Sequence record: PP496998.1
Source of the DNA: Escherichia phage EC.W14-3
Direction: 5' to 3' (one strand)
Length of the DNA: 64,000 nucleotides
In this document: positions 1-64,000 of the stretch, piece by piece
Numbering within the stretch: position 1 is the stretch's first letter
How the letters are laid out: each line of letters opens with the position of its first letter
Notes under the pieces: generated by a model
Seen by the model: the letters and a program-made list of their open reading frames with translations, nothing else
What the model was told of the DNA's origin: nothing
The model's database searches: none
Position numbers and translations under genes: made by a program

Positions 1-5
1 GTGGT

Positions 6-227
6 TTGAACCATCTCCACGCTGGGTGGGCAGACGCAGGGTTTAATAGCAGTAAGCTGACATTTGAATTCCATAACGTAACCAAGCATCATAGCTTACG
101 AGTTCGTGCTGGTATGCGTGTTGGTCAGATGGTTATGTTTGAGCACTCTCATGCAGGGGAGCACTCCTATGCAGTGAAGGGTCGTTATAATAACTCTGAA
201 GGTGTAGTTGCATCTAAAGGTGTGTAA
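6..227 (+). CDS. hypothetical protein (frame open to window start; may begin upstream)
   Basis: ORF track 73 aa; C-terminus loosely resembles the three downstream 65-69 aa paralogs. Confidence 0.3.
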   Translation: MNHLHAGWADAGFNSSKLTFEFHNVTKHHSLRVRAGMRVGQMVMFEHSHAGEHSYAVKGRYNNSEGVVASKGV

Positions 228-425
228 ATGAAAAAGTGGATTGTTCGTGTACATGATAACACGACTGGAGAGTTAGTAGCTGTAGATTTTGTTAAGACTC
301 GAGAGCACGCACGTAGGGTCAAAAATCAATACAAATCTACTTTTAGACTTAATAAGGTTACACTAGGAAAAGCTATCGTGAATAGTGAAGGTGCTTTTTG
401 TGTTAACAGTAAGGTTTATTATTAA
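228..425 (+). CDS. small hypothetical protein, tandem paralog family A (1 of 3)
   Basis: 65 aa; shares W-V-V..TR..AR..K...SKVYY pattern with next two ORFs; back-to-back with overlapping stop/start. Confidence 0.45.
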   Translation: MKKWIVRVHDNTTGELVAVDFVKTREHARRVKNQYKSTFRLNKVTLGKAIVNSEGAFCVNSKVYY

Positions 426-634
426 TGAGACCGATCACTATGAGACAATTTTGGTTAGCAAAGATTAAGTGGGCATCAGGTGGTATGACTATGACTGCAC
501 TACTCACTCGTCAACAGGCTCGAGATTTTAAAAAGTCTATGTTCAATGTAGACTTAACTAAGAGCATCAGTATTCATAAGGCCAAGGAGTATTCTTCTGG
601 TCGTGTTTATATCAGCGGAAAGGTACATTACTAA
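425..634 (+). CDS. small hypothetical protein, tandem paralog family A (2 of 3)
   Basis: 69 aa; ends GKVHY like neighbours; ATG overlaps upstream stop. Confidence 0.45.
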   Translation: MRPITMRQFWLAKIKWASGGMTMTALLTRQQARDFKKSMFNVDLTKSISIHKAKEYSSGRVYISGKVHY

Positions 635-843
635 TGAAAAAGATGTGGGCTATTCATGTTGTTTGGGATCTTGAGCAACACATGAGAAAAGATAACATCA
701 AATTGTTTGACACTCGCAAAGAGGCTCGTATTGCTAAGAAACAGTTGAAGACTCTGGGCACAATAGTAAAAAGCGCTGACATACATCGCTGGTATGAAGA
801 CCCTAACACTGGTTCTTTTATGTCTAAAGTAATTTACTACTGA
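634..843 (+). CDS. small hypothetical protein, tandem paralog family A (3 of 3)
   Basis: 69 aa; ends SKVIYY; ATG overlaps upstream stop. Confidence 0.45.
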   Translation: MKKMWAIHVVWDLEQHMRKDNIKLFDTRKEARIAKKQLKTLGTIVKSADIHRWYEDPNTGSFMSKVIYY

Positions 844-867
844 TTGGTAGTAGATATGATAACTCTC

Positions 868-876
868 AAATGTATA
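868..876 (+). promoter_or_regulatory. AAATGTATA, near-match to recurrent TAATGTATA promoter-like motif
   Basis: 1 mismatch to the 9-mer; 40 nt upstream of ATG 916 in gene orientation. Confidence 0.3.
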
Positions 877-915
877 TAGAGTACAATAAGAATTTGTATT
901 TTACAGGAGAGAGTT

Positions 916-1245
916 ATGTTAGATTTGAGTAAAGTGGCCCCGCCCACTGAAGAGATTACAAAATCCAAGGTGATGCAACAGTTTTATCATCGTGATATGC
1001 TTGGTCGCTTTATCAAGAATCGTGATGTTGTTGCTTGGTCTATTGGTAATCAGGGATATCTGTTGAAGGTTCTTCAGGTTACAGGCTCAACTGCTAAGCG
1101 AGTTAAGGTGTATGACCCTGAAATGGGGCGTTCTAAGTCAGTAGACCCACAGAACTGCATCGTAATTACCCAGCAGGTAATGGATAATATTGCACGTAAC
1201 GTTGCTAACTCAGTTGAACTTGATGGAGAAAACCCAAATGCATAA
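916..1245 (+). CDS. hypothetical protein
   Basis: 109 aa ORF; GGAG RBS (acaggagagagttATG). Confidence 0.5.
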   Translation: MLDLSKVAPPTEEITKSKVMQQFYHRDMLGRFIKNRDVVAWSIGNQGYLLKVLQVTGSTAKRVKVYDPEMGRSKSVDPQNCIVITQQVMDNIARNVANSVELDGENPNA

Positions 1246-1801
1246 GAATGTTTTTGATTTACCTGAGATTGGTCGTGACAGTTATAGTATGTTAGACCGG
1301 TCTGATCTTTCAATCTCTCGCCTTGAAACAATGCAAGGCATGATTAGTGCAAACAGCCTAGAACACATCCTGAGCTGCTTACAAGCTAACATGGAACTAT
1401 TGCATATCAAAGCTAAAAACTACCACTGGAACGTCTCTGGTGCAGGATTTCAGGGTGTCCATGGTATGTTTGATGAGCTGGAAGATTACGCACGACAGGT
1501 AGGAGATCGTATTGCTGAACGTATGCGTTACCACTGTGTTAAAGTGGATGCTACAGCAGCTAATTATCTTTCTCATGCTTGGTTCTCAGAGGGGAATGCT
1601 GATCTAGACATGGACGGTATGCTCTCTGATATGTGCATGACCTTGATGTGTATTATTGAGAAGATGGATGAGTTTGATGGTGATTTAGCCTCCCACCCTG
1701 TCGATCAGAGTATGCTTCAAGAAATTAATGAAGGTCTTGGCAAGTATTGCTACTTCGTCAAGAGCAACATGTCCCATTCAAGTGGTGACGTGTCTTACTA
1801 A
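1238..1801 (+). CDS. Dps-like ferritin-family protein
   Basis: KNYHWNVSGAGFQGVHGMFDELEDYARQVGDRIAERMR matches Dps ferroxidase-region signature (HWN..G..F...H..F); start set at ATG 1238 overlapping upstream stop. Confidence 0.7.
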   Translation: MHKNVFDLPEIGRDSYSMLDRSDLSISRLETMQGMISANSLEHILSCLQANMELLHIKAKNYHWNVSGAGFQGVHGMFDELEDYARQVGDRIAERMRYHCVKVDATAANYLSHAWFSEGNADLDMDGMLSDMCMTLMCIIEKMDEFDGDLASHPVDQSMLQEINEGLGKYCYFVKSNMSHSSGDVSY

Positions 1802-1861
1802 AACCTCCGCCCTGTCTCCTAACCCGAGGTGGGGCGAACTTATTTATAAGGATATAGATAT

Positions 1862-2041
1862 ATGTTATCAGCAATCGTATGGGGTATTTGGGCTATCTTT
1901 ATTGGTGGTGGTATTTATTGGGCTTCTGGTAAGCTTATTGAAGAAACTCCTGATAAGAAAGGTGAAATTCAAACAGCATCAACCATCATGGTTATTGTAG
2001 CTGTTGTTATCCCGTTCCTACTTCACCTCCTGACTGCATAA
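1862..2041 (+). CDS. small membrane protein (59 aa, two hydrophobic segments)
   Basis: ATG after AGGA RBS; MLSAIVWGIWAIFIGGG...IMVIVAVVIPFLL; below the track length cutoff; preferred over overlapping track ORF 1728-2000. Confidence 0.3.
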   Translation: MLSAIVWGIWAIFIGGGIYWASGKLIEETPDKKGEIQTASTIMVIVAVVIPFLLHLLTA

Positions 2042-2049
2042 GGATTTAC

Positions 2050-2325
2050 ATGTCTAAAGTAATTAAGTTTTATAGCGATCAGTGTGCTCCATGTAAAGCA
2101 ATGGCTCCTACCTTTGAGAAGGTTGTTAAGGAGTTTGATGTAGAAGTGGAAGAGATTAACATCCTTGAAGGTGATGGTCGTGAACAAGCTGTTAAGTATG
2201 GTGTACGAAGTATCCCTGCTTTCGTTGTGCCTGACCGTAACAGTGGTGCGCACTACAGCCTCTCCGGTATGCAGACTGAAGCAAACCTGAAAGCATTTTT
2301 GGACACAGCCCTGAGAAATAAGTAA
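2050..2325 (+). CDS. thioredoxin-like protein
   Basis: CAPC active-site CxxC in thioredoxin context (FYSDQCAPCKAMAP), downstream cis-Pro region VRSIPAFVV. Confidence 0.75.
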   Translation: MSKVIKFYSDQCAPCKAMAPTFEKVVKEFDVEVEEINILEGDGREQAVKYGVRSIPAFVVPDRNSGAHYSLSGMQTEANLKAFLDTALRNK

Positions 2326-2340
2326 TAAGGATATTCACGG

Positions 2341-2997
2341 ATGAATGAACAACTACAAGCAACATTAATCGAAGCTATGGGAAGTGATCGTAGCGTAGTA
2401 AACGCAGCTCGAGTTTCCTTTGGCGTAACCCGTGAAGGTGATTTAAATGAACGTGATGAACGTCTCATCAACTTTCTCGCAAGAGAGAAGCATGTTACCC
2501 CATTCCGACACCCGCAAGTCAGTTTCCGATGCAAAGCACCTATCGCAATTGCGAGACAGCTGGGCAAGCATCAGGTTGGATTCTCGTGGAACGAAATGTC
2601 CCGGCGGTATAAAGATGGAGCAGTTGAAGTCTTCATCCCTAAAGAGATTTTTGCGAGACCTTCGGACCTCCATGCAGGTTCAGGGATTCAACTCATCGAC
2701 GGAGAGCGAGCTGAAGCATTAATGCTGATTAATGATGCATATGAAGCTTCTCTAGCAGCATATGACAAGTTGATTGAATTTATTGCACCAGAGCAGGCTC
2801 GATTTGTTCTTCCTCAGGGGATGATCACTGAGTGGGTGTGGACTGGTTCTTTGTATGGCTGGTTTGAGTTGTGCCGTCAGCGACTCTCCTCTCACGCTCA
2901 ATATGAAGTTCGAGTGTTTGCTAAATCTCTAGATGAAGAGATGGCTAAACTCTACCCAATCTCGTGGGCAGCTCTGAAGAAAACTTTGGAGAGTTAA
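2341..2997 (+). CDS. thyX: ThyX-like FAD-dependent thymidylate synthase family protein (variant signature)
   Basis: APIAIARQLGKHQVGFSWNEMSRRY aligns to ThyX [23 protein letters not shown]; canonical RHR replaced by KHQ. Confidence 0.65.
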   Translation: MNEQLQATLIEAMGSDRSVVNAARVSFGVTREGDLNERDERLINFLAREKHVTPFRHPQVSFRCKAPIAIARQLGKHQVGFSWNEMSRRYKDGAVEVFIPKEIFARPSDLHAGSGIQLIDGERAEALMLINDAYEASLAAYDKLIEFIAPEQARFVLPQGMITEWVWTGSLYGWFELCRQRLSSHAQYEVRVFAKSLDEEMAKLYPISWAALKKTLES

Positions 2998-2998
2998 A

Positions 2999-3247
2999 AT
3001 GGCTAGTAAAAGTATTTGGATTCTGAGTCGTGTTGAAGAGACAGACAGAGGGGAGTACACAGAAGTGCTTTGCTCTTTCATTACATACCCCACAAAACAA
3101 CAGCTTGAAGATGCTGGAGTAGAAATAAATCTTTCTCAATCTCTTTTTGATAAAAAGGTTTCCAAGTCAACAGCCCCATTCTTTGGTTATTACTACACAC
3201 TTGATAGTTTGGAGCTACTGATGAATGATTCTTGTTTGGAGAATTAA
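2999..3247 (+). CDS. hypothetical protein
   Basis: 82 aa ORF immediately after thyX-like gene. Confidence 0.4.
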   Translation: MASKSIWILSRVEETDRGEYTEVLCSFITYPTKQQLEDAGVEINLSQSLFDKKVSKSTAPFFGYYYTLDSLELLMNDSCLEN

Positions 3248-3381
3248 TGTTGGAAGAAGATGACGATGTGTTCTGCACCAAGTGTGGGATGACAGTTGAT
3301 GATGCATATGACCCAAGTGTAGAAATTTGTCCATGTTGCAGAGTATGTGAATATTGCTGTTCCCACAACTCAGAGGATTAG
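3247..3381 (+). CDS. small Cys-rich protein (44 aa, zinc-ribbon-like)
   Basis: CTKCG...CPCCRVCEYCC; ATG overlaps upstream stop; not in ORF track (short). Confidence 0.25.
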   Translation: MLEEDDDVFCTKCGMTVDDAYDPSVEICPCCRVCEYCCSHNSED

Positions 3382-3393
3382 CAGGAATTCCTT

Positions 3394-3627
3394 ATGAAGA
3401 TAAAACATATTACAGATATTCAGGAGGCATTTAGAATGCTTCCTCGAAGAGAGAAAGATAAGATTAAGAAGCTTATTCAAGTCTATGGTCATACATCTGA
3501 AGGTGATGTAGATTATATGCCTGCCACTTTTAGAGAATGCGGAATTGCTCGTAATTTCACATTTGATCATAAAGTATTTCAGCAATTCGTTGACCACTGG
3601 AGAAAAGATGGAAAAGAAAGTCTGTAG
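3394..3627 (+). CDS. hypothetical protein
   Basis: 77 aa ORF. Confidence 0.35.
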   Translation: MKIKHITDIQEAFRMLPRREKDKIKKLIQVYGHTSEGDVDYMPATFRECGIARNFTFDHKVFQQFVDHWRKDGKESL

Positions 3628-3793
3628 CTTCTGTAATAAAGAGAAGACTGTCGCCAACTTTAAACCTAATCCTGTAACTGGTCTGACCCATGTCATGTGC
3701 CACTCTTGCAGGATATATCTTGAAACAAAACACACTATCAATAGATTGCATTATTATCACCCAACAACATTCAAATTTAAGGTTGTGAAATGA
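3608..3793 (+). CDS. small zinc-ribbon protein
   Basis: MEKKVCSFCNKEK...MCHSCRIY, two CxxC pairs; internal ATG of track ORF 3545-3793. Confidence 0.35.
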   Translation: MEKKVCSFCNKEKTVANFKPNPVTGLTHVMCHSCRIYLETKHTINRLHYYHPTTFKFKVVK

Positions 3794-4119
3794 TTGACAG
3801 TAATACATTTAGGACTTCAAATGGAAGTGAAATAAGTCCCGCTGAAGTAATCAATCGGCATAGAAGGCAATTGATCATCCATTCCTATTTGTATTACTGG
3901 TTGGATGACCCTATCTGGTCTGATGATAAATGGCAACAAGTTGCTAATGATCTAGTGGAGCTGCAAGCTCTGTATCCAGAGCCTACCGGAGTCTTTGACA
4001 GTGAGTTCAAAGATTGGGATGGTTCTACAGGGATGCACCTCCCACACAATGAGACTGTTGCTTGTATGGCGACAGCTGTTTACAGGATTCATAAAGATAT
4101 GAACCATGAAGTGCTCTAG
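3790..4119 (+). CDS. hypothetical protein
   Basis: 109 aa ORF, start overlaps upstream stop. Confidence 0.45.
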   Translation: MIDSNTFRTSNGSEISPAEVINRHRRQLIIHSYLYYWLDDPIWSDDKWQQVANDLVELQALYPEPTGVFDSEFKDWDGSTGMHLPHNETVACMATAVYRIHKDMNHEVL

Positions 4120-4291
4120 ATGTGAAGGAACAAACCTTCATTTAAGTAACAAGGTTATCAGAGAGCTTGCCAAAGGCTCTCCAACCAAAGGGAAGAACAA
4201 ACGATTTACTAACGTCAGGGTTTATACAGCAATCTGCAAAGACTGCTTAACTACTGAGTGTCATTACGAAGAAATTGGAGAGCGTAAATGA
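4106..4291 (+). CDS. small zinc-ribbon protein
   Basis: 61 aa; CSRCEG...CKDCLTTEC. Confidence 0.4.
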   Translation: MKCSRCEGTNLHLSNKVIRELAKGSPTKGKNKRFTNVRVYTAICKDCLTTECHYEEIGERK

Positions 4292-5025
4292 GTCGTCGTC
4301 AATCACGGAAAGAATCACGGAAAGACCTTCGTCGAGAAGCACTTGTTACTCGTAAGGGTAAGCGAGAGTATGAAGAGGTGGTTTTAGCAAAGCCTGTAGT
4401 CCCTCAGAACCAGTTTCAGTCTGAGCTACTCAATGCTATTAAGACTAAACAAGTTGTGTTCACAGACGCTCCTGCGGGCTGTGGTAAGACCTTTGTAATC
4501 ACTTCCACGGTTATTGATGCACTGAAGAGTGGTAAGATTCAGAAGATCATCCTGAGTCGACCTTCAGTTGGCATGGGTAACTCTCTTGGGTTACTTCCGG
4601 GAGGAATGCGTGAGAAGTTTGAACCATACCTGATGCCTATCATTGATGTTATTACTCAGCGATACGGTAAGGGATTCTATGAATGCCAAATCGGAAATGG
4701 TAACATTGAATTTGTACCTCTGGAATATCTCCGTGGTCGCTCTTTCAACGATGCCATTGTTATCGTAGATGAGTTCCAGAACACAACTAAGGATGAAGCC
4801 TTCTCCATCATGACTCGATTGGGAGAAACCTCTCAATTGTTCTGTATGGGTGATACAAACCAGCATGATATGCGTGGTCGCGAGAGTGGTCTAACTTGGG
4901 CTACTAACTTTATTGATGAACACGATCTGTATGAGTTTGCTGAGATTGTAGATGGTGAATCAGATGATATTGTTCGTTCTGGTTTCTGTAAGGCGATTGT
5001 TAAAGCAATGGAAAAGAAAGCTTAA
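4288..5025 (+). CDS. phoH: PhoH-like ATPase
   Basis: Walker A DAPAGCGKTF, Walker B IVIVDEFQN, PhoH-type spacing. Confidence 0.85.
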   Translation: MSRRQSRKESRKDLRREALVTRKGKREYEEVVLAKPVVPQNQFQSELLNAIKTKQVVFTDAPAGCGKTFVITSTVIDALKSGKIQKIILSRPSVGMGNSLGLLPGGMREKFEPYLMPIIDVITQRYGKGFYECQIGNGNIEFVPLEYLRGRSFNDAIVIVDEFQNTTKDEAFSIMTRLGETSQLFCMGDTNQHDMRGRESGLTWATNFIDEHDLYEFAEIVDGESDDIVRSGFCKAIVKAMEKKA

Positions 5026-5036
5026 ACAGTAACTTA

Positions 5037-5045
5037 TAATGTATA
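5037..5045 (+). promoter_or_regulatory. TAATGTATA promoter-like motif
   Basis: exact 9-mer 37 nt upstream of ATG 5082, gene orientation. Confidence 0.4.
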
Positions 5046-5081
5046 CTCCTTAGTGTACACTGATATATTAAGGAGTTTTAA

Positions 5082-5399
5082 ATGGCAGATCATGTAGGAA
5101 AGAGAGATTATGCACAAGAAAGACGTACCGCAATTGCCCGTGGTGAGACAGGCGTTGGGAGCAAGAGCGGAGATGCTCAGCGCCACCGTGCACGTCGCAT
5201 CGTTGAAAAGCGCGATGGAAAAGCTGCTGTCAGAGGTAAAGACGTTGGACACAAACGAGCTGTCAAGTCTGGAGGCTCTAATGCGTCAAGCAACTTACGT
5301 GTTGAATCAGTCAGCTCAAACCGTTCAAACGGCGGCAAAAGTGGTGATCGAGCTGGAAAAGCAAACGGAGCTAGGAAGGGGGCGTTGAGTGGTTCTTGA
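5082..5399 (+). CDS. basic Gly/Lys/Arg-rich protein
   Basis: strong RBS AAGGAG; codon position-1 G bias supports this frame over overlapping track ORF 5110-5388. Confidence 0.45.
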   Translation: MADHVGKRDYAQERRTAIARGETGVGSKSGDAQRHRARRIVEKRDGKAAVRGKDVGHKRAVKSGGSNASSNLRVESVSSNRSNGGKSGDRAGKANGARKGALSGS

Positions 5400-5880
5400 T
5401 GACACCTTATCTTACGATGCGGTCACAGGTAACCTATATTACACAAAATCTCCTAGCAAAGGAGTGATGTGGAACAAAAGCCACCCCGGAAAGATAGCTG
5501 GATGTATGATATCGAAAGGCTATATCGGTGTGTATTTCCAAGGAAGACGATGGAGAGCGCACCGACTTATAGCTACGCACTTTATACCAAACCCTAACAA
5601 TTATCCAGAAGTCAACCACATCAATGGGATAAAAGACGATAATCGACTGGAGAATCTTGAATGGGTATCCGCTTCTGAAAACATACAACATTCCTTTGAT
5701 ACAGGGTTGAATAAAGGGCACACTCGTGACAATAACGGAATGACCAAATTATCCTCTGGAGATGTTGTAAAGATTAAACAGATGTATGTGAAGGGTTCTA
5801 GGGATTTTGGCTCTAGAGGTCTTGGTAAGTTGTTTGGCGTGAGCCATACAGCTATACTCCATGCTTTAAAGGAGCTTTAA
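5389..5880 (+). CDS. HNH homing endonuclease
   Basis: HRLIATHFIPNPNNYPEVNHINGIKDDNRLENLEWVSASEN HNH motif; GTG start at 5389 or ATG at 5467. Confidence 0.75.
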   Translation: MVLDDTLSYDAVTGNLYYTKSPSKGVMWNKSHPGKIAGCMISKGYIGVYFQGRRWRAHRLIATHFIPNPNNYPEVNHINGIKDDNRLENLEWVSASENIQHSFDTGLNKGHTRDNNGMTKLSSGDVVKIKQMYVKGSRDFGSRGLGKLFGVSHTAILHALKEL

Positions 5881-5895
5881 GCTCATCGTAATATG

Positions 5896-5925
5896 AGGCT
5901 ACCCAAATGGGTGGCCTTTTCTTTC
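5896..5925 (+). terminator. rho-independent terminator
   Basis: hairpin aggctaccc/gggtggcct (9 bp incl. wobble) then TTTTCTTT. Confidence 0.6.
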
Positions 5926-5959
5926 ATATAAACCAAAATAAACTTCTTAGGTAATAAAT

Positions 5960-6214
5960 ATGTCTATTGTAAAAATCGTAAATATTTTTGATGTAACCAG
6001 AGATGGCAAGATTGTTAAGTGGACTTTCACTAACCACCACAACAAATCAAACAAGATCATCGAACGGATGATTGAGATTAACCCAAAAACAGCTCGCACT
6101 AACGTACTCCTTCGAGGAGCTGATGGAAAATTTATCTCTTATAAGAATAAGAACGTAGAAAAATCTTTCCGTGTTGCAGTAGAAAATCTCATCCCATTCC
6201 CTAAAGGAGTTTAA
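5960..6214 (+). CDS. hypothetical protein, tandem paralog family B (1 of 2)
   Basis: 84 aa; shares KTARTNV(L/M)LR...GKFISY...PFP(K/R)G with next ORF. Confidence 0.5.
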   Translation: MSIVKIVNIFDVTRDGKIVKWTFTNHHNKSNKIIERMIEINPKTARTNVLLRGADGKFISYKNKNVEKSFRVAVENLIPFPKGV

Positions 6215-6215
6215 T

Positions 6216-6500
6216 ATGAATAAGTTAGCTATGGTTCAGATTCGAGACACATACCCTAACCGCCCGGAGCAGAAACCGCGTACTTGGTCTTATCTGTTGG
6301 CTGAAAGTAAGACTATTGACAAATACGCTGTAGGGATTGATGCTATTCCAAATAGTGTCACATTACTCCCTCACAAAACAGCCAGAACTAATGTAATGTT
6401 ACGTGATAGCAAAGGTAAGTTTATCTCTTATCGTGATTCAAGAATCAATAATGAAATTAAATCTGCTGTGGAATTTTTGATGCCATTCCCAAGAGGTTGA
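6216..6500 (+). CDS. hypothetical protein, tandem paralog family B (2 of 2)
   Basis: 94 aa paralog of 5960-6214. Confidence 0.5.
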   Translation: MNKLAMVQIRDTYPNRPEQKPRTWSYLLAESKTIDKYAVGIDAIPNSVTLLPHKTARTNVMLRDSKGKFISYRDSRINNEIKSAVEFLMPFPRG

Positions 6501-6503
6501 GTT

Positions 6504-6662
6504 ATGAAAGAGTATATTTACGTTGGTCAGCGGTGGTTCGGTGATGAATGGGAAGGTGGATACAGCGTTGTGAAAGCTTTTAAGTCTGAAGAAGATGCCA
6601 AGGCATGGGTCTTAAAAGATGACGTTGGCGAGAGAACTTACATTGAAGTAGAGGTGGAGTAG
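6504..6662 (+). CDS. small acidic protein (52 aa)
   Basis: ATG 4 nt after upstream stop; MKEYIYVGQRWFGDEWEGG; short, not in track. Confidence 0.3.
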   Translation: MKEYIYVGQRWFGDEWEGGYSVVKAFKSEEDAKAWVLKDDVGERTYIEVEVE

Positions 6663-6663
6663 A

Positions 6664-7086
6664 ATGCCATTACCAGCTAGACACCAAAACCGTTTCTTAG
6701 TTCTTAAGTGGGATGATATCGAAATGAATCTCACTGAACATGAACTTGATTTGTTCCATGAACTACTGTCAGAGATTCGCTCTGGTATCCCTGAACGTCA
6801 GTATGTGGTTATCAGTGATAAGCACCCTCAAGAGTTTGAAGAAGCTTGGGGTATGAAGTTGGCTTACATTCAGAGAGCTATCCGAGAAAGAGAAGAAGTC
6901 GCTAACCAAAGGGTTGTGGCTCATTTAGTACGAGAGCAACCTCGTGAAGCTAGGGCTAACCATGCACCACCTCCACCTACTCCTCGGATAGTTGTTAACG
7001 GGGCGGTTAGGGCTTACAGTTATGAAGCTACCGCGTTAGATGTGATAGAAGATAACCAAGCATTTACAGATTTACTTTACCAATAA
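6664..7086 (+). CDS. hypothetical protein
   Basis: 140 aa ORF directly upstream of DNA polymerase. Confidence 0.5.
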   Translation: MPLPARHQNRFLVLKWDDIEMNLTEHELDLFHELLSEIRSGIPERQYVVISDKHPQEFEEAWGMKLAYIQRAIREREEVANQRVVAHLVREQPREARANHAPPPPTPRIVVNGAVRAYSYEATALDVIEDNQAFTDLLYQ

Positions 7087-7102
7087 TTTAAAGGAGTATA
7101 AA

Positions 7103-8947
7103 GTGAGCAACCCGGACGCTCTTCCATTTTTGACAGAGATGACTGTCGCTGATATAATCTCTAAGCAAGCAAAGCACGGAGTTAGTTTCAACCGAAGAAA
7201 TGCTCGGTGGTATGTTCACCTCCTTAAAGAGATTATTGTTAATATTGACAGAGAGTTGATTCCTCTCTTACCTAAGATGAGATTAGATGGCTCTACTTAT
7301 ATGAAGCCGTTTAAGAAGTCTGGAGCTTTACAGAAGTGGCCTCAAGCTTATTGTGATAGGGTTGGGCTGAAAAGAGAAGACATTGGTGGAGCATTCACCT
7401 GTGTCGAATATGTAGACTTTGATCCATCGAAAGATGCACGAGTTAAAGAAGCTCTTATGGATGAGGGCTTTCTTCCTCCAGAGTTTAACGTATCTAAGAA
7501 GCCTTGGAATACTTTCGAAATTAAGAAAGATATGAGAAAGTATGGAACATACCAAGCATGGTATACTGCTTGGATGCGAGGTAATGCTAAACAGAAGCAG
7601 ACAGCCGAGATGGTTGACGCTGATATTAGAAAGTTCTTAGAGAAGCATTTTCGGTTTAAAACTAAGAACTACATGAAGGCTTACGTATTTGGTTTGGGAT
7701 TAAACCCTAATCGCCGTAATCCTGTAACGTTTGATGAGATTAAGAAAGCACTAGCCACATCAAACAAGTGGCCTACAGCTCCTACAAACCTCGAGGAGAC
7801 TCTTGAAGAAGGGTTAGGGGGTGAGCTAGGGAGTGTCGGAAGTTTGCTTAAGAGACGCGTTGTGGCGGCTCACAGGCTAGGTCTTATCAGTGGACTCATA
7901 GCAAAGGAACGCGAAGATGGTAAACTTTCGGCAGAAGCTAACAGCTGCGCTACGCCGACTTTTCGATTCAAACATCGTATCGTGGTTAATATTCCCTCCC
8001 GTGGTCTGTTTGGTCACGAGTGTCGCAGTTTGTTTGAGTCTGACTATAACTCAGACAGTGATCACTCTCGTCCTTTCGTTATTACTAACGTTGTTCCTGA
8101 TGGTTGTTATATACGAAAAGGTACTAACGTAATTTACGAGAAAGGTAAGCCGGGGAAGAAAGACAAACCTGTAGGCGCTTACAAATATTACATACCCACT
8201 GGTAAAGAAGTATTCTTAGGGTATGATGGTTCTGGACTGGAACTTCGTATGCTCGCTCACTACCTCATTAAAGAGTGTAGGGATATGCTTGCTGAGGCAA
8301 TTGAAGAGAACAACCCAGCTAAGAAAGCTCTGGCAGAACGTGGTTTAGCTTCTGCTATTATGTATCGTGATATTCTCCTTGAAGGTGATATCCACTCCCA
8401 CAACCAGAAACTTGCTGGTCTTCCTACTCGTGACAACGCTAAGACATTTATCTATGCATTCAACTACGGTGCTGGCGATGCTAAGCTTGGTTCAATTGTA
8501 GGTGGTGGGGCTGACGAAGGTTCAGTGATGCGAGCACGTTTCTTAGCAGAGAACCCATGTATTGCAATCCTCATTGATCGTATGACAGAGAAAGCTGCTC
8601 AAGGATACTTGATTGGAGTTGATGGTCGTAAGATTACAATGAGACGGGATGCCACTGGTAAGGTTATGGTTCATAAAGCCCTTAACACACTCCTGCAATG
8701 TGCTGGTGCTGTTGTTATGAAATATGCTATGATGTTCCTTAACAAGTGGATTGAGAAAGATAAGGTTCGTTGTGCTAAGGTAATTGATATGCACGATGAA
8801 GGTCAATTCTCAGTAAACCGTAATGATGTACAGAAACTCAAAGAGCACACTGAGCTTTGTGTTAAGAAAGCTGGCGAGTATCTGAACATGGAATGTCCTC
8901 TGGCATCTGATTGTCAGATTGGACTTAACTGGATGCATACACACTAA
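7103..8947 (+). CDS. family A DNA polymerase (polymerase domain)
   Basis: Pol A motif A GYDGSGLELRMLAHY, motif B RDNAKTFIYAFNYGAG, motif C DMHDEGQF; RBS AAGGAG; no 3'-5' exonuclease motifs seen at N-terminus. Confidence 0.85.
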   Translation: MSNPDALPFLTEMTVADIISKQAKHGVSFNRRNARWYVHLLKEIIVNIDRELIPLLPKMRLDGSTYMKPFKKSGALQKWPQAYCDRVGLKREDIGGAFTCVEYVDFDPSKDARVKEALMDEGFLPPEFNVSKKPWNTFEIKKDMRKYGTYQAWYTAWMRGNAKQKQTAEMVDADIRKFLEKHFRFKTKNYMKAYVFGLGLNPNRRNPVTFDEIKKALATSNKWPTAPTNLEETLEEGLGGELGSVGSLLKRRVVAAHRLGLISGLIAKEREDGKLSAEANSCATPTFRFKHRIVVNIPSRGLFGHECRSLFESDYNSDSDHSRPFVITNVVPDGCYIRKGTNVIYEKGKPGKKDKPVGAYKYYIPTGKEVFLGYDGSGLELRMLAHYLIKECRDMLAEAIEENNPAKKALAERGLASAIMYRDILLEGDIHSHNQKLAGLPTRDNAKTFIYAFNYGAGDAKLGSIVGGGADEGSVMRARFLAENPCIAILIDRMTEKAAQGYLIGVDGRKITMRRDATGKVMVHKALNTLLQCAGAVVMKYAMMFLNKWIEKDKVRCAKVIDMHDEGQFSVNRNDVQKLKEHTELCVKKAGEYLNMECPLASDCQIGLNWMHTH

Positions 8948-8952
8948 GGTGA

Positions 8953-9321
8953 GTGATGAAAGAAACCAATATCATCTACAGAACATTGAGATGTTTAGCT
9001 AAAGAGAGGGGGATGGAGGATTTCCTCCTCCAATATTATGAAATAACTAAGACTGGAATTTATCCAAAATGGTTTAGTGAAGATCACGGATTATGCTTCA
9101 ACTTTCGCTGTTATAAGAGGTATTACTATTTCACAAAGCATTTAGATATTGACGACATGAAGAATATGTTTAATCAAGAAAAGTTTTTGGACCCAACATA
9201 CCCATTCGGATGTTATCAATATTTTAGAGATAGGGAAAACGGGGCACATCATAAGAATCCAAAACGACGGGCTTGGATTAAAGATACACTGAAAACTCTG
9301 TACAGTATTGAGGTTGAGTGA
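8953..9321 (+). CDS. hypothetical protein
   Basis: 122 aa ORF. Confidence 0.45.
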   Translation: MMKETNIIYRTLRCLAKERGMEDFLLQYYEITKTGIYPKWFSEDHGLCFNFRCYKRYYYFTKHLDIDDMKNMFNQEKFLDPTYPFGCYQYFRDRENGAHHKNPKRRAWIKDTLKTLYSIEVE

Positions 9322-9512
9322 TGAGTGTTCGTGGTTATTATGAATCTTGGGCCGTCTTCAGCGGTGGCTCCACTCTCGTAGCATTAAATGGTCAACTGTG
9401 TATCTTTGAGACAGAGAACTTAGCAATAACCAAAGCAGCAGAGCTAGTTCGAAAGTTTCCAAACAAGACATTCACAGTTAAAAGGATAGAAGTACCTGCA
9501 TTGGTAGAGTGA
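9318..9512 (+). CDS. hypothetical protein
   Basis: 64 aa ORF, start overlaps upstream stop. Confidence 0.4.
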   Translation: MMSVRGYYESWAVFSGGSTLVALNGQLCIFETENLAITKAAELVRKFPNKTFTVKRIEVPALVE

Positions 9513-9695
9513 ATAAATAAGACGAATGAACTATTCTTATTGATTGGTTCGTAACAAGGAGATTGAAGTGGAAGAGATGCCATCGGATTGGTGTTATCGT
9601 CAGAGCGCCATCTGTAATGAACAAGGTCGTCCTGATGAGGCTGAGTTCTATCTAGAGCTAGCCGAACTGTGGAAAGAACGAGAGGAGAAAGAGTG

Positions 9696-9863
9696 ATGGA
9701 AGGTATTTACCGTAAACCGCCTCCAAAATATAACATCCTTTATACTGATGCAACAGGTGAGTTTAGAAGTGTGTTAGTTTACACGGATGAAGAACGAAAC
9801 CAAATGGTTGCTGCTATTGAAGCCAATGGTGGTACAATCATGCGAATTTATAACATAACATAA
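9696..9863 (+). CDS. small hypothetical protein
   Basis: internal ATG of track ORF 9669-9863, preceded by AGGAG. Confidence 0.35.
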   Translation: MEGIYRKPPPKYNILYTDATGEFRSVLVYTDEERNQMVAAIEANGGTIMRIYNIT

Positions 9864-9872
9864 GGAATATCA

Positions 9873-10049
9873 ATGACTGCTTCTGAATTAAAAGAAACCC
9901 TATCCACTGAAGAAGGTAAAGCTTTCTTCTTATCTCAAGTACACTCTATGGGTAAAGATGCCCTTCGCCAAGCAGTCGTTGAGCTTACTGGTGTAGTGAT
10001 TGACTTGAGTATTGAAAATGAAACACTTGAAGCTAAAGTGAACGGTTAA
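9873..10049 (+). CDS. small hypothetical protein (58 aa)
   Basis: ATG after AAGGAA; followed by terminator; not in track. Confidence 0.35.
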   Translation: MTASELKETLSTEEGKAFFLSQVHSMGKDALRQAVVELTGVVIDLSIENETLEAKVNG

Positions 10050-10055
10050 ATAAGA

Positions 10056-10079
10056 AGCTGCCTTCGGGCGGCTTTTCTT
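10056..10079 (+). terminator. rho-independent terminator
   Basis: agctgcc-TTCG-ggcggct hairpin followed by TTTTCTT. Confidence 0.6.
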
Positions 10080-10095
10080 GTCTAAAGGATTTGAC

Positions 10096-10488
10096 ATGAA
10101 TATTGGTTTAGATTATGATGACACTTACACAGCAGATAGACGTCTGTGGAGAGATGTGATAGGATTGATGAAAGGGTATGGACATGATGTAAGATTCGTG
10201 ACTTTCCGTTTCTCAGAGCCTAATGGTTATGATAACGTGGATATCCTCTATGATGCAGAGACCCTGCAAATCCCTGTCATCTTTTGTAATGGTGTGCAGA
10301 AGGATGAGGTGTGTCGACAGTTAGGTTTCTTCGTCGATATCTGGATTGATGACTTCCCTGTTGGAATCCCCAAAAAGGACCACCTAGATGGTATGCTGAA
10401 GGGCGTAAGACTTAATGACCTTAGGGCAGCACCTCCTGTAGAAATAGCCGCTCCTGTGTACTCTGAAGAGCCTTTGGTGATTCGATGA
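10096..10488 (+). CDS. HAD-superfamily-like phosphatase
   Basis: N-terminal DxDxT motif (GLDYDDT) and C-terminal acidic DD motif (DIWIDDFP). Confidence 0.5.
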   Translation: MNIGLDYDDTYTADRRLWRDVIGLMKGYGHDVRFVTFRFSEPNGYDNVDILYDAETLQIPVIFCNGVQKDEVCRQLGFFVDIWIDDFPVGIPKKDHLDGMLKGVRLNDLRAAPPVEIAAPVYSEEPLVIR

Positions 10489-10652
10489 AGAAATATAGTG
10501 TATGGATTAACGAGGAAGAAGAAGGTTTTGATGAAGCTGGAGGGTGGGTGAATATCCTAAACACCGACGACATAGAAGAGGCCGAGAAGTGCGCCCTAAA
10601 CTATAACTCTGGATATTATGAAAGAAATTGGGAATATGGGGAAGAAGAATGA
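10485..10652 (+). CDS. small acidic protein (55 aa)
   Basis: ATGA overlap with upstream stop; not in track. Confidence 0.3.
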   Translation: MKKYSVWINEEEEGFDEAGGWVNILNTDDIEEAEKCALNYNSGYYERNWEYGEEE

Positions 10653-10870
10653 TTTGGGTTCACACTTATAGAATTGGAAAGAAAGGGCTTACTACTATTC
10701 ATACCTCTGAAGACAGTGCTAAAGCATCTCAGGCTGTACTGAAAGGGAAGATCACACCTTATGTAGTCGCTGAAGAAAAGAAGAGTCCTCCAGTTTTGGA
10801 ATACTTAGGAACAGGTAAAGCTTATACAGCACTGGATGTTATTAACAACAAACAAGGAGATGTGGCATAA
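10649..10870 (+). CDS. hypothetical protein
   Basis: internal ATG of track ORF 10628-10870, ATGA overlap with upstream stop. Confidence 0.4.
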   Translation: MIWVHTYRIGKKGLTTIHTSEDSAKASQAVLKGKITPYVVAEEKKSPPVLEYLGTGKAYTALDVINNKQGDVA

Positions 10871-10872
10871 AA

Positions 10873-11088
10873 ATGGAATACATTGATAAATACTCAAGTG
10901 AAGACTCAACCAACGCTGAAGTTTTGTTCGTACTAAAAACAGACTGCCTCGAACATGGTCAGCTCATTAACTTTATGGAGTTGGCAAAACTTAAAGAAGA
11001 GATTGATCAACTATACAGCGATGAGCAATCCAGATTACTTTCCCTGTCCCTGCTAGGTGACTTAACTTGTGATGGGTGTACTATCTAA
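10873..11088 (+). CDS. hypothetical protein
   Basis: 71 aa ORF. Confidence 0.4.
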   Translation: MEYIDKYSSEDSTNAEVLFVLKTDCLEHGQLINFMELAKLKEEIDQLYSDEQSRLLSLSLLGDLTCDGCTI

Positions 11089-11097
11089 GAGGTCTTT

Positions 11098-11601
11098 ATG
11101 GCTGAAGTTTATTTTGCAGGGGATGGTCACTTAGGCCATCGCAACATCTGTAGTTTTCGTAAGCAATTTAAAACCATCGAAGAACACGACAAAGTAATCC
11201 TAGCTGCATTTGATCATGTAACTAAGCGTGATAAAATCTTCTTTACCGGTGATTGGGTGTTTGAAAAGTATGCCCTTGATATCATCGCTGAAGTAAGAGG
11301 AGAGAAGCATCTAGTCTTAGGAAACCATGACAGGTTAGAACTTCTCCCTGATATGATGAAAGTCTTCCGTAGAATCTCTGGTGATTATAAATATAAAGAG
11401 TTTTGGGTAACTCATATTCCTATTCACACTGATGAGATGAGAGGAAAGTTTAACATTTATGCTCATACACACAACCATGTAATTGATGATTGGAGATATT
11501 TCTGTACATCAATGGAGCAAATTGACTATAAAGCTGTTTCTCTGCAAGAGATTAGGAAGGTCTTTGATGAAAGAAGAAAAGAACAAGATCTCATTATTTA
11601 A
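11098..11601 (+). CDS. calcineurin-like metallophosphoesterase
   Basis: GDGHLGH, TGDWV, GNHD and AHTHNH metal-binding motifs in canonical order. Confidence 0.75.
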   Translation: MAEVYFAGDGHLGHRNICSFRKQFKTIEEHDKVILAAFDHVTKRDKIFFTGDWVFEKYALDIIAEVRGEKHLVLGNHDRLELLPDMMKVFRRISGDYKYKEFWVTHIPIHTDEMRGKFNIYAHTHNHVIDDWRYFCTSMEQIDYKAVSLQEIRKVFDERRKEQDLII

Positions 11602-11729
11602 AGAACCTGTAGTACATAAAGATTCTATCAGAGATCAATATAATGAGATGTTAAAGAAACAAGCTGATTCTAATCTTCGTTATCAGAGGATAGTAGAACA
11701 ATCTAACTTTAAAGGTTTACTTGAATGGT

Positions 11730-12147
11730 AACTTATATCCTTTACTTTTTAGCTTTCTTAGGAATAGTCTTTTTATCTATTCTTATTGAATTTGGTTTAA
11801 GTAAGTTAGTTAATTATTTAGGTAATAAGTAATTAATATTCTTTTAAATAGAGAATCAAAGTCCCTAGGAGTCCCTACAACCTAAATCAAGGATTCCTTA
11901 ATTCTCTATTTTTATCTCGCAGGTGGCTCCTGCCCTTCGGTACTTGCAAGGGATTCTGTGAATTGCCCAATATACAAGCCTGCAATAACTTTATCAGCTA
12001 TACAATATATACATTACTAGTGTGATATATCTACTACCAAAGATACTTATATTATATAGTACTCTTATCGGTATAAGCGTAATGTATACTATACATAACC
12101 GCTCAAAGAGAGCAACAATCTTTCAAATTAAATAAGGAAATTAAAAT
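11730..12147 (+). promoter_or_regulatory. AT-rich intergenic region upstream of SSB-like gene
   Basis: 418 bp without ORFs; TATA-rich repeats; TAATGTATA at 12080-12088 (plus) and its reverse complement at 12008-12016. Confidence 0.4.
12080..12088 (+). promoter_or_regulatory. TAATGTATA promoter-like motif
   Basis: exact 9-mer 60 nt upstream of ATG 12148. Confidence 0.4.
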
Positions 12148-12894
12148 ATGTCTATGATTCCAACTATCGCAACCGCTTCCCGTAAATCCAACTACGATGT
12201 AATCCCTGATGGTGAGTACGAAGCACGTATCGTTCGTGTAGTAGGTTTGGGTGTTCACAATCGTGACCCTTGGATTGACCCGAAGACCAAAGCAGTGACT
12301 CCTAAGAATCCGGCTTTCCGTATGGATTTAGCTTTCGAGCTGATTGGTGTTGATGCTACTGGTAAAGATTCCGATGGTAAGGCATTAGAACCACGTCCAG
12401 CTTGCCAGTTCAAGAGCTATGATGTAAACCCACGAGCTAAGAACTCTGGTATTCTTGATCTTTGCAAGATGATTGACCCAAGTATTCAAGCACTGAAAGG
12501 TGATCTATCTTGGTTCAAGGATGTTCTGTTAGGTCAGCCTGTTAACATTCTGGTTAACTCTTATACTAACAAAGCTGGTGAAGTTAAAAACTCCATCAAG
12601 ACCATTTCTCCAATCCCAACCAAATATCGTGCAGCAGTTGGTGAAGCTCGTAGTCCTCTGGTATTCTTCGAACCATATGCTGAAACCGACGAGAACGTAG
12701 CATCCTACCAACTGATGTTCCCGTTCCAGCGCAACCTGCTTACTCAAGCTAATGACGCTAAGAACATGCCTCTGGCTGGTCGTGAAATTACTCGTGCTTC
12801 TGAAACAGAGCAGAAAGAAGCTACTCCTTCAATCCCTACGATTGATAAAGAGCCTGCTTCTACTTACGAAGACGACAACGATAGCCCATTCTAA
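12148..12894 (+). CDS. single-stranded DNA-binding protein (T7 gp2.5-like), tentative
   Basis: 248 aa, host-optimal codons, acidic C-terminal tail ending ...EDDNDSPF (terminal Phe as in gp2.5), strong terminator after. Confidence 0.45.
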   Translation: MSMIPTIATASRKSNYDVIPDGEYEARIVRVVGLGVHNRDPWIDPKTKAVTPKNPAFRMDLAFELIGVDATGKDSDGKALEPRPACQFKSYDVNPRAKNSGILDLCKMIDPSIQALKGDLSWFKDVLLGQPVNILVNSYTNKAGEVKNSIKTISPIPTKYRAAVGEARSPLVFFEPYAETDENVASYQLMFPFQRNLLTQANDAKNMPLAGREITRASETEQKEATPSIPTIDKEPASTYEDDNDSPF

Positions 12895-12915
12895 TAACTC
12901 TCCTTGTTATAGCTT

Positions 12916-12940
12916 AGCCACCTCCGGGTGGCTTTTTTCG
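12916..12940 (+). terminator. rho-independent terminator
   Basis: perfect hairpin agccacc-TCCG-ggtggct followed by TTTTTTCG. Confidence 0.75.
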
Positions 12941-12951
12941 TTGGAGACAAC

Positions 12952-13302
12952 ATGCAAAACACATTAAGTGATAACTTAGGGTTTATCGTTTTCTCAGCTC
13001 TTGTATTCTTTGGTGGTATGAAGTTTAACGAATATCAAACAGACAGCAGTAATCTGGACAAAGAGAAGCACCAGCAAGAGTTAGAGATTGAAAGAAGTAG
13101 AGCAGCTGATGAAGTTGCTCAGAGAGTTCTTACCGGTTTATCTAACTGGAAGAAGAACACAGAAACCGTTTATAAAGAGATGCATTATGAGAAAACTAAA
13201 CCAGTTTTTTATGATGTCTGCGCTAGTGATGACTATGTCCGCATGTTCAATGATCGACAGCAGCAGGCAATCAATGCCCTTACCAACAAACCTAAAAGCT
13301 GA
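12952..13302 (+). CDS. putative i-spanin-like protein (N-terminal TMD plus charged periplasmic domain)
   Basis: LGFIVFSALVFFGGM hydrophobic segment then charged helical region; overlapped by +1-frame lipoprotein ORF. Confidence 0.4.
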   Translation: MQNTLSDNLGFIVFSALVFFGGMKFNEYQTDSSNLDKEKHQQELEIERSRAADEVAQRVLTGLSNWKKNTETVYKEMHYEKTKPVFYDVCASDDYVRMFNDRQQQAINALTNKPKS

Positions 13303-13446
13303 ATGCAGGGTTGACTTACCTTTTTTAGAGAGTGCTCAAGGAAAAGCACTAGCCACTACGTTGGAGTGGTATCAGGACCAGTACACAGAATGTGCTGCCA
13401 ATCACAATGGATTGTTAGAAGCTCTGAAAGAGCGTGGAATAGAATA

Positions 13447-13447
<1 letters not shown>
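13187..13447 (+). CDS. putative o-spanin-like lipoprotein
   Basis: +1 frame overlapping previous gene; MRKLNQFFMMSALVMTMSAC signal with lipobox-like MSAC. Confidence 0.35.
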
Positions 13448-14933
<1,486 letters not shown>

Positions 14934-14943
<10 letters not shown>

Positions 14944-15833
14944 ATGAAGAGGTAAAAGCTTTAAAGAAAGCTCTTGCAATTAAAATCAAACATTTAAATT
15001 TCGTCAGAGATGAGTTGGAGGAGCTATCCAACTTATCAGGATATGAGTTACAGAATGAGCTTGTAGAGTTTCAAATCAATATTGATGGCGGTAAATACGT
15101 AGAAACAACTAGAGCGATTTTACCTAAAGTTACTGGTAACAAAACTTCTCCAGTAGACTACTCACATGACCACACGGAGCAATTAGAAATGGAATCTCAA
15201 GGCAATCCAGCACTGACCAATATGGTGGGAGATTCCCATTATAAGCCTTTAGTAGTAATTCTTAATGGGCCTCCGGGTTGTGGTAAAGATACGATAGCCA
15301 ATGCTTGGGTCAATGCCCATTCATACCATCACAATTATTCAACCAAATCCTTCAAGGAGCCAATGTACAAGGTAGCTGCTGCTGCACTAGGCATACCTCT
15401 AGAAAACTTTCTAGCACGCTATGAAGACCGTGAATGGAAAGAAAAACCTAGACCAGAATGGGGAGGGAAGTCTGTAAGAGATTTGATGATTTCTACAAGT
15501 GAAGACTTCTTAAAACCTATGTTTGGCAACAGCCATATGGGGGATCTTGCTGTAAAAAGCATCAAACAAGAAGGGTTAGGTCAGGATGATATTGTCATGT
15601 TTACTGACGGAGGTTTTGATGCAGAGGTACGAGAACTAGAAAAGAATTTCCATGTCCAAGTTGTACAAGTTCTTAGAGATGGTTGCTCTTTTGATGGAGA
15701 CTCTCGCTCATATATTGAAGGCGAACAGAGAAAAACATATCTACTGTTTAATGACTCAACTATTGAATCAGCAGTATCAGATCTAGATTGGATTATTGCT
15801 CAAGCTCAGGATGATATTTATGGAAGAAGTTAA
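14934..15833 (+). CDS. dNMP kinase-like P-loop kinase with N-terminal extension
   Basis: Walker A LNGPPGCGKDT; downstream blocks resemble T4 gene 1 dNMP kinase (SGKDT...SVRRLMQ). Confidence 0.55.
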
Positions 15834-16638
15834 GCTCCCTGAAGTTGCTATAGTGGACGCTGACGTTCTTCGGTATGAAGTGGGCGCTCTTACTCAGGAG
15901 CATCCCTTTCTTGACACAGGACGTGTTCCAGTTGATTACAATTTCATGATTGAACGACTTCAGTACAAGATCGATACAATCATAGCTCGCTCGGGTTGTA
16001 GTAAGGTTGTATTCTACTTCAGCGAAGGTGGTAACTTTCGTTTCGATGTTGCTAAGCAACAAGACTACAAGGCAAATAGACCTCCCGGAGAAAGACCTTT
16101 TCACTGGCAAAACGTTGGCGATTACATTAAAGCCAAGTACGAATATGTTGAGGTCTTTGGGAGAGAAGCTGATGATGCATTAGCTGAAAGGCAACGTAGG
16201 GATAAGAATACTATCATCTGTACTAGAGACAAGGATTTGTTGATAACTCCCGGATGGCATTATCGCTGGGCTTGTGGAGAAAGACAGAAAGAAGTACCTC
16301 CTCATTATGTATCTGACTTGGTATCATGGCAAAATTTCTTCTATCAAATGTTGATTGGGGATGGGACAGATAACATTCCCGGATGTGGTGAACGTAAAGA
16401 AGTTATGTGGGGCGGTAAGCTCCAGCTACGACGTCAAGGTGTCGGGAAGAAAGCAGCAGCTAGTCTGTTGGCTGGTGTTGCAGATAAGTGGACCATGTAT
16501 CATATAGTACGAATGGAATATTATAAGAAGTTCGATACTGAAGATGAAGAGAAGATGCTCGAGAATGCTCGGCTTCTCTTTGTTGGTCAGACTCCGGAAG
16601 ACCTGTTCGACTGGACATGGTTAGATAAATCTTGGTAA
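15820..16638 (+). CDS. 5'-3' exonuclease / flap endonuclease
   Basis: GREADDALA, CTRDKDLLI, GDGTDNIPGCG motifs of Pol I-type 5' nuclease. Confidence 0.8.
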   Translation: MEEVKLPEVAIVDADVLRYEVGALTQEHPFLDTGRVPVDYNFMIERLQYKIDTIIARSGCSKVVFYFSEGGNFRFDVAKQQDYKANRPPGERPFHWQNVGDYIKAKYEYVEVFGREADDALAERQRRDKNTIICTRDKDLLITPGWHYRWACGERQKEVPPHYVSDLVSWQNFFYQMLIGDGTDNIPGCGERKEVMWGGKLQLRRQGVGKKAAASLLAGVADKWTMYHIVRMEYYKKFDTEDEEKMLENARLLFVGQTPEDLFDWTWLDKSW

Positions 16639-16651
16639 TAAGGATATTATA

Positions 16652-16831
16652 ATGGGTAAATTTGATTATCGTTCATATGATGAAAACTCCTCCAACCGTG
16701 AATCTCGTAAAGACCAAAAGATTAAACATCAACTGTTTGATCAGAGAACTGGTCGTATTCCTCGTGAGGGTAAGGTGAGCCATCGTGTAAACAAACGAGT
16801 TTGGGAAGAAGCTGATTATGGCGAAGTCTGA
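16652..16831 (+). CDS. small basic protein (59 aa)
   Basis: ATG after AAGGA; not in track. Confidence 0.3.
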   Translation: MGKFDYRSYDENSSNRESRKDQKIKHQLFDQRTGRIPREGKVSHRVNKRVWEEADYGEV

Positions 16832-17219
16832 GAAGACTCGCTGTAGTGGAATGTGGACTGAAGCTCGTTACAACTCTTTCATCAAGTCAGGGATTCGTTC
16901 TCTGACTAGAAAGTGGAAGCCCATGTTCGATGCACTAGCAGACGCCAAGACAGAGCAGAAGATTAATCCAAAGACAGGAAGACTGGCAATGCACTTTAAA
17001 TGTGCCATGTGTGGTTCTGACCACCCTGTAAAGGATATGGCTATTGACCACATAGAGCCTATAGTTCCCTTAGATCATGAAGCAACTTGGGATGAAATCA
17101 TCTCTCGTGCTCTGTGTGAGAAAGAAGGTTTTCAGGTTCTATGTAAAGACCCTTGTCATAAGATTAAAACAAAAGAAGAGAATGATGCAAGAAAACAATT
17201 CAAAAAAGGAAATGAGTGA
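16818..17219 (+). CDS. HNH nuclease
   Basis: CAMCGSDHPVKDMAIDHIEPIVP...LCKDPCHKIKT HNH zinc-finger motif. Confidence 0.6.
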   Translation: MAKSEKTRCSGMWTEARYNSFIKSGIRSLTRKWKPMFDALADAKTEQKINPKTGRLAMHFKCAMCGSDHPVKDMAIDHIEPIVPLDHEATWDEIISRALCEKEGFQVLCKDPCHKIKTKEENDARKQFKKGNE

Positions 17220-17439
17220 TGATCAAAAATCTACGCAACAAGTGCTTCGCTTTCGCTATCGCAATTGGAGAGGCGAGGTTGCTGACCGGTCCGTTATTCC
17301 ACTCCGAACCTCCGTTGCTAGCTCCCGTTTTCATAACGGTGGCAAACCTTGTTGGATTATGACAGCGATAGATGTAGAGAAAGATGAGATTCGAGAGTTC
17401 AAACTCTCTGACATTATTCAGTATTACGATTTAATCTAG
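17212..17439 (+). CDS. hypothetical protein
   Basis: internal ATG of track ORF 17077-17439, overlaps upstream stop. Confidence 0.35.
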   Translation: MSDDQKSTQQVLRFRYRNWRGEVADRSVIPLRTSVASSRFHNGGKPCWIMTAIDVEKDEIREFKLSDIIQYYDLI

Positions 17440-17617
17440 GAACTGACATTATCACACAAGCAGATAAAAATAAACTCTTCGACTTAATCCACGACCTATT
17501 AGAAGCTCAGAGCTTTATTGACAATGCCGATACTTGGGAGATGGAAGCAGCTGGAAAAGCTTTTGATGAAAGTGAAGAGAAACTTACTAATTTTATAAAC
17601 ACAATCTAGGAGGGTAT

Positions 17618-17710
17618 ATGAATGAAGAAGTTGTTATCCTTGGAAGTAAATCAGATTGGTTCTATGGAGGCATCTCAGGATGCTTTGAAGATGAACATCC
17701 AGACTTCTGA
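17618..17710 (+). CDS. possible 30-aa peptide
   Basis: perfect AGGAGG RBS 7 nt before ATG; very short. Confidence 0.2.
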   Translation: MNEEVVILGSKSDWFYGGISGCFEDEHPDF

Positions 17711-17763
17711 AGAAAATTGGGATGTATGACGAATTTGATGGTTTTTAAAACTTAGAAACAAAT

Positions 17764-17797
17764 AAAGCCCCTTCCTTTCGGTTGGGGCTTTTCTTTT
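17764..17797. terminator. bidirectional terminator between convergent plus and minus modules
   Basis: agcccc...ggggct hairpin flanked by T-runs on both strands. Confidence 0.6.
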
Positions 17798-17798
17798 A

Positions 17799-20700
17799 TC
17801 ACTCCTTAGGTCGAACTCTTACACGGAGTCTCGATTGACGCTTACTGCGTTCAAGCTTCTCTGACAATGAGCCACGTTTAATCTTAGGCTTCCCTTCGTC
17901 ATTAAACTTCTCCAAGAACTGCAAGTACTCAGTACGATTTGTTGTCTTGTAAGAAGGAATCTTGATATCAGGGTTCTCTTCAATCACACGTCTCATCTTC
18001 GCTACATCATCCCTACCAAGCAACTTACTCTTAGCCTGTTCAGCTGTAGAACCAAAGATCTTCTCCAGTGCTCTGGATTTGTTACCACCTGCGGAAGAAG
18101 CACCAAGTTTAGCAATGGCAGAGTAATCATCAGCACTAAACCAAGCTACTGGATTATCACCATACTTCTTCTTGTTTTCAGCAGCAGTCTGCAATGCACG
18201 TACAAAGCGACGGTTGTTACCAGCCTTATCTGCACCATGAACCCTGTCTAAAACTTCAGCCACACTAGCTAATTCATCCAAGCTCTTCCCGCTTAAGAAA
18301 GCTTTCTCTACTTTATCAGCAAAGACCTCTTCCTGTTGTTTAATGCTTTCCAAGATATCAGAATTTGCTTGAGATTTTTCATCATCAGGTAGAGCAGAAC
18401 GAATCTTCTCCATCTCCAATTCTTCCTCTTGCAGTTTCTTAATATCAGAGTCAACCTTCTGAGCCTCCTCAATAGCCTTCCTAGTATCCGCATCCAAGTT
18501 ATCAAGCTTACCTTCAGTATCTCCAGTAACCTTAACAATCTCTTTCTCGATAGGAGTCATTGATTCGTACTTCTTAGCAAACTTCTCAACATCAGCTTCG
18601 ATACGAGAACGAGCATTCTGATGTTCAGTAGGAGTCATAGGTTTCTCAAGAAGTGCATAACGGTTGTCCATATAGGAACCAGCAAACGCTTCAGCATCCT
18701 CTCTAGATATGCCCTTATCTTCCATAGTACGCATCAGGCGGCGATGAATGTCATCACGTTGACGTTGTACTGCCATAAGATCATTCTCACGCTCTTGGGC
18801 CGCTTTAAGCTCTTCACTGCGCTTAACTCTCTTGTCCACATCAAACTTACGGTTCATCTCTTCCGCTTGCTCGTACATCTTGTTCCACTTGGCCTGACGA
18901 GCATCTTCCTCTGCATCAGTTAAACGACGCTGACGATCAAGGTAATCTGACTCGGCGTTGTGGATACGTTCAATGTAACTACGGAACTTCTCTGGAGGAA
19001 CTGGAGAGTTCTTGTCATGGTGAGCAGCCAACTGTTTCAATGTACGAGATTCCTGAGCCTCACGAACAGGTTTAGGTAAACCTTCCATCATCTTCTCAAT
19101 CTCACTCTTCTGAGCTGCAATAGCCTCTAAAGTTTTACGTTCATTCTCAACAGCAGCCTTAGCATCTGAACGAGCCTGAGCCTTTTTCCTGAGGGTAGCA
19201 AGACGTTCTTCACGAGCCTGTAAGTGCTTAGCAGCAGCTTCGTACTGAGAGTTCTTGTTAGCTTTGTTGAAGGCATTCACTTCTCTGTTGTAGGTGTTAA
19301 TAAACCCATCCCAAATATCCTTCATCTGACCAACTTCCAAAGCCTCTTCCCTACCAGCCTTCTCTGAAGATTTAAACTTCCCATCTACAAAGTCATTCAT
19401 CAGCTTACGCATAGCATCTTTCTGAGCAGGACGTAAAGGTTCTGAATCAATCAAAGCATCAATCTCAGACTGAAGCTCTTTCTTCTGATCAACCAGTTTA
19501 GGAGCATCTTTCTTATCGAAAGCTTTGTTCTCTTCTAGAGCTTGTTGGTACAGTCTATCAAACTCATCCTCACGCTGCTTCTGATACAACCTTTCAGCAC
19601 GACGTTTCAGACTATCCAAGTTAGTTACGTTCCCACCTAAACCTTTCTCTTCAGCACGTAATGCCTTAGTAGCAATGTCTTCTGGCAGACCACGTTCTTT
19701 AACCCATTCAGCAAAATTAGTTCGTACAGTGTTGTTCTTAGCAGTAGCAATACCTTGCTGAGAGGCCAGCTGGTTACGAGCCATTTCTTCATGACGTTCA
19801 GTGTTGATAGCATTATCTTCCTGACGAATACGACGCATCAGTTCCTTAGGATCGCCTTTATAAGCCAAGAAGTTTTCAGCAGTAGCTTTAGCTTTAGCAG
19901 CCTTAGAGTACAGAGAACGAGCAAAGCGTTCTGCACGATCTTTAGTAGCCTGACGAGCAGCACTAGACATAGCAGCTAAACGTTCTACACCACTTGCCGG
20001 TTTAACGTCCTGTACAGCTTCCTTAGGAGCTTTAGGAGCACGAGCAGGTAACGGCTCAGCTTTGACTGTTGGTTCCTCTACGGTTGGTTCTGGAGCCTGT
20101 GCGGCCTCTTCTTGAGCACGTTGCTGTTCCATTGCACGACGCTCCTCTAGAGGGTTACGAGCAGGGAGAGGTTCAGCCTGTGGAGCTTGTTCGACCGGAG
20201 CTTCTTGAGCTGCTGCTGCCTCTTCTTCAGCTCGACGCTGTTCAGCCTGACGGATAGCGCGTCTTTGCGCAACTAAATCACGAGCTGTGAGAGGGGTTTC
20301 TTGAGGAGTAGAAGAAGGAAGATTTTCTTCCGTCACAGTACTAGAAGAAGGCTCCCGAACCGGTTCGGTTTCCACGTCATTTTGCGTCTTAAATTTAATG
20401 TCATCAACAACTGGTTCTTCTTCCATCTTAGCACGAGCTTCATCAGCAGTAGATTTAGCACGAGCAACTTCCAAATCACCACGAGCCAGAGAGCGGATAG
20501 CTTCACTATTAGACTCTTGTTGCTTAACACGTTGAGAACGGGCACGCTGAGAAGAGAAGCGATTCAGAGCATATTTAGCAGCACCGAGAGTGTTCATCAC
20601 CAGACTAGGAGAAGAAGCCTCACGGAATCCATCATCAGTCAAGGAAGTCCAACCACGATCTTGGTTGCTCATGAATTTAGCTGTATTGTTCAGAGTATAA

Positions 20701-22220
20701 GCATCTTGAATAGGATTAAAACCTTCAGGCATACCTTTCAGTTTCTTCAACCCACCAATAGCTTTCTTCATCTCTGGAGAAACATTATCAGCCATCTTCT
20801 GTAGTTCAGCAGCTTTCTCTACAAAGTTATTAAAGTCTTCGCCATCACGAGCTTTGAATCGATTTGCTTCATTGTAGAAAGTCTTGTAAGCATCAATGAA
20901 ATCACGGTCGGCTTGTGTACGGTTCTTAATATCAATCGGACTACCAGTAAAATCACCAGAAGCTCGGAGAGAGGTTAATTCACGATCTAGATTATCTAGA
21001 ACATCTGTAAGAGCTTTCGTGTTGTCTTTGGTGTAGTCAGCCATTGCATCCTTCATAGCAACAGCCTGCTTCTGGTTGTGCTCGTTATCAGCGAATGCTT
21101 TACCACGAGTCTTAGCAGGAGAAGCTAAAGGGTTGAGGCCCGGAATGTTGGAATGTTCTTTCTGAATGGAAGCAGCTTTCTCAGCACGAGCTTGGTCAGT
21201 ATTAAGAATACGCTGAGCAGCAGGAGAGTCTACAGCAACAGCATCTGTAATACGGAATCCATTCTCATCCAGAAGGTTCAGAGCAGAAGCAGCGTTAGCA
21301 GTTTCAGCTTTAGAGTAAGCTTCTTTCAGTTCATCAATATTCTTAGCACTACGAATTAGTTCATCATCAGCAGCAATATCAGTCTTCGCATACTCTGGAG
21401 TGTTCTTGAAGACAGTAGAATCCGGACGGTTAATCAAACCATGAACCCCACCAACTGCACCACCGAATGCAGCACCCATAGCACCTTCTTCGATAGCACC
21501 TTCTAATACATTAGCAAAGGTTGTATCATCTCCATGCTTGTTCTGAGCTTCAGCAGCACCTACAAGAGCGCCACCTTTAGCACCAGCCACTGCGTTAGTA
21601 GCAACGTTCTGACCAATACGTCCAAGTGTGGACTCAGCTGTACCAACAGCGCCCGGAAGGATTCTCTGAGCCGCATAGTTAGCACCACCAACTAAGGCTG
21701 CATCTAGAATAGATTTATCTTCCCCCTCTTCAGGGGTTTGGTCTGCATATGCACGACCTGTCTCACGACCTGCGATGATAGCAGCAGCAGCCAATGGGTT
21801 AGCAACAGTCATACCAATATCACCAGCAACGCCAGCATACTGACCTACAGTTTTACCAATCCCATCCTCAATCTTATCCATACGTTCTTTCAGAAGATTC
21901 TGAGAGTTCTCTTGGATACGCTTACCATAACTAGTTTGTGCTCCAGCTAGATTCTCACCAATCTCAACTAAACCACCAATACCTTTAGCAGCACTAGCTG
22001 CAATATTTGCACCACCAGATTGAAGAGCATTTGACACACCTTGAGCAAACTCACCTATAGCACCACGTTCTTCTTGTTGTGGTTGTGCTACTGGCTGTTC
22101 CTCAGGAATAGAGCCACCTGCTGCCTTATATTGTTCTCTCATTTGAGCTTGTTGCTCCGGAGAGGCATTCAGATACGCAGGAGCTTTGGAAGCTTCTTCC
22201 CACGGTTTAATGTTAGCCAT
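17799..22220 (-). CDS. large internal virion / ejection protein (about 1473 aa)
   Basis: Gly/Ala-rich N-terminal region and long coiled-coil charged repeats; start set at MANIKPW with RBS AGGAGA, track start 22265 lies inside upstream motif. Confidence 0.55.
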   Translation of the reverse strand: MANIKPWEEASKAPAYLNASPEQQAQMREQYKAAGGSIPEEQPVAQPQQEERGAIGEFAQGVSNALQSGGANIAASAAKGIGGLVEIGENLAGAQTSYGKRIQENSQNLLKERMDKIEDGIGKTVGQYAGVAGDIGMTVANPLAAAAIIAGRETGRAYADQTPEEGEDKSILDAALVGGANYAAQRILPGAVGTAESTLGRIGQNVATNAVAGAKGGALVGAAEAQNKHGDDTTFANVLEGAIEEGAMGAAFGGAVGGVHGLINRPDSTVFKNTPEYAKTDIAADDELIRSAKNIDELKEAYSKAETANAASALNLLDENGFRITDAVAVDSPAAQRILNTDQARAEKAASIQKEHSNIPGLNPLASPAKTRGKAFADNEHNQKQAVAMKDAMADYTKDNTKALTDVLDNLDRELTSLRASGDFTGSPIDIKNRTQADRDFIDAYKTFYNEANRFKARDGEDFNNFVEKAAELQKMADNVSPEMKKAIGGLKKLKGMPEGFNPIQDAYTLNNTAKFMSNQDRGWTSLTDDGFREASSPSLVMNTLGAAKYALNRFSSQRARSQRVKQQESNSEAIRSLARGDLEVARAKSTADEARAKMEEEPVVDDIKFKTQNDVETEPVREPSSSTVTEENLPSSTPQETPLTARDLVAQRRAIRQAEQRRAEEEAAAAQEAPVEQAPQAEPLPARNPLEERRAMEQQRAQEEAAQAPEPTVEEPTVKAEPLPARAPKAPKEAVQDVKPASGVERLAAMSSAARQATKDRAERFARSLYSKAAKAKATAENFLAYKGDPKELMRRIRQEDNAINTERHEEMARNQLASQQGIATAKNNTVRTNFAEWVKERGLPEDIATKALRAEEKGLGGNVTNLDSLKRRAERLYQKQREDEFDRLYQQALEENKAFDKKDAPKLVDQKKELQSEIDALIDSEPLRPAQKDAMRKLMNDFVDGKFKSSEKAGREEALEVGQMKDIWDGFINTYNREVNAFNKANKNSQYEAAAKHLQAREERLATLRKKAQARSDAKAAVENERKTLEAIAAQKSEIEKMMEGLPKPVREAQESRTLKQLAAHHDKNSPVPPEKFRSYIERIHNAESDYLDRQRRLTDAEEDARQAKWNKMYEQAEEMNRKFDVDKRVKRSEELKAAQERENDLMAVQRQRDDIHRRLMRTMEDKGISREDAEAFAGSYMDNRYALLEKPMTPTEHQNARSRIEADVEKFAKKYESMTPIEKEIVKVTGDTEGKLDNLDADTRKAIEEAQKVDSDIKKLQEEELEMEKIRSALPDDEKSQANSDILESIKQQEEVFADKVEKAFLSGKSLDELASVAEVLDRVHGADKAGNNRRFVRALQTAAENKKKYGDNPVAWFSADDYSAIAKLGASSAGGNKSRALEKIFGSTAEQAKSKLLGRDDVAKMRRVIEENPDIKIPSYKTTNRTEYLQFLEKFNDEGKPKIKRGSLSEKLERSKRQSRLRVRVRPKE

Positions 22221-22258
22221 AACGTCTCCTTTTATAAATAAAAATGTCCTACCCCCTA

Positions 22259-22267
22259 TATACATTA
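22259..22267 (-). promoter_or_regulatory. TAATGTATA promoter-like motif (minus strand)
   Basis: reverse complement of tatacatta; 39 nt upstream of ATG 22220. Confidence 0.4.
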
Positions 22268-22287
22268 TAGAAGGCAGGACTTAGGTC

Positions 22288-23943
22288 TTATTGAGTAAAC
22301 CAGCTAGTGTCTTCGACAGCTGATAAAGCACCATTGAGCTTAGGATTGGTTGCTGCACCACCAACTGCTTCTTCTGCTTGTTCAGAGAAAACACCTAGAG
22401 GGTCATAGAAACCACCAGAAGGGATTGCACGGTTAACCAATGCAGTAGCTCTCTTCTTATCCATACCAGAACCGATGTAAGCTTCAATCGTAGCTCTCTT
22501 AGCATCAGCAACACCTTTCATTGCAGAGGTGTGACCAACGTTAGCTTGCTTACGAGCATAAGCAAGAGCAGAATCAGTAGGACGCCATCCAGATTTCAGT
22601 GCAAACTTGTTGCCAACACGAACGAAGATTGATGGGTCTTCTGCAAAGTGCCCCAAGTCTTCTTCGGTAAGAGAACGAGTAGCACCGATTTCAGCCCTTG
22701 CGGAGTTCATGATAGCCTGCATGTAAGCAGAACGAGCTGTCTGATAGTCTTTATCCTTAACAGCCTTATCAGCCAAATCCAAGTCTTTGTTAGACTGGTT
22801 AAACAGGCCACCTTTCTCTGCCCACTGCTTAGCAACCGTACCTTCAGCTGTATTCTGAGCAAGACGAACTTCTTTCGGGTTAAAGTTAAAACTCTGAGCA
22901 GCTTGTTCAGCACGTTCAGCCTTAACCTTATCACGATAACCAATCAACTCTTTCTGACGTTCAAAGTTCATGTTAGCTCTTTCTTCAGCGGCACGACGAG
23001 TTTCATCAGCACGCTCACGCATAGTTTGCTCTTGAATCTGTTGACGTCTATCCCATTCAGCATTTTGTCGTTCTTCACGAGCAGCATACAACGCTTCTTT
23101 CTGAGCAGGGTCTACAGCTCTCATCTTCAGTAGAGATGGGTCTCCGTTAGCAATAGCAGCTGCAATCGAGTCTTGAGAGAAGCCTTGTTCAATCAGAGCA
23201 TCACGGTTAGCTTCCAGTTGCTTCTTAGTCTCATCTTGATTAGCCATTCCCTGACCAATCTGGAAAGCTTCAATAGGAGACTTACCTGACATAATGGAAA
23301 GACCTACACCCATCAAACCTGTGTAGAAACTAGAGTTCTGATAGAATGGTTCTTTCTGTAGCTTGTTCCAAGCTTCCGAAGGGTCTTTAGCTTTCGCAAC
23401 TTGCAAGATATCATTGTTAACACGTTCCTGATCTTTAGCACGAGTAGCAGCAGCCATTCCATCACCAGTATCTTGTCCTTGAGCAAGAGTATTAATCACA
23501 CCTTGTGCCTGTTCCACCTGAGAAGGAGTAAACTCCATAGGACCAGCTTCTAACGGTTTAGTAGGAGGTGTTACCGGAAGAGGGTCACTAGGCATAAGCC
23601 CAGCATCCTGTAAACCTTGATCAGTGGATAGGTTAGGGTTAGACGCTACAGGGGCCGGTGCTCCAATATCAATACCTTGAAGACTTGTAGGAGTTCCTTG
23701 ATTCTGCTGTTCCATAAGACGTTGCTGGAATCCCGGATTAACCATAGCAGTCTGATCTTCTTCTGCCTGAGAGACAAGACCCGCAAGAGATGAAGGTACA
23801 GCAGGACGTTGATACATAGAAATATCTGCTGTCTGAGTTGGTCTAGCCATATAAGGAGAGGCCGAAGCCGCTCCCGGATTAACACCATAGAAAGTATTTC
23901 TCGGGTCACGACTTCTGACCTGAGCGTAAGTTGTCTGTTGCAT
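22288..23943 (-). CDS. internal virion protein (coiled-coil rich)
   Basis: 551 aa, RBS GGAGA, in structural operon. Confidence 0.5.
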   Translation of the reverse strand: MQQTTYAQVRSRDPRNTFYGVNPGAASASPYMARPTQTADISMYQRPAVPSSLAGLVSQAEEDQTAMVNPGFQQRLMEQQNQGTPTSLQGIDIGAPAPVASNPNLSTDQGLQDAGLMPSDPLPVTPPTKPLEAGPMEFTPSQVEQAQGVINTLAQGQDTGDGMAAATRAKDQERVNNDILQVAKAKDPSEAWNKLQKEPFYQNSSFYTGLMGVGLSIMSGKSPIEAFQIGQGMANQDETKKQLEANRDALIEQGFSQDSIAAAIANGDPSLLKMRAVDPAQKEALYAAREERQNAEWDRRQQIQEQTMRERADETRRAAEERANMNFERQKELIGYRDKVKAERAEQAAQSFNFNPKEVRLAQNTAEGTVAKQWAEKGGLFNQSNKDLDLADKAVKDKDYQTARSAYMQAIMNSARAEIGATRSLTEEDLGHFAEDPSIFVRVGNKFALKSGWRPTDSALAYARKQANVGHTSAMKGVADAKRATIEAYIGSGMDKKRATALVNRAIPSGGFYDPLGVFSEQAEEAVGGAATNPKLNGALSAVEDTSWFTQ

Positions 23944-23956
23944 ATTTATCTCCTAA

Positions 23957-24925
23957 TTAAGTACTAGCCAACCCACCGATTACACCCCCAGCTAATGCAC
24001 CCCAAGGCCCAAAGGAAGAGCCAGCTGCTGCACCACTCATAGCTCCACCAAGGAAACCACCTTTGCCACCAGATGTTTTAGTAGTTGTAGTTTGTCCGAG
24101 AGCACCGTTAAGTACACCTGCTGCACCGAGTTGGTTATTGATATCTTGCCATCCCCAATTAGCTGCGTTCTGAGCATTCTGGTAGGCATTATCATATTCA
24201 TTCTGTTGTTGCTGTTGTTGCTGCAACCCTGCATTCCATTGATTCATTATTTGCTGTTGAGACAAATTAGCACCCTGCTGACCTAGGTTAGAAAGGTTAG
24301 AACCAATATTAGAAAGACCAGAGAGAGCAGCTGCCTGATTCTGTCTATTACCAGAGAGGATGCTTTCAGCTTGGCTAATAGCCGAGTTATAGGCACTATT
24401 GGTAATATCTGTTGCTTGGCCTTGCATCTGATTCAGAGCATCACCTTGGGCAAAAGACTTAGCCATACGAGCACCTGAACCTTGTTGACCAGCAAACTGT
24501 TGAGCTAACTGAGGAAGAGCATTACGTGCCAAGTTCTGTTGAACCTGTTCATTATTAGCTGTAATGGCTGCTTGCACAGCGTCATCATCATACAGTTGAC
24601 CAGCGAGAGCACCAATCTGCTCTCCAGTAATCCCACCTTGTCCAGAGAGGCTCTGATAACCTTTATAGGCATTATCTAGATAACCCAAGCCTTGACCTGC
24701 TGCATCCATATACTGCTGTGAGAGAGTACCTAGAGCGCCAGATTGTGCTAGGTTGTTAAGTGCCTCTGTCTGATTGTTATTAAACCCTACATTGTCACGA
24801 TAAACATAATCCCCTGAACTAGTATTACCAATCTGTTGGTTAAGCTGGTCAATATACTGTTGAATGTATTCAGGGCGAATCATTTGGGAAGTAGTTTTAC
24901 TACCCCCGCCTCCGAAAAGTCCCAT
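23957..24925 (-). CDS. Q/N/G-rich virion protein (paralog 1)
   Basis: 322 aa; MGLFGGGGSKTT N-terminus, Gln/Asn-rich middle, Gly-rich hydrophobic C-terminus; RBS GGAGA. Confidence 0.5.
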   Translation of the reverse strand: MGLFGGGGSKTTSQMIRPEYIQQYIDQLNQQIGNTSSGDYVYRDNVGFNNNQTEALNNLAQSGALGTLSQQYMDAAGQGLGYLDNAYKGYQSLSGQGGITGEQIGALAGQLYDDDAVQAAITANNEQVQQNLARNALPQLAQQFAGQQGSGARMAKSFAQGDALNQMQGQATDITNSAYNSAISQAESILSGNRQNQAAALSGLSNIGSNLSNLGQQGANLSQQQIMNQWNAGLQQQQQQQNEYDNAYQNAQNAANWGWQDINNQLGAAGVLNGALGQTTTTKTSGGKGGFLGGAMSGAAAGSSFGPWGALAGGVIGGLAST

Positions 24926-24937
24926 ATCAAATCTCCT

Positions 24938-25990
24938 TTAGTTTGCTCCAAATGCCCCTAAGACACCACCTAAGATATTACTACCTGCTGTGGATAACCA
25001 GTTAGACTGACCTTTCTGTTGAGAAAGATTAGAACCACCAATCATAGGACCAGCCATTCCAGATTGCCCACCTGAGTTGTTATAGGAACTCCAAGCATTC
25101 TGAGTCTGTTGATTAGGAGAGAAAGCACCCATACGACCTGCAATACCTAATCCAGTGATACCAGCACCTAGGAGCTGTTGTCCAGTATTAACCCCCGGAG
25201 CAGCATTCTTAATCGTGTACCCAGCCATTGGGCTTACACTATTTAATACATTAAGTTGGTTGTTAAGCTGATTCCACCTATACTGTTGAGAGCCAATAGC
25301 GTTCTGCCAATTAATATCAGCTTGAGCTTGGGCTTGTTGCTGTTGTAGATTACCAGCCATGAGTTGATTCTGGATAGCTTGTTGAGTTGCCTGAACACCT
25401 TGAGCACCAAGATTGAGATTCTGTCCAGCCAATCCTGACTGAGCACCAAGTAAGCCCCTCTGGAAGTTTTGGTCTTGTTGAAGAGCACTGATTCCCATAT
25501 TCTTGCCACTGATAGTACGAGCTAAGTTTGTATTAGCACTGTTCAGAGCAGCACCTTGAGCAGCAGCTCTACGGAGAGAGCCTGAATCAGAACCATTTCC
25601 GAGGGATACATTGGAAGCTGCCTTACTAGTCGCTTGAGCAAGAGCTGAGTTATTCAATCCTTTACTAAAGTTATTAACACCATCAGCAGTTAGACCACCA
25701 CCATTGACAATATTCTGATACTGCTGTGCAAGAGAGTTTAATTGGTCCAACCCTTGCTGTGTACGAGGCGTGTACATATCAGCCAATTGCTTCTGAGTAG
25801 TAGAAGCTGCTAAGTTGTTCAGAGCACCCTGTTGGTTGCCATTAAACCCAGCCAGTTGTTGGGAGATGAATCCCGGATCGTTGTTCTGCATATTCTGAGC
25901 ATTAGCAACAATCTGCTTCAGCAGGGCATCAACCTGAGAGGAAGGGGCCACTGTGGTTTTGCTAGAAGCTGATTTTCCAAATAAAGACAT
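24938..25990 (-). CDS. Q/N/G-rich virion protein (paralog 2)
   Basis: 350 aa; MSLFGKSASSKTT N-terminus, shared GALNNLA motif and architecture with 23957-24925; RBS GGAGG. Confidence 0.5.
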   Translation of the reverse strand: MSLFGKSASSKTTVAPSSQVDALLKQIVANAQNMQNNDPGFISQQLAGFNGNQQGALNNLAASTTQKQLADMYTPRTQQGLDQLNSLAQQYQNIVNGGGLTADGVNNFSKGLNNSALAQATSKAASNVSLGNGSDSGSLRRAAAQGAALNSANTNLARTISGKNMGISALQQDQNFQRGLLGAQSGLAGQNLNLGAQGVQATQQAIQNQLMAGNLQQQQAQAQADINWQNAIGSQQYRWNQLNNQLNVLNSVSPMAGYTIKNAAPGVNTGQQLLGAGITGLGIAGRMGAFSPNQQTQNAWSSYNNSGGQSGMAGPMIGGSNLSQQKGQSNWLSTAGSNILGGVLGAFGAN

Positions 25991-26009
25991 AAGTCCTCCT
26001 TAAAGATTA

Positions 26010-26792
26010 TTACTTTACACCAATGCTAGCCAGACGTCTGAGCACTGCTTGTGTTTGTGGACTGTACTGAGAACCTGCTGCATGTGGTGCACTTGCCCTC
26101 TGAACTGTTTGAGAAGTGGGAGGTTTACCAGCAAGCATAGCAGCTACCCCTAATACTGCATTACCAAAGTTCTGTTGAGGTTTCTGATTTTCGCCTTCCT
26201 GCACTTCATCAGAGTAAAACTCTACTGGATTTCCACCTAAAGCACCTGTCTTAGAAGCAGCAATCTCTGCCTGAGTTGGAGCTTGTGCGGCCTTCTCTCT
26301 ATCTAACAAGTCAGGACTAAACTGATTGACTGGTTGAACAGCTTGCAAAGCTCCAACAGGGTTAGCAATCTGAGAAGCTGCATCACCATAGAAAGGAAGA
26401 AAGTGTTTATTGTTCATGGAGTCAAGAGCTTGTGGAGTAAACCCCTTTTTACCAGCGAACATTTGCTTAGCTCCACCGATACCTTCTGAATAACCAACCA
26501 TTGCTTTCTTAACATCACCATTAAAAGCTTTTAAGTTATCTCTTATGTAACGAGCGCCCATATCAATATTCTTTGCTGGGTCAAGTCTATCTTCTAGTTT
26601 GTAACCGTAATCTTTAGCCAACCCTTTACTGATCTGCATTAAACCTACAGGACCAGTTCCAGAGGCCACTGTAGGACGACCACTGGACTCTCTTTGGATG
26701 ACAGCATGAATCAAAGCAGCAGGAATCCCATACTTCTTTGAAGCTTGCTGTACCATTGGGTCTAGTTCTTCGATACCCATTCTGATTGCCAT
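26010..26792 (-). CDS. lytic transglycosylase (SLT domain), virion-associated
   Basis: AALIHAVIQRESSGRP...GPVGLMQISKGLAKDYGY SLT signature with catalytic Glu. Confidence 0.85.
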   Translation of the reverse strand: MAIRMGIEELDPMVQQASKKYGIPAALIHAVIQRESSGRPTVASGTGPVGLMQISKGLAKDYGYKLEDRLDPAKNIDMGARYIRDNLKAFNGDVKKAMVGYSEGIGGAKQMFAGKKGFTPQALDSMNNKHFLPFYGDAASQIANPVGALQAVQPVNQFSPDLLDREKAAQAPTQAEIAASKTGALGGNPVEFYSDEVQEGENQKPQQNFGNAVLGVAAMLAGKPPTSQTVQRASAPHAAGSQYSPQTQAVLRRLASIGVK

Positions 26793-26801
26793 AATATCTC
26801 C

Positions 26802-27836
26802 TTATTGTATACTCCTGAATATCTTTCTAGCATCTAATATTGGAATACTTAACCCGAGGGCACCACCCCCTCCTAAATCATATTGACTACTCCAAGAGTA
26901 AATCATCCTTCCGAAACCTGTACCGAAAGAAGAGCCATTCATCATGTGAGATCTTGTGTGTTGAAAATACCAACCACTAGCCTTGCCTCTTATTGCTCCT
27001 GCTCCGTAAGATAGTGGTATCATTGGATAGGCCAGAGATGTGTTACCGCCACTCATAGGCATAAATCCCTCAACACTAAAAGGGGTTCTATATGTAGAAA
27101 ATACACACTGAGACCCATTTGGAGAGAAGATATTTAAACCACCATTGTGGGTTGGTACTCCAGAACCATCACAGAAGACGGCAATTCTAACACCACCAAT
27201 GTATCCTGTTTGGTTTGTGTTACCATTATCATGAGACCTGTTCTGGTACACATAAACAACCCTATTGGATGGATTGTATAGCAGCCCTGCTCCACCGTTA
27301 CTCCAATTCGCGTAGACAGTTGCTCGGCTCATATCAAAACCACCAATATCTGGTATTTGAAGAGAACCATTTATGTCACCCTCCCAAGCCCAAATACATT
27401 GACCAACAACCCCAGAATCGGATATTGAGAAATAGTCAGCAGAGTTGGAGAATGTGATTCCATAATTCCTGTTAGCTCTAGGCCATATTTGATACACATT
27501 AAAAGCCATATCAAATACCCAACCGTTTACATTATAGTCCATAGTAACTCTGAAGGTTGAGTTATTAATAACAGATATATCCGTTATCCAATACACATCA
27601 GACGTTACGTTAGGAGGTATGTATCTCTCCCAAACAACAGACCCTGTTGGAACTACAACTATCTGACCACTACCATCCCAACCACTTATAGGCAAGTCAC
27701 AGGTATTTCCACTAAAAGAGAAATTCCCACTGACTCTATTTCTGAGTTGAGGGAATGTGCTACCACTATCGATGTAAATATCAGCAGGTGCCGCTGGACC
27801 CGGACCAACCGGGCGTGTCCATATTCCATATGCCAT
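26802..27836 (-). CDS. virion structural protein
   Basis: 344 aa, RBS GGGAG, in structural operon. Confidence 0.45.
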   Translation of the reverse strand: MAYGIWTRPVGPGPAAPADIYIDSGSTFPQLRNRVSGNFSFSGNTCDLPISGWDGSGQIVVVPTGSVVWERYIPPNVTSDVYWITDISVINNSTFRVTMDYNVNGWVFDMAFNVYQIWPRANRNYGITFSNSADYFSISDSGVVGQCIWAWEGDINGSLQIPDIGGFDMSRATVYANWSNGGAGLLYNPSNRVVYVYQNRSHDNGNTNQTGYIGGVRIAVFCDGSGVPTHNGGLNIFSPNGSQCVFSTYRTPFSVEGFMPMSGGNTSLAYPMIPLSYGAGAIRGKASGWYFQHTRSHMMNGSSFGTGFGRMIYSWSSQYDLGGGGALGLSIPILDARKIFRSIQ

Positions 27837-27837
27837 G

Positions 27838-28806
27838 TTACCAACTCCCTATTCTTATGCGAAGAGTTCCACTCCCATCATAAAAATCTATTCTATTACC
27901 ATTCATCCACAACTGAGAACCACCTGTACCACCCATAACAAAATCACCACCAACAGTAAGTCTCCAGTTAGAACCCCACATAGAACCAGCAGTGATTTTA
28001 TCCGCTGATAAGTTCTGAATCTGAGCATTGGAGATAGATACGTTATCAATCTGTGCCCATTGGATCCTAGCGTTGGCAATCTGAGCAGTTGTGATGTTGA
28101 CGTTCTTTATGTCAGCGAATTCCATCCTAGCTCGCCCACCCTCAAATACGAAGGGGGTATTCCCAGAGCTGCCATCACCAACAATAAATTTGTTAGCTGT
28201 TACTTGGAATTGACTGTTTGTTCCGTTGTTAGTTAACTTGACCCCAGCATATCTTCCGTTGACTGTAGAGTTAACACCCCACGTAGCTTCATACTCAGAG
28301 AGTTTCATATACTGAGAAAGGCTTCCGTTGATATTTTGCAGTTCTGTCTGAACAAGAGCAATCTCTTGACCTTGATCGTTAACAATACCTTCTACTGTCT
28401 GAATTTTAGTTGTGTTACCTTCGATGCTGGTCTTAAAACCAGATACAGTGCTTTCTAGCTTCACAGGGGGTTGAACAGAATTATCCCAAATGTCCTCAGT
28501 GGACAGGTTCCCCATCTGGGTTTGGATATCTGCAATAGCTGTTTCTATCTCTGTAGTAATTCTATTCTCAAGCTCATCAAATTGTAGATTCATTGCATTA
28601 AGAGCTTTAATACGAACATCAATCTCTTCGTGAATTTCATCTATAGCTTGGAACATTTGGTTAGTAGCTGTGCTAACTTTTTGTAATTCATCATACACGG
28701 CTACGTTATATGTTTCTGTGTCCTGTACATTATTGAGAAACCCAACGTTGTACGGGAGTGTGGTGTTGTTGCGACCAGTGTTCTTACGAAAACCACCTGC
28801 ACCCAT
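27838..28806 (-). CDS. virion structural protein
   Basis: start moved to MGAGGF (RBS GGAGG); track N-terminal extension would overlap a terminator hairpin. Confidence 0.45.
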   Translation of the reverse strand: MGAGGFRKNTGRNNTTLPYNVGFLNNVQDTETYNVAVYDELQKVSTATNQMFQAIDEIHEEIDVRIKALNAMNLQFDELENRITTEIETAIADIQTQMGNLSTEDIWDNSVQPPVKLESTVSGFKTSIEGNTTKIQTVEGIVNDQGQEIALVQTELQNINGSLSQYMKLSEYEATWGVNSTVNGRYAGVKLTNNGTNSQFQVTANKFIVGDGSSGNTPFVFEGGRARMEFADIKNVNITTAQIANARIQWAQIDNVSISNAQIQNLSADKITAGSMWGSNWRLTVGGDFVMGGTGGSQLWMNGNRIDFYDGSGTLRIRIGSW

Positions 28807-28818
28807 AAGTTCCTCCAA

Positions 28819-28845
28819 AACAATAAAAGGGGCACGAAGCCCCTT
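28819..28845 (-). terminator. intrinsic terminator/attenuator (minus strand)
   Basis: aaggggc-acgaa-gcccctt hairpin followed on minus strand by TTTTATTG. Confidence 0.5.
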
Positions 28846-28849
28846 GTTG

Positions 28850-31800
28850 TTATCTCCGCCCGCCAACAGCAAACTCTATCGTTAAACCATTGATAGCAGC
28901 ATTACTATTAACATCATTATCTATAACATTATAGAAAAGGTATGGATGGTTCAGTCTCACCGAGACATGCCTGTCAACACCGATCGTATATGTCTTAGAT
29001 GTGTGTGGGTGTCCATATTCATTTGAGAATTGACTACCACCAGCTTCAAATATGTAAGTACCTGAACCAGTTGTCTGAGGTCGGAACCTGTTAATATGCT
29101 TCTGATTCCACTCATTCGTCACATTATCAAAATCTATACCAGTCCTCTCCAACCTCATTTCCAGAGGCTTCTCTATAACAACATCATTTAGCCTGTCATA
29201 GAAGTAATCAAGAGCACCTACATCCACTTGATAGAATCCCTTCAAGAATGAACCTACTATCGTAACCCTCTGTCTAAAGTTTGTTGCATCCTTTCTCCAA
29301 ACGAGTTCTTTAATAGATGGGTCATCCCAAGTGATTTCTTGGAAGTCAGACCAGATTGGACCTCTTTCTAAAACAGGAGGATCAACCAGACCAATACACT
29401 GAGCATATGGGATAGTACGGAATGACCAAGTATCAAACTCGTAGTTCCATACAGCAGCTTTAGTACAAGCGAAGCTTTCTTTTGGCTCTCCCGGACCTAC
29501 GTACAGAACCCAAACTTCTTTCTTATCCTGATGCAAATGCACTCGAGTTGCTAGAGGGTTAACCAGACATACCTCGTTAATCAGCATATTCTTAACACGG
29601 TTAGATGCAATTGACTTCTTAGTTGCACCGTTGTGTAAGATTACATCGTTCTGAGTAACTACGAAGTGACTACCTTCTACTTCAACCACACACTCAGGAG
29701 CAAGGATACCAGAGTCGTTAAAGAGCTTCTTGAACATTAGAGGTTGGTACGTGTTATTAGTCGGAGAACCAATATACGTTTCAAACTCTGTATAAACGAA
29801 CAAGTAATCTTTAAGAGGTAGGATATCAATCAAGCTACCATTAGAATCTGCTAAGTCAATGTAACCAGCATACCCATTCTCTAGAGCCTGAGTCTGCCCT
29901 ACGATGTTAGAAGCTAAGTCCGAAGACACAACTCGATCATAGGCAAAGTCATCCCACAGTGTAGGAGCCTTGTTCTCATTGGCAAAGTTAGACCAACGAA
30001 GACGAAGCGGGTAGTTAGTGGTAACACCAGAAGCATTAGCCTCTCTCATATTCAGAGCAAAAAGACGGTTGTTAAAAGATCTTACTCTCTCACATTTCCA
30101 GTTAAACTTCTTGACTGAAGGGTTTCCATCACTATCCACCACTGTTTGCTCACCCCACCCCGGAAGGTCTACAAAGTATTCTGATTCGAATTCTTTTACC
30201 TGAGGAGTTTCATAGTGAGTTGTAGCAACTGCACAGTTAGAGATAACAGCGTGATACCAAGGGTAGTCATCAAAAGCATCGTAATCCTTCTGAGTCATCT
30301 GACTGACAGTACATGTTACGTTAATCTCTCCTTTACGAAGAGCAACCAGTTTGATAGATTTACCAGTGACTGAAGTTGTAGAAACATAACCAGTTTTATC
30401 AACAGACCACTGATAAGAGTACTCACCTTCTGGAGAAGCTGTGGCTGTAATGACAACCTCTTCACCAACATCAAGAGAAGCGCTGACAATATCTAAGGTT
30501 ACAGATGACAAAGGGGTTGCCAGTAAAGAAGCTCTTGCAAAACCTTCAATGTCATTCACGTTAGAGTAGTCATAGAAGTTATTACCTTCGTACATCCCTG
30601 ACGTATCAATACCGGATGTAGGCTCAGCAAAATAAACCGTCTCTTCACTTTCAGGAGGAGTTACTACTTCTTCCTCTTGAGTTTCTACTGACTCTGACAC
30701 AGGAGCAGCAAATGCCATAGAACTTGTTCTCATTGTTCTTCCAGCTAAATCTACACGTACAGTACAGACAGCAACCCTGTTGCCTTCTTCAGTGGTAGCT
30801 GTAATCTCAGTAAAGCCAGCAAGTAAAGCGTTGATCGTCCCTTGTGTGCTAGTCCCTGATACTGTTGCAATATTTGGATTAGAAGAGGTCCAAGTAATAT
30901 TTTGATTAGGGGCGTTAGCAGGAGAAAGGGTAGCAGTTAAGATATACTGAGAACCTCTACTCACAATAACATCTGACTGGCTTAAAGAGATACTATCAAT
31001 CTGAGGGATGGAAACAACCTCACAAGAAGCAGTCTTAGTTCCGTTATCAGCAGTGATTGTTACATTACCTTCTCCATTCGCTGTAATGACAGCAGTTAAA
31101 GAATTGGCGTTAGGGGTTACGGATACAATAGAAGCGTTATTGCTGGACCAAGTTACAGGAGTCTTGCCAGTAACAGCCGTGAGAGTAGTAGTCCCTCCTT
31201 TACGAATTGTAACAGTGTCTTGACTCAAGAAGATGCCTGAATCACCGTCGATGATATTAACAGCAATCTGAGCCACTACGGATTCGTTGGCAGTAGAGAT
31301 AGTTACTACAAGATTACCTTCTTTCTCAAAAGATGTTAGAGTAGCAAGTTTAGAGTCACTAGGGTCTACCGTAATACTTCCATAGGATGAGTTACTAACC
31401 TCCCAAATAAGATCAGTATTGTTAGCATCAGCAGGGAGAAGAGAAACCTCTAGATTCTTGGTCTGATTGAAGTTCATTGAGATAGTTGATTCTTTAGGAA
31501 CGATCTGAGAAACAACTGGATAAATCTTAATTGAGGCAGAAGCCTTCTTAGTGACTGTAGCAACCTTACGGCTAATATCAGTCAAGCTTTCATCTGTCAG
31601 TTTATATAACTTCTTATCCGTACCTACAACAAGAAAGCTATTACCTGCGCTATAATAATCGAAAGGCATAGAAACGAAAGACAGAGGGGTTAAATCCTTA
31701 TCTTCATCTACATAAGAAAGAGGGGCATTGCCCCCCGTCTTAAATACTCTCTGCTCAACAAATCGAGCATTTATAGCATTAGTGAAAGCATTAGGAGCTA

Positions 31801-31867
31801 AGTCTGTCGGAGCCTGATCAGCGATAATGCCTACAGCACCTAGTGACTTTATTGGATACAGCGCCAT
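28850..31867 (-). CDS. large tail protein with three bacterial Ig-like (BIG2) repeats; possibly tail tube B / nozzle-like
   Basis: 1005 aa; N-terminus MALYPIKSLGAVGII..QAP loosely resembles T7 gp12 start; three about 70-aa BIG2-like repeats. Confidence 0.5.
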   Translation of the reverse strand: MALYPIKSLGAVGIIADQAPTDLAPNAFTNAINARFVEQRVFKTGGNAPLSYVDEDKDLTPLSFVSMPFDYYSAGNSFLVVGTDKKLYKLTDESLTDISRKVATVTKKASASIKIYPVVSQIVPKESTISMNFNQTKNLEVSLLPADANNTDLIWEVSNSSYGSITVDPSDSKLATLTSFEKEGNLVVTISTANESVVAQIAVNIIDGDSGIFLSQDTVTIRKGGTTTLTAVTGKTPVTWSSNNASIVSVTPNANSLTAVITANGEGNVTITADNGTKTASCEVVSIPQIDSISLSQSDVIVSRGSQYILTATLSPANAPNQNITWTSSNPNIATVSGTSTQGTINALLAGFTEITATTEEGNRVAVCTVRVDLAGRTMRTSSMAFAAPVSESVETQEEEVVTPPESEETVYFAEPTSGIDTSGMYEGNNFYDYSNVNDIEGFARASLLATPLSSVTLDIVSASLDVGEEVVITATASPEGEYSYQWSVDKTGYVSTTSVTGKSIKLVALRKGEINVTCTVSQMTQKDYDAFDDYPWYHAVISNCAVATTHYETPQVKEFESEYFVDLPGWGEQTVVDSDGNPSVKKFNWKCERVRSFNNRLFALNMREANASGVTTNYPLRLRWSNFANENKAPTLWDDFAYDRVVSSDLASNIVGQTQALENGYAGYIDLADSNGSLIDILPLKDYLFVYTEFETYIGSPTNNTYQPLMFKKLFNDSGILAPECVVEVEGSHFVVTQNDVILHNGATKKSIASNRVKNMLINEVCLVNPLATRVHLHQDKKEVWVLYVGPGEPKESFACTKAAVWNYEFDTWSFRTIPYAQCIGLVDPPVLERGPIWSDFQEITWDDPSIKELVWRKDATNFRQRVTIVGSFLKGFYQVDVGALDYFYDRLNDVVIEKPLEMRLERTGIDFDNVTNEWNQKHINRFRPQTTGSGTYIFEAGGSQFSNEYGHPHTSKTYTIGVDRHVSVRLNHPYLFYNVIDNDVNSNAAINGLTIEFAVGGRR

Positions 31868-31876
31868 AATTCCTCC

Positions 31877-32680
31877 TTAGCTAATACGTCTCCAAATGTG
31901 AGCTGCTCTGAATGGTGGCAAAGTGTTAATAGGTTGACGAGAGATATCATCACGACCAAGACTTACACTACCAGAGATTGTATGAGTGTGAGTATCATTA
32001 TCAGTTCTCTGACTGTATCCACCACCCGGACTATACCAGTTTGGCGAGCTGTTATGACCACTAGCATCTCCACGACCAAATACCATGTTGTGACTGTGAG
32101 TATTACTGGATAGAGAGAAGCTGGAGCCATTAACTGTCATCAAAGGTACGTTCTCAGTTCGAATAGTATTGAAGACACGACCACCAGTACCACCTGCTTG
32201 GAACTCAACTCTCTGAGCATTAGGGACAGAACCATCAGGGTTTACTACACCAGTACCCATGATAACACCAGTCACTTTAGCCCAAGAGCCAAACCCTAAG
32301 GAGATGGAATCACCGGGGTTAATATCTTCTTCAGTGATGTAGTAAGAACCAATTCGATAGAGCTTATTCTCCATCCAGTTCTTCATGAACGCTTCCATCT
32401 GGCCTTTAGTAACAACATCCTTGTCACCAGTTCCCGGAGTAACGTTCTTGATCATAAGACCACCAACATCCATTGAATCACCAGTAAACTTGAGCTTCTC
32501 TGACATAATCTTAAAGGTGTCAGAATCTATATCAACTGGTTCTGTAACATTGGGGAATGTGTTCTGTAACGTTTGTTTAATGAGGCGGATTTGAGCCGCC
32601 CCTTCGTAGATGTAATCCCTGTCTCTAGGATAGAGCGGGTTTAAGTCGGTAATAACTACCGCATTAGTTTCGATAGCCAA
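31877..32680 (-). CDS. tail protein (possibly tail tube A-like)
   Basis: 267 aa; TTG start after GGAGGTG RBS; position before the large tail protein. Confidence 0.4.
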   Translation of the reverse strand: MAIETNAVVITDLNPLYPRDRDYIYEGAAQIRLIKQTLQNTFPNVTEPVDIDSDTFKIMSEKLKFTGDSMDVGGLMIKNVTPGTGDKDVVTKGQMEAFMKNWMENKLYRIGSYYITEEDINPGDSISLGFGSWAKVTGVIMGTGVVNPDGSVPNAQRVEFQAGGTGGRVFNTIRTENVPLMTVNGSSFSLSSNTHSHNMVFGRGDASGHNSSPNWYSPGGGYSQRTDNDTHTHTISGSVSLGRDDISRQPINTLPPFRAAHIWRRIS

Positions 32681-32692
32681 AAGGCACCTCCA

Positions 32693-33184
32693 TTAATATT
32701 TACCTTCGGTGTAAAGATTAGCTTCTGCAACTCTTCTATTATGAAGACCCTGACTTCTCTGCTTCTCTCCCTTGACCGTTATTTTATCCCAACGAAGAAA
32801 TTCGGAATAAACATCCCCCTTAACATCTCCATTGATTACCTTCCTTAACTTAGATGTGCTCAAAGCCCCACTGCCAACATTGAAGTTGAAAGAAGTGAGT
32901 GCATCAAACTCATGAACTAGTAAAGGAACCTTTATGTTCTTCTGAGTAGCACGAACAGAGTCTTGTGTGTCTCTATCTAGCAGAGCTAGACAATCCTCTA
33001 TAGAATACGTTAATCCTTGTCTAACCGGATAACCATTCATATCGCGCGTAGCCCCTACACATATAGTCCAGATACCTGCGGAATCTTTATAAGCCTTGGT
33101 TCTCATACCCTCATGCTTCATGATGAATTCCATTCCAGCTGGGCTTAAGTTTAATTGTACAGGTGGCAATGCGGCGTTATCCAT
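32693..33184 (-). CDS. GH24 (T4-type) lysozyme / endolysin
   Basis: E..D..T catalytic triad context HEGMRTKAYKDSAGIWTICVG; RBS GGAGG. Confidence 0.8.
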   Translation of the reverse strand: MDNAALPPVQLNLSPAGMEFIMKHEGMRTKAYKDSAGIWTICVGATRDMNGYPVRQGLTYSIEDCLALLDRDTQDSVRATQKNIKVPLLVHEFDALTSFNFNVGSGALSTSKLRKVINGDVKGDVYSEFLRWDKITVKGEKQRSQGLHNRRVAEANLYTEGKY

Positions 33185-33213
33185 TTCTAACCTCCTTTTG
33201 TAGTCCCTTTAAA

Positions 33214-33432
33214 TTAAGGTAGTATCTTTCTCAGAGCGTTAGATTCAGCATCAGGGCAAATAACAACTAAGTTATTTTGAATTGTTCTCTGCTTGCATTG
33301 AGAGCTAAGCTTCTCTACTGGAGCAGGGACAGTTACTAATGGATGAACTGCGCCTACAGGAACTGCGGTGGATACCACAACACCTGCGCCTAAACATATT
33401 AAACCATATGCAGCTTGTTTCATCATTTTCAT
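33214..33432 (-). CDS. small secreted or membrane protein upstream of endolysin
   Basis: 72 aa, hydrophobic N-terminal segment AAYGLICLGAGVVVSTAVPVGA; RBS GGAGA. Confidence 0.4.
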   Translation of the reverse strand: MKMMKQAAYGLICLGAGVVVSTAVPVGAVHPLVTVPAPVEKLSSQCKQRTIQNNLVVICPDAESNALRKILP

Positions 33433-33485
33433 TTGAGTGTCTCCTATATATTAACCTCTTGGGATATAGTAGTTTCATTACTTAT

Positions 33486-33512
33486 TCACCAGTTTTACTC
33501 CTAAAAGCCCCC
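33486..33512 (-). terminator. hairpin after tail fiber gene
   Basis: agcccc-cgaa-ggggct hairpin; short U-run on minus strand. Confidence 0.4.
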
Positions 33513-33525
33513 GAAGGGGCTTATC

Positions 33526-35694
33526 TCACTTCTCTGCTAACTTCGCTTCTAGAACTTCAATACGCTTCAGCAGATCTTGAACAACCTGCATGGTATCTAA
33601 AAGCATTGGAGTTGCATCCAACTCTTTCTGTTCCTGCTCTACCCCATCGTTGTCATGGAATTTACGAGTTTTAACATAAAGAGGTTCAACTTTCTCTGCC
33701 TGCTGTGCAATGATACCACGACGAGTTCTTCCTTGATTATCATTGTTGTACACAAACGATTTGAAATCCAAACCTTTTATCGCACGAATTGCTTCATCAG
33801 GAGAGATATCTTGGATGTTATGTTTCAACTTTTCATCAGATACAGGATTCATAGCAAGAGTATAAGTTCCGGTTGAACTTGGCTGCCAAGTGTAGTAGTA
33901 AATCTCGTTCCTGTTTGGTCGGAGAGTTAAACGACAACCATATTTGTTGTCTTCATCTCCCGAAACATGCCAACAGGAATCAGCAAAAGATCCAGCATCA
34001 TTGTGAATCATCCCTACATGGGTAGTAGTTTTGTATCCACCTTGGGATGCTTGGGAAGCACTCAGTATAGAGTTAAAAGAGTAGTTAGCACCAACCCCTT
34101 GGTTGTCTATAGAAAACGTCCCTCTGCGACTTCCTGTTTCACTCCAAGACATCAATGTTCTAGACCGAGCAACATATCTATCAGAGTTCAGGGTTCCAGA
34201 ATCGTCAAAAGCTAATTGCTTGGTAACTCCTTTGGTTTTATTATAAACATTGATAATCCCATAATAAGCTCCGTCGATATAAGCATCAGTTTGGAGCGTA
34301 GTAGAGGCTTCTACTTCTGAACCTATTTTATATTCAGAAACAACTGAACCGCTAGTTACCCTAGTTCCACCAGCAGGACGGTTTGCATCACTGTTAATAA
34401 CTGACCAAGAGGTGTTAGCAGCAGTAAAACCTCCATGAGCACGAATAGTCCAAACACCTACAAAGTTACGGGTCAGAATCTCCTCAGTGGAGCGACCATA
34501 AATAGGACTGGAACGCGATGCGTCAAAGTTTGTGGATATGTATTTACCTCCAGCCCCCACTGGAGCCACATCGTCTGTAGAGGTGATTGATTGAATTGCC
34601 CCGTTAGTCGCCACCTGCCCCGGAGCGGAGGCTAGTGTTACCATTGTGTGAGGGGACGCATATGTGATATTCGGTGCAGCAGAATCAAACACTTGGCCAT
34701 TTGCAGCAGAATTACCACCATCACCACGGCCATATAAAGCTCTCAGTGACCCCTCTTGGATACCATTTCGGTCAGGAACACGGAAAGTTGTTGTACCATT
34801 TCCGGTAGAATACCTACCCCTCTGATAGATATTAGACAACCAAAGAGAGTCTTCAATTGGGGATAGCAGTTGTGCATAAGCCCATAAATCTGGGTAGTCA
34901 GCACGATTCAAAAGCTGCCCATCCGACACAACCTCAAAAGCTGGGATGAAAGCTCGACTGTCACGTAAATGGAAATCACCAATACCAAAGTTAGAGATAC
35001 CGCTCATCGTAGGACCACCAGAGCCACCACCACTGTTTCGAAGCTGTCTCAAAGTAACCGCATCATAATCACCAACTGCATCAGGGACAGTTACTGGTTG
35101 AGTGAAAGTAACTTTCTGTGTGAGCTGTTTGATATCAGAGTTAATCCCTGTACGAGTAACACCTACCGTACGACCTTTAGAGTCTTTAACATAAGAACCA
35201 ATTGCAGCAAAAGGCAAATCCTCAATCTCAGGACGGTAACGTTTAGAATAAACTGGATACTTAGTTTCTACCCCAGAGTCATTCTGGTCAACAACCTGAA
35301 GACGACCAGCAGAATGAATCTCTACACCTTGAACTGAAGAGGCATAACTACCAATCTTGATTGAGTTATCAGTAGTAACTTTCATCATATCAACTGATTC
35401 TACACCATTAGCTCCAGTAGAACGGAATGGGGTATCATTAACAACCCAAGGGTCTTCTCGGAACAGCGCACCAGACATAATAGGTTGAATCGAATCCAGC
35501 ACAAAATCTTTAGATGCACCCTCTGTTTTAGTTTGATAGGTAGCAGCTGCGTCGGTTTTCTGTAAATATTTTCCGGTGAGGTTAATAGCTCCAGTCTGTC
35601 CATCTACAGTAGAAACCCCAACAACAGCCGCGTCTCTGGTTACAACCACATGAGGCATCATTATACCAGATTTGGGCATTAATTCTCTAGACAT
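33526..35694 (-). CDS. tail fiber/spike with C-terminal intramolecular chaperone (peptidase S74-like) domain
   Basis: C-terminus SDEKLKHNIQDI...RRGIIAQQAEKVEPLYV...LLKRIEVLEAKL matches auto-cleaving chaperone domain pattern. Confidence 0.8.
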   Translation of the reverse strand: MSRELMPKSGIMMPHVVVTRDAAVVGVSTVDGQTGAINLTGKYLQKTDAAATYQTKTEGASKDFVLDSIQPIMSGALFREDPWVVNDTPFRSTGANGVESVDMMKVTTDNSIKIGSYASSVQGVEIHSAGRLQVVDQNDSGVETKYPVYSKRYRPEIEDLPFAAIGSYVKDSKGRTVGVTRTGINSDIKQLTQKVTFTQPVTVPDAVGDYDAVTLRQLRNSGGGSGGPTMSGISNFGIGDFHLRDSRAFIPAFEVVSDGQLLNRADYPDLWAYAQLLSPIEDSLWLSNIYQRGRYSTGNGTTTFRVPDRNGIQEGSLRALYGRGDGGNSAANGQVFDSAAPNITYASPHTMVTLASAPGQVATNGAIQSITSTDDVAPVGAGGKYISTNFDASRSSPIYGRSTEEILTRNFVGVWTIRAHGGFTAANTSWSVINSDANRPAGGTRVTSGSVVSEYKIGSEVEASTTLQTDAYIDGAYYGIINVYNKTKGVTKQLAFDDSGTLNSDRYVARSRTLMSWSETGSRRGTFSIDNQGVGANYSFNSILSASQASQGGYKTTTHVGMIHNDAGSFADSCWHVSGDEDNKYGCRLTLRPNRNEIYYYTWQPSSTGTYTLAMNPVSDEKLKHNIQDISPDEAIRAIKGLDFKSFVYNNDNQGRTRRGIIAQQAEKVEPLYVKTRKFHDNDGVEQEQKELDATPMLLDTMQVVQDLLKRIEVLEAKLAEK

Positions 35695-35734
35695 TTAAAT
35701 CTCCTTAAAGCCCCCCGAAGGGAGCATTGTTAAA

Positions 35735-38293
35735 TTACTCAGAAGGCATTTCAACACGAACTGAAATAAAAGCATCACTCGGGATATCAATAGGATCACC
35801 GTCAGAAAAACCTTCTATCTCATTTCTAGAAAAAACCGGAGAGGTTGGATGGGTTCTGTGATAGGTTTTAACTAAAATAGAACCATCTTCTTTAATCTCA
35901 TAGTCCAGCCAAACCCTAGGTTGTTTGTTGCGGTCAGTAGGGATTTCAAAGCCGCCGTCAATGCCTCCCCATTTTGCATCTGCGTTTAAGCCAAGGCAAC
36001 CGGTAATCAAGTACTCACCAACACCTTGCCGAATGACATTAACCCCCTCAGATTCCTCGTTCGTCTCATATCGACCGTCGGAGTAAATATGAACTACCGG
36101 AGATGCCGCTTTGATAAATCCGTTTACATCAACAGTGGTGTTTTTGTTTGTAAGACAATGGACATATTTTATTGTTCCGTCTGCAATCTTTATTGCGTAA
36201 GATATGCGACCGTATTGTGAGGCTTCGCCACCAGACCCTGCATATGACACACCGTGGGCAATCCAGAAGTTAGTATCCTCTGGCTGCATATACCAGTAGC
36301 AGTTAAACAAGTCTAAAGTAAACAGGCCGTTCCCGGAGGCATGTTGGACACGATCCCCAGTACCACCTACGCCTGAATTTGCTGGGGTGTTACTTAGCGC
36401 TCCAATATTGAACCTTGCACCAGCAGCATCTCCAGCCCCTGTCCCACCATTAGCAATAGGTACATTATCCAGAGTAGAAACACTTCCCAACCCTAGATTA
36501 GAACGAGCACTAGCAGCATTTTTAGCTCCAGTGCCTCCTCTTTCAACACCTAGAGCCAAATCGCCAACTCTTCCAGGCGAGGTACTGTAACATCCCCACC
36601 CATTATTATCCACAAAGAGGTAGGTTTCTTTGTTAGGAGATAGTAATCTACTCTCCCCAGAGGCTTGATCAACTCTATCTATAGATAAATTGGAACGAGC
36701 AGCATCAACAGTAGTTGCCCCTGTACCACCATTAGCTATAGGAATTGTGTTGAGTGTAGCTATGGAGCTTAGACCTAGATTAGAACGAGCACTAGCAGCG
36801 TCTTTAGCTCCAGTGCCTCCTTGTGTGACAGACAGTGCTGTAGTGAGTCCCGTGAGGGATGTTATATCAGAGTTTGTACCAGAAGCGGCAGCACCTAAAA
36901 TTGATCTGGAGATGTTCACATTACCAGTAATCTCATCAGGAGCTTGGTTATTTACAGTAACAACATAAGGTTTCTGAGCCTGTACAGACCCATTGTACTG
37001 AGAGTCTTTATCAGAATCTGGTGCTCTTATTGCCTCCCCTCCAGTCCAATCAGGAAGTCGAATGTTGATAAAATTAGTAGAATCTGCATCGGTAATACCA
37101 TCTGCCAATTTACCCCAAGAGAAGTATTGTTTAGCCCCTGCTTGCCATTCAGTTTCAGAAACAACAGGAAGTTGTCCACTGACAAGGGATGGGCCTAAAT
37201 CTGAAGCAGACTCTTTAGACACTAGACGACCATCGGCTGGAAGAACGCCCGGATAGGAGATATTCTTTGTTGGGTCATAAGGGAACATTACCATCTCACC
37301 AAGATATAGAGAAGGGTTTCCTGTTGGAATGGTAATGTCAATATTACCACTGGAGTCTGGAGAACGGGAATTAACAGTAAGAATTCTACCTTCAGTTTTA
37401 ACAGGAGTTAATGTTTTGTTAGCAGCAACAGTATAAAATTCATACTTAGTAGCTTCCCAAACTAAGACCTTCTCACCAACTTGGCGATACTGAGCGTCAG
37501 CATCAGCTTCTGCTTTAGATTGATATGTCTTGGTGGTTTTATCAAACTTGTCATTAATCTCTTGACGACTGTACTGAGCAACGTTCAGAACATTTCCTAA
37601 ACCTACCGTCTCTTTGTTAAGCGTTAGAGCAACCTCTCCATCAAGAGCTGGACCGCCGTTAATAGAGACAGAACGGACAGATGGGATTAAGTTAGCAATG
37701 TTATCTAGAGTAGTTTTGTGGACGGTGTTGTCATCTTTGTCAACATAGAAACCTAAATCACCTAGCTCTGGAACACCTGTAGGTGCTGTATCCAAATCCT
37801 TAACAGAACCATCTTTTCCGGGATCACCTTCTGGAATACCTAAAGAGATTACACCAGTGTTAGGATTAAAAGAGCCAGTAGCTGGAGTTCCCGGAGGGAG
37901 AGTTGTTACATCAACAGACATTCCTAACAGAACATCAAGCTGATTCTGGACTTCAATAAGTTTTTGGTTAATGAGAGCAACGGCATTATTAGCATCCGAT
38001 ACTGCTGCGTTGGTTTGGGCAATCAGAGTCATCAAACGAGCATCTTGATCCTTAAAATCCTGCTTAAGATCTTCAATATCCTGCTTCATCAGAACACCCT
38101 GTTGATATAGACGCTCTACTTCAGCGATTAAATCATCAATTGTACCAAACTTAGATTCTGCTAGCAGTGCCCAATATTTGGAGTCAGCTGCATATTCTGC
38201 TGCTTGCTTGTAAGCTCCGATAGAGCCTTCAGTAGCACCAAACTGCCCAACGTTATTCACTGCATCAGGTGCTTGGTTATTATAAACGATCAT
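35735..38293 (-). CDS. tail fiber protein
   Basis: 852 aa; internal repeats GGTGAK(D/N)AASARSNLGL; RBS AAGGAGA. Confidence 0.65.
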   Translation of the reverse strand: MIVYNNQAPDAVNNVGQFGATEGSIGAYKQAAEYAADSKYWALLAESKFGTIDDLIAEVERLYQQGVLMKQDIEDLKQDFKDQDARLMTLIAQTNAAVSDANNAVALINQKLIEVQNQLDVLLGMSVDVTTLPPGTPATGSFNPNTGVISLGIPEGDPGKDGSVKDLDTAPTGVPELGDLGFYVDKDDNTVHKTTLDNIANLIPSVRSVSINGGPALDGEVALTLNKETVGLGNVLNVAQYSRQEINDKFDKTTKTYQSKAEADADAQYRQVGEKVLVWEATKYEFYTVAANKTLTPVKTEGRILTVNSRSPDSSGNIDITIPTGNPSLYLGEMVMFPYDPTKNISYPGVLPADGRLVSKESASDLGPSLVSGQLPVVSETEWQAGAKQYFSWGKLADGITDADSTNFINIRLPDWTGGEAIRAPDSDKDSQYNGSVQAQKPYVVTVNNQAPDEITGNVNISRSILGAAASGTNSDITSLTGLTTALSVTQGGTGAKDAASARSNLGLSSIATLNTIPIANGGTGATTVDAARSNLSIDRVDQASGESRLLSPNKETYLFVDNNGWGCYSTSPGRVGDLALGVERGGTGAKNAASARSNLGLGSVSTLDNVPIANGGTGAGDAAGARFNIGALSNTPANSGVGGTGDRVQHASGNGLFTLDLFNCYWYMQPEDTNFWIAHGVSYAGSGGEASQYGRISYAIKIADGTIKYVHCLTNKNTTVDVNGFIKAASPVVHIYSDGRYETNEESEGVNVIRQGVGEYLITGCLGLNADAKWGGIDGGFEIPTDRNKQPRVWLDYEIKEDGSILVKTYHRTHPTSPVFSRNEIEGFSDGDPIDIPSDAFISVRVEMPSE
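36430..36860 (-). repeat. intragenic tandem repeats within tail fiber gene
   Basis: three copies of about 20-aa unit (GGTGAxxAAxARSNLGL / IANGGTGA); visible as repeated APVPPLAIG in antisense track ORFs 36387 and 36690. Confidence 0.6.
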
Positions 38294-38302
38294 ATTATCT
38301 CC

Positions 38303-39055
38303 TTATACACGAGAAGTACGAATACCATAAATATCAGGCAAGCTGCTCTGAAGCCGAGTCATGTTATTCGGAATTGCGATAGGTGAACCTGAGTACTCTT
38401 GTTTCTTATTCTGCTCTACCATTTCATCAAGGATAGCTTTTCCTAATGCTGACCATTTCTGAACACCGTTATCATCTTGAACAAAGAGACAAGCATGACG
38501 TAGGGTGAAGTACAGAAGAAGTTCTGGTGCGATAGTAAGAATAGCACTGGTATCTGTATCTTCGTGGAATTCCGGTGGGTCTGCATAATAGCTAAGAATC
38601 ACTGAGTTTTCTGCTGGAATTAAAGGGCTTCCATCATCAGGATAAACAGGAGTATCTGCTTCAATACTAGGGTAGAAAATGAAACGACTCCCGAAACGAG
38701 CAAAGTTAACAGGTTGGTTATTCCAGTGAGATGGATTAATTGTTCCATGCTGTCTACGATAGCTAATCTCCTCAGGAGAGGTTACTTGGAAGATTGTACC
38801 ATCTTTGGCTCTCATCATCCATTGAGCTTCTAAGTAATCAGGAGGAATATAAGCTACTCCATCTTTGATATCTAAATACACTTCTTTTTCCAGAGGAGGA
38901 ATACGTAAGTTACGATAAATCTCTTTCTCTGCAAAGTTAATAAAGTTTGGAATTTGATTAACAAATTCATCGTCGTCCCTATCTGCCCAGAGGGCCACGG
39001 CCTTCTTTAGCCACCCATAGGTATTGATGGGGTATTGAACATCTGGCATTGCCAT
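38303..39055 (-). CDS. virion structural protein (adaptor/tail, unassigned)
   Basis: 250 aa; RBS GGAGG; between capsid and tail fiber genes. Confidence 0.45.
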   Translation of the reverse strand: MAMPDVQYPINTYGWLKKAVALWADRDDDEFVNQIPNFINFAEKEIYRNLRIPPLEKEVYLDIKDGVAYIPPDYLEAQWMMRAKDGTIFQVTSPEEISYRRQHGTINPSHWNNQPVNFARFGSRFIFYPSIEADTPVYPDDGSPLIPAENSVILSYYADPPEFHEDTDTSAILTIAPELLLYFTLRHACLFVQDDNGVQKWSALGKAILDEMVEQNKKQEYSGSPIAIPNNMTRLQSSLPDIYGIRTSRV

Positions 39056-39088
39056 AGGTTGTCCTCCTTGTTATATGTAGACAAAGAA

Positions 39089-39097
39089 TATACATTA
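39089..39097 (-). promoter_or_regulatory. TAATGTATA promoter-like motif (minus strand)
   Basis: exact 9-mer 34 nt upstream of ATG 39055. Confidence 0.4.
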
Positions 39098-39121
39098 CAC
39101 ACTAGCTTGTATAGGTCTTAA

Positions 39122-39150
39122 AACGAAAAAACCCCGCCCGAAGGCAGGGT
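39122..39150 (-). terminator. rho-independent terminator after capsid/Ig ORFs
   Basis: minus strand ccctgcc-TTCG-ggcgggg hairpin followed by TTTTTTCGTTTT. Confidence 0.7.
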
Positions 39151-39156
39151 CTGATT

Positions 39157-39669
39157 TTAAGCAGGTGTTACACCAGTAAAAGTGCATGTTGCATTGATGG
39201 ACGGGTCAGCTGTCAAACTTGCTTGAACAGTAACTTCGCCACTTGCAGCAGCATCTAAGGTTAACGCACCAGCGGCGCTTACTGTACCGGCTTCTGTAGG
39301 AGTTACAACAAACGTGTAATCCGCAGCAGCAGAGTTAGTTACAGTAAACATGGTAGTGAAATTAGTGGAAGAACCACCAGTTTTACCCGTAATTGGACCC
39401 TTAGCTACAATAGTAGGAGCAGGAGCAACAATTTCAGAAATGGTTGCTGTACCAGAAACACCTTCTAAAGTTGCAGTAATGGATACATCAGTGGATTGAG
39501 ACGCACTCGGAGCAGTATACAAACCAGACTGAGTGATAGAACCACCTCCTGTCACTGACCAAGTAAAGCCAGTTGTTTCGGTAGAACCATCACTTTTCTC
39601 CGCGCTTGCAGTGAACTGCCGAGTAGCCCCTGTCTCTAGACTTGCTAAAGACGCAGGGCTAACAGTCAC
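39157..39669 (-). CDS. Ig-like (BIG2) domain ORF, likely C-terminal extension of capsid protein via -1 frameshift
   Basis: -1 frame relative to capsid gene, open across capsid stop, no own RBS, GTG-only start; BIG2-like sequence. Confidence 0.55.
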   Translation of the reverse strand: MTVSPASLASLETGATRQFTASAEKSDGSTETTGFTWSVTGGGSITQSGLYTAPSASQSTDVSITATLEGVSGTATISEIVAPAPTIVAKGPITGKTGGSSTNFTTMFTVTNSAAADYTFVVTPTEAGTVSAAGALTLDAAASGEVTVQASLTADPSINATCTFTGVTPA

Positions 39670-39680
39670 ACTGTCTACTG

Positions 39681-40739
39681 TTACGCCGCCACCTTTCCCG
39701 CAGCAGTGAACAGAACGCCGGAAGCATACGGGTTGCGGTGACGCAGACCAACTTCCATTTCAATCATCCACTTCTCGTAAGAACCGTCTTTAGCCAGTTC
39801 AGTACGTTTCGGAGCACGCAGAACCATCTGAGTCCAGTCAGCGCTACGGAAGAAGTAAACTGCATCGGTAGGCATCCAACGGTTAACGATGATTTTGTAG
39901 CTCTGGCCCAGCGGGTCAGTGATGCTGTTAACTTCGTAGATGAACTGCTTGGTGTTCTCAAAGATACGCTTACGTGAACCCTGAGTATTTTCTTGCAGAC
40001 CAGCAAAGATCTTAGCATGAGCCGGGTTAATCATGATGATATCTGCTTCAGAACCAGCGGTATACAGTTGCAGAGTCATATCAAAGATATCAGCTTCGTC
40101 GAAACCAATGTTAGTGGTCGGGTTAGAAGCATTCTGTGCAACTTTAACAGTTACTGCACCAGTGTCCGGGTCAGCAGGACCATTCTTGGTCTTGTCAACA
40201 ACGCCACCAGCCAGACCACCGTGAGCACACAGGAACTGGAATGCACCAGTCTTACGAGCTGCATGGGTGTCATTCAGACCAACAACAGCAGGATCAGTTG
40301 CAGAGTTAGTCAGATACTGGTCAGCCAGAACGTCGGTACGAGCCTGACCGGACAGAAGGATTTTCTCGAGGTCACGCTTGATCTCTTTACCTTTCTTCTC
40401 CAGCTGATACATCAGTTCACGACCACGACCGTAGTTAGCGGTGGTGTTAGCAGTATCAGAAACACGAACAACCTTACGCAGAATCTGAGTAACGTTAGAT
40501 TTGATAACAGTCGGTTTCATTTCACCGTCTTCAGCACGAGAGCCTTCGACGTGTGCGTTATTACCGTCAACGCTTGCCAGTGCATCGGTCTGCCAGCTAA
40601 AGATAGTCTGGTTGATAGACTCTTTACCGGTCATAGATACGAACGGGGTATCCTGAGGGGACAGAACAGAAATCCAGTTAGCAAAAGAAAGTTTTTTACC
40701 ATTCTGGTCATACGATACAAATAAAGTTGGATTAGCCAT
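39681..40739 (-). CDS. major capsid protein
   Basis: 352 aa, host-optimal codons, follows scaffold gene, own terminator downstream. Confidence 0.7.
   Translation of the reverse strand: MANPTLFVSYDQNGKKLSFANWISVLSPQDTPFVSMTGKESINQTIFSWQTDALASVDGNNAHVEGSRAEDGEMKPTVIKSNVTQILRKVVRVSDTANTTANYGRGRELMYQLEKKGKEIKRDLEKILLSGQARTDVLADQYLTNSATDPAVVGLNDTHAARKTGAFQFLCAHGGLAGGVVDKTKNGPADPDTGAVTVKVAQNASNPTTNIGFDEADIFDMTLQLYTAGSEADIIMINPAHAKIFAGLQENTQGSRKRIFENTKQFIYEVNSITDPLGQSYKIIVNRWMPTDAVYFFRSADWTQMVLRAPKRTELAKDGSYEKWMIEMEVGLRHRNPYASGVLFTAAGKVAA
39693..39699 (-). other. candidate -1 ribosomal frameshift slippery heptamer G_GGA_AAG
   Basis: minus-strand GGGAAAG in capsid zero frame (gcG GGA AAG) 12 codons before stop; same heptamer as lambda G-T frameshift site. 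Confidence 0.55.
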
Positions 40740-40780
40740 GTTATGTTAGCTCCTATACTATTAATAATTTAATTTGTCGA

Positions 40781-41857
40781 TTAATCTACGAGGAATTTGA
40801 ATGCGTCTTCGTGACTAACGCGACCCTCTGCGAATGCCTTGGCAACCTTAGCGTTGTCGGGCTTATTGGAAGTGCGAGACTTTGCAGCATCAGACTTCAC
40901 AACCTTGCGTGGAGCACCGGGACGTTTAATCTTAGCCATCACCTGTTGCTTACCTTTATCAAATTGGTATGCTTTGTGGAGAGCTAGGAAAATAGACGGA
41001 CGGTTTTCCTTCAATACTTCTTCTTCAGTAGCACCTAAGTCAATTGCGTATTGCATTAAGTTTTGATATAAGTTTTCATCCCAATTTGGAATCTCACGTT
41101 TCAGAATATTAACACATTCAATACTCTTGGCTTGGAAAGCTTCCTGCTCTTTAGCTGCTGCTTCCTGCTTAATACGGACCTGAGCCTGTTCAAGCTGTTG
41201 ACGGCGAGCTGTGTACTTCTCTAGGAAACGTTTGTTTTCAACATATGCTTGAGGATCTTCTACTGCAAGCTTGTCCCAATCAAAACCGTTATAATCTTCA
41301 ATTACTCGGTCTGCTTCTAAAGACGCTAGTTCTAATACATCCTTCAAACCTACTACACGTTCCTCGAATGCTTCCATATGACGCTGAAGAGTTGATTCTC
41401 GTTCTGTCATATCAGCACCAGTAAGATAGCCATTAGAAAGTTCTTCAATAGTCATCTCACGTCCATCAGGAAGGGTGATAACGGTTTCGTAGTCTACATC
41501 AAAGACTTCACCTTCACCGTCAGCAGAATCATCTTCATACTCTGCATCGCTTGAATCTTCTTCCTCTTGTTCTTCTGCTTCAGAGGATTCGTCTTCATCT
41601 TCTTCGACTTCGCCTTCCTCTTCACGATCTTCCCAACCATCTTCATCTTCGAACTTAAGCTCATCGCTTTCACCGAGAAGGTCGGTATCAAAGTCGAAAT
41701 CGTCACCGTCTTTTTCCGGGAACTCATCGTCAATGTCCACTTCTGGTTCTTGTTCAGATTCTAATCGACCGAGTTCTTCTTTGAAAGAACCTTTCAGGTC
41801 ATCCAGTTGGAGGAAAGATTTAAAATCGTTCGGGTCAATATAATTATCTTGTGGCAT
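40781..41857 (-). CDS. scaffolding protein
   Basis: 358 aa, highly acidic Glu/Asp tracts, between portal and capsid; RBS AGGAG. Confidence 0.55.
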   Translation of the reverse strand: MPQDNYIDPNDFKSFLQLDDLKGSFKEELGRLESEQEPEVDIDDEFPEKDGDDFDFDTDLLGESDELKFEDEDGWEDREEEGEVEEDEDESSEAEEQEEEDSSDAEYEDDSADGEGEVFDVDYETVITLPDGREMTIEELSNGYLTGADMTERESTLQRHMEAFEERVVGLKDVLELASLEADRVIEDYNGFDWDKLAVEDPQAYVENKRFLEKYTARRQQLEQAQVRIKQEAAAKEQEAFQAKSIECVNILKREIPNWDENLYQNLMQYAIDLGATEEEVLKENRPSIFLALHKAYQFDKGKQQVMAKIKRPGAPRKVVKSDAAKSRTSNKPDNAKVAKAFAEGRVSHEDAFKFLVD

Positions 41858-42093
41858 TATGAAACATCTCCTGCACTATTGATAGCAGCTTTTATGACCT
41901 CTTTTAAGCTACCAACCATTTTATACTTTTGATAACAATCTTCGCGTTTCTTATTCTCATGAGGTTCTGTTTGAACTATCTCTGTCATGAGTCTTTCTTT
42001 CAATGCCTCTAATGCTGCGTCAAGACTGCCGTTAAGGTTGAGAGCCGCCAAAGCGGCGGCGTGCTCTTTATTAAATTGATGTCTAATGTTCAT
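41857..42093 (-). CDS. hypothetical protein
   Basis: 78 aa between portal and scaffold genes. Confidence 0.4.
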   Translation of the reverse strand: MNIRHQFNKEHAAALAALNLNGSLDAALEALKERLMTEIVQTEPHENKKREDCYQKYKMVGSLKEVIKAAINSAGDVS

Positions 42094-42102
42094 TCGACGT
42101 CC

Positions 42103-44346
42103 TTAGTTTTTACTTCCAAGACGTTTGCCTGGAATCCGTGAATCTTTGAGAGAAGCTTGTTGCTCTTTCTTAGTTACATTAGCTTCTTTCTTTTGGAGTT
42201 CCAAAGTTTTATCCTGAACACGAGCTTGCTGAACAATCTTCTCTTGGTCTACCTGATGCTCCATAACCATCTGCAATTCTTTCAGTACAGACTCATACTG
42301 ACGGACCTGCTGTTGCATAAGAGCTAACTTGTGCTTAGCTTGTTCCAGAGTAGCATTGTTATCCTCTTTACGGTTTTCCAGAGTCATAGCATCTGCTGCA
42401 TTTTCTTGCTTGAACTGCAACTCTTCCTGACGCAGACTTAATTCATCCGCAGCTTTCTGCTGTTCGAATGTAGTACGTTCACGTTGGTCGAATGCATCAG
42501 CAATCATCTTCTGAGAAGAAGCCTGTACGTTCTCAACCTGTGCTTTAGTCATCTCGAGTTGGAGGATTTCCATTGGAGACGGCTCAGGAGGCTGATACTG
42601 TTCCAGAGGCAGTAAGTATTTATGAGTGTCCTTAATACCCATCAACTCAAAGATCTGTGCAGTCATGTAACGGTCTTGCTCCAAACCGAAGAGAGGTGCT
42701 AACTGTGCATCTGCTGCAATCAGCTGTTTCAAGCTAATCAGTTTCTGTGCACGTTCTGCTTTCTCATTAGGAGAGATAGCTACAACAACTTGAAGATTGT
42801 GACGAGCTGGCAATTGTTTCGGATTTACCTGAACCATACCACGAGGGGTTTGTACCTCAATAGGAACTTCACCATTTTCTCTGATAAGGCTGTAAATACC
42901 ACGCATCAATTCAACCATACCATTGTGAGCAATGTTACGACATACCATACGGAGACGGTTCTGTGCAGCATTCATCATCAAGCCTACAGTTGCATAAGCG
43001 TTATCATTCTTAAACACATCAGGGTTGATACCCATGCCTAGTTTGGTTACACCTGTACGTGTCTCTTTAAGCTCCTCAGACATGCCTAGGAGGCCGTCAA
43101 TACCTTGAGGTAGGTTATGGTATGGGAACAGGTCAATAGCGTCCTGACGTTCCATTTCAACCACTCCACCGGGACGGTTATCAAGCAGAGAGCGACGGTC
43201 GTATGCACCAACAAGAGCTTTGTATCGACCATAGTTAGCATTGTTGACGTTATCAATATAACCACGAACTAACGCGGTACGTAAATCTTGAATATCTTTC
43301 GTAATGTCATAGACCGATTGACCATAGAAGGAACCCGGAATCGGATATGGGCAGAAGGTTACAAACGGAATGTGAGTTACTTCTTCAGTGTGAAGGATAT
43401 GCTCACCAGCTTGGATAACCTGATAGAGTTTAGACTCTTTATTCTTATCTAGAACACCAGTACGAATGTAGTGCTCGTAAACCCAAACCATAGAAGCGAT
43501 ATCTTCGGTATCTGTACCAATATCAGCATCAATATCTTGACGCCAGTCAGTACGAGACCAAGCAACTGTAGATTGAGTAGTATCCATCGTGTCTGTCCAG
43601 TCGTTGAATGCTTCAATCTCATCTTTAGGGAAGCCCATAGCAACCAGATCTTCTTTAGAACGACGTACACGATGACAGAAGTATTGTGCATCTGCAAAAG
43701 AGGTAGCATGTTCATCAACAAAGATTTGCTCTGAAGGAACATATTCAACTTTCACACGTTTAACAGTTTGTTCGTAAGTAACTTTAACATCGACTGTACC
43801 GTCTTCATTTTCTTCAGTGAAGACTTCCAGATTCTTGAGTCCACCAGCTTCTAATCCCTGAACATATGCAGCCAATGCTTCCGGTGGTACACCTTCAGCT
43901 TCTTCAGTTTGAGTAGAAGTTTGTTCATCCCAATAATACTTGATAAAAGAGTTACGAGTAACTAGACATTCTTGTGCAGCAGAAGAGATAATATTGTATC
44001 CCGGATTATCACGCAGAAGAATTTGGTTAACTAATTTAGTTGCTACATCAGCAGCATCAGAATCCTGTTGGTTGTCAGCTACGAAAGTAACTGCTTCATC
44101 ACCAGAACAGAATACGTTAATAATATCTTGCAATGTACCGTTAACAGATTCCCAAACAGTACGATCTACCCAACTAGAGCTGCCAGCAGTTACTGGTGCA
44201 GGTAAGTTACCATAGAAATATTCCCAAGCTTCACGAGCATAGCCCTTAACAGCCATGTCCACGTAACCTTGAGCGTAATTAAAACGACGTTGAAGGTCAA
44301 CACGTAACTCGTCCAACACCTCTTCACTATATTTTTGCTTAGCCAT
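42103..44346 (-). CDS. portal protein
   Basis: 747 aa directly downstream of terminase large subunit; RBS GGGAGA. Confidence 0.7.
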   Translation of the reverse strand: MAKQKYSEEVLDELRVDLQRRFNYAQGYVDMAVKGYAREAWEYFYGNLPAPVTAGSSSWVDRTVWESVNGTLQDIINVFCSGDEAVTFVADNQQDSDAADVATKLVNQILLRDNPGYNIISSAAQECLVTRNSFIKYYWDEQTSTQTEEAEGVPPEALAAYVQGLEAGGLKNLEVFTEENEDGTVDVKVTYEQTVKRVKVEYVPSEQIFVDEHATSFADAQYFCHRVRRSKEDLVAMGFPKDEIEAFNDWTDTMDTTQSTVAWSRTDWRQDIDADIGTDTEDIASMVWVYEHYIRTGVLDKNKESKLYQVIQAGEHILHTEEVTHIPFVTFCPYPIPGSFYGQSVYDITKDIQDLRTALVRGYIDNVNNANYGRYKALVGAYDRRSLLDNRPGGVVEMERQDAIDLFPYHNLPQGIDGLLGMSEELKETRTGVTKLGMGINPDVFKNDNAYATVGLMMNAAQNRLRMVCRNIAHNGMVELMRGIYSLIRENGEVPIEVQTPRGMVQVNPKQLPARHNLQVVVAISPNEKAERAQKLISLKQLIAADAQLAPLFGLEQDRYMTAQIFELMGIKDTHKYLLPLEQYQPPEPSPMEILQLEMTKAQVENVQASSQKMIADAFDQRERTTFEQQKAADELSLRQEELQFKQENAADAMTLENRKEDNNATLEQAKHKLALMQQQVRQYESVLKELQMVMEHQVDQEKIVQQARVQDKTLELQKKEANVTKKEQQASLKDSRIPGKRLGSKN

Positions 44347-44407
44347 CTATTCTCTCCCTCGGTTGATAGCTTAAATAAAAGAAGGGAGGACAAACCTCCC
44401 CCTTACT

Positions 44408-45949
44408 TTAGTAACTCTGATTCCATCTGCTTACGTTTGCCTCATACAGAGAAGCACTTCCGTAGCTAACGTCATGCTTAGAGCGACCACGATGTGTAAC
44501 AGAGCACGCTGAATAGCGCATTGCATCCATTAAGTCATCATGTTCTTTAATAATCTTACCAACCTTACGGTGATATCTAGCTTTCTCTTCGAATAGCTTA
44601 GCATTAGCGGCTGTGTTAAAGATTTTAAAGCGTCCACTCATCATTCTTTCTCGGATATCTGTGATTCCCGGTTCTACAAAGAAGTTCTTTTTACCATCCA
44701 TTCCAATTTTGTTGTAGAAGGTCTCACTCTGTACGTTAACTCCTGCATTCTTATAGAATTGAGCAACAGATGAGCCACTACCTTTCTCAATATTGTCCGC
44801 ATCGTGCGGTAGGATGACAGGAATCCACTGACCACGACCATTAATAGCTGGAGCATGATACACTGGAGTAAAGCCACCTTCTTTATATGAGTCGTAAACA
44901 TAGATAGTATCCGTGTTTGCATCGTAAGCTGTCCAAACAGCAGCAGTTGGGTGATCAATACCAATATCAATTGCACAGACACGTTTCCACGTATCAGGAA
45001 TTTCGAATGGTTCACATTTAATTGTGTCATCCGATACATCATAAATCAAACCACTTCCTAACAATGGCATACCTTTCGAACGCATCTCTAACTGCCACGC
45101 TGGAATACCTTCAGTCATATCTTTTATATCTTGGTCAGTGATATGTCCACCTAGGTCTGCATGAGCATCCCACCAAGAAGCGTTCTGGAAATATAGAGAA
45201 CCTGTGTTCTCATCCCCTTCGCCTTTCATAAATTTATCTACCAGTTCAGTTAAACCGTTCTCTGGTGTAGCTGTAATTGTAACTAGACCTTTAGTTGTGA
45301 GTGTACGTGTGACGCACTGTGCGAATATAGCCATAGACTCGTATGGATCTTCTTCGTCTAACCAAATGTAGTCAACTGTTGCACCCATCAATGTGTGTTC
45401 ACCCTGTTGGGTTGAACGGAATTCTAATGTACTTAAACCGTCAAACTCCCCTCTCTCATTTTGATGTTTGATTTGTACGATTTGAAGTTTGTTACCATCT
45501 CGTTCTATCGTGTCAATGACGATAGCATCACGAGGAATGACACCTGTCCCCAATAAGTTTGTATCCTTTCCGATAGGTGTACCAAACAATTCCTTTTGCA
45601 ATACTTTCCTTGTGGAATCCCCTGTAATACCAACTGCCCATGCTAAGATAGGTCTTTTAAATTTATATCCTGTCCACCAAGTTGGGTAGCGACCTGTGAC
45701 ATGACAAGCAAACTCGTATGCCTCGCTATAAGATTTACCAACACGGTTCGCTGCACACAAGAATCTAAAGCGATGCTTCAATCCTGCTGCATAAAATTTC
45801 TTTTGGAAGTCATACGCCTTGAAAGACAAAATCTTATTATACTTCCTCCATTGGTCACGCTCTTTCAACATATTCAATAGTGCTTTCTTTTCCTCTACAC
45901 TAAGATTGTTACCAGTTAGAGCTTCATAAATTTGTTTATCTAATGACAT
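44408..45949 (-). CDS. terminase large subunit
   Basis: Walker A-like CAANRVGKSYSEA near N-terminus, 513 aa, position before portal; RBS GGAGG. Confidence 0.8.
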   Translation of the reverse strand: MSLDKQIYEALTGNNLSVEEKKALLNMLKERDQWRKYNKILSFKAYDFQKKFYAAGLKHRFRFLCAANRVGKSYSEAYEFACHVTGRYPTWWTGYKFKRPILAWAVGITGDSTRKVLQKELFGTPIGKDTNLLGTGVIPRDAIVIDTIERDGNKLQIVQIKHQNERGEFDGLSTLEFRSTQQGEHTLMGATVDYIWLDEEDPYESMAIFAQCVTRTLTTKGLVTITATPENGLTELVDKFMKGEGDENTGSLYFQNASWWDAHADLGGHITDQDIKDMTEGIPAWQLEMRSKGMPLLGSGLIYDVSDDTIKCEPFEIPDTWKRVCAIDIGIDHPTAAVWTAYDANTDTIYVYDSYKEGGFTPVYHAPAINGRGQWIPVILPHDADNIEKGSGSSVAQFYKNAGVNVQSETFYNKIGMDGKKNFFVEPGITDIRERMMSGRFKIFNTAANAKLFEEKARYHRKVGKIIKEHDDLMDAMRYSACSVTHRGRSKHDVSYGSASLYEANVSRWNQSY

Positions 45950-46018
45950 ACTTCCTCCAGTTTAAAAATAGAAAAGGGAAAGTCCCTTCGTCAAAGAACC
46001 TCCCCTTCTTTCCTTTAC

Positions 46019-46492
46019 TTAACTCTCGTCCGCTTCCTCCCCCTTTTCAGCGTCCTCAGAGTTGTCTTCTTCTGGAGGCATAACGTCGATACCAAGTGCT
46101 CCAGTCAAGAAGTCCTTGATTTGTGCATTCAATGATTCTTCGTTGATTACATTCTCTTCCTCAATCTTAACTTCAACAGAGGCCGCCTTAGGATATACCA
46201 GATCTGCAACTTTTGATGCAGCCTTGAATCTAAGATCAGGTGGAATATTAGGATCTTCGTAAATTTGAATTAACACTTCATCAGGAGACAAATGACTTGC
46301 AGCAACACGGTCCAACATTAATTGTGTCAGTTTACCTCTACTACCTCTGGGTCGTCCGAATTTATTTCCCTTTTGAAACTTCCCATTGCTTGGGTTCATA
46401 CCACGGCCTTCAAGTTCTTCCGTTACTCCGGGTAATCTTCCTGTAATCTCAGCTACCTGTGCAGGCGTGAGTTCTCCGTTTTCTCCAAACAT
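46019..46492 (-). CDS. terminase small subunit (putative)
   Basis: 157 aa with GRPRGSRGK DNA-binding-like motif and acidic C-terminus, immediately upstream of terL. Confidence 0.5.
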   Translation of the reverse strand: MFGENGELTPAQVAEITGRLPGVTEELEGRGMNPSNGKFQKGNKFGRPRGSRGKLTQLMLDRVAASHLSPDEVLIQIYEDPNIPPDLRFKAASKVADLVYPKAASVEVKIEEENVINEESLNAQIKDFLTGALGIDVMPPEEDNSEDAEKGEEADES

Positions 46493-46548
46493 TTTATACT
46501 CCTTCTACATTATCAACAACACAAAAAGCCTCCCAACGGAGGCAAATA

Positions 46549-47181
46549 TTACTTACAATCACCAACGGACAGGTTAAACATCTTACCTAGAGCAATCGTC
46601 TCACCTTCCCACGGAAGTTCTGCACCCTTCTCTTCCTCTAAAAGAATAGAGCCGTCGACCAAAAATTTTTCGTAGTCTCGCAGTGCGTCGTCTACTAGCT
46701 CACTCTTGTGAATCCATGTAATTGTTTCTGTACCATCCTCTTCGATTCTAACATCACGATGCCATTCATCTTTGGAGGTAATATAATCATGGAGCATTTC
46801 GTATTCAGCTTCTTCAATCATCTCAATCATTGCACGAGCATAGTCAGGGAGGTGATCATGTTTAGTAGATTCGTATTCAACTACTTCCAGAGTAGAAGGC
46901 TTAGCCCGTGCAACTTCTTCAAGTACTTTTGAGCGATCTTTGTAGTAGTTCTCATATTTATCACCAATAGTACCGACTTGAAGTCCACGGTATTGTTCTA
47001 CTAAACTCATCATATCTTTCTTCTCCGTAATAGTTGGTTTAAGAATACTTCCACTATATAAATCTTGTACAGCCAATCCTGAAACATTTCCCATAGTTTC
47101 TAAATGCTGTAAGCTACAACCAGATCGACATAGCTGTGAATTGTAATCGTTAAGGTCCATCGCTTGGATTAAATTATTCAT
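46549..47181 (-). CDS. hypothetical protein
   Basis: start moved to MNNLIQ (RBS GGGAG). Confidence 0.45.
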   Translation of the reverse strand: MNNLIQAMDLNDYNSQLCRSGCSLQHLETMGNVSGLAVQDLYSGSILKPTITEKKDMMSLVEQYRGLQVGTIGDKYENYYKDRSKVLEEVARAKPSTLEVVEYESTKHDHLPDYARAMIEMIEEAEYEMLHDYITSKDEWHRDVRIEEDGTETITWIHKSELVDDALRDYEKFLVDGSILLEEEKGAELPWEGETIALGKMFNLSVGDCK

Positions 47182-47428
47182 TTGTATCTCCCTTGCTGTA
47201 ATCTTTGTATGTTTCTTTTCTGTAAGTGCGGAATGCTCTGAAGAAGAGCCAACCAAAACTACTTACATCAATTGTAATATCGAAATCTGTTTCATCATCT
47301 AAATCAACAAGACGGCCTAAGCAAGTAGCTTCCATCCCTTCTTCAGAGTCACTGTTGACCACGAAAGCGTATGTCTCCGTTCTGAACCGAGGCACCATCT
47401 CTGATAAAAAGTCTAGTACTAAATTCAT
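47174..47428 (-). CDS. small acidic protein
   Basis: 84 aa, RBS AGGAG. Confidence 0.45.
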   Translation of the reverse strand: MNLVLDFLSEMVPRFRTETYAFVVNSDSEEGMEATCLGRLVDLDDETDFDITIDVSSFGWLFFRAFRTYRKETYKDYSKGDTNE

Positions 47429-47439
47429 AATTCTTCTCC

Positions 47440-48590
47440 TCTGAATAAGAGTATAAAGGGCACATCATAAGACCTACCCGTAAAGGCCACCTCACATTAA
47501 CACCCGTGAGAATACCTGTATTCATTTTCGTAGTCTTCTTCAGAGAAGCTACCGTATTCATCTTCTGTCATACATCCCTCTGATAAAGTTAAGACATAAA
47601 GGGGACGTCATCTTTGATGACTACTTCACATTAAGGCACCCCCATAAAGGCCATGTCACGTTAAGGCCTATCCATCCATGTGCTGTGTTTAAGCTTACCA
47701 CATTTACTACATCTCCAAGTGGACTTATAAAGGGTGTGAACTCTTTCATCCCCGTAAGCTTTGCGTATCCGATAGTACTCATGATCACATTTGAATTGCT
47801 TAATGATTAACTTAATTTTCCACATAAGTTCTCTTTCAACCTTATATATAAGAGTTTAAAATACAGATTTATAAAAAATAAAGATGTATATATCTGTTTA
47901 AAATTCTGATTTGACCGAGTGGGGCTAGCCGCTCGCCGCGCGTTTCCTAAAAGGGGGGAGTCCTCATTTAAAAAAGGGTTATTGGCAATGCCTTTACACC
48001 TCCTTCCACGTTCCAACCTTTCCCCGTGCCTACTCCCCGTTATTCTTTCCCCGTGTATACCATCCTATTCATTAGCTACCCGTTTATTTAGTACCCCTTT
48101 AGAGAGTGAGAGAAAGGCTATACTCTGATAAGGCACAATCATAACAGGTCTAATAATACCGTATTGTTACCGTTCAGCTCCCCATAGTTTGAATGTAAAT
48201 AGTTTCAATAGTAATGATTATGAGTGCAATAATGATGTATGTATTAATTAAGTGGATGATTGTAATTCTTTTAATAATTGCTTTTATTCTTTTCTTTTTC
48301 AGCGTGCCTTTGTGAGCGTAGCGAACGTCTTTGATGTTTGAGTTATACAATTATTTAAGTGGTATATTATTACCGCACTATCTTGCTATGTTTCCCCGTG
48401 GTCTACCCTGCGGTTGTATGCTCCCCGTGTCCTGGTCTGTTGGTCTGCTACCCGTAGCACCAGCGTAACACCCGTAGGATTAGTGTTATAAAGTAACAAT
48501 AGCTAGTAAGCTGATTCTCTGAGTATGGAAGGTTTAGTAAATTAAATTCCTTTAGTTTTCAGTGAGTTATAAGAAAGTTAGAAAATAAAT
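47440..48590. repeat. repeat-rich AT-rich intergenic region between divergent modules
   Basis: at least 10 copies of GC-rich core CCCGT (CCCCGTG at 48022, 48049, 48394, 48423; ACCCGTAG at 48449, 48470); imperfect 20-nt direct repeat TAAAGGCCAC.TCAC.TTAA at 47483 and 47646. Confidence 0.5.
47661..47825 (-). CDS. possible small zinc-finger protein (54 aa)
   Basis: MWKIKLIIKQFKCDHE...WRCSKCGK; lies in repeat-rich intergenic region; not in track. Confidence 0.2.
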   Translation of the reverse strand: MWKIKLIIKQFKCDHEYYRIRKAYGDERVHTLYKSTWRCSKCGKLKHSTWMDRP

Positions 48591-48592
48591 GG

Positions 48593-48621
48593 TTGACAGG
48601 TTTTTCCTTTATTATATAGTT
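48593..48621 (+). promoter_or_regulatory. sigma-70-type promoter
   Basis: TTGACA, 16-nt spacer, TATAGT; about 45 nt upstream of ATG 48665. Confidence 0.55.
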
Positions 48622-48664
48622 GCGATTGTAATTTGTAGTTTTCATCAACCATAAGGAATATCAA

Positions 48665-49537
48665 ATGTCTAAAGTAGCAATTAACCACTTGAACAAAGCA
48701 AACGAAAGCCTTTCCTCTTTAGGCTTAACCGTTGGTAGTCCTGATGCGTGGATGGAAAACGAAAGCGCACGTAAAGGATTCAAAAACTCTGTAATGCTGG
48801 CTTGCTTGATCATTAATTCTACTGCGAACGCCTTACAGTGTGAAGATGAAAGCACGTTCAAAGAGAATGGCTTTACCGATATACAGGACGCTATCAACTG
48901 TTACATTCAGGCAAATTTGGATAGCTGGAATCAGAAAGATTGGCCTGAGTCATGCCGTGATGTGAAAGCTGAATTATCCCGCTTGTCTGTCATGGTTGAA
49001 GCATGGAACAAGAAAAACAAGAAACAACCAATCAAGCCTACTGTTGCAAGTAAGATTATGAAGTCTGTTAATCTGGCAAGTTATGCACTGGTTGCAGCTA
49101 TCGGTGTTAGTGCACTGGTCACGTCTCTTTCTGATAAGGCTATCGCTAGTCCTGCTCCTGCAACTGATGCGGCTAGTGTCTTCTCTAGTTCCATCAATAA
49201 GGGTTGGATGATTTGCAACGGTGCGGATAGTGACGGCAATAATATCGTGCTAAAGATGAAATTTAGCAACGTAACAAATGATGGAGTTCTCTTTCAATCT
49301 AAAACGTTAGATAATCAGCCTAACAGTGATCTAGTTCTCAAGCGTACTGATAACGATGCGGATATGGTGACATTTGGCACTGTACAACGTTATGAAGACG
49401 TTAAAGCTGTAACCAACCTAGTGAGCTATGGCCCGATCAATGAGTCGATGATCGCCACCACGGTTTACAATAACGCTGATAATGCTGTTTATACTGTTCA
49501 CGTTAATTTAGCCAACTGCATTAAGGCTAGTAAGTAA
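48665..49537 (+). CDS. hypothetical protein with central hydrophobic segment
   Basis: 290 aa; RBS AAGGAA. Confidence 0.55.
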   Translation: MSKVAINHLNKANESLSSLGLTVGSPDAWMENESARKGFKNSVMLACLIINSTANALQCEDESTFKENGFTDIQDAINCYIQANLDSWNQKDWPESCRDVKAELSRLSVMVEAWNKKNKKQPIKPTVASKIMKSVNLASYALVAAIGVSALVTSLSDKAIASPAPATDAASVFSSSINKGWMICNGADSDGNNIVLKMKFSNVTNDGVLFQSKTLDNQPNSDLVLKRTDNDADMVTFGTVQRYEDVKAVTNLVSYGPINESMIATTVYNNADNAVYTVHVNLANCIKASK

Positions 49538-49561
49538 ATAACCTATTTTGGGAGTGTAAAA

Positions 49562-49825
49562 ATGGCTATCAAAGAAATTAAGTTATCTAATGGCTTTTCT
49601 TGTTTTGTTGGTGGAAGCTCTATCCTGTTTAATACACTTGATGGTCAGATAACGTTACCTGTTATCACTTTTTGCAGGATGGAATATCAGCCTCTTAAAG
49701 ATTGGCTAGCCTTTGCTGATTTTGAAATTACCCGTGAAGACTTCAAATCAATCTATATTGACGGTGATTTATCACTGGCTAACCTGCTCAATCATGGACT
49801 AATTAAGGGTGATATTAATGGGTAA
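49562..49825 (+). CDS. hypothetical protein
   Basis: 87 aa; RBS GGGAG. Confidence 0.45.
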   Translation: MAIKEIKLSNGFSCFVGGSSILFNTLDGQITLPVITFCRMEYQPLKDWLAFADFEITREDFKSIYIDGDLSLANLLNHGLIKGDING

Positions 49826-50072
49826 TGAAACAATCGCACTGATTGACACGCACAATTACGGTGGCGTTACGCTCTCCTTTGATGAGTCAATCGACTACAC
49901 TTATTTGTCCTTTCTAACTAAGGGTGAAATAAAAACTATTAGCTTTCCTGCGGTCTATTTAGTACAGGATTATCTCACTATTGGGAAGTATTTAGCCCAA
50001 CGCGGGATTCTTCTGTCGCTGGAAGAAGTGGAACAGGTTAGCGTAGCATTTTTTGGCGAGGATAGCAACTAG
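49818..50072 (+). CDS. hypothetical protein
   Basis: ATG overlapping upstream stop (track start 49809 is GTG). Confidence 0.4.
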   Translation: MGNETIALIDTHNYGGVTLSFDESIDYTYLSFLTKGEIKTISFPAVYLVQDYLTIGKYLAQRGILLSLEEVEQVSVAFFGEDSN

Positions 50073-50176
50073 TGATTCATGATTATTTTTGGCGTTGCTT
50101 GTTCGTTGTTACAGTGGCGTTATTCGTCGCTGATATGCTTTATTCTTATATTCTCTAACTATAGGTGATTATTATC

Positions 50177-50542
50177 ATGGGTATTATCAAATTTGTAGTA
50201 AAAGTATTCGTGGGCTTCTTCCTTGTCGTTCTCCTGCTGGGTGTGCTCCTATCGGCTATGGGTAGCGTTAAGGCTGCAACATTCTCCCCTGCTACGGTGG
50301 AAGGTTTACAGTGCACCTATTTGATAGAAAATTATGATACCGGTAAAAAGTCACCTAAAGTTATTATTTTGCATGTAAATGATTTCGATCATGTGCAATC
50401 AGATAGTAAAACTATTCTACTGGTAAATGAAACTACTGGTAAACAAATCACGGTCGATCACTTGATGCGCTCATCGTTAACGCTCTTTGATGAGTCCATG
50501 AATGAAATGGCATCCGGTAATGGTCAATGTGTAAATCCATAG
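50177..50542 (+). CDS. membrane protein (N-terminal TM/signal anchor)
   Basis: MGIIKFVVKVFVGFFLVVLLLGVLL; RBS AGGTGA 8 nt before ATG. Confidence 0.5.
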   Translation: MGIIKFVVKVFVGFFLVVLLLGVLLSAMGSVKAATFSPATVEGLQCTYLIENYDTGKKSPKVIILHVNDFDHVQSDSKTILLVNETTGKQITVDHLMRSSLTLFDESMNEMASGNGQCVNP

Positions 50543-50619
50543 GCTTAATCTTTCTCCTGTATTGTGCCGTAGTCATGCCTATGGTCATAATTTATCTGAT
50601 GCTTTAAATCCTTCCTGTA

Positions 50620-50646
50620 AGCCTCCTAGTGAGGCTTTTCTCTTTT
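50620..50646 (+). terminator. rho-independent terminator
   Basis: agcctc-ctagt-gaggct hairpin followed by TTTTCTCTTTT. Confidence 0.65.
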
Positions 50647-50846
50647 ATGAGGTGATTGTATGCCTTACTCCCTTTTAGCTCGTTGTGGTGCGTTACAGGC
50701 CGCTTATTATTGCTTTACAAGCCGTTTTCTATGATGTATCACGCGCCCCCGCTCTTTTACCTCCTGATTTCTTCCGGTGTCCTACCGACAATAAAATAAA
50801 TTCCTTTATAAAACAGTGAGATGAAAAATAATTTGAAAAAAGGGTA

Positions 50847-50874
50847 TTGACATGATTTTCCTTTATAGTAATAT
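50847..50874 (+). promoter_or_regulatory. strong sigma-70 promoter P1 with A-rich UP-like element
   Basis: aaaaaagggtaTTGACA, 16-nt spacer, TAATAT. Confidence 0.65.
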
Positions 50875-51003
50875 GAATCCCGTAGTAAGCAGTAAGTAAC
50901 AACAAGTAGTAAAAACTCCTCGATAGGTGATTAGCATCACGGTAAAAGGCTTCAACGGGGAGCGGTAGGAATACCGACAGTAAGACGCACAATGAAGGTG
51001 CTA

Positions 51004-51016
51004 CGCTCTTTAAAAA
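51004..51016 (+). promoter_or_regulatory. BoxA-like antitermination motif (copy a)
   Basis: CGCTCTTTAAAAA vs rrn BoxA TGCTCTTTAACAA and lambda nutL CGCTCTTAAAAA. Confidence 0.5.
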
Positions 51017-51052
51017 TCAGGCTAGAAAGTGAAAATATTCTTAAAAAGAGTA

Positions 51053-51081
51053 TTGACACCGAAAACAGCCTGATTCATAAT
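51053..51081 (+). promoter_or_regulatory. strong sigma-70 promoter P2
   Basis: aaaaagagtaTTGACA, 17-nt spacer, CATAAT. Confidence 0.7.
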
Positions 51082-51113
51082 AAGCACTCAGTCAGCGATG
51101 ACTTAAAAAATCC

Positions 51114-51126
51114 CGCTCTTTAAAAA
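51114..51126 (+). promoter_or_regulatory. BoxA-like antitermination motif (copy b)
   Basis: CGCTCTTTAAAAA about 35 nt downstream of P2 -10. Confidence 0.5.
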
Positions 51127-51200
51127 CTTATCATCTTGCCTTTTCGCATAGATTCACGCGAGATAAGGGAAAAGAATAAAAGAAGATGATAAAAAAGAGA

Positions 51201-51229
51201 TTGACAAGCTAACACGATGTGTTAAGCTG
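51201..51229 (+). promoter_or_regulatory. sigma-70 promoter P3 (weaker -10)
   Basis: aaaaaagagaTTGACA, 16-17-nt spacer, TAAGCT. Confidence 0.45.
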
Positions 51230-51241
51230 TAAATGCTACAC

Positions 51242-51254
51242 CGCTCTTTAACAA
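51242..51254 (+). promoter_or_regulatory. BoxA-like antitermination motif (copy c, best match)
   Basis: CGCTCTTTAACAA = rrn BoxA with first T replaced by C; followed by hairpin TTAAGC-atcacc-GCTTAA. Confidence 0.55.
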
Positions 51255-51355
51255 TATGAATCATAAGTTAAGCATCACCGCTTAATCTTCAATCAAATAA
51301 AGCTGATTGATATATCCTCCCAATAGCGGGAACGACGAAAAAGATTAAAAAGTGG

Positions 51356-51384
51356 TTGACAGCGAAAACAACATGATTCATAAT
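51356..51384 (+). promoter_or_regulatory. strong sigma-70 promoter P4
   Basis: aaaaagtggTTGACA, 17-nt spacer, CATAAT. Confidence 0.7.
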
Positions 51385-51474
51385 GAGCACTCACTAAGCA
51401 AATCACCGCTTCAGTGAAAAGCGTAACAACGGCTAACAGTTGCATAGTGTGAGAAAGCACACTGATAGATTTAC

Positions 51475-51487
51475 CGCTCTTTAATAA
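51475..51487 (+). promoter_or_regulatory. BoxA-like antitermination motif (copy d)
   Basis: CGCTCTTTAATAA about 90 nt downstream of P4. Confidence 0.5.
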
Positions 51488-51489
51488 TT

Positions 51490-52305
51490 TAAACATTCTC
51501 CTATATCGGTTGAATATGTTAGATGATAATAACCATCGGATAACATACCAGATAAAACGGTGTAAGATTCTCTAAACTATCAGAGAAAACAATCTTATAA
51601 TCCCTTGCTGGAAACGTCACCACTGATAAACGGATTCATTGAGTGTACGCAAAGATTTAAGCTAATCGCCCACGGTTAAGGGTAGCGGCGGTCATCGCTA
51701 ACAAGGCGCTACAGTGAAAGAAGTTAATCAGGGTAGGCAAGCCCGAAGAATTAACGCTCAATTGAGAGCGGCGGGGAGTGGTTAAAAAGTGGCAAATTGC
51801 TATTTAACAATAAGGTTTAGTGTGAACGTTTACGATGTGAATGATTTGAGGCCACTATTGATGGCGTACATAGTCAGTTTATGTAGTAAACTTGCCGAAA
51901 GATATAAAACGTCAGAACATTAGACGGTCAATGACTCTTTCACAATAGCATCCCGTTGTGGGCGATGGCTAGTGATTGAGAGTTGATACAAAAGGATAGG
52001 CGAGAGCGAAAGCAAAGTAGACGATATTGCCGACGGTTACAATAAACGTAACTAATTAGAGTCGGACGCACTGCCTTATTGTGATGATTGATCATCGCTA
52101 TCAGGTCGGCTTCGTTTATAGCGACTAATTAAAGATACCAGATGAAACATCACGGATAAGGGGGCGGCAAGGTTAACTCCTGATAAGACCGCCCCGCTTA
52201 CCTATAACTACTTAACAACGAGTGGTTATAGTTAAGTTAATAGTGACTTAAACAAGCTCATAGAGAGCGGGGCAATAGCGCCCTTACAAGTGAAAGGTGA
52301 ATATC
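51490..52305 (+). other. ORF-free transcribed leader / candidate structured non-coding RNA
   Basis: about 0.8 kb with stops in all frames (longest ORF about 20 codons), repeated CACGGnTAAGGG and GAGCGGCGGGGAG blocks, hairpin agggggcgg...ccgcccc. Confidence 0.4.
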
Positions 52306-53205
52306 ATGGCTAAAATCTTTACTCTGGTTAACGAATCCGGTTTTAATGCTCTGGCTAACAACATTCGCAGTAATAACGCGGCGATCAAACAAGATGTTTC
52401 TAACTTCCTGTTAGGGCACTTACAGCACTTCCGCAGTAATGGTAAGAAGCTGGACGTATTGCAGTCGGCGGTTGACTTTCTGTTAACTGAACGTTTCCGT
52501 GATATGGATGTTATTGCCACTGCAATTACTTTCTTAACTCCTATCAAGTTTAACACCGATGCGGCAAATGGTCGTAAAAAGTGGATTAATCTGGAAGGTG
52601 AGGCGAAAGCTAAAGAAGACGCGAAAGAAGCGCAAATTAAAACCAAAATGGAACAAAACCGCGCTCGCTGGTCAAATGCTTTCGAGAATTTTGCTTTAGG
52701 CCGTGAAATTGAAGTTGATAATCCTAACTTTTACAAGGGTTGCAATGACAACGTGGCGGCACACCTGCAAATCCCGGCGAAAAACAAGGAAGATTTTAAT
52801 CAGGATATTTACGCTTTAGTTGAACGCTTGAATGCAATCCGTATTGAAGCCAAATTATTGGCTGATGAGCGCAATGGTGCTACCAGCGATAACACTATCG
52901 CCTTAAGTGAAGAAGTGGGCAAAGTTAAGAAGTCATTCGACTCGCTCATCAAGAAAGTCACGGCCTCAACGGTAGCGATCTCTGATAACTACCTGATGAA
53001 CGCATCAAGCAAGGAATTAGAATCACTCGATTCATACGCTGATGAAATGGAAAAGACTGTTGCAGCTATGCAGGAGAAGTTAGAAAGTCTGCGCGGTCGT
53101 ATCTCTTCAACGGTTGCTACCCGTACCGAACAAGCTGCGAAAGCAGAAGAGGAAGAAGTATTGCGTAAAGCGGCTGAAATTATGGCGGCACGTCAAGCGG
53201 CATAA
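52306..53205 (+). CDS. hypothetical protein (first gene after promoter/BoxA array)
   Basis: 299 aa from ATG 52306 with GGTG RBS; host-like codon usage; helical, Ala/Lys/Glu-rich C-terminus. Confidence 0.55.
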   Translation: MAKIFTLVNESGFNALANNIRSNNAAIKQDVSNFLLGHLQHFRSNGKKLDVLQSAVDFLLTERFRDMDVIATAITFLTPIKFNTDAANGRKKWINLEGEAKAKEDAKEAQIKTKMEQNRARWSNAFENFALGREIEVDNPNFYKGCNDNVAAHLQIPAKNKEDFNQDIYALVERLNAIRIEAKLLADERNGATSDNTIALSEEVGKVKKSFDSLIKKVTASTVAISDNYLMNASSKELESLDSYADEMEKTVAAMQEKLESLRGRISSTVATRTEQAAKAEEEEVLRKAAEIMAARQAA

Positions 53206-53229
53206 GTAAGACAATTTAAATAAACATAA

Positions 53230-53262
53230 GGTGCTATCTTAACGGGTAGCGCCTTTTCTTTT
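53230..53262 (+). terminator. rho-independent terminator
   Basis: ggtgctatc-ttaacg-ggtagcgcc hairpin followed by TTTTCTTTTAT. Confidence 0.6.
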
Positions 53263-53307
53263 ATCAGTGCATTGATTCAGTGCATTAATCAAAGAATTTA
53301 ATCAAAG

Positions 53308-53535
53308 GTGATGATCATGTTAATTACGCATACCACGATTTATAGGAATCTTGTCAACGGTCAACATTACCGCCTATCTAAAAAATATGGCGTTGAATGT
53401 AAATGTATTATTACCGGTGAATGGTATCCGTCACCAATGAAGATTGAAACATTGGAACGTGAAGCGATCAGCTATATTATCACGCAAGAAACAACGTTAG
53501 GCCGTATCTTAAGAAAGTTGGGATTGAGAAAATGA
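53308..53535 (+). CDS. hypothetical protein
   Basis: 75 aa ORF. Confidence 0.4.
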   Translation: MMIMLITHTTIYRNLVNGQHYRLSKKYGVECKCIITGEWYPSPMKIETLEREAISYIITQETTLGRILRKLGLRK

Positions 53536-53756
53536 TATTCAGTAATAATTTTGGCAAGTGTCCTATTTGTGAGAAACATCGCAGCACGGGAAACCATCGC
53601 AAATGTAGTAAGATATTACAGCGCCAACGTGATAACAACCATTGGGATACTGTACACGCTAATCAGCGTAAAGAAGAAGTTAAAGAAATGGCTGTTAAAG
53701 CATCCTTTGCCCAATCCACCCGTATTGAACACATCCAAAGGTATCAAGCATTATGA
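53532..53756 (+). CDS. small zinc-binding protein
   Basis: CPICEKHRSTGNHRKC motif; start overlaps upstream stop. Confidence 0.4.
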   Translation: MIFSNNFGKCPICEKHRSTGNHRKCSKILQRQRDNNHWDTVHANQRKEEVKEMAVKASFAQSTRIEHIQRYQAL

Positions 53757-53962
53757 TCACTAATATTTCAGAGTTTAAGAAAGCGCCTTCTCGTCTGTTA
53801 GGTCGTCGTGTTGTGTATCTTTATAGCAATAAAGGTAAAGCTACAACTGGACGAATTACAACAGTAAGTAGTGTTACTAAAGGTTTGCTCAAGTTATGTG
53901 TAGCTATGGACGATGGTACAATCCTGCTACGCAGTTGGAAGTCATTTAGTTTACTCGATTAA
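53753..53962 (+). CDS. hypothetical protein
   Basis: 69 aa ORF, overlapping start. Confidence 0.4.
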   Translation: MITNISEFKKAPSRLLGRRVVYLYSNKGKATTGRITTVSSVTKGLLKLCVAMDDGTILLRSWKSFSLLD

Positions 53963-54031
53963 GTTATTTGTTCAAGCCTGTCACCTTGATGGGCTTGCCC
54001 GATATAATTTATCACTAAAAGGAATAAGGTT

Positions 54032-54475
54032 GTGGCTAAATCTAAAATCAGCATGAAGGGCGGGCGTTGTTTTTCTATATCTGAACTGGAGAAAGAGAAT
54101 CCAAAGGCAACCAATCACGTCAGCAAGCGTAGTTTAAAACGTCGTGCTGCAAAGGCTGAAGCTGAATCCCATATCCCTTCTAGTGTGGCAAAACGTGTAG
54201 GCCATCGTGTCCATCGTGCTGATGCGTTATTGTTAGCCGATCATAAACGTTCTTTGTTAAAGAGCGGGGGAGCAAAAACAGAAGAGGAGAAGAAGTTAGA
54301 AATCTTCTGTAATGGTCGCACCCGTGGTAAACAGAAGTTTAAGGGTAGCACGAAAGACCCGCAGGCTTTTCCTAAGACAAGCCAGTGCGCACCTGATGTT
54401 TTCTACGCAGACAGTAAACACAAGTGGGGCGTTGAAAAATACATTGATCCCATCAAAGAGGCGAGGGTAAAATGA
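54032..54475 (+). CDS. basic protein (possible nucleic-acid binding)
   Basis: 147 aa, Lys/Arg-rich; GTG start after AAGG RBS. Confidence 0.45.
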   Translation: MAKSKISMKGGRCFSISELEKENPKATNHVSKRSLKRRAAKAEAESHIPSSVAKRVGHRVHRADALLLADHKRSLLKSGGAKTEEEKKLEIFCNGRTRGKQKFKGSTKDPQAFPKTSQCAPDVFYADSKHKWGVEKYIDPIKEARVK

Positions 54476-54645
54476 TTTATTCAGAGATTCTAAATAAAGT
54501 CAGAGAGATGCGGCAAGGTGATGCAGTAGTTGATGTTCTGGTCCATCTGGTAGCATCCTTGCAAGAAGAAAACGAATTGGTTAAACAAGAAAACAAGGCA
54601 TTAAGGAAGGCAATAAGTAACCTCTCCAATAGCCTCTCTTTTTAG
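54472..54645 (+). CDS. small coiled-coil protein (57 aa)
   Basis: ATGA overlap with upstream stop; not in track. Confidence 0.3.
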   Translation: MIYSEILNKVREMRQGDAVVDVLVHLVASLQEENELVKQENKALRKAISNLSNSLSF

Positions 54646-54670
54646 TACTATGACGCTCTTTCTGTCGCGT
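54644..54670 (+). promoter_or_regulatory. conserved intergenic motif TTTTAGTACTATGACGCTCTTTCTGT (copy 1)
   Basis: near-identical copy at 61258-61283; contains BoxA-like CGCTCTTTC. Confidence 0.35.
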
Positions 54671-54701
54671 CGTGCCCTCTCCCCATTTGAAGCTTCCGCA
54701 T

Positions 54702-54725
54702 AGCCGCCTTTGAGCGGCTTTTTGC
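54702..54725 (+). terminator. rho-independent terminator
   Basis: agccgc-ctttga-gcggct hairpin followed by TTTTTG. Confidence 0.55.
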
Positions 54726-54786
54726 GTTGCTGTAAGTGCATTTGCGAGTGTATTTATAGCAACGGTCATGTGTTGCTTTCAGGTTT

Positions 54787-54812
54787 GCCCCGGCTACGGC
54801 TGGGGCTTTTTT
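54787..54812 (+). terminator. rho-independent terminator
   Basis: gccccggc-TACG-gctggggc hairpin followed by TTTTTTAT. Confidence 0.75.
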
Positions 54813-54861
54813 ATGCCCGTAAAACAGGAGGTATCAAGTTCTGATAACAACGGCACAGCTA

Positions 54862-55251
54862 ATGTTGACATTGACTATTTATTATGAGGCAGGGAATCAG
54901 CCAACCGCATGTAAGGCTTTAGTTGCGGATACCGTGATAAATAGAATGGCCCAACGAAAACTGACCGCTGAACAGGTGATAAGACAAAAGAACCAGTTTG
55001 AGTGGATTCCGGTACTATTAAAACAGGAGAAACCTTATAAACGTTATGTAAAGCTGATTCGTGATAAAAATCCGATGACTAAGCAAGCCATTGGAGAAAG
55101 CGAGCGGCTGGCTAAACGTGCCCTTAAGAAGAATTATGTTCCGCTGTACAGTGGGACTTACTTTCAGAGTAAGAGCGAAGGGGTGCCAAAATGGTATGCC
55201 AATCCTATGTATTGTGGTGATTTAGTATTTGATAATAGCTCTAGGGAATAA
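54862..55251 (+). CDS. SleB-like cell wall hydrolase (Hydrolase_2 family), tentative
   Basis: IYYEAGNQP..CKALVADTVINR resembles SleB catalytic block YAEARGE...AVA.VV.NR. Confidence 0.45.
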   Translation: MLTLTIYYEAGNQPTACKALVADTVINRMAQRKLTAEQVIRQKNQFEWIPVLLKQEKPYKRYVKLIRDKNPMTKQAIGESERLAKRALKKNYVPLYSGTYFQSKSEGVPKWYANPMYCGDLVFDNSSRE

Positions 55252-55450
55252 TCACTAGTGCCAGATTTGACAAACTAAATTCCTTTATAAACCAACCACT
55301 TAGTAAATTTATTGAAAAAGATGGTAGTATTCTGGGACTATGGGTAATGCTCTGTATATAGACCCTTTGAAAATTTCTTAGAAAATAAGTTTACTAAATA
55401 TAACTTACTTAAATAATATTACTTTTAATCTCTGATAAAGGGTAAATAAT

Positions 55451-55747
55451 ATGACTTTAGAAGTATATAAATTCCTTTTTGTAAGCTGTTTAACTATCAG
55501 CGTTCTAGGATTTATTGTTCTAAGAAACAAAGCAGCAAGCTGGGAAAGAATGTATAAATCCCTAGTCCGAGTGGATGAGATGTATAATGAGAAGGTTAAA
55601 GTAACACTCAACGATCTTATTATGCAAGTTGAGGACAGAAACAAGCGTCTTCAGAACCTCAATCACGAAGTGTTACGCCTTGCTCGTGCTAATGAAGACT
55701 TGCGAATAGCTATTGCTAAGCAGCAGGAGATTAACAGTGATAATTGA
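55451..55747 (+). CDS. membrane-anchored coiled-coil protein
   Basis: N-terminal TM FLFVSCLTISVLGFIVL then heptad-like charged region. Confidence 0.45.
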   Translation: MTLEVYKFLFVSCLTISVLGFIVLRNKAASWERMYKSLVRVDEMYNEKVKVTLNDLIMQVEDRNKRLQNLNHEVLRLARANEDLRIAIAKQQEINSDN

Positions 55748-55748
55748 T

Positions 55749-55973
55749 ATGAACAACGCCCCAAAGGTTTTAACTCTTGGGGATTTAGAATCAGGTGATG
55801 TATTCCAGTTCCCTCTGGATGGGGAGAATTACTATATGTTATCTAGTCAGAAGTTTGGGACAACAGACAAGAGAAGTTATATCAATCTTTCCTGTGGCGT
55901 TATTGCAACGGATGAAGGTAATACAGTCATCAAGAAGGTCAGCAATGCTCGGCTTACCAATAAGGTGGATTAA
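55749..55973 (+). CDS. small protein, paralog family C
   Basis: LTLGDLESGDVF...YYM...NLSCG motif set; internal ATG of track ORF 55713-55973. Confidence 0.45.
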   Translation: MNNAPKVLTLGDLESGDVFQFPLDGENYYMLSSQKFGTTDKRSYINLSCGVIATDEGNTVIKKVSNARLTNKVD

Positions 55974-55975
55974 CA

Positions 55976-56212
55976 GTGAAAGTTAATATTAAATCCGATC
56001 GTACAATGCTTCGCTTAAACAACATGAAGCCGGGCGTTCTATTTGAGCGTAAAGAATCCCTTTACATTAGAACCGACACATTGTACGCAGACAATTATGT
56101 CAACTGTGTTGATGTGGTAACTGGAAAGCTCATTCCTTTTAAACGGGATGAAGTCTGCCAAGTACGCAGCGATCTCCACATAACTAACATAGAGGCTAAA
56201 GATGAAGATTGA
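55976..56212 (+). CDS. small protein, paralog family C
   Basis: GTG start; MKPGVLF...LYIRTD...NCVDVVTG. Confidence 0.4.
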   Translation: MKVNIKSDRTMLRLNNMKPGVLFERKESLYIRTDTLYADNYVNCVDVVTGKLIPFKRDEVCQVRSDLHITNIEAKDED

Positions 56213-56459
56213 TTTGAAGGTAAATGAACCATCTTTGTGTGTTGGTGATCTCAAACTTGGAGATGTATTCCAAATCAGGGAAACACGAGCAGATTTCTAC
56301 ATGGTTGTTCAGCTATTTACCTCACAGATTGAAGAGACCAAGCCTTCTGATGGGGGTTGTGTCGTCCTTAGTCTGACAAATAAGCAAGTCCTTAAGCTTA
56401 GCTCGAAAAGCAAGGTTGTTCTTCTTCATGATGTTGTTATTACTAACAAGGGCAAGTAG
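56202..56459 (+). CDS. small protein, paralog family C
   Basis: VGDLKLGDVFQ...FYMV...GGCVVLSLTN. Confidence 0.45.
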   Translation: MKIDLKVNEPSLCVGDLKLGDVFQIRETRADFYMVVQLFTSQIEETKPSDGGCVVLSLTNKQVLKLSSKSKVVLLHDVVITNKGK

Positions 56460-56678
56460 ATGGAAATTAAAGTAGTTGATTATCCTAAATATGCAAATGC
56501 AGAAGATGTTAAAGGTGGTGATGTTTTCTCTTACGACAGACGTTTCTGGCTGATGTTAGAAGATAAAACTCCCGATGGTTTATGTAAGGCCGCCAATCTG
56601 AACAGCGGTTCTGTTGAAGTCTTCGGTCTATCAACCACTGTTATGCCACGCCCTGATCTGTGTTTATCCCAAAAGTAA
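56460..56678 (+). CDS. small protein, paralog family C
   Basis: VKGGDVFS...FWLML...CKAANLNSG. Confidence 0.45.
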   Translation: MEIKVVDYPKYANAEDVKGGDVFSYDRRFWLMLEDKTPDGLCKAANLNSGSVEVFGLSTTVMPRPDLCLSQK

Positions 56679-56684
56679 CATCGA

Positions 56685-56800
56685 CTTATAGCCCTTGTGT
56701 TTATCAGAGGGCTATGTGAGGGTGTTCCTCATTAACTTATTAATTCAGGCATATGCCACACCGCTAGGGAGAGCTTGCTCGAACATCCGGTGTTAGACTA
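56685..56800 (+). repeat. conserved non-coding element, copy 1 (hairpin plus GCTAGGGAGAG block)
   Basis: TATAGCCCT...AGGGCTATGTGAG hairpin, GCTAGGGAGAG, AACATCCG shared with 61827-61950. Confidence 0.5.
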
Positions 56801-57036
56801 AAACCTGTTCAATTTCGGTAGACTTTCCACTACGTAGGGGTACGTATTGGTTTGGGATTCAGGAGATCTCCTAGGGGTAGGAGGTCTTCACCAGTTGGGA
56901 TAAGAGATAGCTCTAGAACCTGAACTCTTAGGCAGAGAGGGTCGGCAATGAGTACGAGGTCAGAATTAGCCTCCTGACTAGGGCTATCCCTTATATCAAC
57001 TGGCAATAATGCCTCCACTAATAAAGAGAGAACGTT

Positions 57037-57177
57037 ATGAAGAAGTCAACCAAGAGTATGAACCGTCCTGAGCGTATGGATGCAGTAGCAAATGGTGCAC
57101 TGAAGATCGAGTCTGCCATGCTGCGTCTGATGGGTAACATCCGTAAGCGTCAAGGTGGTTGGGTTTACAATAACTGA
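57037..57177 (+). CDS. small basic protein (46 aa), probably highly expressed
   Basis: host-optimal codons; MKKSTKSMNRPER...; not in track (short). Confidence 0.35.
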   Translation: MKKSTKSMNRPERMDAVANGALKIESAMLRLMGNIRKRQGGWVYNN

Positions 57178-57299
57178 TTTAATAAAAGGCTGCCTAGAAA
57201 TAGGTGGCCTTTGTTGTTTTAATTAAGGGTCAACTCTTACTTAAACTAACAACGGGTGTATGGTATTGACAGGCATCGGCACGGAACTTGTTACCAACA

Positions 57300-57370
57300 A
57301 GGTTGGCGAATCAAGACCTCTGTGAAGCTCCGAAGAAATCAAGGCAGGTTCGACTCCTGCTCCCCGACCA
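57300..57370 (+). pseudogene. tRNA-like 3' fragment (T-arm plus acceptor-like end)
   Basis: GCAGG-TTCGACT-CCTGC T-arm then TCCCCGA-CCA; no matching 5' acceptor strand found. Confidence 0.25.
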
Positions 57371-57390
57371 AATCAGCAAGAGGTGCTTAT

Positions 57391-57744
57391 ATGAGAAGCA
57401 TGGTTAAAGATTGGGTAACTAAATCAGGTCTTCGTGCTGTGATTATGCACATGAACGACTCCCACTTTTGTGGATATGTAGAGCTACCAGACAGCTTAAA
57501 ACATAAAAACTTCACCGGATATAACGGGAATGAAGAAGTTTGTTATGTAAGTGTTCATGGTGGTGTCACATGGCAAGATACCCTTGAAGAGATGGATGGT
57601 TTAGATACAATCGGATTTGATTGTGCCCATGCAGGTGATAAGACACGGTTCAACCCTAACGGGGTTCCAAGAACAGAAACGTTCTGCATCAACGAATGCG
57701 AACAAATGGCTGAACAACTAAGAGATCTCGAATCAAATGTCTAA
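57391..57744 (+). CDS. hypothetical protein
   Basis: internal ATG after GAGG RBS; track N-terminal extension would span the tRNA-like element. Confidence 0.45.
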   Translation: MRSMVKDWVTKSGLRAVIMHMNDSHFCGYVELPDSLKHKNFTGYNGNEEVCYVSVHGGVTWQDTLEEMDGLDTIGFDCAHAGDKTRFNPNGVPRTETFCINECEQMAEQLRDLESNV

Positions 57745-57913
57745 GCAAACAATCAAACATACGCAAGCTGGTTACTCTTATATCAACTCTCCTTGTTGTG
57801 GTGCTCGTGTGAATCTGGTTAAGGAAGAGGTTCGTATCGTTCAGCGTGGCGCTACTGTTGTTCGTTCATGCTGTGTCTGTGGTAATGACATTTTTATCAA
57901 AGGTAAAGTATGA
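57737..57913 (+). CDS. small Cys-rich protein (58 aa)
   Basis: SPCCGARV...SCCVCGND; overlapping starts both sides; not in track. Confidence 0.35.
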   Translation: MSKQTIKHTQAGYSYINSPCCGARVNLVKEEVRIVQRGATVVRSCCVCGNDIFIKGKV

Positions 57914-58161
57914 AAAACTTCCAAGCTGCACCAATAACTAAAGTGATCGAAGTTGACGGTGTAATGATGACTGTTCCTCTGAACACTCGTTACATTGCAA
58001 TTGACAAGATGGGCTATGTATGGGCTTGGAAGATCAAGCCTAGTTATAACGCACTGTTTGATGAGTTTGTTTGTACTGGTACTTACAGTCCTACATTCTT
58101 GGGTTTATTTGGAGAGTTTGATGGTAAGCATAAAATCATCACTCTCCCTGCTTGTGCTTGA
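57910..58161 (+). CDS. hypothetical protein
   Basis: 83 aa ORF, ATGA overlap with upstream stop. Confidence 0.45.
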   Translation: MKNFQAAPITKVIEVDGVMMTVPLNTRYIAIDKMGYVWAWKIKPSYNALFDEFVCTGTYSPTFLGLFGEFDGKHKIITLPACA

Positions 58162-58168
58162 GGTTATT

Positions 58169-58333
58169 ATGTTCAAGTGGTTTAAACGTTTCTTCCATCT
58201 CCATGATTGGGAGACAATAAAAGAAATTCGTTTACACATATATAATGAGATTGGTCAAATAGAAGACACAGGTACTCGTTATATACTTCGATGTAAAACA
58301 TGTGGTCATATCACCAAGCGAGATATGATCTAA
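58169..58333 (+). CDS. small zinc-ribbon protein (54 aa)
   Basis: RCKTCGH; RBS GAGG; C-terminal part of track ORF 57995-58333. Confidence 0.4.
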   Translation: MFKWFKRFFHLHDWETIKEIRLHIYNEIGQIEDTGTRYILRCKTCGHITKRDMI

Positions 58334-58341
58334 ATAATTCT

Positions 58342-58417
58342 GCGCTCTTAGCTCAATGGATAGAGCAGTAGCCTTCTAAGCTATTGGTTACAGGTTCGAG
58401 TCCTGTAGGGCGCACCA
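58342..58417 (+). tRNA. tRNA-Arg (anticodon UCU)
   Basis: 76 nt cloverleaf: 7-bp acceptor GCGCTCT/AGGGCGC, D-arm GCTC-AATGGATA-GAGC, anticodon loop CTTCTAA, T-arm ACAGG-TTCGAGT-CCTGT, encoded CCA. Confidence 0.9.
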
Positions 58418-58423
58418 CATTTA

Positions 58424-58538
58424 GGGCTAGTATGGGTGCGGCACCAGAGTTAGTGTATCCCTGTTGAGGCAAGTGCTTTTATAACAGTGGGAATTACTTT
58501 CTTAGTGAGCTTCTGGTTCGATTCCAGATAGTCCACCA
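58424..58538 (+). other. tRNA-like element with consensus T-arm, non-canonical overall
   Basis: TCTGG-TTCGATT-CCAGA T-arm plus TAGTCCACCA end; 5' acceptor partner imperfect; about 105 nt. Confidence 0.25.
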
Positions 58539-58557
58539 AATCTAATAGGAGGTAATT

Positions 58558-58857
58558 ATGAGTTGGGGTGGTGTAATATCCTTAATCTGTATCTTCCTTG
58601 TCTGTATAGCCCTTACAGGCTGCGTACAGAGTCGTCCTGATGGATGGTGTGCAGTAGCAGTGGAAGGTGTTTGTGTTTCTCGCTGGCATAAAGGTAAGAA
58701 GGTTCCTTCTGGTGAAATTGATATGCGCTGGAACGGAGCAACCTGCTCTAATGCTAACCCTTCTATCAACGAAGAGAAATCTACACCGGATAATGTTGTG
58801 ATTGATACAGCGTTGTGGTGTGGTGGCTCTGTAACAACAACCGGTAAGGAGTGGTAA
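58558..58857 (+). CDS. lipoprotein (possible superinfection-exclusion / receptor-masking protein)
   Basis: AGGAGG RBS; signal peptide with canonical lipobox LTGC (MSWGGVISLICIFLVCIALTGC); Cys-rich mature region. Confidence 0.55.
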   Translation: MSWGGVISLICIFLVCIALTGCVQSRPDGWCAVAVEGVCVSRWHKGKKVPSGEIDMRWNGATCSNANPSINEEKSTPDNVVIDTALWCGGSVTTTGKEW

Positions 58858-58858
58858 T

Positions 58859-59107
58859 ATGACAGCTCATTATTGGAATACAAAGAAGCTTCTTGAGGAG
58901 ATGGCTGGGGGTAGTAGAGTACAGCTAATCTCTATGCTTCGAATGGATGCTCGCTCTTTACGCTTTCAAGTGAAGATTGGTAACTTCAGCGATGGTCTTT
59001 ATTATACCTTGAAGGAAAGAATTAAGAAAACTCACTTCATCATGTACGGAATCAAACCGAGAACGTACGTTAACTACATGTATTGGGATACATGCTACGA
59101 TAGTTGA
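58859..59107 (+). CDS. hypothetical protein
   Basis: 82 aa ORF. Confidence 0.45.
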   Translation: MTAHYWNTKKLLEEMAGGSRVQLISMLRMDARSLRFQVKIGNFSDGLYYTLKERIKKTHFIMYGIKPRTYVNYMYWDTCYDS

Positions 59108-59114
59108 GGCTATT

Positions 59115-59336
59115 ATGAAATTAGATTCTAAACAATCACTTAAAACTGTTGAACTATCCACCCTTCCAAATGGAAGTATTTTTGGTCATGATAAACACTT
59201 CTGGATTAAAACAGACTACTTGAACGATGGGTATATCACCTGTGTCAATCTTTGGAATGGCTCAGTGGATGGCTACCGCCCTAGTGCAAAAGTAGTCCCT
59301 CAGCCTGATGCAAAAGCTATAGGTTTGGTCTACTAA
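59115..59336 (+). CDS. small protein, paralog family C
   Basis: LPNGSIFG...FWIKTD...CVNLWNG. Confidence 0.45.
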   Translation: MKLDSKQSLKTVELSTLPNGSIFGHDKHFWIKTDYLNDGYITCVNLWNGSVDGYRPSAKVVPQPDAKAIGLVY

Positions 59337-59345
59337 GGAGTTCAT

Positions 59346-59519
59346 ATGAGCTGTTATGGTGGAGGTGAAGTTTATGATGACGATGATATGGAATCTAATG
59401 GGGAATGCCCTGATTGCGGGTGTGAGACGTTTGATGGTGTATCAGTATATCCTGCCTGTAGTTACTCACCAGTGATCTGTAAAACATGTGGTGATCAGCC
59501 ATGTGACCAATCTTGTTAA
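59346..59519 (+). CDS. small Cys-rich protein (57 aa)
   Basis: AGGAG RBS; CPDCGC...CKTCGDQPCDQSC; not in track. Confidence 0.35.
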   Translation: MSCYGGGEVYDDDDMESNGECPDCGCETFDGVSVYPACSYSPVICKTCGDQPCDQSC

Positions 59520-59528
59520 GAGGTTAAT

Positions 59529-59786
59529 ATGGACGGAGAAATGGTTTCATATATAGCCATGACCTACTTGGTAGGTTGGTGGGTTGCAGTGTTGGTGGTG
59601 AAGTGGTGCTTCAAGAGAGGGAAGTTTAAAACTTTCCTACATACTCCTTGGGGGAACCCTGACGAAACTGCAATGTGGGTTGTGATCTTCTTCTGGCCTG
59701 TTATCTTATTATTCTTTATCATCTTCCCAATCCTACTACTATTTGACACTGTATTATGTAGGCTTACTAATTTTATAGTAAAGTAA
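59529..59786 (+). CDS. small membrane protein (2 TM)
   Basis: two hydrophobic segments (VGWWVAVLVV; VVIFFWPVILLFFIIFPILLLF). Confidence 0.5.
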   Translation: MDGEMVSYIAMTYLVGWWVAVLVVKWCFKRGKFKTFLHTPWGNPDETAMWVVIFFWPVILLFFIIFPILLLFDTVLCRLTNFIVK

Positions 59787-59790
59787 TATC

Positions 59791-60060
59791 GTGAAGGACT
59801 CTTACGAGAGTCCTTTGAGATAGGACTTCAGATCTCCTATCAAACTAACATTCATGTAACTAGCCCATAAGGGCGTTACCCTTTAATAACCCAGCCCACT
59901 AAGGGGGCGGGAGTTTAGTGCTGGATGAGCATAACGCTTATTCCTACAAAGGCAACCGATTGTTAGATCTTACATGCAATATTAATTAATAGGATAAGGG
60001 AGGATTCGTCCCCTCCCCCTATTTTATTGAATCTTTATCTAAGCAAGTCTTATATAAACA
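59791..60060 (+). other. hairpin-rich intergenic region
   Basis: perfect 8-bp hairpin aggactct-TACG-agagtcct, adjacent gatagga...tcctatc hairpin, further GC-rich stems; no ORF. Confidence 0.35.
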
Positions 60061-60076
60061 TTTAATCGGAGGGTAT

Positions 60077-60298
60077 ATGACAAAATGTGAAACACTTATC
60101 AAACATAGTCCGTATCCTTTCAGAAGGGTAACTCTTAGTCAGATAGAGGAAGAAGCCAAAAAGCACTACACTAATTGGGAGGATATGAACTTCCTTCAGT
60201 GGAATAGCGCTCATGGAGATCTGTCTTCAGACATGATAAGGCATTCGCATTATCTGATAATTGATGGTGTGTTAGTTAAAAGTCGACATGGGTGGTAA
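60077..60298 (+). CDS. hypothetical protein
   Basis: 73 aa; RBS GGAGGG. Confidence 0.4.
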   Translation: MTKCETLIKHSPYPFRRVTLSQIEEEAKKHYTNWEDMNFLQWNSAHGDLSSDMIRHSHYLIIDGVLVKSRHGW

Positions 60299-60611
60299 AA
60301 TGAAAGCTCGAAGAACTATATGGACTCCGATGCAGATTGAAAACCTTCGGAGACTAATCAAAGAGTACTCTGTCCAAGAGGTTGCTCAGATTATGAATGT
60401 AACGGAGAATGCAGTTAATACAGCTTGCACTAAGTTCGGTATATCAAGAGCTGTAATCCGAGTTAAGTGGTCTAAAGAAGAAGATCAGTTCCTTATCCGT
60501 AATGCTGGGTTCATGTCTATTCAGAGAATGGCTGACATGCTCGGTAGAAGTTATGCTGCTGTACAGAACAGGGCATGTATGCACCTTAACATTAGCCTCA
60601 AACTTAAATAG
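60288..60611 (+). CDS. tandem helix-turn-helix protein (putative transcriptional regulator)
   Basis: two HTH-like repeats YSVQEVAQIMNVTENAVNTA and MSIQRMADMLGRSYAAVQNRA. Confidence 0.5.
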   Translation: MGGKMKARRTIWTPMQIENLRRLIKEYSVQEVAQIMNVTENAVNTACTKFGISRAVIRVKWSKEEDQFLIRNAGFMSIQRMADMLGRSYAAVQNRACMHLNISLKLK

Positions 60612-60619
60612 GAATCAAT

Positions 60620-60865
60620 ATGAAGATCATCCCAAAGAAAAAGGATAATACGGTACGATTGGAAACGATCATTCCCGGAAACCCCTTTGTGGTACAGCAC
60701 GGAAGTGTCTCTCCTCAATATTATATGAGGGTTGAAAATGCTTCTGGTAATATCCGTATAGCCAGTGGCTGGGTTCCTGTGGTAAACCTTTCCACAGGTG
60801 TACTATCTGTTAAAGGTCTTGATGATCAGGTAGAAATGATTCGTATGTCAGTGGTTCAGGAGTAA
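60620..60865 (+). CDS. small protein, paralog family C
   Basis: IIPGNPFV...YYMRV...VVNLSTG. Confidence 0.45.
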   Translation: MKIIPKKKDNTVRLETIIPGNPFVVQHGSVSPQYYMRVENASGNIRIASGWVPVVNLSTGVLSVKGLDDQVEMIRMSVVQE

Positions 60866-60867
60866 TT

Positions 60868-61116
60868 ATGGGCACTATTCATATTAAAGTTAAGAGCAAA
60901 GAGGAAACAGTCCTCCGTGTTAAAGATCTAAATATGTCAGATGTGTTCACTCTCCAAGAGTGCCATCTTCAAAAGATTTATATGCTTACAGCTAAGAGCA
61001 GGGGCTGTCAACCTGCTGGAGCTGTTAACTTAGGCACTGGAGAACTGCGTGTCATCTCTGGTGATATGGTTGTTGGTGAGAAGTTTAGTAAGGCTGAAAT
61101 TATCTTAACTCCATAG
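60868..61116 (+). CDS. small protein, paralog family C
   Basis: LNMSDVFT...IYML...GAVNLGTG. Confidence 0.45.
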   Translation: MGTIHIKVKSKEETVLRVKDLNMSDVFTLQECHLQKIYMLTAKSRGCQPAGAVNLGTGELRVISGDMVVGEKFSKAEIILTP

Positions 61117-61124
61117 GAAAACAA

Positions 61125-61241
61125 ATGAGACGTAAAGCATATTCTTATGACGATATGATTAACCAGAAAGGCTTTGGTCAACGGCAGCCTGACGGTTCAA
61201 TTATCTGGTTCGTAAACGGACAGAAAAAGGTAGCTAAATAA
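61125..61241 (+). CDS. possible 38-aa peptide
   Basis: short ORF between paralog genes; weak evidence. Confidence 0.2.
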   Translation: MRRKAYSYDDMINQKGFGQRQPDGSIIWFVNGQKKVAK

Positions 61242-61257
61242 GCCCTCTTCTCTCCCC

Positions 61258-61283
61258 CTTTTAGTACTATGACGCCTCTCTGT
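61258..61283 (+). promoter_or_regulatory. conserved intergenic motif TTTTAGTACTATGACGCCTCTCTGT (copy 2)
   Basis: copy of 54644-54670 element; followed by hairpin GCGTAGGGAATTCCCTCTACGC. Confidence 0.35.
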
Positions 61284-61347
61284 GGGCGGCCCAATTTGCG
61301 TAGGGAATTCCCTCTACGCAGCCATGACTTTTTAAGGAATTTCCCCT

Positions 61348-61581
61348 ATGTCTAAAGTAAGCGCAATCGATGCAATCCGTCAACCGTTCCAGTTCCAATC
61401 CAAATCAACCCAAACCTTCAGTGAGCCTAAGCAAATTCGCTTGGGTGGCACAGAGAAGACTGTGTTTGATCTGGCTAAAAACAAGAGCGTTACCGTAGTT
61501 GATGGTGGCACTCTGGTTAACGTTTCCCATCGTATCCGCACTGGCAAAACTGCCAAAGATCGTGCTAAGAAAGGTGAGTGA
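61348..61581 (+). CDS. small basic protein, probably highly expressed
   Basis: 77 aa; host-optimal codons; RBS AAGGAA. Confidence 0.5.
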   Translation: MSKVSAIDAIRQPFQFQSKSTQTFSEPKQIRLGGTEKTVFDLAKNKSVTVVDGGTLVNVSHRIRTGKTAKDRAKKGE

Positions 61582-61823
61582 TGAAAATAGGGAAACCAGC
61601 TAAGGATGTTCTAGCGAAGATTGGTGATATCTCTATTGGGGAAGTTTTCTCAGCTGAGCACTTTTCAAGTTACTACATGAGAATCCCTGACACTAAAGTT
61701 GAGGGTTGCATCATCCCTGCCAACGCAGTTAACCTGAACACAGGACACCTGTCTGCATTCAAACCTGATTCACAGGTTACTGAAATCAAAGATGCCTACC
61801 TCGCCTTTGGTGGGGATAAGTAG
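61578..61823 (+). CDS. small protein, paralog family C
   Basis: ISIGEVFS...YYMRI...NAVNLNTG. Confidence 0.45.
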   Translation: MMKIGKPAKDVLAKIGDISIGEVFSAEHFSSYYMRIPDTKVEGCIIPANAVNLNTGHLSAFKPDSQVTEIKDAYLAFGGDK

Positions 61824-61826
61824 AGT

Positions 61827-61950
61827 AACATCTATAGCCTTCTTCTGAGGGCTATGTGAGTTATTCTGACTCAACTAACCTAATCTTAATATATTTCCCG
61901 TATGGGGCCGATGCTAGGGAGAGGAGTGTTCCTCAAACATCCGTCGGATA
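61827..61950 (+). repeat. conserved non-coding element, copy 2
   Basis: ATAGCC...GAGGGCTATGTGAG hairpin, GCTAGGGAGAG and AACATCCG blocks shared with 56685-56800. Confidence 0.5.
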
Positions 61951-62054
61951 GATATTTTAAGAGCAGGTTATCCACAGATATTGGGTAATATCTTTTTGGA
62001 TTTAAAGCTTGGCTCTTTTCGGAGAGTCCTTTTTTAAATTCAATGAGAGGAAAT

Positions 62055-62207
62055 ATGTCTAAATTAGATTTAAAACTGCTAGCAGCAGCGGTAGTGATTT
62101 GTGCACTAGCACTGGTAACGCAGAGAACATCTGGATTTATTCAGTGTTTCTTTTCTGGGCAATCCACTTATCAGTGGGTTATTGACGAGTGTAAACAACA
62201 GGAGTAA
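62055..62207 (+). CDS. small hydrophobic peptide (50 aa)
   Basis: RBS GAGAGG; LKLLAAAVVICALALV hydrophobic stretch; not in track. Confidence 0.35.
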   Translation: MSKLDLKLLAAAVVICALALVTQRTSGFIQCFFSGQSTYQWVIDECKQQE

Positions 62208-62209
62208 GT

Positions 62210-62572
62210 ATGAATACACGTCCCATTAAGGGCAACGTTAATATTGAAACTCTGAACAAGGTTGCATCAAATCTCGGTGGAATGTCCAACGATGAGCTTG
62301 AGCAAGAACTTGCTTGGATTGCAAATGGTATCAAAGTTGCTAAAGGTAAGATTGCTCGTGAGCAAAGCAACATGAAAGCTCACAAGTATATCATCCGTCG
62401 TGCAAACATGTTACCAGAGCGGGTTGTACATCTTGCCCGTAAAAACTACTCAGAAGCAAAGAAAGCTCTGGAAGAAGCTACTTTCCAGAAGCACCAATTT
62501 ATGAACAACTATCGAAACTTCCGAGATATTTTTTATATCCGTAAGTCGATTGAGTTGATTAAAAACCAATAG
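62210..62572 (+). CDS. hypothetical protein
   Basis: 120 aa; RBS GGAG. Confidence 0.5.
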   Translation: MNTRPIKGNVNIETLNKVASNLGGMSNDELEQELAWIANGIKVAKGKIAREQSNMKAHKYIIRRANMLPERVVHLARKNYSEAKKALEEATFQKHQFMNNYRNFRDIFYIRKSIELIKNQ

Positions 62573-62583
62573 AGGTTGGTATA

Positions 62584-63783
62584 ATGTTTCCAGTAACATT
62601 AGAAGATACTGAAGGTAATGTTTTAACGGTCAACCCTCCTTGTTATGGGTTCCTTCAGCTTCGCAACTATAACGGTGGCGTTGATGAAGACGGTGACGAA
62701 GATGATGACTACTTCGACCCTAACATGTATGAGGCAACTCATGGATGGAATATGCACGTTCGAGTATGGCATGAAGAAGCCAACGTTCGTAGCGCTGACG
62801 GAGAAGAGTTCTTGTTAAGCCGAGAGATGGGTATGTGTAAAATCAAGCATATCTGGAACTCTGGAACTCATATGAAGATGTTAGGTTTTAGACGTTGGCG
62901 TGATGAAAAGCATGTAGCTGAAGCTTTAAGTTGGTGTTCGTATGAAGATGAAGACACGCCTCCTAAGAATAACATTGAACGTTGGAACGACAAAAACCCT
63001 GAACATCGAACCACACCTCGTGCTGTACTGGAAGCTATGGAAGCATTTGTGGACAAAGACCGTCCCTCCTGTTTACGCTGGCACGATAAAGGTTTTATGG
63101 GGGTAGCAACTGAGAACATCCCTGCTGATCGTTGTCTGTTCTATTTGATGTTAGACCGAACCTTCTATTGTGAAGATGAAGAGAGTCAAGTTGAAACCTT
63201 CCTCCATAAATGGTTGGTTGAAGGCTGGACAATCCTTCAGGCTTATGTTTACTCACGAATGGTTAGCACTTACACTAACCTCTTGGGCGAAAAGAAAGCA
63301 ACTCTGGTTGGTAACGATTGGGATGCTTGTATCTTCCCAGCGTCGCTGTTTACAGTCGGCATGGCTGATAAATACGCTGAAGCATTTCAAGTTCCTTGGC
63401 GTCAACAGTCATACAGAGATGGATGCGGTCACTTCCGTGATGAAGACTTTAAGTGGATTCATTATGAGAATAACGAAACAGCAGAATTGCGAGTTAATAA
63501 CTCGATGTTCTTGCCGGTGATGCATCCTGATTTAGTAAAAGATGAGTCAGAAATACTCAAAGGTGACAACCTTCTGGTTACCTTTGCTCGTCGAGTATCT
63601 AAAGATGAAAGAACAGCTGACAGATTAGTCTACGCTTATCGCGCTGAGACTAAAGATATGTTCAATATTTATAATATTGTTCAGCGATTCAGTAGCGGAA
63701 CTCTGGACCAAAGTTCGGAGTATTCAGTGATTCCGTCCTCTGAGTGGGATGGTATTATGAGCGGATTATTTTTAGGAAAATAA
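62584..63783 (+). CDS. hypothetical protein (399 aa, acidic N-terminal region)
   Basis: long ORF with RBS GAGG; no recognisable motif. Confidence 0.55.
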   Translation: MFPVTLEDTEGNVLTVNPPCYGFLQLRNYNGGVDEDGDEDDDYFDPNMYEATHGWNMHVRVWHEEANVRSADGEEFLLSREMGMCKIKHIWNSGTHMKMLGFRRWRDEKHVAEALSWCSYEDEDTPPKNNIERWNDKNPEHRTTPRAVLEAMEAFVDKDRPSCLRWHDKGFMGVATENIPADRCLFYLMLDRTFYCEDEESQVETFLHKWLVEGWTILQAYVYSRMVSTYTNLLGEKKATLVGNDWDACIFPASLFTVGMADKYAEAFQVPWRQQSYRDGCGHFRDEDFKWIHYENNETAELRVNNSMFLPVMHPDLVKDESEILKGDNLLVTFARRVSKDERTADRLVYAYRAETKDMFNIYNIVQRFSSGTLDQSSEYSVIPSSEWDGIMSGLFLGK

Positions 63784-63793
63784 AAGGTTAGTT

Positions 63794-64000
63794 ATGTCAA
63801 TCTCCACAACGATCGTACCTCTTAATCTTCAACAGGATTTAGGGGAACAAAAGTTCTTAGGTCGTGGGTGCTTCGGTATCCACAACTACATGCAAGGCCA
63901 GTGTGTAAATGACATTAATGGTGAAGTTATCTCGGAAGAAGGGCGTTATCGTCGCTTCAACCGTGATATCAACTTGCAACTGGAGATGTTGAATTACTGG
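63794..64000 (+). CDS. hypothetical protein (3' truncated by window end)
   Basis: ATG after AAGG RBS; frame open to end of window. Confidence 0.45.
   Translation, partial: MSISTTIVPLNLQQDLGEQKFLGRGCFGIHNYMQGQCVNDINGEVISEEGRYRRFNRDINLQLEMLNYW

Follow-up and report, generated by a model that had tools for sequence, protein, structure and literature searches.

The window studied here (the whole stretch of DNA that was analysed, 64,000 nucleotides) comes from an E. coli Kuravirus phage and carries a set of small open reading frames, eight in number, whose predicted products of 72-85 aa resemble one another in a few short motifs. This raises the question of whether such diverged proteins are truly homologous, how the set arose, and what it does for the phage. 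All eight are annotated as hypothetical protein in GenBank (PQ030848.1), as are about two thirds of Kuravirus genes ('hypothetical'), in a group of abundant, broad-host-range phages that are candidates for therapy.

Homology of the eight genes

ORF calling in the window recovered the eight reading frames on the plus strand at the coordinates given in the first-pass annotation; for two of them another start codon is more likely. Judged from the sequence, copy 1 is likely to start at GTG 55737 and not at ATG 55749; the GTG has a Shine-Dalgarno (SD) motif, AGGAG, 7 nt upstream, and the longer product agrees with orthologs starting MIIDMNNAP. Likewise, copy 8 likely starts at ATG 61581 and not at GTG 61578.

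All-vs-all BLASTP among the copies yields E-values from an 8-sequence database, and we replaced it with leave-one-out and independent-profile tests. In the leave-one-out HMM searches the held-out member ranked first in eight of eight cases (E 3.4e-5 to 2.1e-11) against decoys consisting of the 472 other window ORFs and 1000 shuffles of the held-out member, the best decoy reaching E 0.015 or weaker. A distant-only profile, made from 120 distant relatives of which none is >=40% identical over >=50 residues to any window copy, was run over every ORF in the 76.4-kb genome and returned exactly these eight (E 1.7e-12 to 8.3e-18), with the next-best ORF at E 0.65. HMM-HMM comparison (hhalign) of the ortholog-group profiles joined all eight groups through seven edges at 90.6-96.8% probability; taken singly, many of the remaining pairs are weak. 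These tests bear out the first-pass proposal of a shared family of eight small proteins and place its homology far beyond chance: at the level of sequence, the eight genes are true but ancient relatives and form one homologous family. Its members are as follows, with the leave-one-out E-value, the distant-only profile E-value and, for six copies, the PHROG profile E-value in brackets.

Copy 1: 55737..55973, plus strand, 78 aa from the likely GTG start at 55737, where GenBank CDS XDJ04183 also starts; PHROG 9955 (E 3.4e-5; E 1.2e-14; phrog_9955 E 4.6e-27)
Copy 2: 55976..56212, plus strand, 78 aa, GTG start, SD AAGGTGG; PHROG 16423 (E 9.4e-8; E 1.1e-15; phrog_16423 E 1.4e-48)
Copy 3: 56202..56459, plus strand, 85 aa, 11-nt overlap with copy 2; PHROG 9955 (E 1.3e-6; E 1.4e-13; phrog_9955 E 1.6e-36)
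Copy 4: 56460..56678, plus strand, 72 aa, start abutting the stop codon of copy 3; PHROG 6570 (E 1.5e-8; E 2.4e-15; phrog_6570 E 2.2e-32)
Copy 5: 59115..59336, plus strand, 73 aa, a singleton; PHROG 6570 (E 2.1e-8; E 4.1e-17)
Copy 6: 60620..60865, plus strand, 81 aa, directly 3' of a sigma70-region-4-like HTH gene (60300-60611); PHROG 7431 (E 1.4e-8; E 3.3e-14; phrog_7431 E 2.3e-30)
Copy 7: 60868..61116, plus strand, 82 aa; PHROG 12612 (E 1.2e-7; E 1.7e-12; phrog_12612 E 2.3e-39)
Copy 8: 61581..61823, plus strand, 80 aa from the likely ATG start at 61581; PHROG 12612 (E 2.1e-11; E 8.3e-18)

Profile searches of the whole 76.4-kb genome, the window included, found no ninth copy. Two candidates were rejected: the window ORF at 45204-45371 (E 0.015-0.18, on the wrong strand for the region) and the ortholog of gp78 (E 0.03-0.65).

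Organisation and early-region context

The genes had been described as lying in three tandem arrays, a division that is not clean: there are four in a row, then one on its own, then two together, and finally copy 8, which two small ORFs unrelated to the family keep apart from the preceding two. Their tight packing is real, as shown by 11-nt overlaps at 55737 and 56202, abutting TAG and ATG codons at 56459/56460, 2-nt gaps at 55973/55976 and 60865/60868, and a TGATG at 61579-61583. Upstream, within a 1.75-kb non-coding spacer, a consensus scan (10-11 of 12 matches) found three near-consensus promoters:

50847-50874, plus strand: sigma70-type promoter
51053-51081, plus strand: sigma70-type promoter
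51356-51384, plus strand: sigma70-type promoter

Three sigma70 promoters have been described in SU10 and phiEco32, in SU10 between genes 120 and 121 (PMC4281155), and those in the window correspond to them in position. They are probably early promoters that drive the plus-strand genes, including the family. Two terminator-like hairpins (53228 and 54787) separate the promoters from the arrays and a third (57185) lies 3' of the first array, which counts against this. The early gene class of phiEco32 has been defined experimentally (PMC8948821, PMC4281155), and the family orthologs fall inside it by synteny. The synteny and the upstream promoters together support the first-pass placement of the genes in a phage early region, and we infer from the synteny that all eight are expressed early. 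It counts against expression that no copy was detected in the SU10 proteome, for which, however, the sample was virion-enriched.

Conserved positions and predicted fold

Strong conservation falls on the N-terminal MKI, G21, F24, L53, G56 and V67. The 'C' that opened the third motif noticed at first pass is conserved in 35% of members, against 38% for Ala. The common scaffold comprises an MKI strand, a G-D/E-V-F turn, an aromatic Y-Y-M strand, a V-N-L-x-T-G hairpin, a late Val and a hydrophobic core. At the sequence level, the remaining positions mostly vary among the copies, as does net charge (pI 4.9-9.2), and the loop between strands 3 and 4 is longer in copy 3.

The fold, which the first-pass annotation had left unrecognised, is predicted to be a generic SH3-like small beta-barrel. 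The AF2 model of copy 8 has pLDDT 78.6 and pTM 0.65, a model of a two-domain fusion shows two confident barrels, and BFVD models of small proteins from other virulent phages can be superposed (TM 0.6-0.8, Foldseek probability 1.0). Pfam HMMs for KOW, Tudor, FeoA and bacterial SH3 domains matched none of the eight copies at E<=1 and none of 88 diverse members at E<=0.01. Searches of Pfam, NCBIfam, PADLOC and a PDB sequence set found no enzyme-like or known-domain signal, and those of Pfam, NCBIfam and the PDB sequence set found no match to characterised inhibitors (Acr, Ocr/ArdA, Tad, Acb, Gad etc.). A preprint that applies machine learning to anti-defence proteins (10.1101/2024.06.14.598830) makes no mention of SH3 or beta-barrel proteins.

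By analogy with KOW, Sm, Tudor and CarD-type barrels, whose contacts are with RNA, the ribosome or RNA polymerase, the proteins might bind nucleic acids or the transcription or translation machinery and tune phage (or host) expression. The neighbourhood of some copies agrees with such a role: copies 6 and 7 lie directly 3' of the sigma70-region-4-like HTH gene, and at unrelated loci family members are preceded by a phage sigma factor (L021) or a MazE/AbrB-like DNA binder (L030/L031). Of about 12 contexts sampled, however, only 3 have a regulator as neighbour, and the link is a lead only. The family is mildly acidic (median pI 5.1, charge -2.5) and conserves no basic patch, it lacks a KOW, Sm or Tudor sequence signature and any Pfam match, and the Kuravirus RNA polymerase (RNAP) factor gp79 is unrelated to it. 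We regard this role as unlikely.

A superfamily across unrelated phages

PHROG profiles match the copies essentially over the whole profile (E 4.6e-27 to 1.4e-48), and the copies cross-match one another's PHROGs collinearly; copy 2, for instance, matches PHROGs 6570, 7832 and 7431, and phrog_6570 is matched by 79 of 88 distant members. PHROGs 9955, 16423, 6570, 7431 and 12612 (and also 7832, 8365 and 34455) are all of 'unknown function' and kept as separate families. They are one superfamily with a common predicted fold, far larger than the sample from isolate phages. In metagenomic data 1,868 clusters match at E<=1e-3. Nearly every protein among the top 150 has 66-90 aa and matches from residue 1, and every cluster sequence inspected has an MKI-like start.

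Family members are conserved in more than 70 phage genomes, with thousands of metagenomic relatives. Copy 5 is the most widely conserved, with tblastn matches in 71 phage records and a 70%-identical counterpart in a Grimontviridae Salmonella phage. The profile also matches loci of T4-like, phi29-like and Vibrio phages; unrelated phages may carry two tandem copies (L004 and L021), three (L028) or four within 9.6 kb (L022), and natural two-domain fusions occur among them. An indexed homolog search with a broad alignment gave only 27 matches. Searches by tblastn with the consensus or a T4-like member returned almost nothing from isolate phages, because the sensitivity of the method is limited for divergent 75-aa proteins. 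A hand-made gapped DNA pattern, specific but too narrow to quantify absence from bacteria, had three matches in IMG/VR and two in 596 Gb of bacterial genomes. Of the latter two, one lies on an 8-kb contig that is a mis-binned Kuravirus fragment; an unassigned 4.4-kb MAG contig bears the second, a lone copy of the family. Taken together, the superfamily appears to be ancient, very large, uncurated and essentially phage-restricted, with a domain of about 75 aa. One apparent member, P0121 (1315 aa, eight 'stretches'), was treated as spurious; it is a cadherin-like repeat protein whose score builds up over its repeats.

Evolution of the repertoire

The set had been read as the outcome of tandem amplification and rapid divergence, and neither part of that history is supported. 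The copies have their closest relatives outside this genome: for each of them, between 1 and 29 representatives of other clusters outscore the best in-genome paralog, and the closest in-genome pairs often belong to different arrays. Nor is faster protein evolution supported: purifying selection on the orthologs is as strong as on neighbouring genes, with a median dN/dS of 0.12 against 0.11 and a maximum of 0.5. The excess divergence lies in dS (0.55 in the family against 0.26 in neighbours), which points to exchange of old alleles.

What turns over faster than in neighbouring genes is the repertoire itself. Of the family's gene-by-genome cells, 35% reach >=85% identity; among other early genes of <=100 aa the figure is 63%. 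Family genes are less often conserved than neighbouring genes. Eight relatives carry 3-10 copies per genome (3 in the LAMP clade, 4 in Suseptimavirus, 8-10 in Kuravirus), with extra subfamilies in phiEco32, NJ01 and Ptacy1479; copy 8 occupies a variable slot, for which tblastn shows close orthologs in no more than 17 of 39 records.

The short length of the ORFs, their want of a known domain and their absence from the virion-enriched SU10 proteome could suggest chance or decaying, non-functional reading frames with coincidental motifs. Such an origin is extremely improbable, and is effectively refuted by the leave-one-out, distant-only profile and dN/dS results; the HMM-HMM comparison, the SD motifs and coupled starts, the conservation across phage genomes and metagenomes and the confident fold prediction all argue in the same direction.

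A proposed panel of small binding modules

Our preferred reading, tentative and with somewhat less than an even chance of being right, is that the eight single-domain, SH3-like early proteins are a panel that binds or modulates host macromolecules early in infection. Host RNA polymerase would read the early unit in EC.W8-1 from strong sigma70 promoters, with the copies translationally coupled to neighbouring genes. Each copy would serve as a small module that binds a partner of its own, so that a panel made at the start of infection could act in host takeover, in neutralising host defences, or in both. Each copy is kept by purifying selection, and the panel is reshuffled among related phages as genes are gained, lost or replaced by divergent alleles of old origin. 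Both the binding function and the host targets are putative. Gene-wide positive selection, often seen in classic arms-race genes, was not found (dN/dS at most 0.5), which counts against this reading. Suseptimavirus, with 4 copies, and Kuravirus, with 8-10, are both resistant to restriction-modification (RM) in BASEL assays, and Fun/Z, the one tested system that restricts Kuravirus, does so despite its larger repertoire; therefore, copy number does not so far track phenotypes.

A special case of the host-binding panel is that of dedicated anti-defence proteins, each directed at one immune system, recently amplified and evolving fast under positive selection. The early location would suit it, as would presence/absence and allelic turnover that are high relative to neighbours, a distant member whose contig also bears Acb2/Tad1-like and Lar-like genes, and the broad defence resistance of Gordonclarkvirinae in the absence of known inhibitors (PMC11990801). 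However, the copies are ancient and not recently amplified, their dN/dS of 0.12 is like that of neighbours, there is no Pfam, NCBIfam or PADLOC match, and 4-copy phages are as RM-resistant as those with 8-10 copies. We consider dedicated anti-defence improbable. More doubtful still is a wider proposal, that the domain is a pan-phage 'mini-binder' scaffold multiplied, fused and swapped into inhibitor panels against host hubs and immune proteins, with the Kuravirus panel of 8-10 copies contributing to the broad, as yet unexplained resistance of Gordonclarkvirinae against restriction and other defences.

This work brings eight unknowns, at least 8 PHROGs that lack annotation and some 1,900 metagenomic clusters under a single domain family. 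Its fold is predicted and its signature clear, and it is ready for Pfam-type curation. The small size of the proteins, natural phages with 3 and with 10 copies, and BASEL isolates that grow on K-12 provide a compact experimental handle for asking how virulent phages use panels of small early proteins. Should the panel of host-binding modules indeed consist of specific host-factor binders, it would supply new inhibitors and might account for the resistance of these phages to defences; otherwise, a cleaner annotation remains.

Comparison with known systems

The predicted fold places the proteins in a class of SH3-like barrels that includes the ribosomal L2 C-domain, the KOW domains of EF-P/eIF5A, Tudor/PWWP domains, FeoA, VapX, and the RNAP-interaction domains of CarD and UvrD. 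Identity as a VapX-type antitoxin was rejected for want of an adjacent cognate VapD toxin gene together with sequence similarity to VapX. In phage lineage, early location and size (82 aa), the family is like gp79 of phiEco32, a small early transcription factor that binds RNA polymerase (PMC8948821; PMC12276001). The two are not homologous, however: the gp79 ortholog in EC.W8-1 lies at a different locus (record positions 1890-2138), after an ATP-grasp gene, and was undetected by any family profile. Further counterparts are N4 gp21, PaP3 ORF65 and proteins of Salmonella phage 7-11 and of Erwinia, Proteus and Vibrio phages, which are uncharacterized early proteins of the same size; they have no known function, and hence none can be transferred to the family. 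These other virulent phages carry 1-4 copies per sampled locus, in contrast to the 8-10 of Kuravirus.

Eight related genes in the early region

Megablast of 55400-62300 returned a 100% match to Escherichia phage EC.W8-1 (PQ030848.1, 76,408 bp; Gordonclarkvirinae, Kuravirus), as well as matches to 146 further related records; window positions equal PQ030848.1 positions minus 7,244. The array region corresponds to a block of early genes in phiEco32 and SU10; the phiEco32 early class has been defined by experiment (PMC8948821), and sigma70 promoters have been described upstream of the early block (PMC4281155). All eight small ORFs that the first-pass annotation had grouped as a family are present, each annotated in GenBank as a hypothetical protein:

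55737..55973 (+), copy 1
55976..56212 (+), copy 2
56202..56459 (+), copy 3
56460..56678 (+), copy 4
59115..59336 (+), copy 5
60620..60865 (+), copy 6
60868..61116 (+), copy 7
61581..61823 (+), copy 8

For copies 1 and 8, SD spacing, GenBank annotation and ortholog N-termini favor starts at GTG 55737 and ATG 61581 over those first proposed, and the genes are grouped as 4 + 1 + 2 + 1 rather than in three tandem arrays. An SD-like motif precedes every copy, and several starts overlap or abut the preceding stop, the tight packing seen at first pass, which suggests translational coupling.

For leave-one-out testing, each member in turn was omitted and an HMM built from the other seven was run on a target set made up of the omitted sequence, 1000 shuffles of it and 472 other window ORFs; the omitted member ranked first every time (E 3.4e-5 to 2.1e-11), with a best decoy E of 0.015. 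A profile of 120 distant relatives, none of them at least 40% identical to any window copy over at least 50 residues, recovered exactly the eight ORFs out of all those in the genome (E 1.7e-12 to 8.3e-18; next ORF E 0.65); this is the strongest of the tests, and it does not depend on the window. In HMM-HMM comparison, seven edges of 90.6-96.8% probability join all eight ortholog-group profiles. Taken together, the independent-profile, leave-one-out and HMM-HMM results therefore confirm the observation of an eight-member family; by profile search the genome holds exactly eight copies. The motif description needs a small correction: the conserved signature is MKI...L..G-D/E-V-F...Y-Y-M...V-N-L-x-T-G...V...A.L, and the cysteine given in the third block at first pass is just 35% conserved.

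The same region contains further features:

54862-55251 (+), SleB-type cell-wall hydrolase domain (Pfam Hydrolase_2, E 1.7e-7), early-region gene upstream of the first array, far from the late/lysis genes
58342-58417 (+), tRNA-Arg (anticodon TCT), found by ARAGORN and Rfam; absent from the PQ030848.1 feature table, annotated at the equivalent place in relatives
61348-61581 (+), 77-aa ORF without a Pfam match, with identity of 99-100% throughout Kuravirus and of 93% in Suseptimavirus, conserved far above everything around it; its stop codon shares bases with the copy-8 ATG (TGATG)
55451-55747, 'DNA helicase' in GenBank (98 aa; zero Pfam matches)
50177-50542, 'terminase' in GenBank (121 aa)
49562-49825, 'DNA polymerase B region' in GenBank (87 aa)

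The last three product names look like spurious annotation transfers.

Reach of the superfamily

A word-indexed search returned 133 proteins, all Kuravirus-type orthologs with at least 52% identity, covering seven of the eight copies; a copy-6 ortholog is absent among the 120 listed of these 133. When 1.84 billion representatives were searched exhaustively with the profile, 1,868 clusters scored at E<=1e-3. The best 150 clusters are nearly all 66-90-aa proteins with alignments starting at residue 1; about a dozen natural two-domain fusions also occur. One metagenomic protein of 2,223 aa (P0210), with zero Pfam matches, carries many family-like modules (L-x-x-G-D-x-F ... Y-x-V ...) along its length; evidently the small barrel can also serve as the repeating module of a very large protein. 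A giant cadherin-like profile match was set aside as probably spurious.

Family members occur in T4-like contigs, adjoining Rnl2 and Y10B, in phi29-like contigs, adjoining the protein-primed DNA polymerase, in one Vibrio phage, and on one contig with Acb2/Tad1-like and Lar-like genes. Foldseek against BFVD adds N4 gp21, PaP3 ORF65, one 7-11 protein and proteins of Erwinia, Proteus, Dickeya and Providencia phages, all of them uncharacterized. The family has zero matches in Pfam, NCBIfam, PADLOC and the PDB sequence set, PHROGs divides it among at least eight groups, all of 'unknown function', and our literature search found no publication describing it. What we see is an uncurated phage protein superfamily that is real, far larger than expected, generic in fold and experimentally tractable.

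Two loci outside the window deserve mention. An 8-kb contig labeled 'Peptococcaceae MAG' (CALKAR010000070.1) is a piece of Kuravirus DNA that carries five copies of the family along with the downstream amidoligase genes; almost certainly it is phage sequence mis-binned into a bacterial MAG. At 2135-2320 of PQ030848.1, a 61-aa ortholog of phiEco32 gp78, beside the ortholog of the RNAP-binding factor gp79, comes closest to the family profile among the sub-threshold ORFs (E 0.03-0.65) and has a D-L-D-A-D-M-F motif; either very distant kinship or chance could account for the match.

Fold and proposed role

The AlphaFold2 model of copy 8, made with a 28-sequence alignment, has five beta-strands (pLDDT 78.6, pTM 0.65), and independent BFVD models, which represent orthologs of further copies (copies 3-6, for example), superpose on it with TM 0.6-0.75, so that the common fold sought at first pass is found at the level of predicted structures. 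This fold class is generic and by itself assigns no function. Strong conservation falls on glycine turns and on residues of the hydrophobic core, with no conserved polar cluster such as an enzyme or common ligand site would require, and the eight copies span pI 4.9 to 9.2. A fixed mini-scaffold with free surfaces, several diverged copies, occasional tandem fusion and probable early expression are what one would expect of binding modules with different partners. The phage would then keep a panel of such modules, with partners differing by copy, and these would bind and modulate host macromolecules when infection begins, for host takeover and/or counter-defence. We advance this role tentatively, with slightly less than even confidence.

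The main alternative, a role with nucleic acids or the transcription machinery, is hinted at by the structural neighbors of the barrel (KOW, CarD, UvrD-like) and by three contexts in which copies lie directly downstream of a regulatory-type gene, the second and third in unrelated contigs:

60300-60611 (+), sigma70-region-4-like double-HTH gene, directly upstream of copies 6-7
L021 3623-4288, phage sigma factor, directly followed by family copies
L030 5686-5967, MazE/AbrB-like gene, directly followed by family copies

However, family proteins are on the whole mildly acidic, and the neighborhood link is weak; these adjacencies may point to some weak tie with transcription factors, or they may be coincidental.

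Selection and repertoire turnover

Pairwise Nei-Gojobori comparison of EC.W8-1 with five Kuravirus genomes puts the family's median dN/dS at 0.12 (maximum 0.5), near the 0.11 of other small early genes (larger early genes, 0.07), and therefore indicates ordinary purifying selection. The difference lies in how deep the divergence goes, with a median dS of 0.55 in the family versus 0.26 in other small early genes. The absence of positive selection weakens an attractive, narrower version of the binding role, dedicated anti-defence, to which the resistance of Gordonclarkvirinae to RM systems without known inhibitors (PMC11990801) lends some appeal. Against it also stand the equal resistance of 4-copy and 10-copy phages in BASEL assays and the lack of similarity to known inhibitors in Pfam, NCBIfam and the PDB sequence set.

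Slot identities are bimodal: for example, at the copy-4 slot phiEco32 and NJ01 show 99% identity but Ptacy1479 and SR02 just 49-64%, and at the copy-5 slot one set of genomes shows 84-93% and another 42-58%. Gene-by-genome cells at or above 85% identity make up 35% for the family versus 63% for other early genes of at most 100 aa (Fisher p 0.004, indicative only, since the cells lack phylogenetic independence). Copy number is 3 in LAMP (small-genome Kuravirus clade), 4 in Suseptimavirus SU7 and Bas86, 6 in a Grimontviridae Salmonella phage, 8 in SR02, 9 in phiEco32, and 10 in NJ01 and Ptacy1479, with subfamilies absent from the window present in some of these relatives; copy 8 has close orthologs in 17 of 39 records. 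For each copy, 1-29 cluster representatives outscore the best in-genome paralog, and nearest pairs are often split between arrays (4 with 5, 2 with 5, 1 with 3), so the eight copies are not one another's nearest relatives.

The tandem amplification and rapid divergence proposed at first pass are not supported: dN/dS values are like those of neighboring genes, nearest relatives lie outside the genome, and nearest pairs often span arrays. The comparisons point to an old multigene family with a repertoire reshuffled by recombination, and not to a recent burst of tandem copies whose proteins evolve faster. Two to four copies occur in L004, L021, L022 and L028, loci of unrelated phages, and multi-copy or tandem layouts are a recurrent family trait elsewhere. 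The Salmonella phage with six copies, PKM.Hi.22.6 (Grimontviridae, a different phage family), includes among them a 70%-identical copy-5 ortholog, which indicates that family genes are exchanged across phage families. Our confidence is high for the family, its predicted fold class and its evolution; the first-pass interpretation as a whole is partly supported.

Expression context

None of the copies is listed in the SU10 proteome, which came from a virion-enriched sample. In the window, terminator-like hairpins lie between and after gene groups, and four near-consensus sigma70 promoters were identified by consensus resemblance:

48593 (+), promoter, before the 1.75-kb non-coding spacer 50542-52297
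50847 (+), promoter, inside the spacer
51053 (+), promoter, inside the spacer
51356 (+), promoter, inside the spacer
53228, 54787, 57185 and 59998, terminator-like hairpins

Transcripts from these promoters could extend into the arrays only by read-through or antitermination at the intervening hairpins. The promoter layout agrees with that described for SU10 and phiEco32, and the four probably correspond to the early promoters reported in those two phages.

Follow-up and report, generated by a model that had tools for sequence, protein, structure and literature searches.

The window analysed here, a 64,000-nt stretch of Escherichia phage EC.W14-3 (PP496998.1), comes from a phiEco32-like Kuravirus. 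Two ORFs in it end at 56678 and 61823, and one related non-coding element lies directly 3' of each. These elements, copies A and B of an RNA motif, each begin at the stop codon of the last ORF in an early gene array (Table 1), and the GTAAC leader at the start of each overlaps the stop codon or abuts it. The 81-aa ORF before B and the one before A are paralogues, which raises the possibility of a joint duplication of gene and element. The initial annotation had noticed related elements after two array-terminal genes, and this was borne out. There are exactly two occurrences of the pattern GCTAGGGNGAG-N(2-16)-CTCNAACATCCG in the window and none in 100 shuffles, and a B-only covariance model matches A over its full length (46.2 bits, E ~1e-8), with no other match in the window besides B. 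Global identity between A and B is 60.6%, compared with about 50% (maximum 55%) in shuffles. The elements are longer than the 120 nt or so given in that annotation (56685-56800 and 61827-61950), running from 56675 to 56817 and from 61825 to 61976. The 'GTTCCTCA' block that it had placed at equivalent positions is the 3' arm of P1b in A (56727-56730 region) and the 3' arm of P4 in B (61930-61934 region), and the resemblance of A and B in this block is coincidental.

Table 1. Features of the motif copies and their surroundings (window positions)
Feature	Position	Strand	Remarks
Last ORF before copy A	56460-56678	+	72 aa, phrog_6570
Copy A	56675-56817	+	108.6 bits, E 1.7e-24 (R2 covariance model)
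A leader GTAACATCGACTT	56675-56687	+	TAA stop of upstream ORF lies within leader
A P1	56688-56695 / 56708-56715	+	
A P1b	56718-56721 / 56727-56730	+	
A TAAC	56733-56736	+	
A P2	56748-56750 / 56755-56757	+	
A P3	56758-56763 / 56788-56793	+	
A loop CTAGGGA	56764-56770	+	
A P4	56771-56780	+	
A loop GAACATC	56781-56787	+	
A TAGA tail, then possible P5 3' strand GTT(C)AAT	56807-56813	+	
Hairpin H1 after A	56827-56850	+	loop UAGGGGUA
Hairpin H2 after A	56862-56889	+	loop UAGGGGUA, same as H1
46-aa basic ORF, phi32_112 homologue	57037-57177	+	phrog_13305
Intrinsic terminator ending operon with copy A	57185-57212	+	
Region C (probable relative)	59783-60017	+	relative part 59783-59948; terminator 59998-60017
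Last ORF before copy B	61578-61823	+	81 aa, phrog_12612, weaker phrog_6570 match
Copy B	61825-61976	+	covariance model, alignment, fold
B leader	61825-61833	+	stop TAG of upstream ORF at 61821-61823
B P1	61834-61841 / 61848-61855	+	
B P1b	61858-61861 / 61869-61872	+	
B P5a TAACCT/AGGTTA	61876-61881 / 61965-61970	+	
B P5b TCTTAA/TTAAGA	61884-61889 / 61957-61962	+	
B P2	61897-61899 / 61904-61906	+	
B P3	61908-61913 / 61942-61947	+	
B loop CTAGGGA	61914-61920	+	
B P4	61921-61934	+	
B loop AAACATC	61935-61941	+	
B tail TCCACA	61971-61976	+	
Weak A/U hairpin after B	61976-61993	+	
Intrinsic terminator closing B region	62011-62028	+	stem; U-run to ~62038

A and B are paralogous copies of a structured RNA domain of about 145-155 nt (the motif spans 143-162 nt), whose helices are P1, P1b, P2, P3, P4 and the closing helix P5. 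In order, both copies share P1 (ATAGCCyt/arGGCTAT), GT, P1b (GAGN/NCTC), TAAC, P2 (SSC-rTAT-GSS), a P3 of 6 bp, the CTAGGGm loop, P4 (GAG../..CTC), the rAACATC loop and wTAGA. The invariant unpaired bases, CUAGGGm and rAACAUC in the RNA, form the internal loop of the P3-P4 arm. The minimum-energy fold of B alone gives P1, P5, P2, P3 and P4 (z = -5.3). P5 is tentative in copy A and has a bulge or mismatch in some phages.

Pairing statistics were obtained from 24 distinct sequences with 26 pairs and 619 pair cells. Almost all cells (99.5%) are paired, whereas slid controls gave 33-45%, and both sides have changed in 16 of the 26 pairs. The covariation score of 0.435 (0.134 in shuffles) was reached by none of 500 shuffles, and compensatory base changes occur in five helices; the B-only alignment gave the same outcome and added the long-range helix P5. 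About 30 cells are G.U in the plus-strand RNA and would read A.C on the opposite strand, where the model score comes from the P1 palindrome only. Identity of B between the window phage and SU7 is 88%, and with 7-11 it is 72%, compared with 55-62% for flanking ORF DNA and about 50% for shuffles; the neighbouring protein gp92 has an identity of just 34-53%. The covariation analysis that the initial annotation had proposed, together with the strand-specific G.U pairs and a conservation above that of flanking coding DNA, strongly supports its suggestion that the conserved non-coding sequence represents a functional RNA. A coding sequence was rejected as a candidate.

It is highly improbable that the conservation reflects a signal in the DNA, such as a DnaA box or origin, a promoter, a protein-binding palindrome or a recombination site. 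A perfect DnaA-box 9-mer, TTATCCACA, lies at 61968-61976; all B copies from Kuravirus, Suseptimavirus and the 7-11 group retain it. B also contains a sigma70-like CTGACT-N18-TATATT at 61866-61895. However, the 9-mer is missing from A and from the L045 (contig described below) and Gamaleyavirus copies (TTATCTCAG or TTATCACAG there), in B its first bases belong to the 3' strand of helix P5a, and it occurs 3 times in the window versus 0.67 expected. The region holds 15 promoter-like matches, fewer than the mean of 19.1 in shuffles. Double-stranded DNA sites would not be expected to show compensatory changes, G.U pairs or loops of variable length. A DnaA box or origin was rejected because the single TTATNCACA 9-mer is found in B only, neither clustered nor in all family members. 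The promoter consensus of phiEco32 gp36 is tAATGTAtA, 6-8 bp upstream of the start, and the sigma factor of phage 7-11 recognises a different promoter (PMC8948821). The proposal of a promoter for the phage sigma factor is not supported, since this consensus has no match with up to one mismatch in or near A and B, and the motif is kept in 7-11 despite the different sigma promoter. A recombination hotspot or duplication relic, also proposed earlier, fails to explain why pairing is preserved while the sequence changes, or why the motif is spread over unrelated families.

Covariance models found full-length copies in Kuravirus (2), Suseptimavirus (2) and the 7-11 group (1). The B-only model found another full-length copy (51.5 bits) in L045, an unrelated phage-like contig of uncultured origin, and after model retraining a copy was found in the N4-like Gamaleyavirus (58 bits, E ~1e-12), where it is kept in 56 records. 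The carriers are three unrelated families of E. coli and Salmonella phages and the uncultured contig; in GAP52, a relative of 7-11, the model search did not find the motif. Further copies in relatives, which the initial annotation had suggested looking for, therefore exist, and a likeness confined to the hairpin is ruled out by the six helices and invariant loops kept in several phage groups. Each copy shares the strand of the genes, follows immediately on a stop codon and has a terminator-like hairpin 3' of it. The genes 3' of the motif vary (46-aa peptide, membrane peptide, endolysin, tRNA region), the Gamaleyavirus copy being located upstream of the tRNA region. Because L045 had been binned with a Flavobacterium genome, a host outside the enterobacteria is possible for it. 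Kuravirus, Suseptimavirus and the 7-11 group share an unvarying P1 stem, ATAGCC/GGCTAT, with a loop of 6 to 12 nt; the sequence of P1 is wholly different in L045, Gamaleyavirus and region C.

Region C is probably a third, divergent relative of A and B. Its leader, AAGTAATATCG, overlaps the stop of an 85-aa ORF, and its 5' half resembles A and B in a P1-like GGACTCT/AGAGTCC, a P1b-like GATAGGA/TCCTATC, AAACTAAC and the hairpin GCCC-ataa-GGGC, whereas its 3' half is unlike both. The fold of region C has z = -4.6, and the region is kept with covariation in 7-11; its R2 model score (14.2 bits, E 0.2) is not significant alone. The Gamaleyavirus copy combines a C-like 5' half with a B-like 3' half. 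The tRNA-Arg gene of the window phage lies between A and region C.

Terminators follow A at 57185, B at 62011 and region C at 59998, and the 7-11 copy precedes an annotated terminator. The B terminator and its flanks are kept in Salmonella phage 7-11, whose record annotates the terminator there. The 46-aa ORF after A (57037-57177) and the small ORFs after B match the earlier description; the ORF after B has its annotated start at 62055 rather than 62043. H1 and H2 lie within the 358-nt non-coding gap 56679-57036, neither strand of which holds a conserved ORF. By eye, their stems vary between Kuravirus and Suseptimavirus and their loops are unchanged.

With respect to Rfam 15 and the papers on phiEco32 and 7-11 transcription, the motif is a previously undescribed RNA element. 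At the gathering threshold, the tRNA-Arg was the sole Rfam match in the whole window; permissive scans of A, B, C, L045 and the Gamaleyavirus locus left the motif unmatched, with unrelated matches far below the gathering score. The transcription papers do not mention the motif, and the literature searched yielded no expression or RNA-end reports for motif-carrying phages.

From these sequence comparisons, we tentatively favour the idea that the motif is a self-contained RNA module at operon 3' ends, most plausibly a stable RNA that binds a factor. Sigma70-driven early operons would carry it as their untranslated 3' end; it sets in at the stop codon of the last ORF, and an intrinsic terminator comes after it. 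The RNA folds into two 5' hairpins, P1 and P1b, and a junction closed by P5, which bears the small hairpin P2 and the long P3-P4 arm with its invariant internal loop. The motif may then form the stable 3'-terminal RNA of the operon, presumably accumulating as a discrete RNA, and may bind a conserved cellular or phage factor, rather than particular mRNAs, via the invariant unpaired bases. Such a module would be horizontally exchangeable between phages. The identical invariant loops across phage families and the possible non-enterobacterial host of L045 suggest that the partner is broadly conserved.

The motif ends every early operon examined, from the stop codon on, and might therefore protect or process the 3' end and so set the half-life of early polycistronic mRNAs: fold and terminator would block 3' exonucleases, or P1 at the stop codon would serve for cleavage or binding. 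The invariance of P1 despite its variable loop suggests sequence-specific recognition of the hairpin. This explanation is nevertheless improbable. A 3' end is normally protected by a terminator hairpin without further help, protection by itself would not call for six helices and 14 invariant unpaired bases, the longest continuous helix (P1, 8 bp) is too short for RNase III, and P1 is entirely different in some carriers. A T7-type RNase III site, which has a hairpin of about 20 bp or more with an internal loop, was rejected: P3 and P4 make 11 bp around a 7/7 loop.

The motif resembles orphan riboswitch candidates in having the signature by which such candidates are nominated: a junction of several covarying helices, invariant nucleotides in junction and loops, and a terminator and then an ORF behind it. 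In Kuravirus and 7-11, B lies upstream of a cluster of amidoligase, glutamine amidotransferase and ATP-grasp genes. We consider it very unlikely, however, that the motif is a small-molecule aptamer governing formation of the downstream terminator. By eye, the 3' part of the motif and the terminator have no alternative pairing that is conserved across lineages; AAGAGC/GCUCUU complementarity is seen in Kuravirus B but not in 7-11, pSal-SNUABM-01 or L042. The immediately downstream genes are unrelated among A, B and the 7-11, Gamaleyavirus and L045 copies, and GAP52 has the same enzyme cluster without the motif. Unlike riboswitch candidates in Rfam, the motif shows no conserved expression-platform switch by eye and no consistent downstream gene.

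Stable RNAs at comparable places differ from the motif. In enterobacteria, small RNAs derived from 3'UTRs share the intrinsic terminator of the mRNA, start near the stop codon, use short seed pairing with Hfq or ProQ, and are specific to the host lineage. The motif is likewise a structured RNA near the stop codon that shares the intrinsic terminator of the mRNA, but its invariant bases lie in an internal loop and are identical across phage families. Species 1 and 2 (rnaC and rnaD) of the virulent coliphage T4 are stable RNAs of 119-139 nt beside tRNA genes, annotated without function, which the motif matches neither in sequence nor in structure; the motif is also found near tRNAs (the Gamaleyavirus tRNA region and tRNA-Arg in the window phage). 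With the R2 model and filters off, the best match in T4 68000-76000 had 9 bits (E 0.46) and did not lie at rnaC or rnaD.

Some observations stand against a factor-binding RNA. GAP52 lacks the motif although it is related to 7-11. Copy A is separated from its terminator by about 220 nt of further structure and an ORF, so A is not simply a motif plus terminator. In B of Kuravirus and 7-11 and in the L045 copy, the motif is followed by a terminator and at once by an RBS and ORF, leaving too little space for a promoter. This last arrangement is the classic layout of a cis-acting read-through leader and favours the main rival, which we regard as possible but rather unlikely: by analogy with HK022 put and lambda nut, the motif would be a new class of cis-acting RNA controlling read-through at the following terminator. 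Acting by itself or together with an early phage protein, the nascent motif would carry polymerase past the terminator and so allow delayed expression of the promoter-less phiEco32 genes 90 to 69, including the regulator gp79, and of 7-11 genes 126 to 70. Consistent with this, the equivalent site in GAP52 lacks both the motif and a U-run terminator, and no gp36 promoter consensus occurs from B to window position 5037 across the genome wrap; mapped gp36 promoters lie only before genes 6, 13, 26, 40, 58 and 68 (PMC8948821).

A precedent is HK022, in which two paralogous put RNAs, putL and putR, lie upstream of early terminators; put RNAs are about 70 nt with two stem-loops, lie near promoters, share sequence and function in the nascent RNA itself (PMC9378689). 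As in HK022, two paralogous structured RNAs are found per genome in early operons, upstream of intrinsic terminators. Compared by published description, however, the motif is twice the size of put (~150 nt), has a different architecture of six helices, lies at operon ends after the stop codon and is also found in N4-like phages; its antitermination activity is putative. In lambda, nutR lies between cro and tR1, and the genes beyond depend on read-through. The motif is similarly placed between the last early ORF and the first terminator but is far larger than lambda nut (boxA and boxB, with N protein). By eye, alignments of the motif family contain no conserved boxA (CGCUCUUA-like) or 15-nt boxB hairpin; the sole GCUCUUUU is the B terminator stem and is absent from A and L045. 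Further points speak against read-through control. The Gamaleyavirus copies presumably sit in the N4 middle-gene cluster, which we take to be transcribed by the phage's T7-like RNA polymerase, and a mechanism tied to the zinc-binding domain of host beta', to which nascent put RNA binds and thereby suppresses pausing and termination with no need of protein factors, would not carry over. The DNA after the terminators could hold promoters (by eye, a -35-like TTGACA near 57267 for A and TTGAAT near 60028 for region C), so read-through would not be obligatory there. The B terminator and flanks are themselves strongly conserved, as though part of the RNA product.

If the motif does control read-through, it would be the 'yet to be defined' antitermination strategy of phage 7-11 and would account for expression of phiEco32 genes 90-69, which lack promoters and include the gene for the transcription switch protein gp79. 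It would then be an antitermination element larger than HK022 put, unrelated to put, and exchanged among coliphage families.

The 6-kb stretch around the two copies of the motif, A and B, is 100% identical to Escherichia phage EC.W8-1 (PQ030848.1), a phiEco32-like Kuravirus, whose record positions minus 7244 are the window positions. Both copies are set in the early cluster of small plus-strand ORFs, which is transcribed with sigma70. The initial annotation had described a related element of about 120 nt after each of two paralog arrays, that is, after the small ORFs preceding A (55451-56678) and B (60077-61823). Related non-coding sequence was indeed confirmed 3' of both array ends, where the ORFs stop at 56678 and 61823, but the proposed length was too short (table). 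The composite pattern GCTAGGGNGAG-N(2-16)-CTCNAACATCCG matched at exactly two places in the window and in none of 100 shuffles, and global identity between A and B was 60.6%, with shuffles at about 50%. The block GTTCCTCA, which had been paired between the copies, belongs to different helices in A and B and hence is not homologous. The likeness nevertheless goes beyond a single hairpin, since A and B share a multi-helix plan that is kept across phages.

The array ORFs and their counterparts in the comparison phages SU7 and 7-11 fall in overlapping PHROG families (phrog_6570, 12612, 7431 and 7832) of 70-85-aa proteins of unknown function. A protein link to the motif through phrog_6570 was rejected: the ORFs upstream of A, B and the 7-11 copy match this family, those of phiEco32 (gp91) and of the contig L045 do not, and the matches were treated as incidental because the family fills the entire early region. 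A link to gp88 or gp89 was also rejected, the ORFs near the L045 copy being unrelated to either.

The common plan of the motif was derived by comparing copies from many phages.

Elements of the motif and coordinates of its copies and neighbours
Feature	Location	Sequence or composition	Remark
Copy A	window 56675-56817 (+)
Copy B	window 61825-61976 (+)
Leader		GTAAC...	holds or abuts stop codon of upstream ORF
P1		ATAGCCyt/arGGCTAT, 8 bp	GU next
P1b		GAGN/NCUC	conserved UAAC after
P2		3 bp	loop rUAU
P3		6 bp	encloses invariant internal loop (CUAGGGm on 5' side, rAACAUC on 3' side)
P4		hairpin GAG../..CUC	inside P3 internal loop
wUAGA	3' part of motif		after P3/P4 arm
P5 (copy B)		UAACCU/AGGUUA + UCUUAA/UUAAGA	long-range helix closing junction
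Two adjacent hairpins	window 56827-56889	identical 8-nt loops UAGGGGUA	downstream of A
Region C	window 59787-60076	closed by terminator 59998-60017	third conserved non-coding gap, 3' of 85-aa ORF
Phage E20 (OP745616.1), first features 3' of ORF E20_56	1267-1413; ~1478-1690	motif copy; C-like element	terminator-like hairpin between
Phage E20 (OP745616.1), later features 3' of ORF E20_56	2202-2277; 2848-2920	tRNA-Sec-like match; odd tRNA	then tRNA-Ile

The P3 pairs read ACACCG/CGGUGU in A copies of Kuravirus, UCACCG/CGGUGA in those of Suseptimavirus, CCGAUG/CGUCGG in B, UCGGUG/CGCCGA in the 7-11 group, AUAGCG/CGCUAU in L045 and CUGACG/CGUCAG in Gamaleyavirus. Helix sequences vary and the predicted pairing is preserved. 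Because MAFFT put P1b and P4 of A and B out of register, pairs were counted in an anchor-based, N-padded hand alignment of 24 distinct sequences. In this alignment, whose anchoring on the conserved loops leans slightly towards structure, 99.5% of 619 cells were paired and both-sided change occurred in 16 of 26 pairs; the covariation score was 0.435 against 0.134 in shuffles (0 of 500 reached the observed value), and pairing fell to 33-45% when partners were slid. A MAFFT alignment of 20 B copies gave the same covariation picture. Because of its G.U pairs, the fold is specific to the plus strand, on which the genes also lie. The B core of EC.W8-1 is 88% identical to that of SU7 and 72% to that of 7-11; the flanking ORF DNA is 55-62% identical in these comparisons, near the shuffles' 50%, and protein gp92 just 34-53%. 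In the gap after A, no conserved ORF was found on either strand, and coding sequence there was rejected because open frames shift in length and position between phages on both strands. The element is very probably a genuine, selected, structured RNA; at about 150 nt and strongly covarying, it is the best-conserved non-coding sequence common to phiEco32-like and 7-11-like phages.

That the conserved sequence is instead a signal at the DNA level is highly improbable. The initial annotation had considered a promoter for the phage sigma factor (gp36), whose consensus proved absent. A DnaA box was rejected, as the perfect 9-mer TTATCCACA (61968-61976) is B-specific and missing from other family members; it does not vary among B copies, those of the 7-11 group included, and overlaps the 3' strand of P5, and helix P5a accounts for its first bases only, the CCACA tail being invariant too. 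A sigma70-like match (CTGACT-N18-TATATT) lies within B at 61866-61895 and, if real, would place a transcript start near P2; in the region, promoter-like matches are no commoner than in shuffles. Elsewhere in the window, a 48-75-nt element, AAATTCCTTTA...TTGACA..., is repeated at 48538-48612, 50792-50866 and 55272-55319; the repeats resemble a set of early sigma70 promoters that have an upstream block in common. Another pair of sequences (TTGACA..CATAAT), at 51053 and 51356, shows 86% identity. At both gathering and permissive thresholds, Rfam searches of the window, A, B, region C, L045 and the Gamaleyavirus locus found no family for the motif. Neither tRNA nor tmRNA explains it (the sole match is a tRNA-Arg at 58342-58417), and T4 rnaC and rnaD have no homology to it.

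The first covariance model (R1), built from B copies only, matched A (46.2 bits), the Suseptimavirus A copy (57.7 bits) and the copy in L045 (51.5 bits), a phage-like small-ORF array binned with a Flavobacterium genome; on the window it found nothing besides the motif copies. The retrained model (R2) matched the N4-like Gamaleyavirus phage E20 at full length, directly 3' of a stop codon (58 bits, E ~1e-12). This copy is 94-100% conserved across 56 Gamaleyavirus records, and its internal loop has shrunk to CUA/AUC, GGG being paired with CCC. The motif has spread to N4-like phages. A single copy is present in phage 7-11; GAP52 gave no match, nor did the EC.W8-1 and 7-11 genomes outside the copies described. 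When viral, metagenome and genome collections were scanned for the exact pattern, no lineages beyond these came up; matches in L008, L009/L018/L031/L036/L044, L017, L020, L026, L043, L053, L059 and L060 were due to chance, lacking P2 and having a broken P3 and E >1. A weak R2 match (22.8 bits, E ~4e-4 to 3e-3) lies at 2339-2467 of IMGVR_UViG_2706796794, a viral contig related to L045 via a 446-aa protein; the match may represent a diverged member of the family whose internal loop is altered (CUACGCA).

Region C begins with the same leader as A and B, followed by P1-, P1b- and P2-like hairpins, and its 3' half is different. It is structured (z = -4.6) and conserved in Kuravirus, Suseptimavirus and phage 7-11, in the last with compensatory changes; alone it scores just 14.2 bits with R2. 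Its part at ~59883-60029 is 74-84% identical to unannotated DNA of Gamaleyavirus phages directly 3' of their motif copy. The Gamaleyavirus motif itself combines a C-like 5' half with a B-like 3' half, which probably unites A, B and C in one modular family. In E20, the 1.6 kb of DNA at 1267-2930, 3' of ORF E20_56, is unannotated.

Downstream of B there are a weak hairpin, a strong terminator (62011-62035), an RBS and an annotated start (62055), with no space for a promoter between terminator and gene. The 7-11 copy has the same downstream layout, as does the L045 copy with a weaker hairpin. Downstream of A there are two hairpins, a variable segment, a 46-aa ORF and a terminator at 57185. The stems of the two hairpins differ between Kuravirus and Suseptimavirus, and their loop recalls CUAGGG in the motif's internal loop. 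The 46-aa ORF is phi32_112 in Kuravirus; in phage 7-11, 710 nt without annotated gene (L049 42134-42846, record 82134-82844) lie directly downstream of its homologue in the transcription direction, and the motif models found no match there.

Two of the functions weighed fit best. Our tentative preference is that the motif is a self-contained RNA module that would form the stable 3' end of an operon and bind a conserved factor, because it comes with a conserved terminator of its own, has been passed among three families of phages that differ in polymerase and downstream genes, and keeps one invariant loop in members of different families. Simple protection or processing of the 3' end is unlikely. 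Control of terminator read-through in cis is somewhat less plausible than the factor-binding module. The Gamaleyavirus context, which we take to be that of a phage T7-like polymerase, speaks against it, as do the lack of the motif in GAP52 and possible promoters 3' of the terminators that follow A and C. However, the genes 3' of B have no promoter, gp36 promoters have been mapped only ahead of genes 6, 13, 26, 40, 58 and 68 (PMC8948821), an undefined antitermination strategy must exist according to the 7-11 authors, and HK022 put RNAs provide a precedent (PMC9378689). A riboswitch is very unlikely, weakened by our finding no conserved terminator/anti-terminator alternative pairing.

The motif is undescribed in Rfam 15 and in the phiEco32 and 7-11 transcription literature covered, and a literature search for Kuravirus RNA-seq or non-coding RNA returned nothing relevant. 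It constitutes a new RNA family, of a general kind that is already familiar. To our knowledge, few phage-encoded structured RNAs have been described. Those that are understood (put, nut, RNA anti-CRISPRs and pseudo-ToxI) each uncovered a new mode of host handling. In phiEco32 the motif lies at the early/middle boundary, in a region without mapped promoter, and in 7-11 within the long early transcript whose antitermination mechanism was left open by its authors. This location makes it a concrete candidate answer to the antitermination question. Should it prove instead to be a stable RNA that binds a factor, it would indicate a host factor targeted via RNA by several virulent coliphage families.

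What the first reader, a model, noticed from the sequence alone, without database searches (positions are those of the whole stretch)
57300..58538. One intact tRNA-Arg(UCU) flanked by two tRNA-like fragments
58342-58417 folds as a canonical 76-nt tRNA with anticodon UCU (AGA/AGG are rare in E. coli-like hosts; T4 also carries this tRNA). Two other elements have consensus T-arms (GGTTCGA-type loops) and CCA-like ends but lack a proper acceptor partner: 57300-57370 and 58424-58538. They may be decayed tRNA genes, unusual tRNAs with insertions, or tRNA-derived structured RNAs.
Basis: seen in the sequence. Interest (0 to 1): 0.4.

Follow-up and report, generated by a model that had tools for sequence, protein, structure and literature searches.

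The report
Two phage tRNA-shaped small RNA genes
Next to a normal arginine tRNA gene, this E. coli phage carries two intact, unannotated genes for about 115-base RNAs that keep the top half of a tRNA but have a long hairpin where the anticodon should be; they resemble the still-unexplained "species 1" RNA of phage T4.

Summary
The tRNA-Arg(UCU) at 58342-58417 is real. The two flanking elements are also real, but they are not fragments.

- **E2 (58424-58538, 115 nt)** starts 6 nt after the tRNA's CCA. Its first six bases (GGGCUA) pair with UAGUCC just before an encoded ACCA.
- **E1** is longer than reported: 57253-57370, 118 nt. Its 5' CGGG pairs with CCCG before ACCA.
- **Shared anatomy:** consensus T-arm, a UAUGG motif after the 5' strand, an 11-bp acceptor/T stack, and a ~57-nt irregular hairpin with no anticodon loop.
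- **Known families:** ARAGORN and Rfam match neither element.
- **Acceptor ends:** E2's copies E. coli tRNA-Ala (G3:U70, A73). E1's copies tRNA-Pro (C1-G72, A73).
- **Distribution:** both are clean insertions relative to sibling phages. E2 stays 97-100% identical while its flanks are replaced. E1 is 93-94% identical, with exact boundaries, in the distant Salmonella phage 7-11.
- **Closest known thing:** T4 places tRNA-Arg(UCU), rnaD and rnaC in the same order, and rnaC has the same acceptor/T-arm-plus-body design.

Best reading: these are tRNA-mimic stable RNAs processed by host tRNA enzymes. What they do is inferred only; I favour acceptor-end mimicry or decoy. This is a new variant of a known but unexplained kind.

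The parts
58342..58417 (+). tRNA-Arg, anticodon UCU, with encoded CCA; canonical 7+5 bp acceptor/T stack
   Evidence: ARAGORN; Rfam RF00005 72.4 bits; cloverleaf drawn
58418..58423 (+). 6-nt spacer CAUUUA between the tRNA-Arg CCA and the first base of E2; inferred RNase P cut after A58423
   Evidence: Sequence. The spacer differs (AUUUUAAACAA) where E2 follows another tRNA-Arg allele.
58424..58538 (+). E2: 115-nt tRNA-shaped RNA gene. Absent as a clean 121-nt indel (58418-58538) from sibling phage EcM-vB1.
58424..58429 (+). E2 acceptor 5' strand GGGCUA; G58426 forms the G3:U70 wobble with U58532
   Evidence: Sequence; constrained fold. Equals E. coli alaV GGGGCUA minus one G.
58433..58446 (+). 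E2 D-arm-like hairpin UGG-GURCGGCA-CCA holding the GG elbow motif; the variable site G/A at 58438 lies in its loop
58447..58503 (+). E2 57-nt irregular hairpin in place of the anticodon arm; apical 4-nt loop AAGU/GAGU, so no anticodon loop
   Evidence: Constrained fold. Variable sites 58471 (apical loop) and 58496 (A-U to G.U) are structure-neutral.
58512..58528 (+). E2 T-arm UCUGG-UUCGAUU-CCAGA
58529..58538 (+). E2 acceptor 3' strand UAGUCC, discriminator A, CCA. There are only 6 nt between T-stem and A73, giving an 11-bp stack.
57253..57370 (+). E1: 118-nt tRNA-shaped RNA gene; the true extent is 47 nt longer at the 5' side than reported. The insertion relative to KBNP1711 is 57253-57379.
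   Evidence: Conservation block with phages 7-11 and SeKF_80; indel; the unconstrained MFE is the tRNA-like fold
57253..57256 (+). E1 acceptor 5' strand CGGG (then U.C mismatch and G.U), pairing with 57363-57366; followed by UAUGG (57259-57263)
   Evidence: Same first three pairs and A73 as E. coli proM.
57276..57333 (+). E1 58-nt irregular hairpin in place of the anticodon arm, with a triloop (AAG here, GUA in 7-11)
   Evidence: C57280U and C57282U keep pairing as U.G; three substitutions are confined to the triloop.
57343..57361 (+). E1 T-arm (G)GCAGG-UUCGACU-CCUGC(U). Pair 57345/57359 is C-G here and U-A in 7-11 and SeKF_80.
57362..57370 (+). E1 acceptor 3' strand (C)CCCG, discriminator A, CCA
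57185..57212 (+). Intrinsic-terminator-like hairpin plus T-run, 40 nt upstream of E1; conserved in relatives that lack E1

Best explanation
E1 (57253-57370) and E2 (58424-58538) are intact genes for tRNA-mimic small RNAs. They are not tRNA remnants.

**Shown in the sequence.**
- Each keeps the upper half of a tRNA: an acceptor stem closed by the molecule's own 5' and 3' ends, a consensus T-arm, a U-A-U-G-G stretch that can supply the G18-G19 elbow contact, discriminator A73, and an encoded CCA.
- In each, the anticodon arm is replaced by a ~57-nt irregular hairpin ending in a 3-4-nt loop. They therefore cannot decode.

**Inferred.**
- They lie in the sigma70-transcribed early region, on the same strand as the genes. 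Host RNase P would cut them out at the 5' end and 3' trimming would stop at CCA. This is how T4 species 1 RNA is released from the tRNA-Arg cluster.
- Their acceptor ends copy specific host tRNAs. E2 copies tRNA-Ala (G1-C72, G2-C71, G3:U70, A73), so it is probably a substrate for alanyl-tRNA synthetase. E1 copies tRNA-Pro (C1-G72, G2-C71, G3-C70, A73).
- Most likely mode of action: they occupy or divert a host factor that reads tRNA acceptor ends or elbows. Candidates are a tRNA-directed defence enzyme, a synthetase, or a processing or CCA-end enzyme.
- They appear to be dispensable accessory modules that move between phages.
For: **Anatomy**
- The T-arm + N9 + ACCA pattern occurs only in E1 and E2, against 0.00 expected by chance.
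- E2 begins 6 nt after the tRNA-Arg CCA.
- No tRNA, tmRNA or other Rfam model fits either element.

**Selection and modularity**
- E2 is 97-100% identical in 7 phages. Its flanking ORFs are 30-100% identical and the upstream tRNA is 46-50% identical in two of them.
- E2 has 4 variable sites, all structure-neutral.
- In E1, all 31 modelled pairs are kept in 4 variants. There is one compensatory T-stem pair, two C-G to U.G changes, and three changes in the triloop.
- Both are clean indels relative to sibling phages.
- The E1 block is bounded exactly at its 5' end and at CCA+A in the unrelated Moazamivirus phages.

**Mimicry**
- Both ends of E2 equal E. coli alaV minus one base pair. E1's ends match proM over the first three pairs plus ACCA.

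**Analogy**
- T4 has tRNA-Arg(UCU), then rnaD, then rnaC.
- The rnaC acceptor stem and T-stem covary across T4-like phages, and they enclose a ~100-nt body.
- rnaC and rnaD are expressed RNAs of unknown function (PMC3014915; PMC9697503).
- A convergent SNP in rnaD arose during adaptation to a semi-permissive host (PMC12685909).

**Similar long tRNA-like RNAs elsewhere**
- RNAs with GGGCGU/ACGUCC-ACCA ends sit inside large phage tRNA arrays (10-26 tRNA genes where the contig is long enough). They have 8 compensatory pairs, with 0 of 500 shuffles reaching that.
- None with a 5' acceptor partner was found among 185,579 bacterial and archaeal genomes.

**Region:** early genes, sigma70-transcribed (PMC4281155).
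Against: - There is no expression, processing or charging data for E1 or E2.
- Thermodynamic stability is unremarkable: E1 z=-0.04, E2 z=-1.96.
- Covariation in E1 rests on a single compensatory pair and is not significant alone (102 of 500 shuffles). E2 has none.
- The 11-bp rather than 12-bp acceptor/T stack may weaken RNase P or EF-Tu recognition.
- E1 sits just downstream of a terminator-like hairpin with no predicted promoter.
- Both elements are absent from most relatives. E2 is in 29 records and E1 in 4, out of ~123 records matching the region, so they are dispensable.
- The decoy target is unknown. The decoy step is inference only.
Confidence: 0.6

Rival explanations
1. E1 and E2 are functionless tRNA-derived relics that are copied around passively. 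The tRNA-Arg locus is a recombination hot spot driven by homing endonucleases, and the elements hitch-hike there.
For: - Distribution is sporadic.
- An HNH endonuclease gene occupies the E2 site in phage Paul, and a homing endonuclease gene abuts the tRNA in Bas91.
- TH42 has scrambled tRNA pieces upstream of E2.
- Folding energies are unremarkable.
Against: - E2 is more conserved than everything around it, and it stays intact where the neighbouring tRNA is replaced or broken.
- All 12 substitutions in E1 and E2 are structure-neutral.
- The E1 block shared between two phage families stops exactly at the RNA's ends.
- Acceptor, T-arm, GG motif and CCA are all intact.
Confidence: 0.15
2. They are purely cis-acting 'punctuation' signals. 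The tRNA-like shape recruits RNase P to cut the early polycistronic transcript and set the 5' end or stability of the downstream mRNA, and the released RNA has no role of its own.
For: Both lie between ORFs on the coding strand. The next ribosome-binding site is within about 20 nt of the CCA. E1 follows a terminator hairpin in both phage families.
Against: - A minimal acceptor/T minihelix would be enough for this. The ~57-nt bodies are nevertheless almost invariant.
- The downstream genes differ between carriers. In pEC-N1203 E1 precedes a different ORF, and E2 precedes different ORFs in UKE3, TH42 and SR02.
- Sibling phages express the same downstream genes without the elements.
Confidence: 0.1
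3. E2 is a miniature tmRNA-like ribosome-rescue or competitor RNA. It would be alanylated through G3:U70 and enter stalled ribosomes, or it would titrate SmpB or AlaRS.
For: It has G3:U70, A73 and CCA, a T-arm, a reduced D region, and a long helix where tmRNA has helix 2. The group-A model scores E2 best in the window (24 bits).
Against: - There is no hit to any Rfam tmRNA model, including the reduced mitochondrial type, at E<=10.
- ARAGORN tmRNA search is negative.
- There is no resume codon, tag frame or pseudoknots.
- The same model gives ordinary tRNAs up to 22 bits.
- E1 has no G3:U70.
Confidence: 0.05
4. They are unusual decoding tRNAs, carrying an intron or a giant insertion that is removed or tolerated.
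For: Acceptor, T-arm and CCA are intact, and E2 has a D-arm-like hairpin.
Against: - ARAGORN intron mode (0-200 nt) and relaxed thresholds find only spurious overlapping calls, none spanning E1 or E2 from acceptor end to acceptor end.
- The Rfam tRNA model gives no hit.
- The apical loops are 3-4 nt, so there is no 7-nt anticodon loop.
- From established knowledge: bacterial and phage tRNA introns are group I and longer than 200 nt.
Confidence: 0.03
5. E1 is protein-coding. A GTG at 57256 opens a frame that runs through E1 into the 57391 ORF, and automated annotations call a CDS over E1 in two records.
For: An open frame 57256-57744 exists. CDS calls overlap E1 in pEC-N1203 and SeKF_80.
Against: - There is no Shine-Dalgarno sequence before the GTG.
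- The PHROG family match starts at the ATG-encoded Met, and the 45-aa extension matches nothing.
- The ATG ORF has its own RBS and exists without E1 in KBNP1711.
- In 7-11 the frame stops right after CCA, and 3 of 5 changed codons are nonsynonymous.
Confidence: 0.02

Closest known systems
Phage T4 species 1 RNA (rnaC), with species 2 RNA (rnaD): small stable RNAs of the T4 tRNA gene cluster
   Same: - The gene order is the same: tRNA-Arg(UCU) is followed directly by the small RNA(s) on the same strand.
- rnaC is closed by an acceptor stem made from its own two ends and has a consensus T-arm. Both are supported by covariation. They enclose a long non-tRNA body dominated by an irregular hairpin.
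- rnaC also has an A-G-G just after the 5' strand.
- Not in Rfam, mostly unannotated, function unknown.
   Different: - There is no detectable sequence homology. BLAST with rnaC finds only T4-like phages, and the alignment shows only the T-loop in common.
- rnaC is 139 nt, has a canonical 7+5 bp stack and no encoded CCA. E1 and E2 are 115-118 nt, have an 11-bp stack and an encoded ACCA.
- rnaD has no T-arm.
- E1 is not adjacent to a tRNA.
- rnaC/rnaD are classed as late RNAs in T4, whereas E1 and E2 lie in the early region.
Metagenomic 'group A' long tRNA-like RNAs inside large phage tRNA arrays (L004, L011, L017/L019, L025, L035)
   Same: - 111-122 nt long.
- GGGC.../...GUCC-A-CCA ends with G3:U70, as in E2.
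- UAUGGUG directly after the 5' strand, an 11-bp stack, and a same-strand position among tRNA genes.
- The loop motif UGUGAAG is shared with E1.
- The group-A covariance model finds E2 full-length as the top hit in the window (24 bits).
   Different: - The body has three short hairpins rather than one long one.
- The model also scores ordinary tRNAs at 15-22 bits, so specific kinship is unproven.
- These elements were retrieved with a pattern that required GTATGG and the N9-ACCA spacing, so those two shared features hold by construction.
tmRNA tRNA-like domain
   Same: An alanine-type acceptor (G3:U70, A73, CCA), a T-arm, a reduced D region, and a long helix replacing the anticodon arm (E2 only).
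   Different: There is no mRNA-like domain, tag frame or pseudoknots. All tmRNA models and ARAGORN are negative. The acceptor is 6 bp, not 7.
Host tRNA-Ala(UGC) and tRNA-Pro(UGG) of E. coli
   Same: E2's acceptor strands are alaV's minus one base pair, and the T-loop is nearly the same. E1 shares C1-G72, G2-C71, G3-C70 and ACCA with proM.
   Different: There is no cloverleaf and no anticodon. The Rfam tRNA model is negative. BLAST finds no match in 5,426 E. coli genomes.

Membership tests
Canonical tRNA (Rfam RF00005 / ARAGORN) | Cloverleaf scoring above the family threshold | tested here: not met
   58342-58417 scores 72.4 bits. E1 and E2 give no hit even at E<=10. ARAGORN is negative in default, intron and relaxed modes.
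Canonical tRNA (Rfam RF00005 / ARAGORN) | 7-nt anticodon loop on a 5-bp stem | tested here: not met
   The arm is a ~57-nt hairpin with a 3-nt (E1) or 4-nt (E2) apical loop.
Canonical tRNA (Rfam RF00005 / ARAGORN) | Acceptor stem + T-arm + discriminator + CCA | tested here: met
   Met, but the stack is 11 bp rather than 12 bp.
T4 species 1 RNA (rnaC) type stable RNA | Encoded in or next to a phage tRNA cluster, same strand, downstream of tRNA-Arg(UCU) | tested here: met
   E2 lies 6 nt after tRNA-Arg(UCU). In T4, rnaD lies 1 nt after tRNA-Arg and rnaC follows. E1 is 0.97 kb upstream of the tRNA and not adjacent to it.
T4 species 1 RNA (rnaC) type stable RNA | Acceptor stem formed by the RNA's own ends, plus a consensus T-arm, enclosing a long non-tRNA body | tested here: met
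   E1 and E2. rnaC: covariation.
T4 species 1 RNA (rnaC) type stable RNA | Sequence homology to rnaC | tested here: not met
   The alignment shows only the T-loop in common. blastn with rnaC finds 751 records, the listed ones T4-like phages and none a relative of this window's phage.
T4 species 1 RNA (rnaC) type stable RNA | Accumulates as a stable processed RNA in infected cells | not testable with these tools
   Needs Northern blots or small-RNA sequencing.
tmRNA | Alanine-identity acceptor (G3:U70, A73) with T-arm | tested here: met
   E2 only. E1 has G3-C70.
tmRNA | mRNA-like domain with resume codon, tag frame and stop, plus pseudoknots; match to tmRNA models | tested here: not met
   No Rfam tmRNA-clan hit at E<=10. 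ARAGORN tmRNA search is negative.
Metagenomic group A tRNA-array RNA | Significant, specific match to the group's covariance model | tested here: inconclusive
   E2 scores 24 bits, E~1e-4, full length, and is the top hit in the window. Ordinary tRNAs score up to 22 bits with the same model. E1 scores 6.9 bits.
Phage attachment-site tRNA fragment (attP) | Only the 3' part of a host tRNA, identical to the host gene, next to an integrase | tested here: not met
   Both elements have their own 5' acceptor strand. There is no BLAST match in 5,426 E. coli genomes. The presence of an integrase was not searched for.

The most novel reading that the evidence does not exclude
E1, E2, T4 species 1 RNA and the elements found in large phage tRNA arrays would together form one widespread, unrecognised class of mobile phage RNAs. 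Each copies the acceptor identity of a particular host tRNA (Ala, Pro, Leu-like) on an anticodon-less body. They would act as decoys or antidotes against host enzymes that attack or read tRNA acceptor ends and elbows. The exact-boundary transfer of E1 between phage families would reflect movement of the RNA unit itself.
Probability: 0.15. Interest if true: 0.85.

Novelty: new variant of a known kind. Interest (0 to 1): 0.55.

Why it matters
T4's species 1 and 2 RNAs have been known since the 1970s, and recent papers still describe them as being of unknown function.

Finding the same design in an unrelated podophage suggests this is a general phage device rather than a T4 oddity. That design is a tRNA upper half with a long hairpin, placed directly after tRNA-Arg(UCU). 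Here the acceptor ends copy host tRNA-Ala and tRNA-Pro, and covarying analogues sit in large phage tRNA arrays.

It also gives tractable test material. Natural sibling phages differ by clean presence or absence of E1 or E2.

All 29 GenBank records that carry E2 leave it unannotated. Two records annotate a spurious protein over E1.

Tried and rejected
- **ARAGORN with introns (0-200 nt) and an 80% threshold** gave only spurious overlapping calls.
- **Rfam at E<=10** on the region, and on T4, 7-11 and two metagenomic loci, placed neither E1/E2 nor rnaC/rnaD in any family.
- **blastn of E1 and E2 against 5,426 E. coli genomes** found no match. At that database size the test only excludes matches of roughly 25 nt or more.
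- **Search for antisense or sense repeats of E1/E2 within the window** found a longest match of 11-13 nt, no better than shuffles.
- **E1 as a coding extension** was rejected.
GGUUGG at 57301 could pair with CCGACC. I rejected this because the conserved block starts 48 nt upstream, and because GGUUGG pairs with CCAAC around the variable triloop.
- **My first guess that the phage was N4-like was wrong.** It is phiEco32-like (Gordonclarkvirinae).
- **Group-A covariance model as proof of kinship with E2** was downgraded, because ordinary tRNAs score nearly as well.
- **A bacterial and archaeal genome scan with the structural pattern** gave 13 hits, none with a 5' acceptor partner.
- **blastn of the metagenomic elements against GenBank phages** found nothing.
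Full report
**Context.** The window is 100% identical over this region to Escherichia phages EC.W2-6 and EC.W8-1. It belongs with the phiEco32-like, C3-morphotype podophages: Gordonclarkvirinae, including Kuravirus, Nieuwekanaalvirus and Suseptimavirus. By homology to phage SU10, the region lies in the early gene block transcribed by host sigma70 RNA polymerase (PMC4281155). The flanking small ORFs all match phage protein families of unknown function, one of them a phage lipoprotein.

**The tRNA.** 58342-58417 is a canonical 76-nt tRNA-Arg(UCU) with encoded CCA. AGA is used at 12.3 per 1000 codons, 23.9% of Arg codons, across 86 crudely called ORFs in the window. In E. coli, from general knowledge, it is only a few percent of Arg codons. 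The codon-supply reading is therefore reasonable. Several large ORFs nevertheless contain no AGA or AGG at all.

**E2.**
- It starts 6 nt after the tRNA's CCA.
- Its first six bases, GGGCUA, pair with UAGUCC. These are followed by A and CCA (58535-58538). The third pair is G58426:U58532.
- The T-arm is UCUGG-UUCGAUU-CCAGA.
- After the 5' strand comes G-U-A, then a D-arm-like hairpin containing GG.
- Next is a 57-nt irregular hairpin capped by a 4-nt loop, then an 8-nt linker.
- Only 6 nt separate the T-stem from the discriminator. The acceptor/T stack is therefore 11 bp, against 12 bp in the neighbouring tRNA.

The statement that an acceptor partner is missing is wrong.

**E1.**
- Comparison with Salmonella phages 7-11 and SeKF_80 (Grimontviridae, Moazamivirus) and with coliphage pEC-N1203-2Af.1 shows a conserved block that begins at A57252/C57253 and ends at CCA+A (57371). 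The flanks in the Salmonella phages are unrelated.
- The unconstrained minimum-energy fold of 57253-57370 is tRNA-like. CGGG pairs with CCCG ahead of ACCA. There is a 58-nt irregular hairpin (57276-57333) with a triloop, a 9-nt linker and a T-arm GCAGG-UUCGACU-CCUGC.
- The stack is again 11 positions, and UAUGG again follows the 5' strand.

**Chance.** GGTTCGANTCC-N9-ACCA occurs only at E1 and E2 in 64 kb, against 0.00 expected. The T-arm core occurs three times against 0.20 expected.

**Not any described family.**
- ARAGORN finds nothing that spans either element, even with introns and relaxed thresholds.
- Rfam 15 gives no hit at E<=10.
- There is no 7-nt anticodon loop, so these RNAs cannot decode.
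- E1 overlaps an open frame that runs into the next gene. The protein-family match starts at that gene's own ATG, the 45-residue extension matches nothing, and there is no ribosome-binding site. In 7-11 the frame ends right after CCA.

**Conservation and distribution.**
- E2 occurs in 29 GenBank phage records at 97.5% identity or more, unannotated in all of them. About 123 records match the surrounding 1.5 kb.
- Across seven phages only 4 of 115 positions vary: a D-loop purine, the purine after the D-arm, the apical loop, and an A-U to G.U change.
- In the same phages the flanking ORFs are 30-100% identical. In Bas91 and TH42 the upstream tRNA-Arg is a different allele (46-50% identity) with a different spacer.
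- In TH42, an unverified record, no intact tRNA is called upstream, yet E2 is intact.
- EcM-vB1 has the same tRNA-Arg followed directly by the sequence that follows E2 here. E2 plus its spacer is therefore a clean 121-nt indel bounded by the two CACCA ends.
- Phage Paul has an HNH endonuclease gene at that position.
- E1 occurs in only four Gordonclarkvirinae records and three Moazamivirus records. KBNP1711 lacks it as a clean indel between CTAACAA and the GAGGTG ribosome-binding site.
- All eight variable E1 positions fit the fold. Two are C-G to U.G changes, three lie in the triloop, one is a compensatory C-G to U-A pair in the T-stem, and one lies in the T-loop.

Caveats on this evidence: with four sequences the E1 covariation is not significant on its own (102 of 500 shuffles). 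The folding energies are also not exceptional (E1 z=-0.04, E2 z=-1.96).

- E2's GGGCUA...AUAG-UCCACCA equals alaV's GGGGCUA...AUAGCUCCACCA with one base pair removed. G3:U70 and A73 are kept.
- E1's CGG...CCGACCA matches proM's first three pairs, A73 and CCA.
- From established knowledge, G3:U70 with A73 is the main identity element for alanyl-tRNA synthetase, and it works on minihelices and on tmRNA. C1-G72 and A73 are acceptor-end features of E. coli tRNA-Pro.
- Whether E2 is charged is an inference.

**Closest known thing.**
- In T4, tRNA-Arg(UCU) is followed after 1 nt by rnaD (species 2, 119 nt) and then by rnaC (species 1, 139 nt).
- Aligning rnaC from T4 with three Karamvirus phages shows a compensatory change in a stem made by the RNA's two ends: CGAUUCG/CGUUUCG against CGGUUCG/CGUUCCG. 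It also shows three covarying versions of the T-stem.
- The rnaC fold is acceptor, long irregular hairpin, second hairpin, T-arm (z=-4.6).
- This is the same design as E1 and E2, and the same position relative to tRNA-Arg(UCU) as E2.
- There is no sequence homology. rnaC has a 12-bp stack and no encoded CCA.
- rnaC and rnaD are not in Rfam. Reviews and recent papers still call them RNAs of unknown function. One evolution experiment found the same rnaD SNP in all lines adapting to a semi-permissive host.

**Further relatives by design.**
- A pattern built from the features shared by E1 and E2 (GTATGG, 70-100 nt, T-arm, N9, ACCA) was run on IMG/VR and on metagenomes.
- It retrieved a family of 111-122-nt RNAs with GGGCGU/ACGUCC-ACCA ends, which again give G3:U70. 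They lie inside large phage tRNA arrays on the tRNA strand (10-26 tRNA genes where the contig is long enough). They have eight compensatory pairs (0 of 500 shuffles).
- It also retrieved a second family with a tRNA-Leu-like D-arm.
- End-anchored patterns that did not require GTATGG found more long tRNA-like RNAs with Ala-type or Pro-type ends. Some carry UA(A)(U)GG after the 5' strand.
- The same structural pattern in 185,579 bacterial and archaeal genomes gave 13 hits, none with a 5' acceptor partner.
- A covariance model of the first family finds E2, full length, as the best hit in the window (24 bits). It also gives ordinary tRNAs up to 22 bits, so specific kinship is unproven.

**How it most likely works.**
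- Shown: two closed, discrete, conserved tRNA-upper-half RNAs without anticodons. They are embedded co-directionally among early genes, one directly behind a tRNA.
- Inferred from what is known of tRNA processing and of T4 species 1: RNase P releases the 5' end, exonucleases trim to CCA, and the tRNA-like top confers stability.
- Inferred from the acceptor ends: E2 is recognised, and perhaps alanylated, by AlaRS, and E1 presents a tRNA-Pro-like end.
- The role I consider most likely is mimicry or decoy of tRNA acceptor ends or elbows toward a host factor. This fits the accessory, patchy, horizontally moving distribution, but it has no direct support.
- The rivals are passive relics, pure processing signals, a mini-tmRNA, odd decoding tRNAs, and coding sequence. 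Each is weighed in its own section.

**Verdict.** The 'fragment' reading is wrong, and the 'tRNA-derived structured RNA' reading is right. This is a new variant of the poorly understood T4 species 1 kind of RNA. It is worth experimental follow-up, because natural plus/minus sibling phages exist.

Noticed in passing
L061 (Escherichia virus TH42, MT446413, unverified record) 11-140, upstream of its E2 copy: No tRNA is called there. The sequence has GGGGGUU...AACCCCC ends, a CU-UCU-AA loop, a T-arm, almost no D-arm and a long extra region. A 3' piece of the Bas91-type tRNA-Arg follows, in which the anticodon region reads UUUU. It looks like scrambled or non-canonical tRNA-Arg genes at a recombination hot spot.
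   Followed up: partly
L004 3555-3631 (IMG/VR contig with 19 tRNA genes): A 77-nt tRNA-like sequence with GGGCUGG/CUAGUCC-ACCA ends (G3:U70) that ARAGORN does not call. It gives a weak Rfam tmRNA hit (19.6 bits). It is another alanine-type tRNA mimic in the array that also holds a group-A element.
   Followed up: no
L093 1911-1933 (IMG/VR contig of 90,427 bp): An exact 23-nt copy of the E1 body segment AAGACCUCUGUGAAGCUCCGAAG (window 57313-57335), in an otherwise unrelated stretch with only short ORFs and no tRNA-like frame. It may be a shared functional motif. The related UGUGAAG also sits in the conserved loop of the group-A RNAs.
   Followed up: partly
L007 2124-2636 (phage Paul) and L060 1-74 (phage Bas91): Homing or HNH endonuclease genes sit immediately next to the tRNA-Arg gene. 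In Paul the gene is exactly where E2 lies in the window. In T4, segB likewise sits beside tRNA-Arg (L005 1754-2419).
   Followed up: partly
window 39681-44346, 48665-49537 and 52306-53205: Several large ORFs contain no or almost no AGA/AGG (0 of 16, 0 of 17 and 1 of 39 Arg codons). Others use them heavily, for example 26802-27836 with 15 of 17. Rare-Arg codon use is therefore strongly gene-specific in this phage.
   Followed up: no
window 57185-57212; L001 about 2975-3005: In both phage families E1 sits just downstream of a terminator-like hairpin: 40 nt away in the window and about 8 nt away in phage 7-11. No sigma70-like promoter was predicted between the hairpin and E1.
   Followed up: partly
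L078 197-340 (pEC-N1203-2Af.1) and L079 155-316 (SeKF_80): Automated annotations place 'hypothetical protein' CDSs over the E1 RNA. These are probably false gene calls.
   Followed up: yes
window 51558-51622: A weak hit of the group-A RNA model (11.8 bits, E=0.36), with CGGUGU...AACGUC-ACCA ends and one hairpin. It is probably chance.
   Followed up: no
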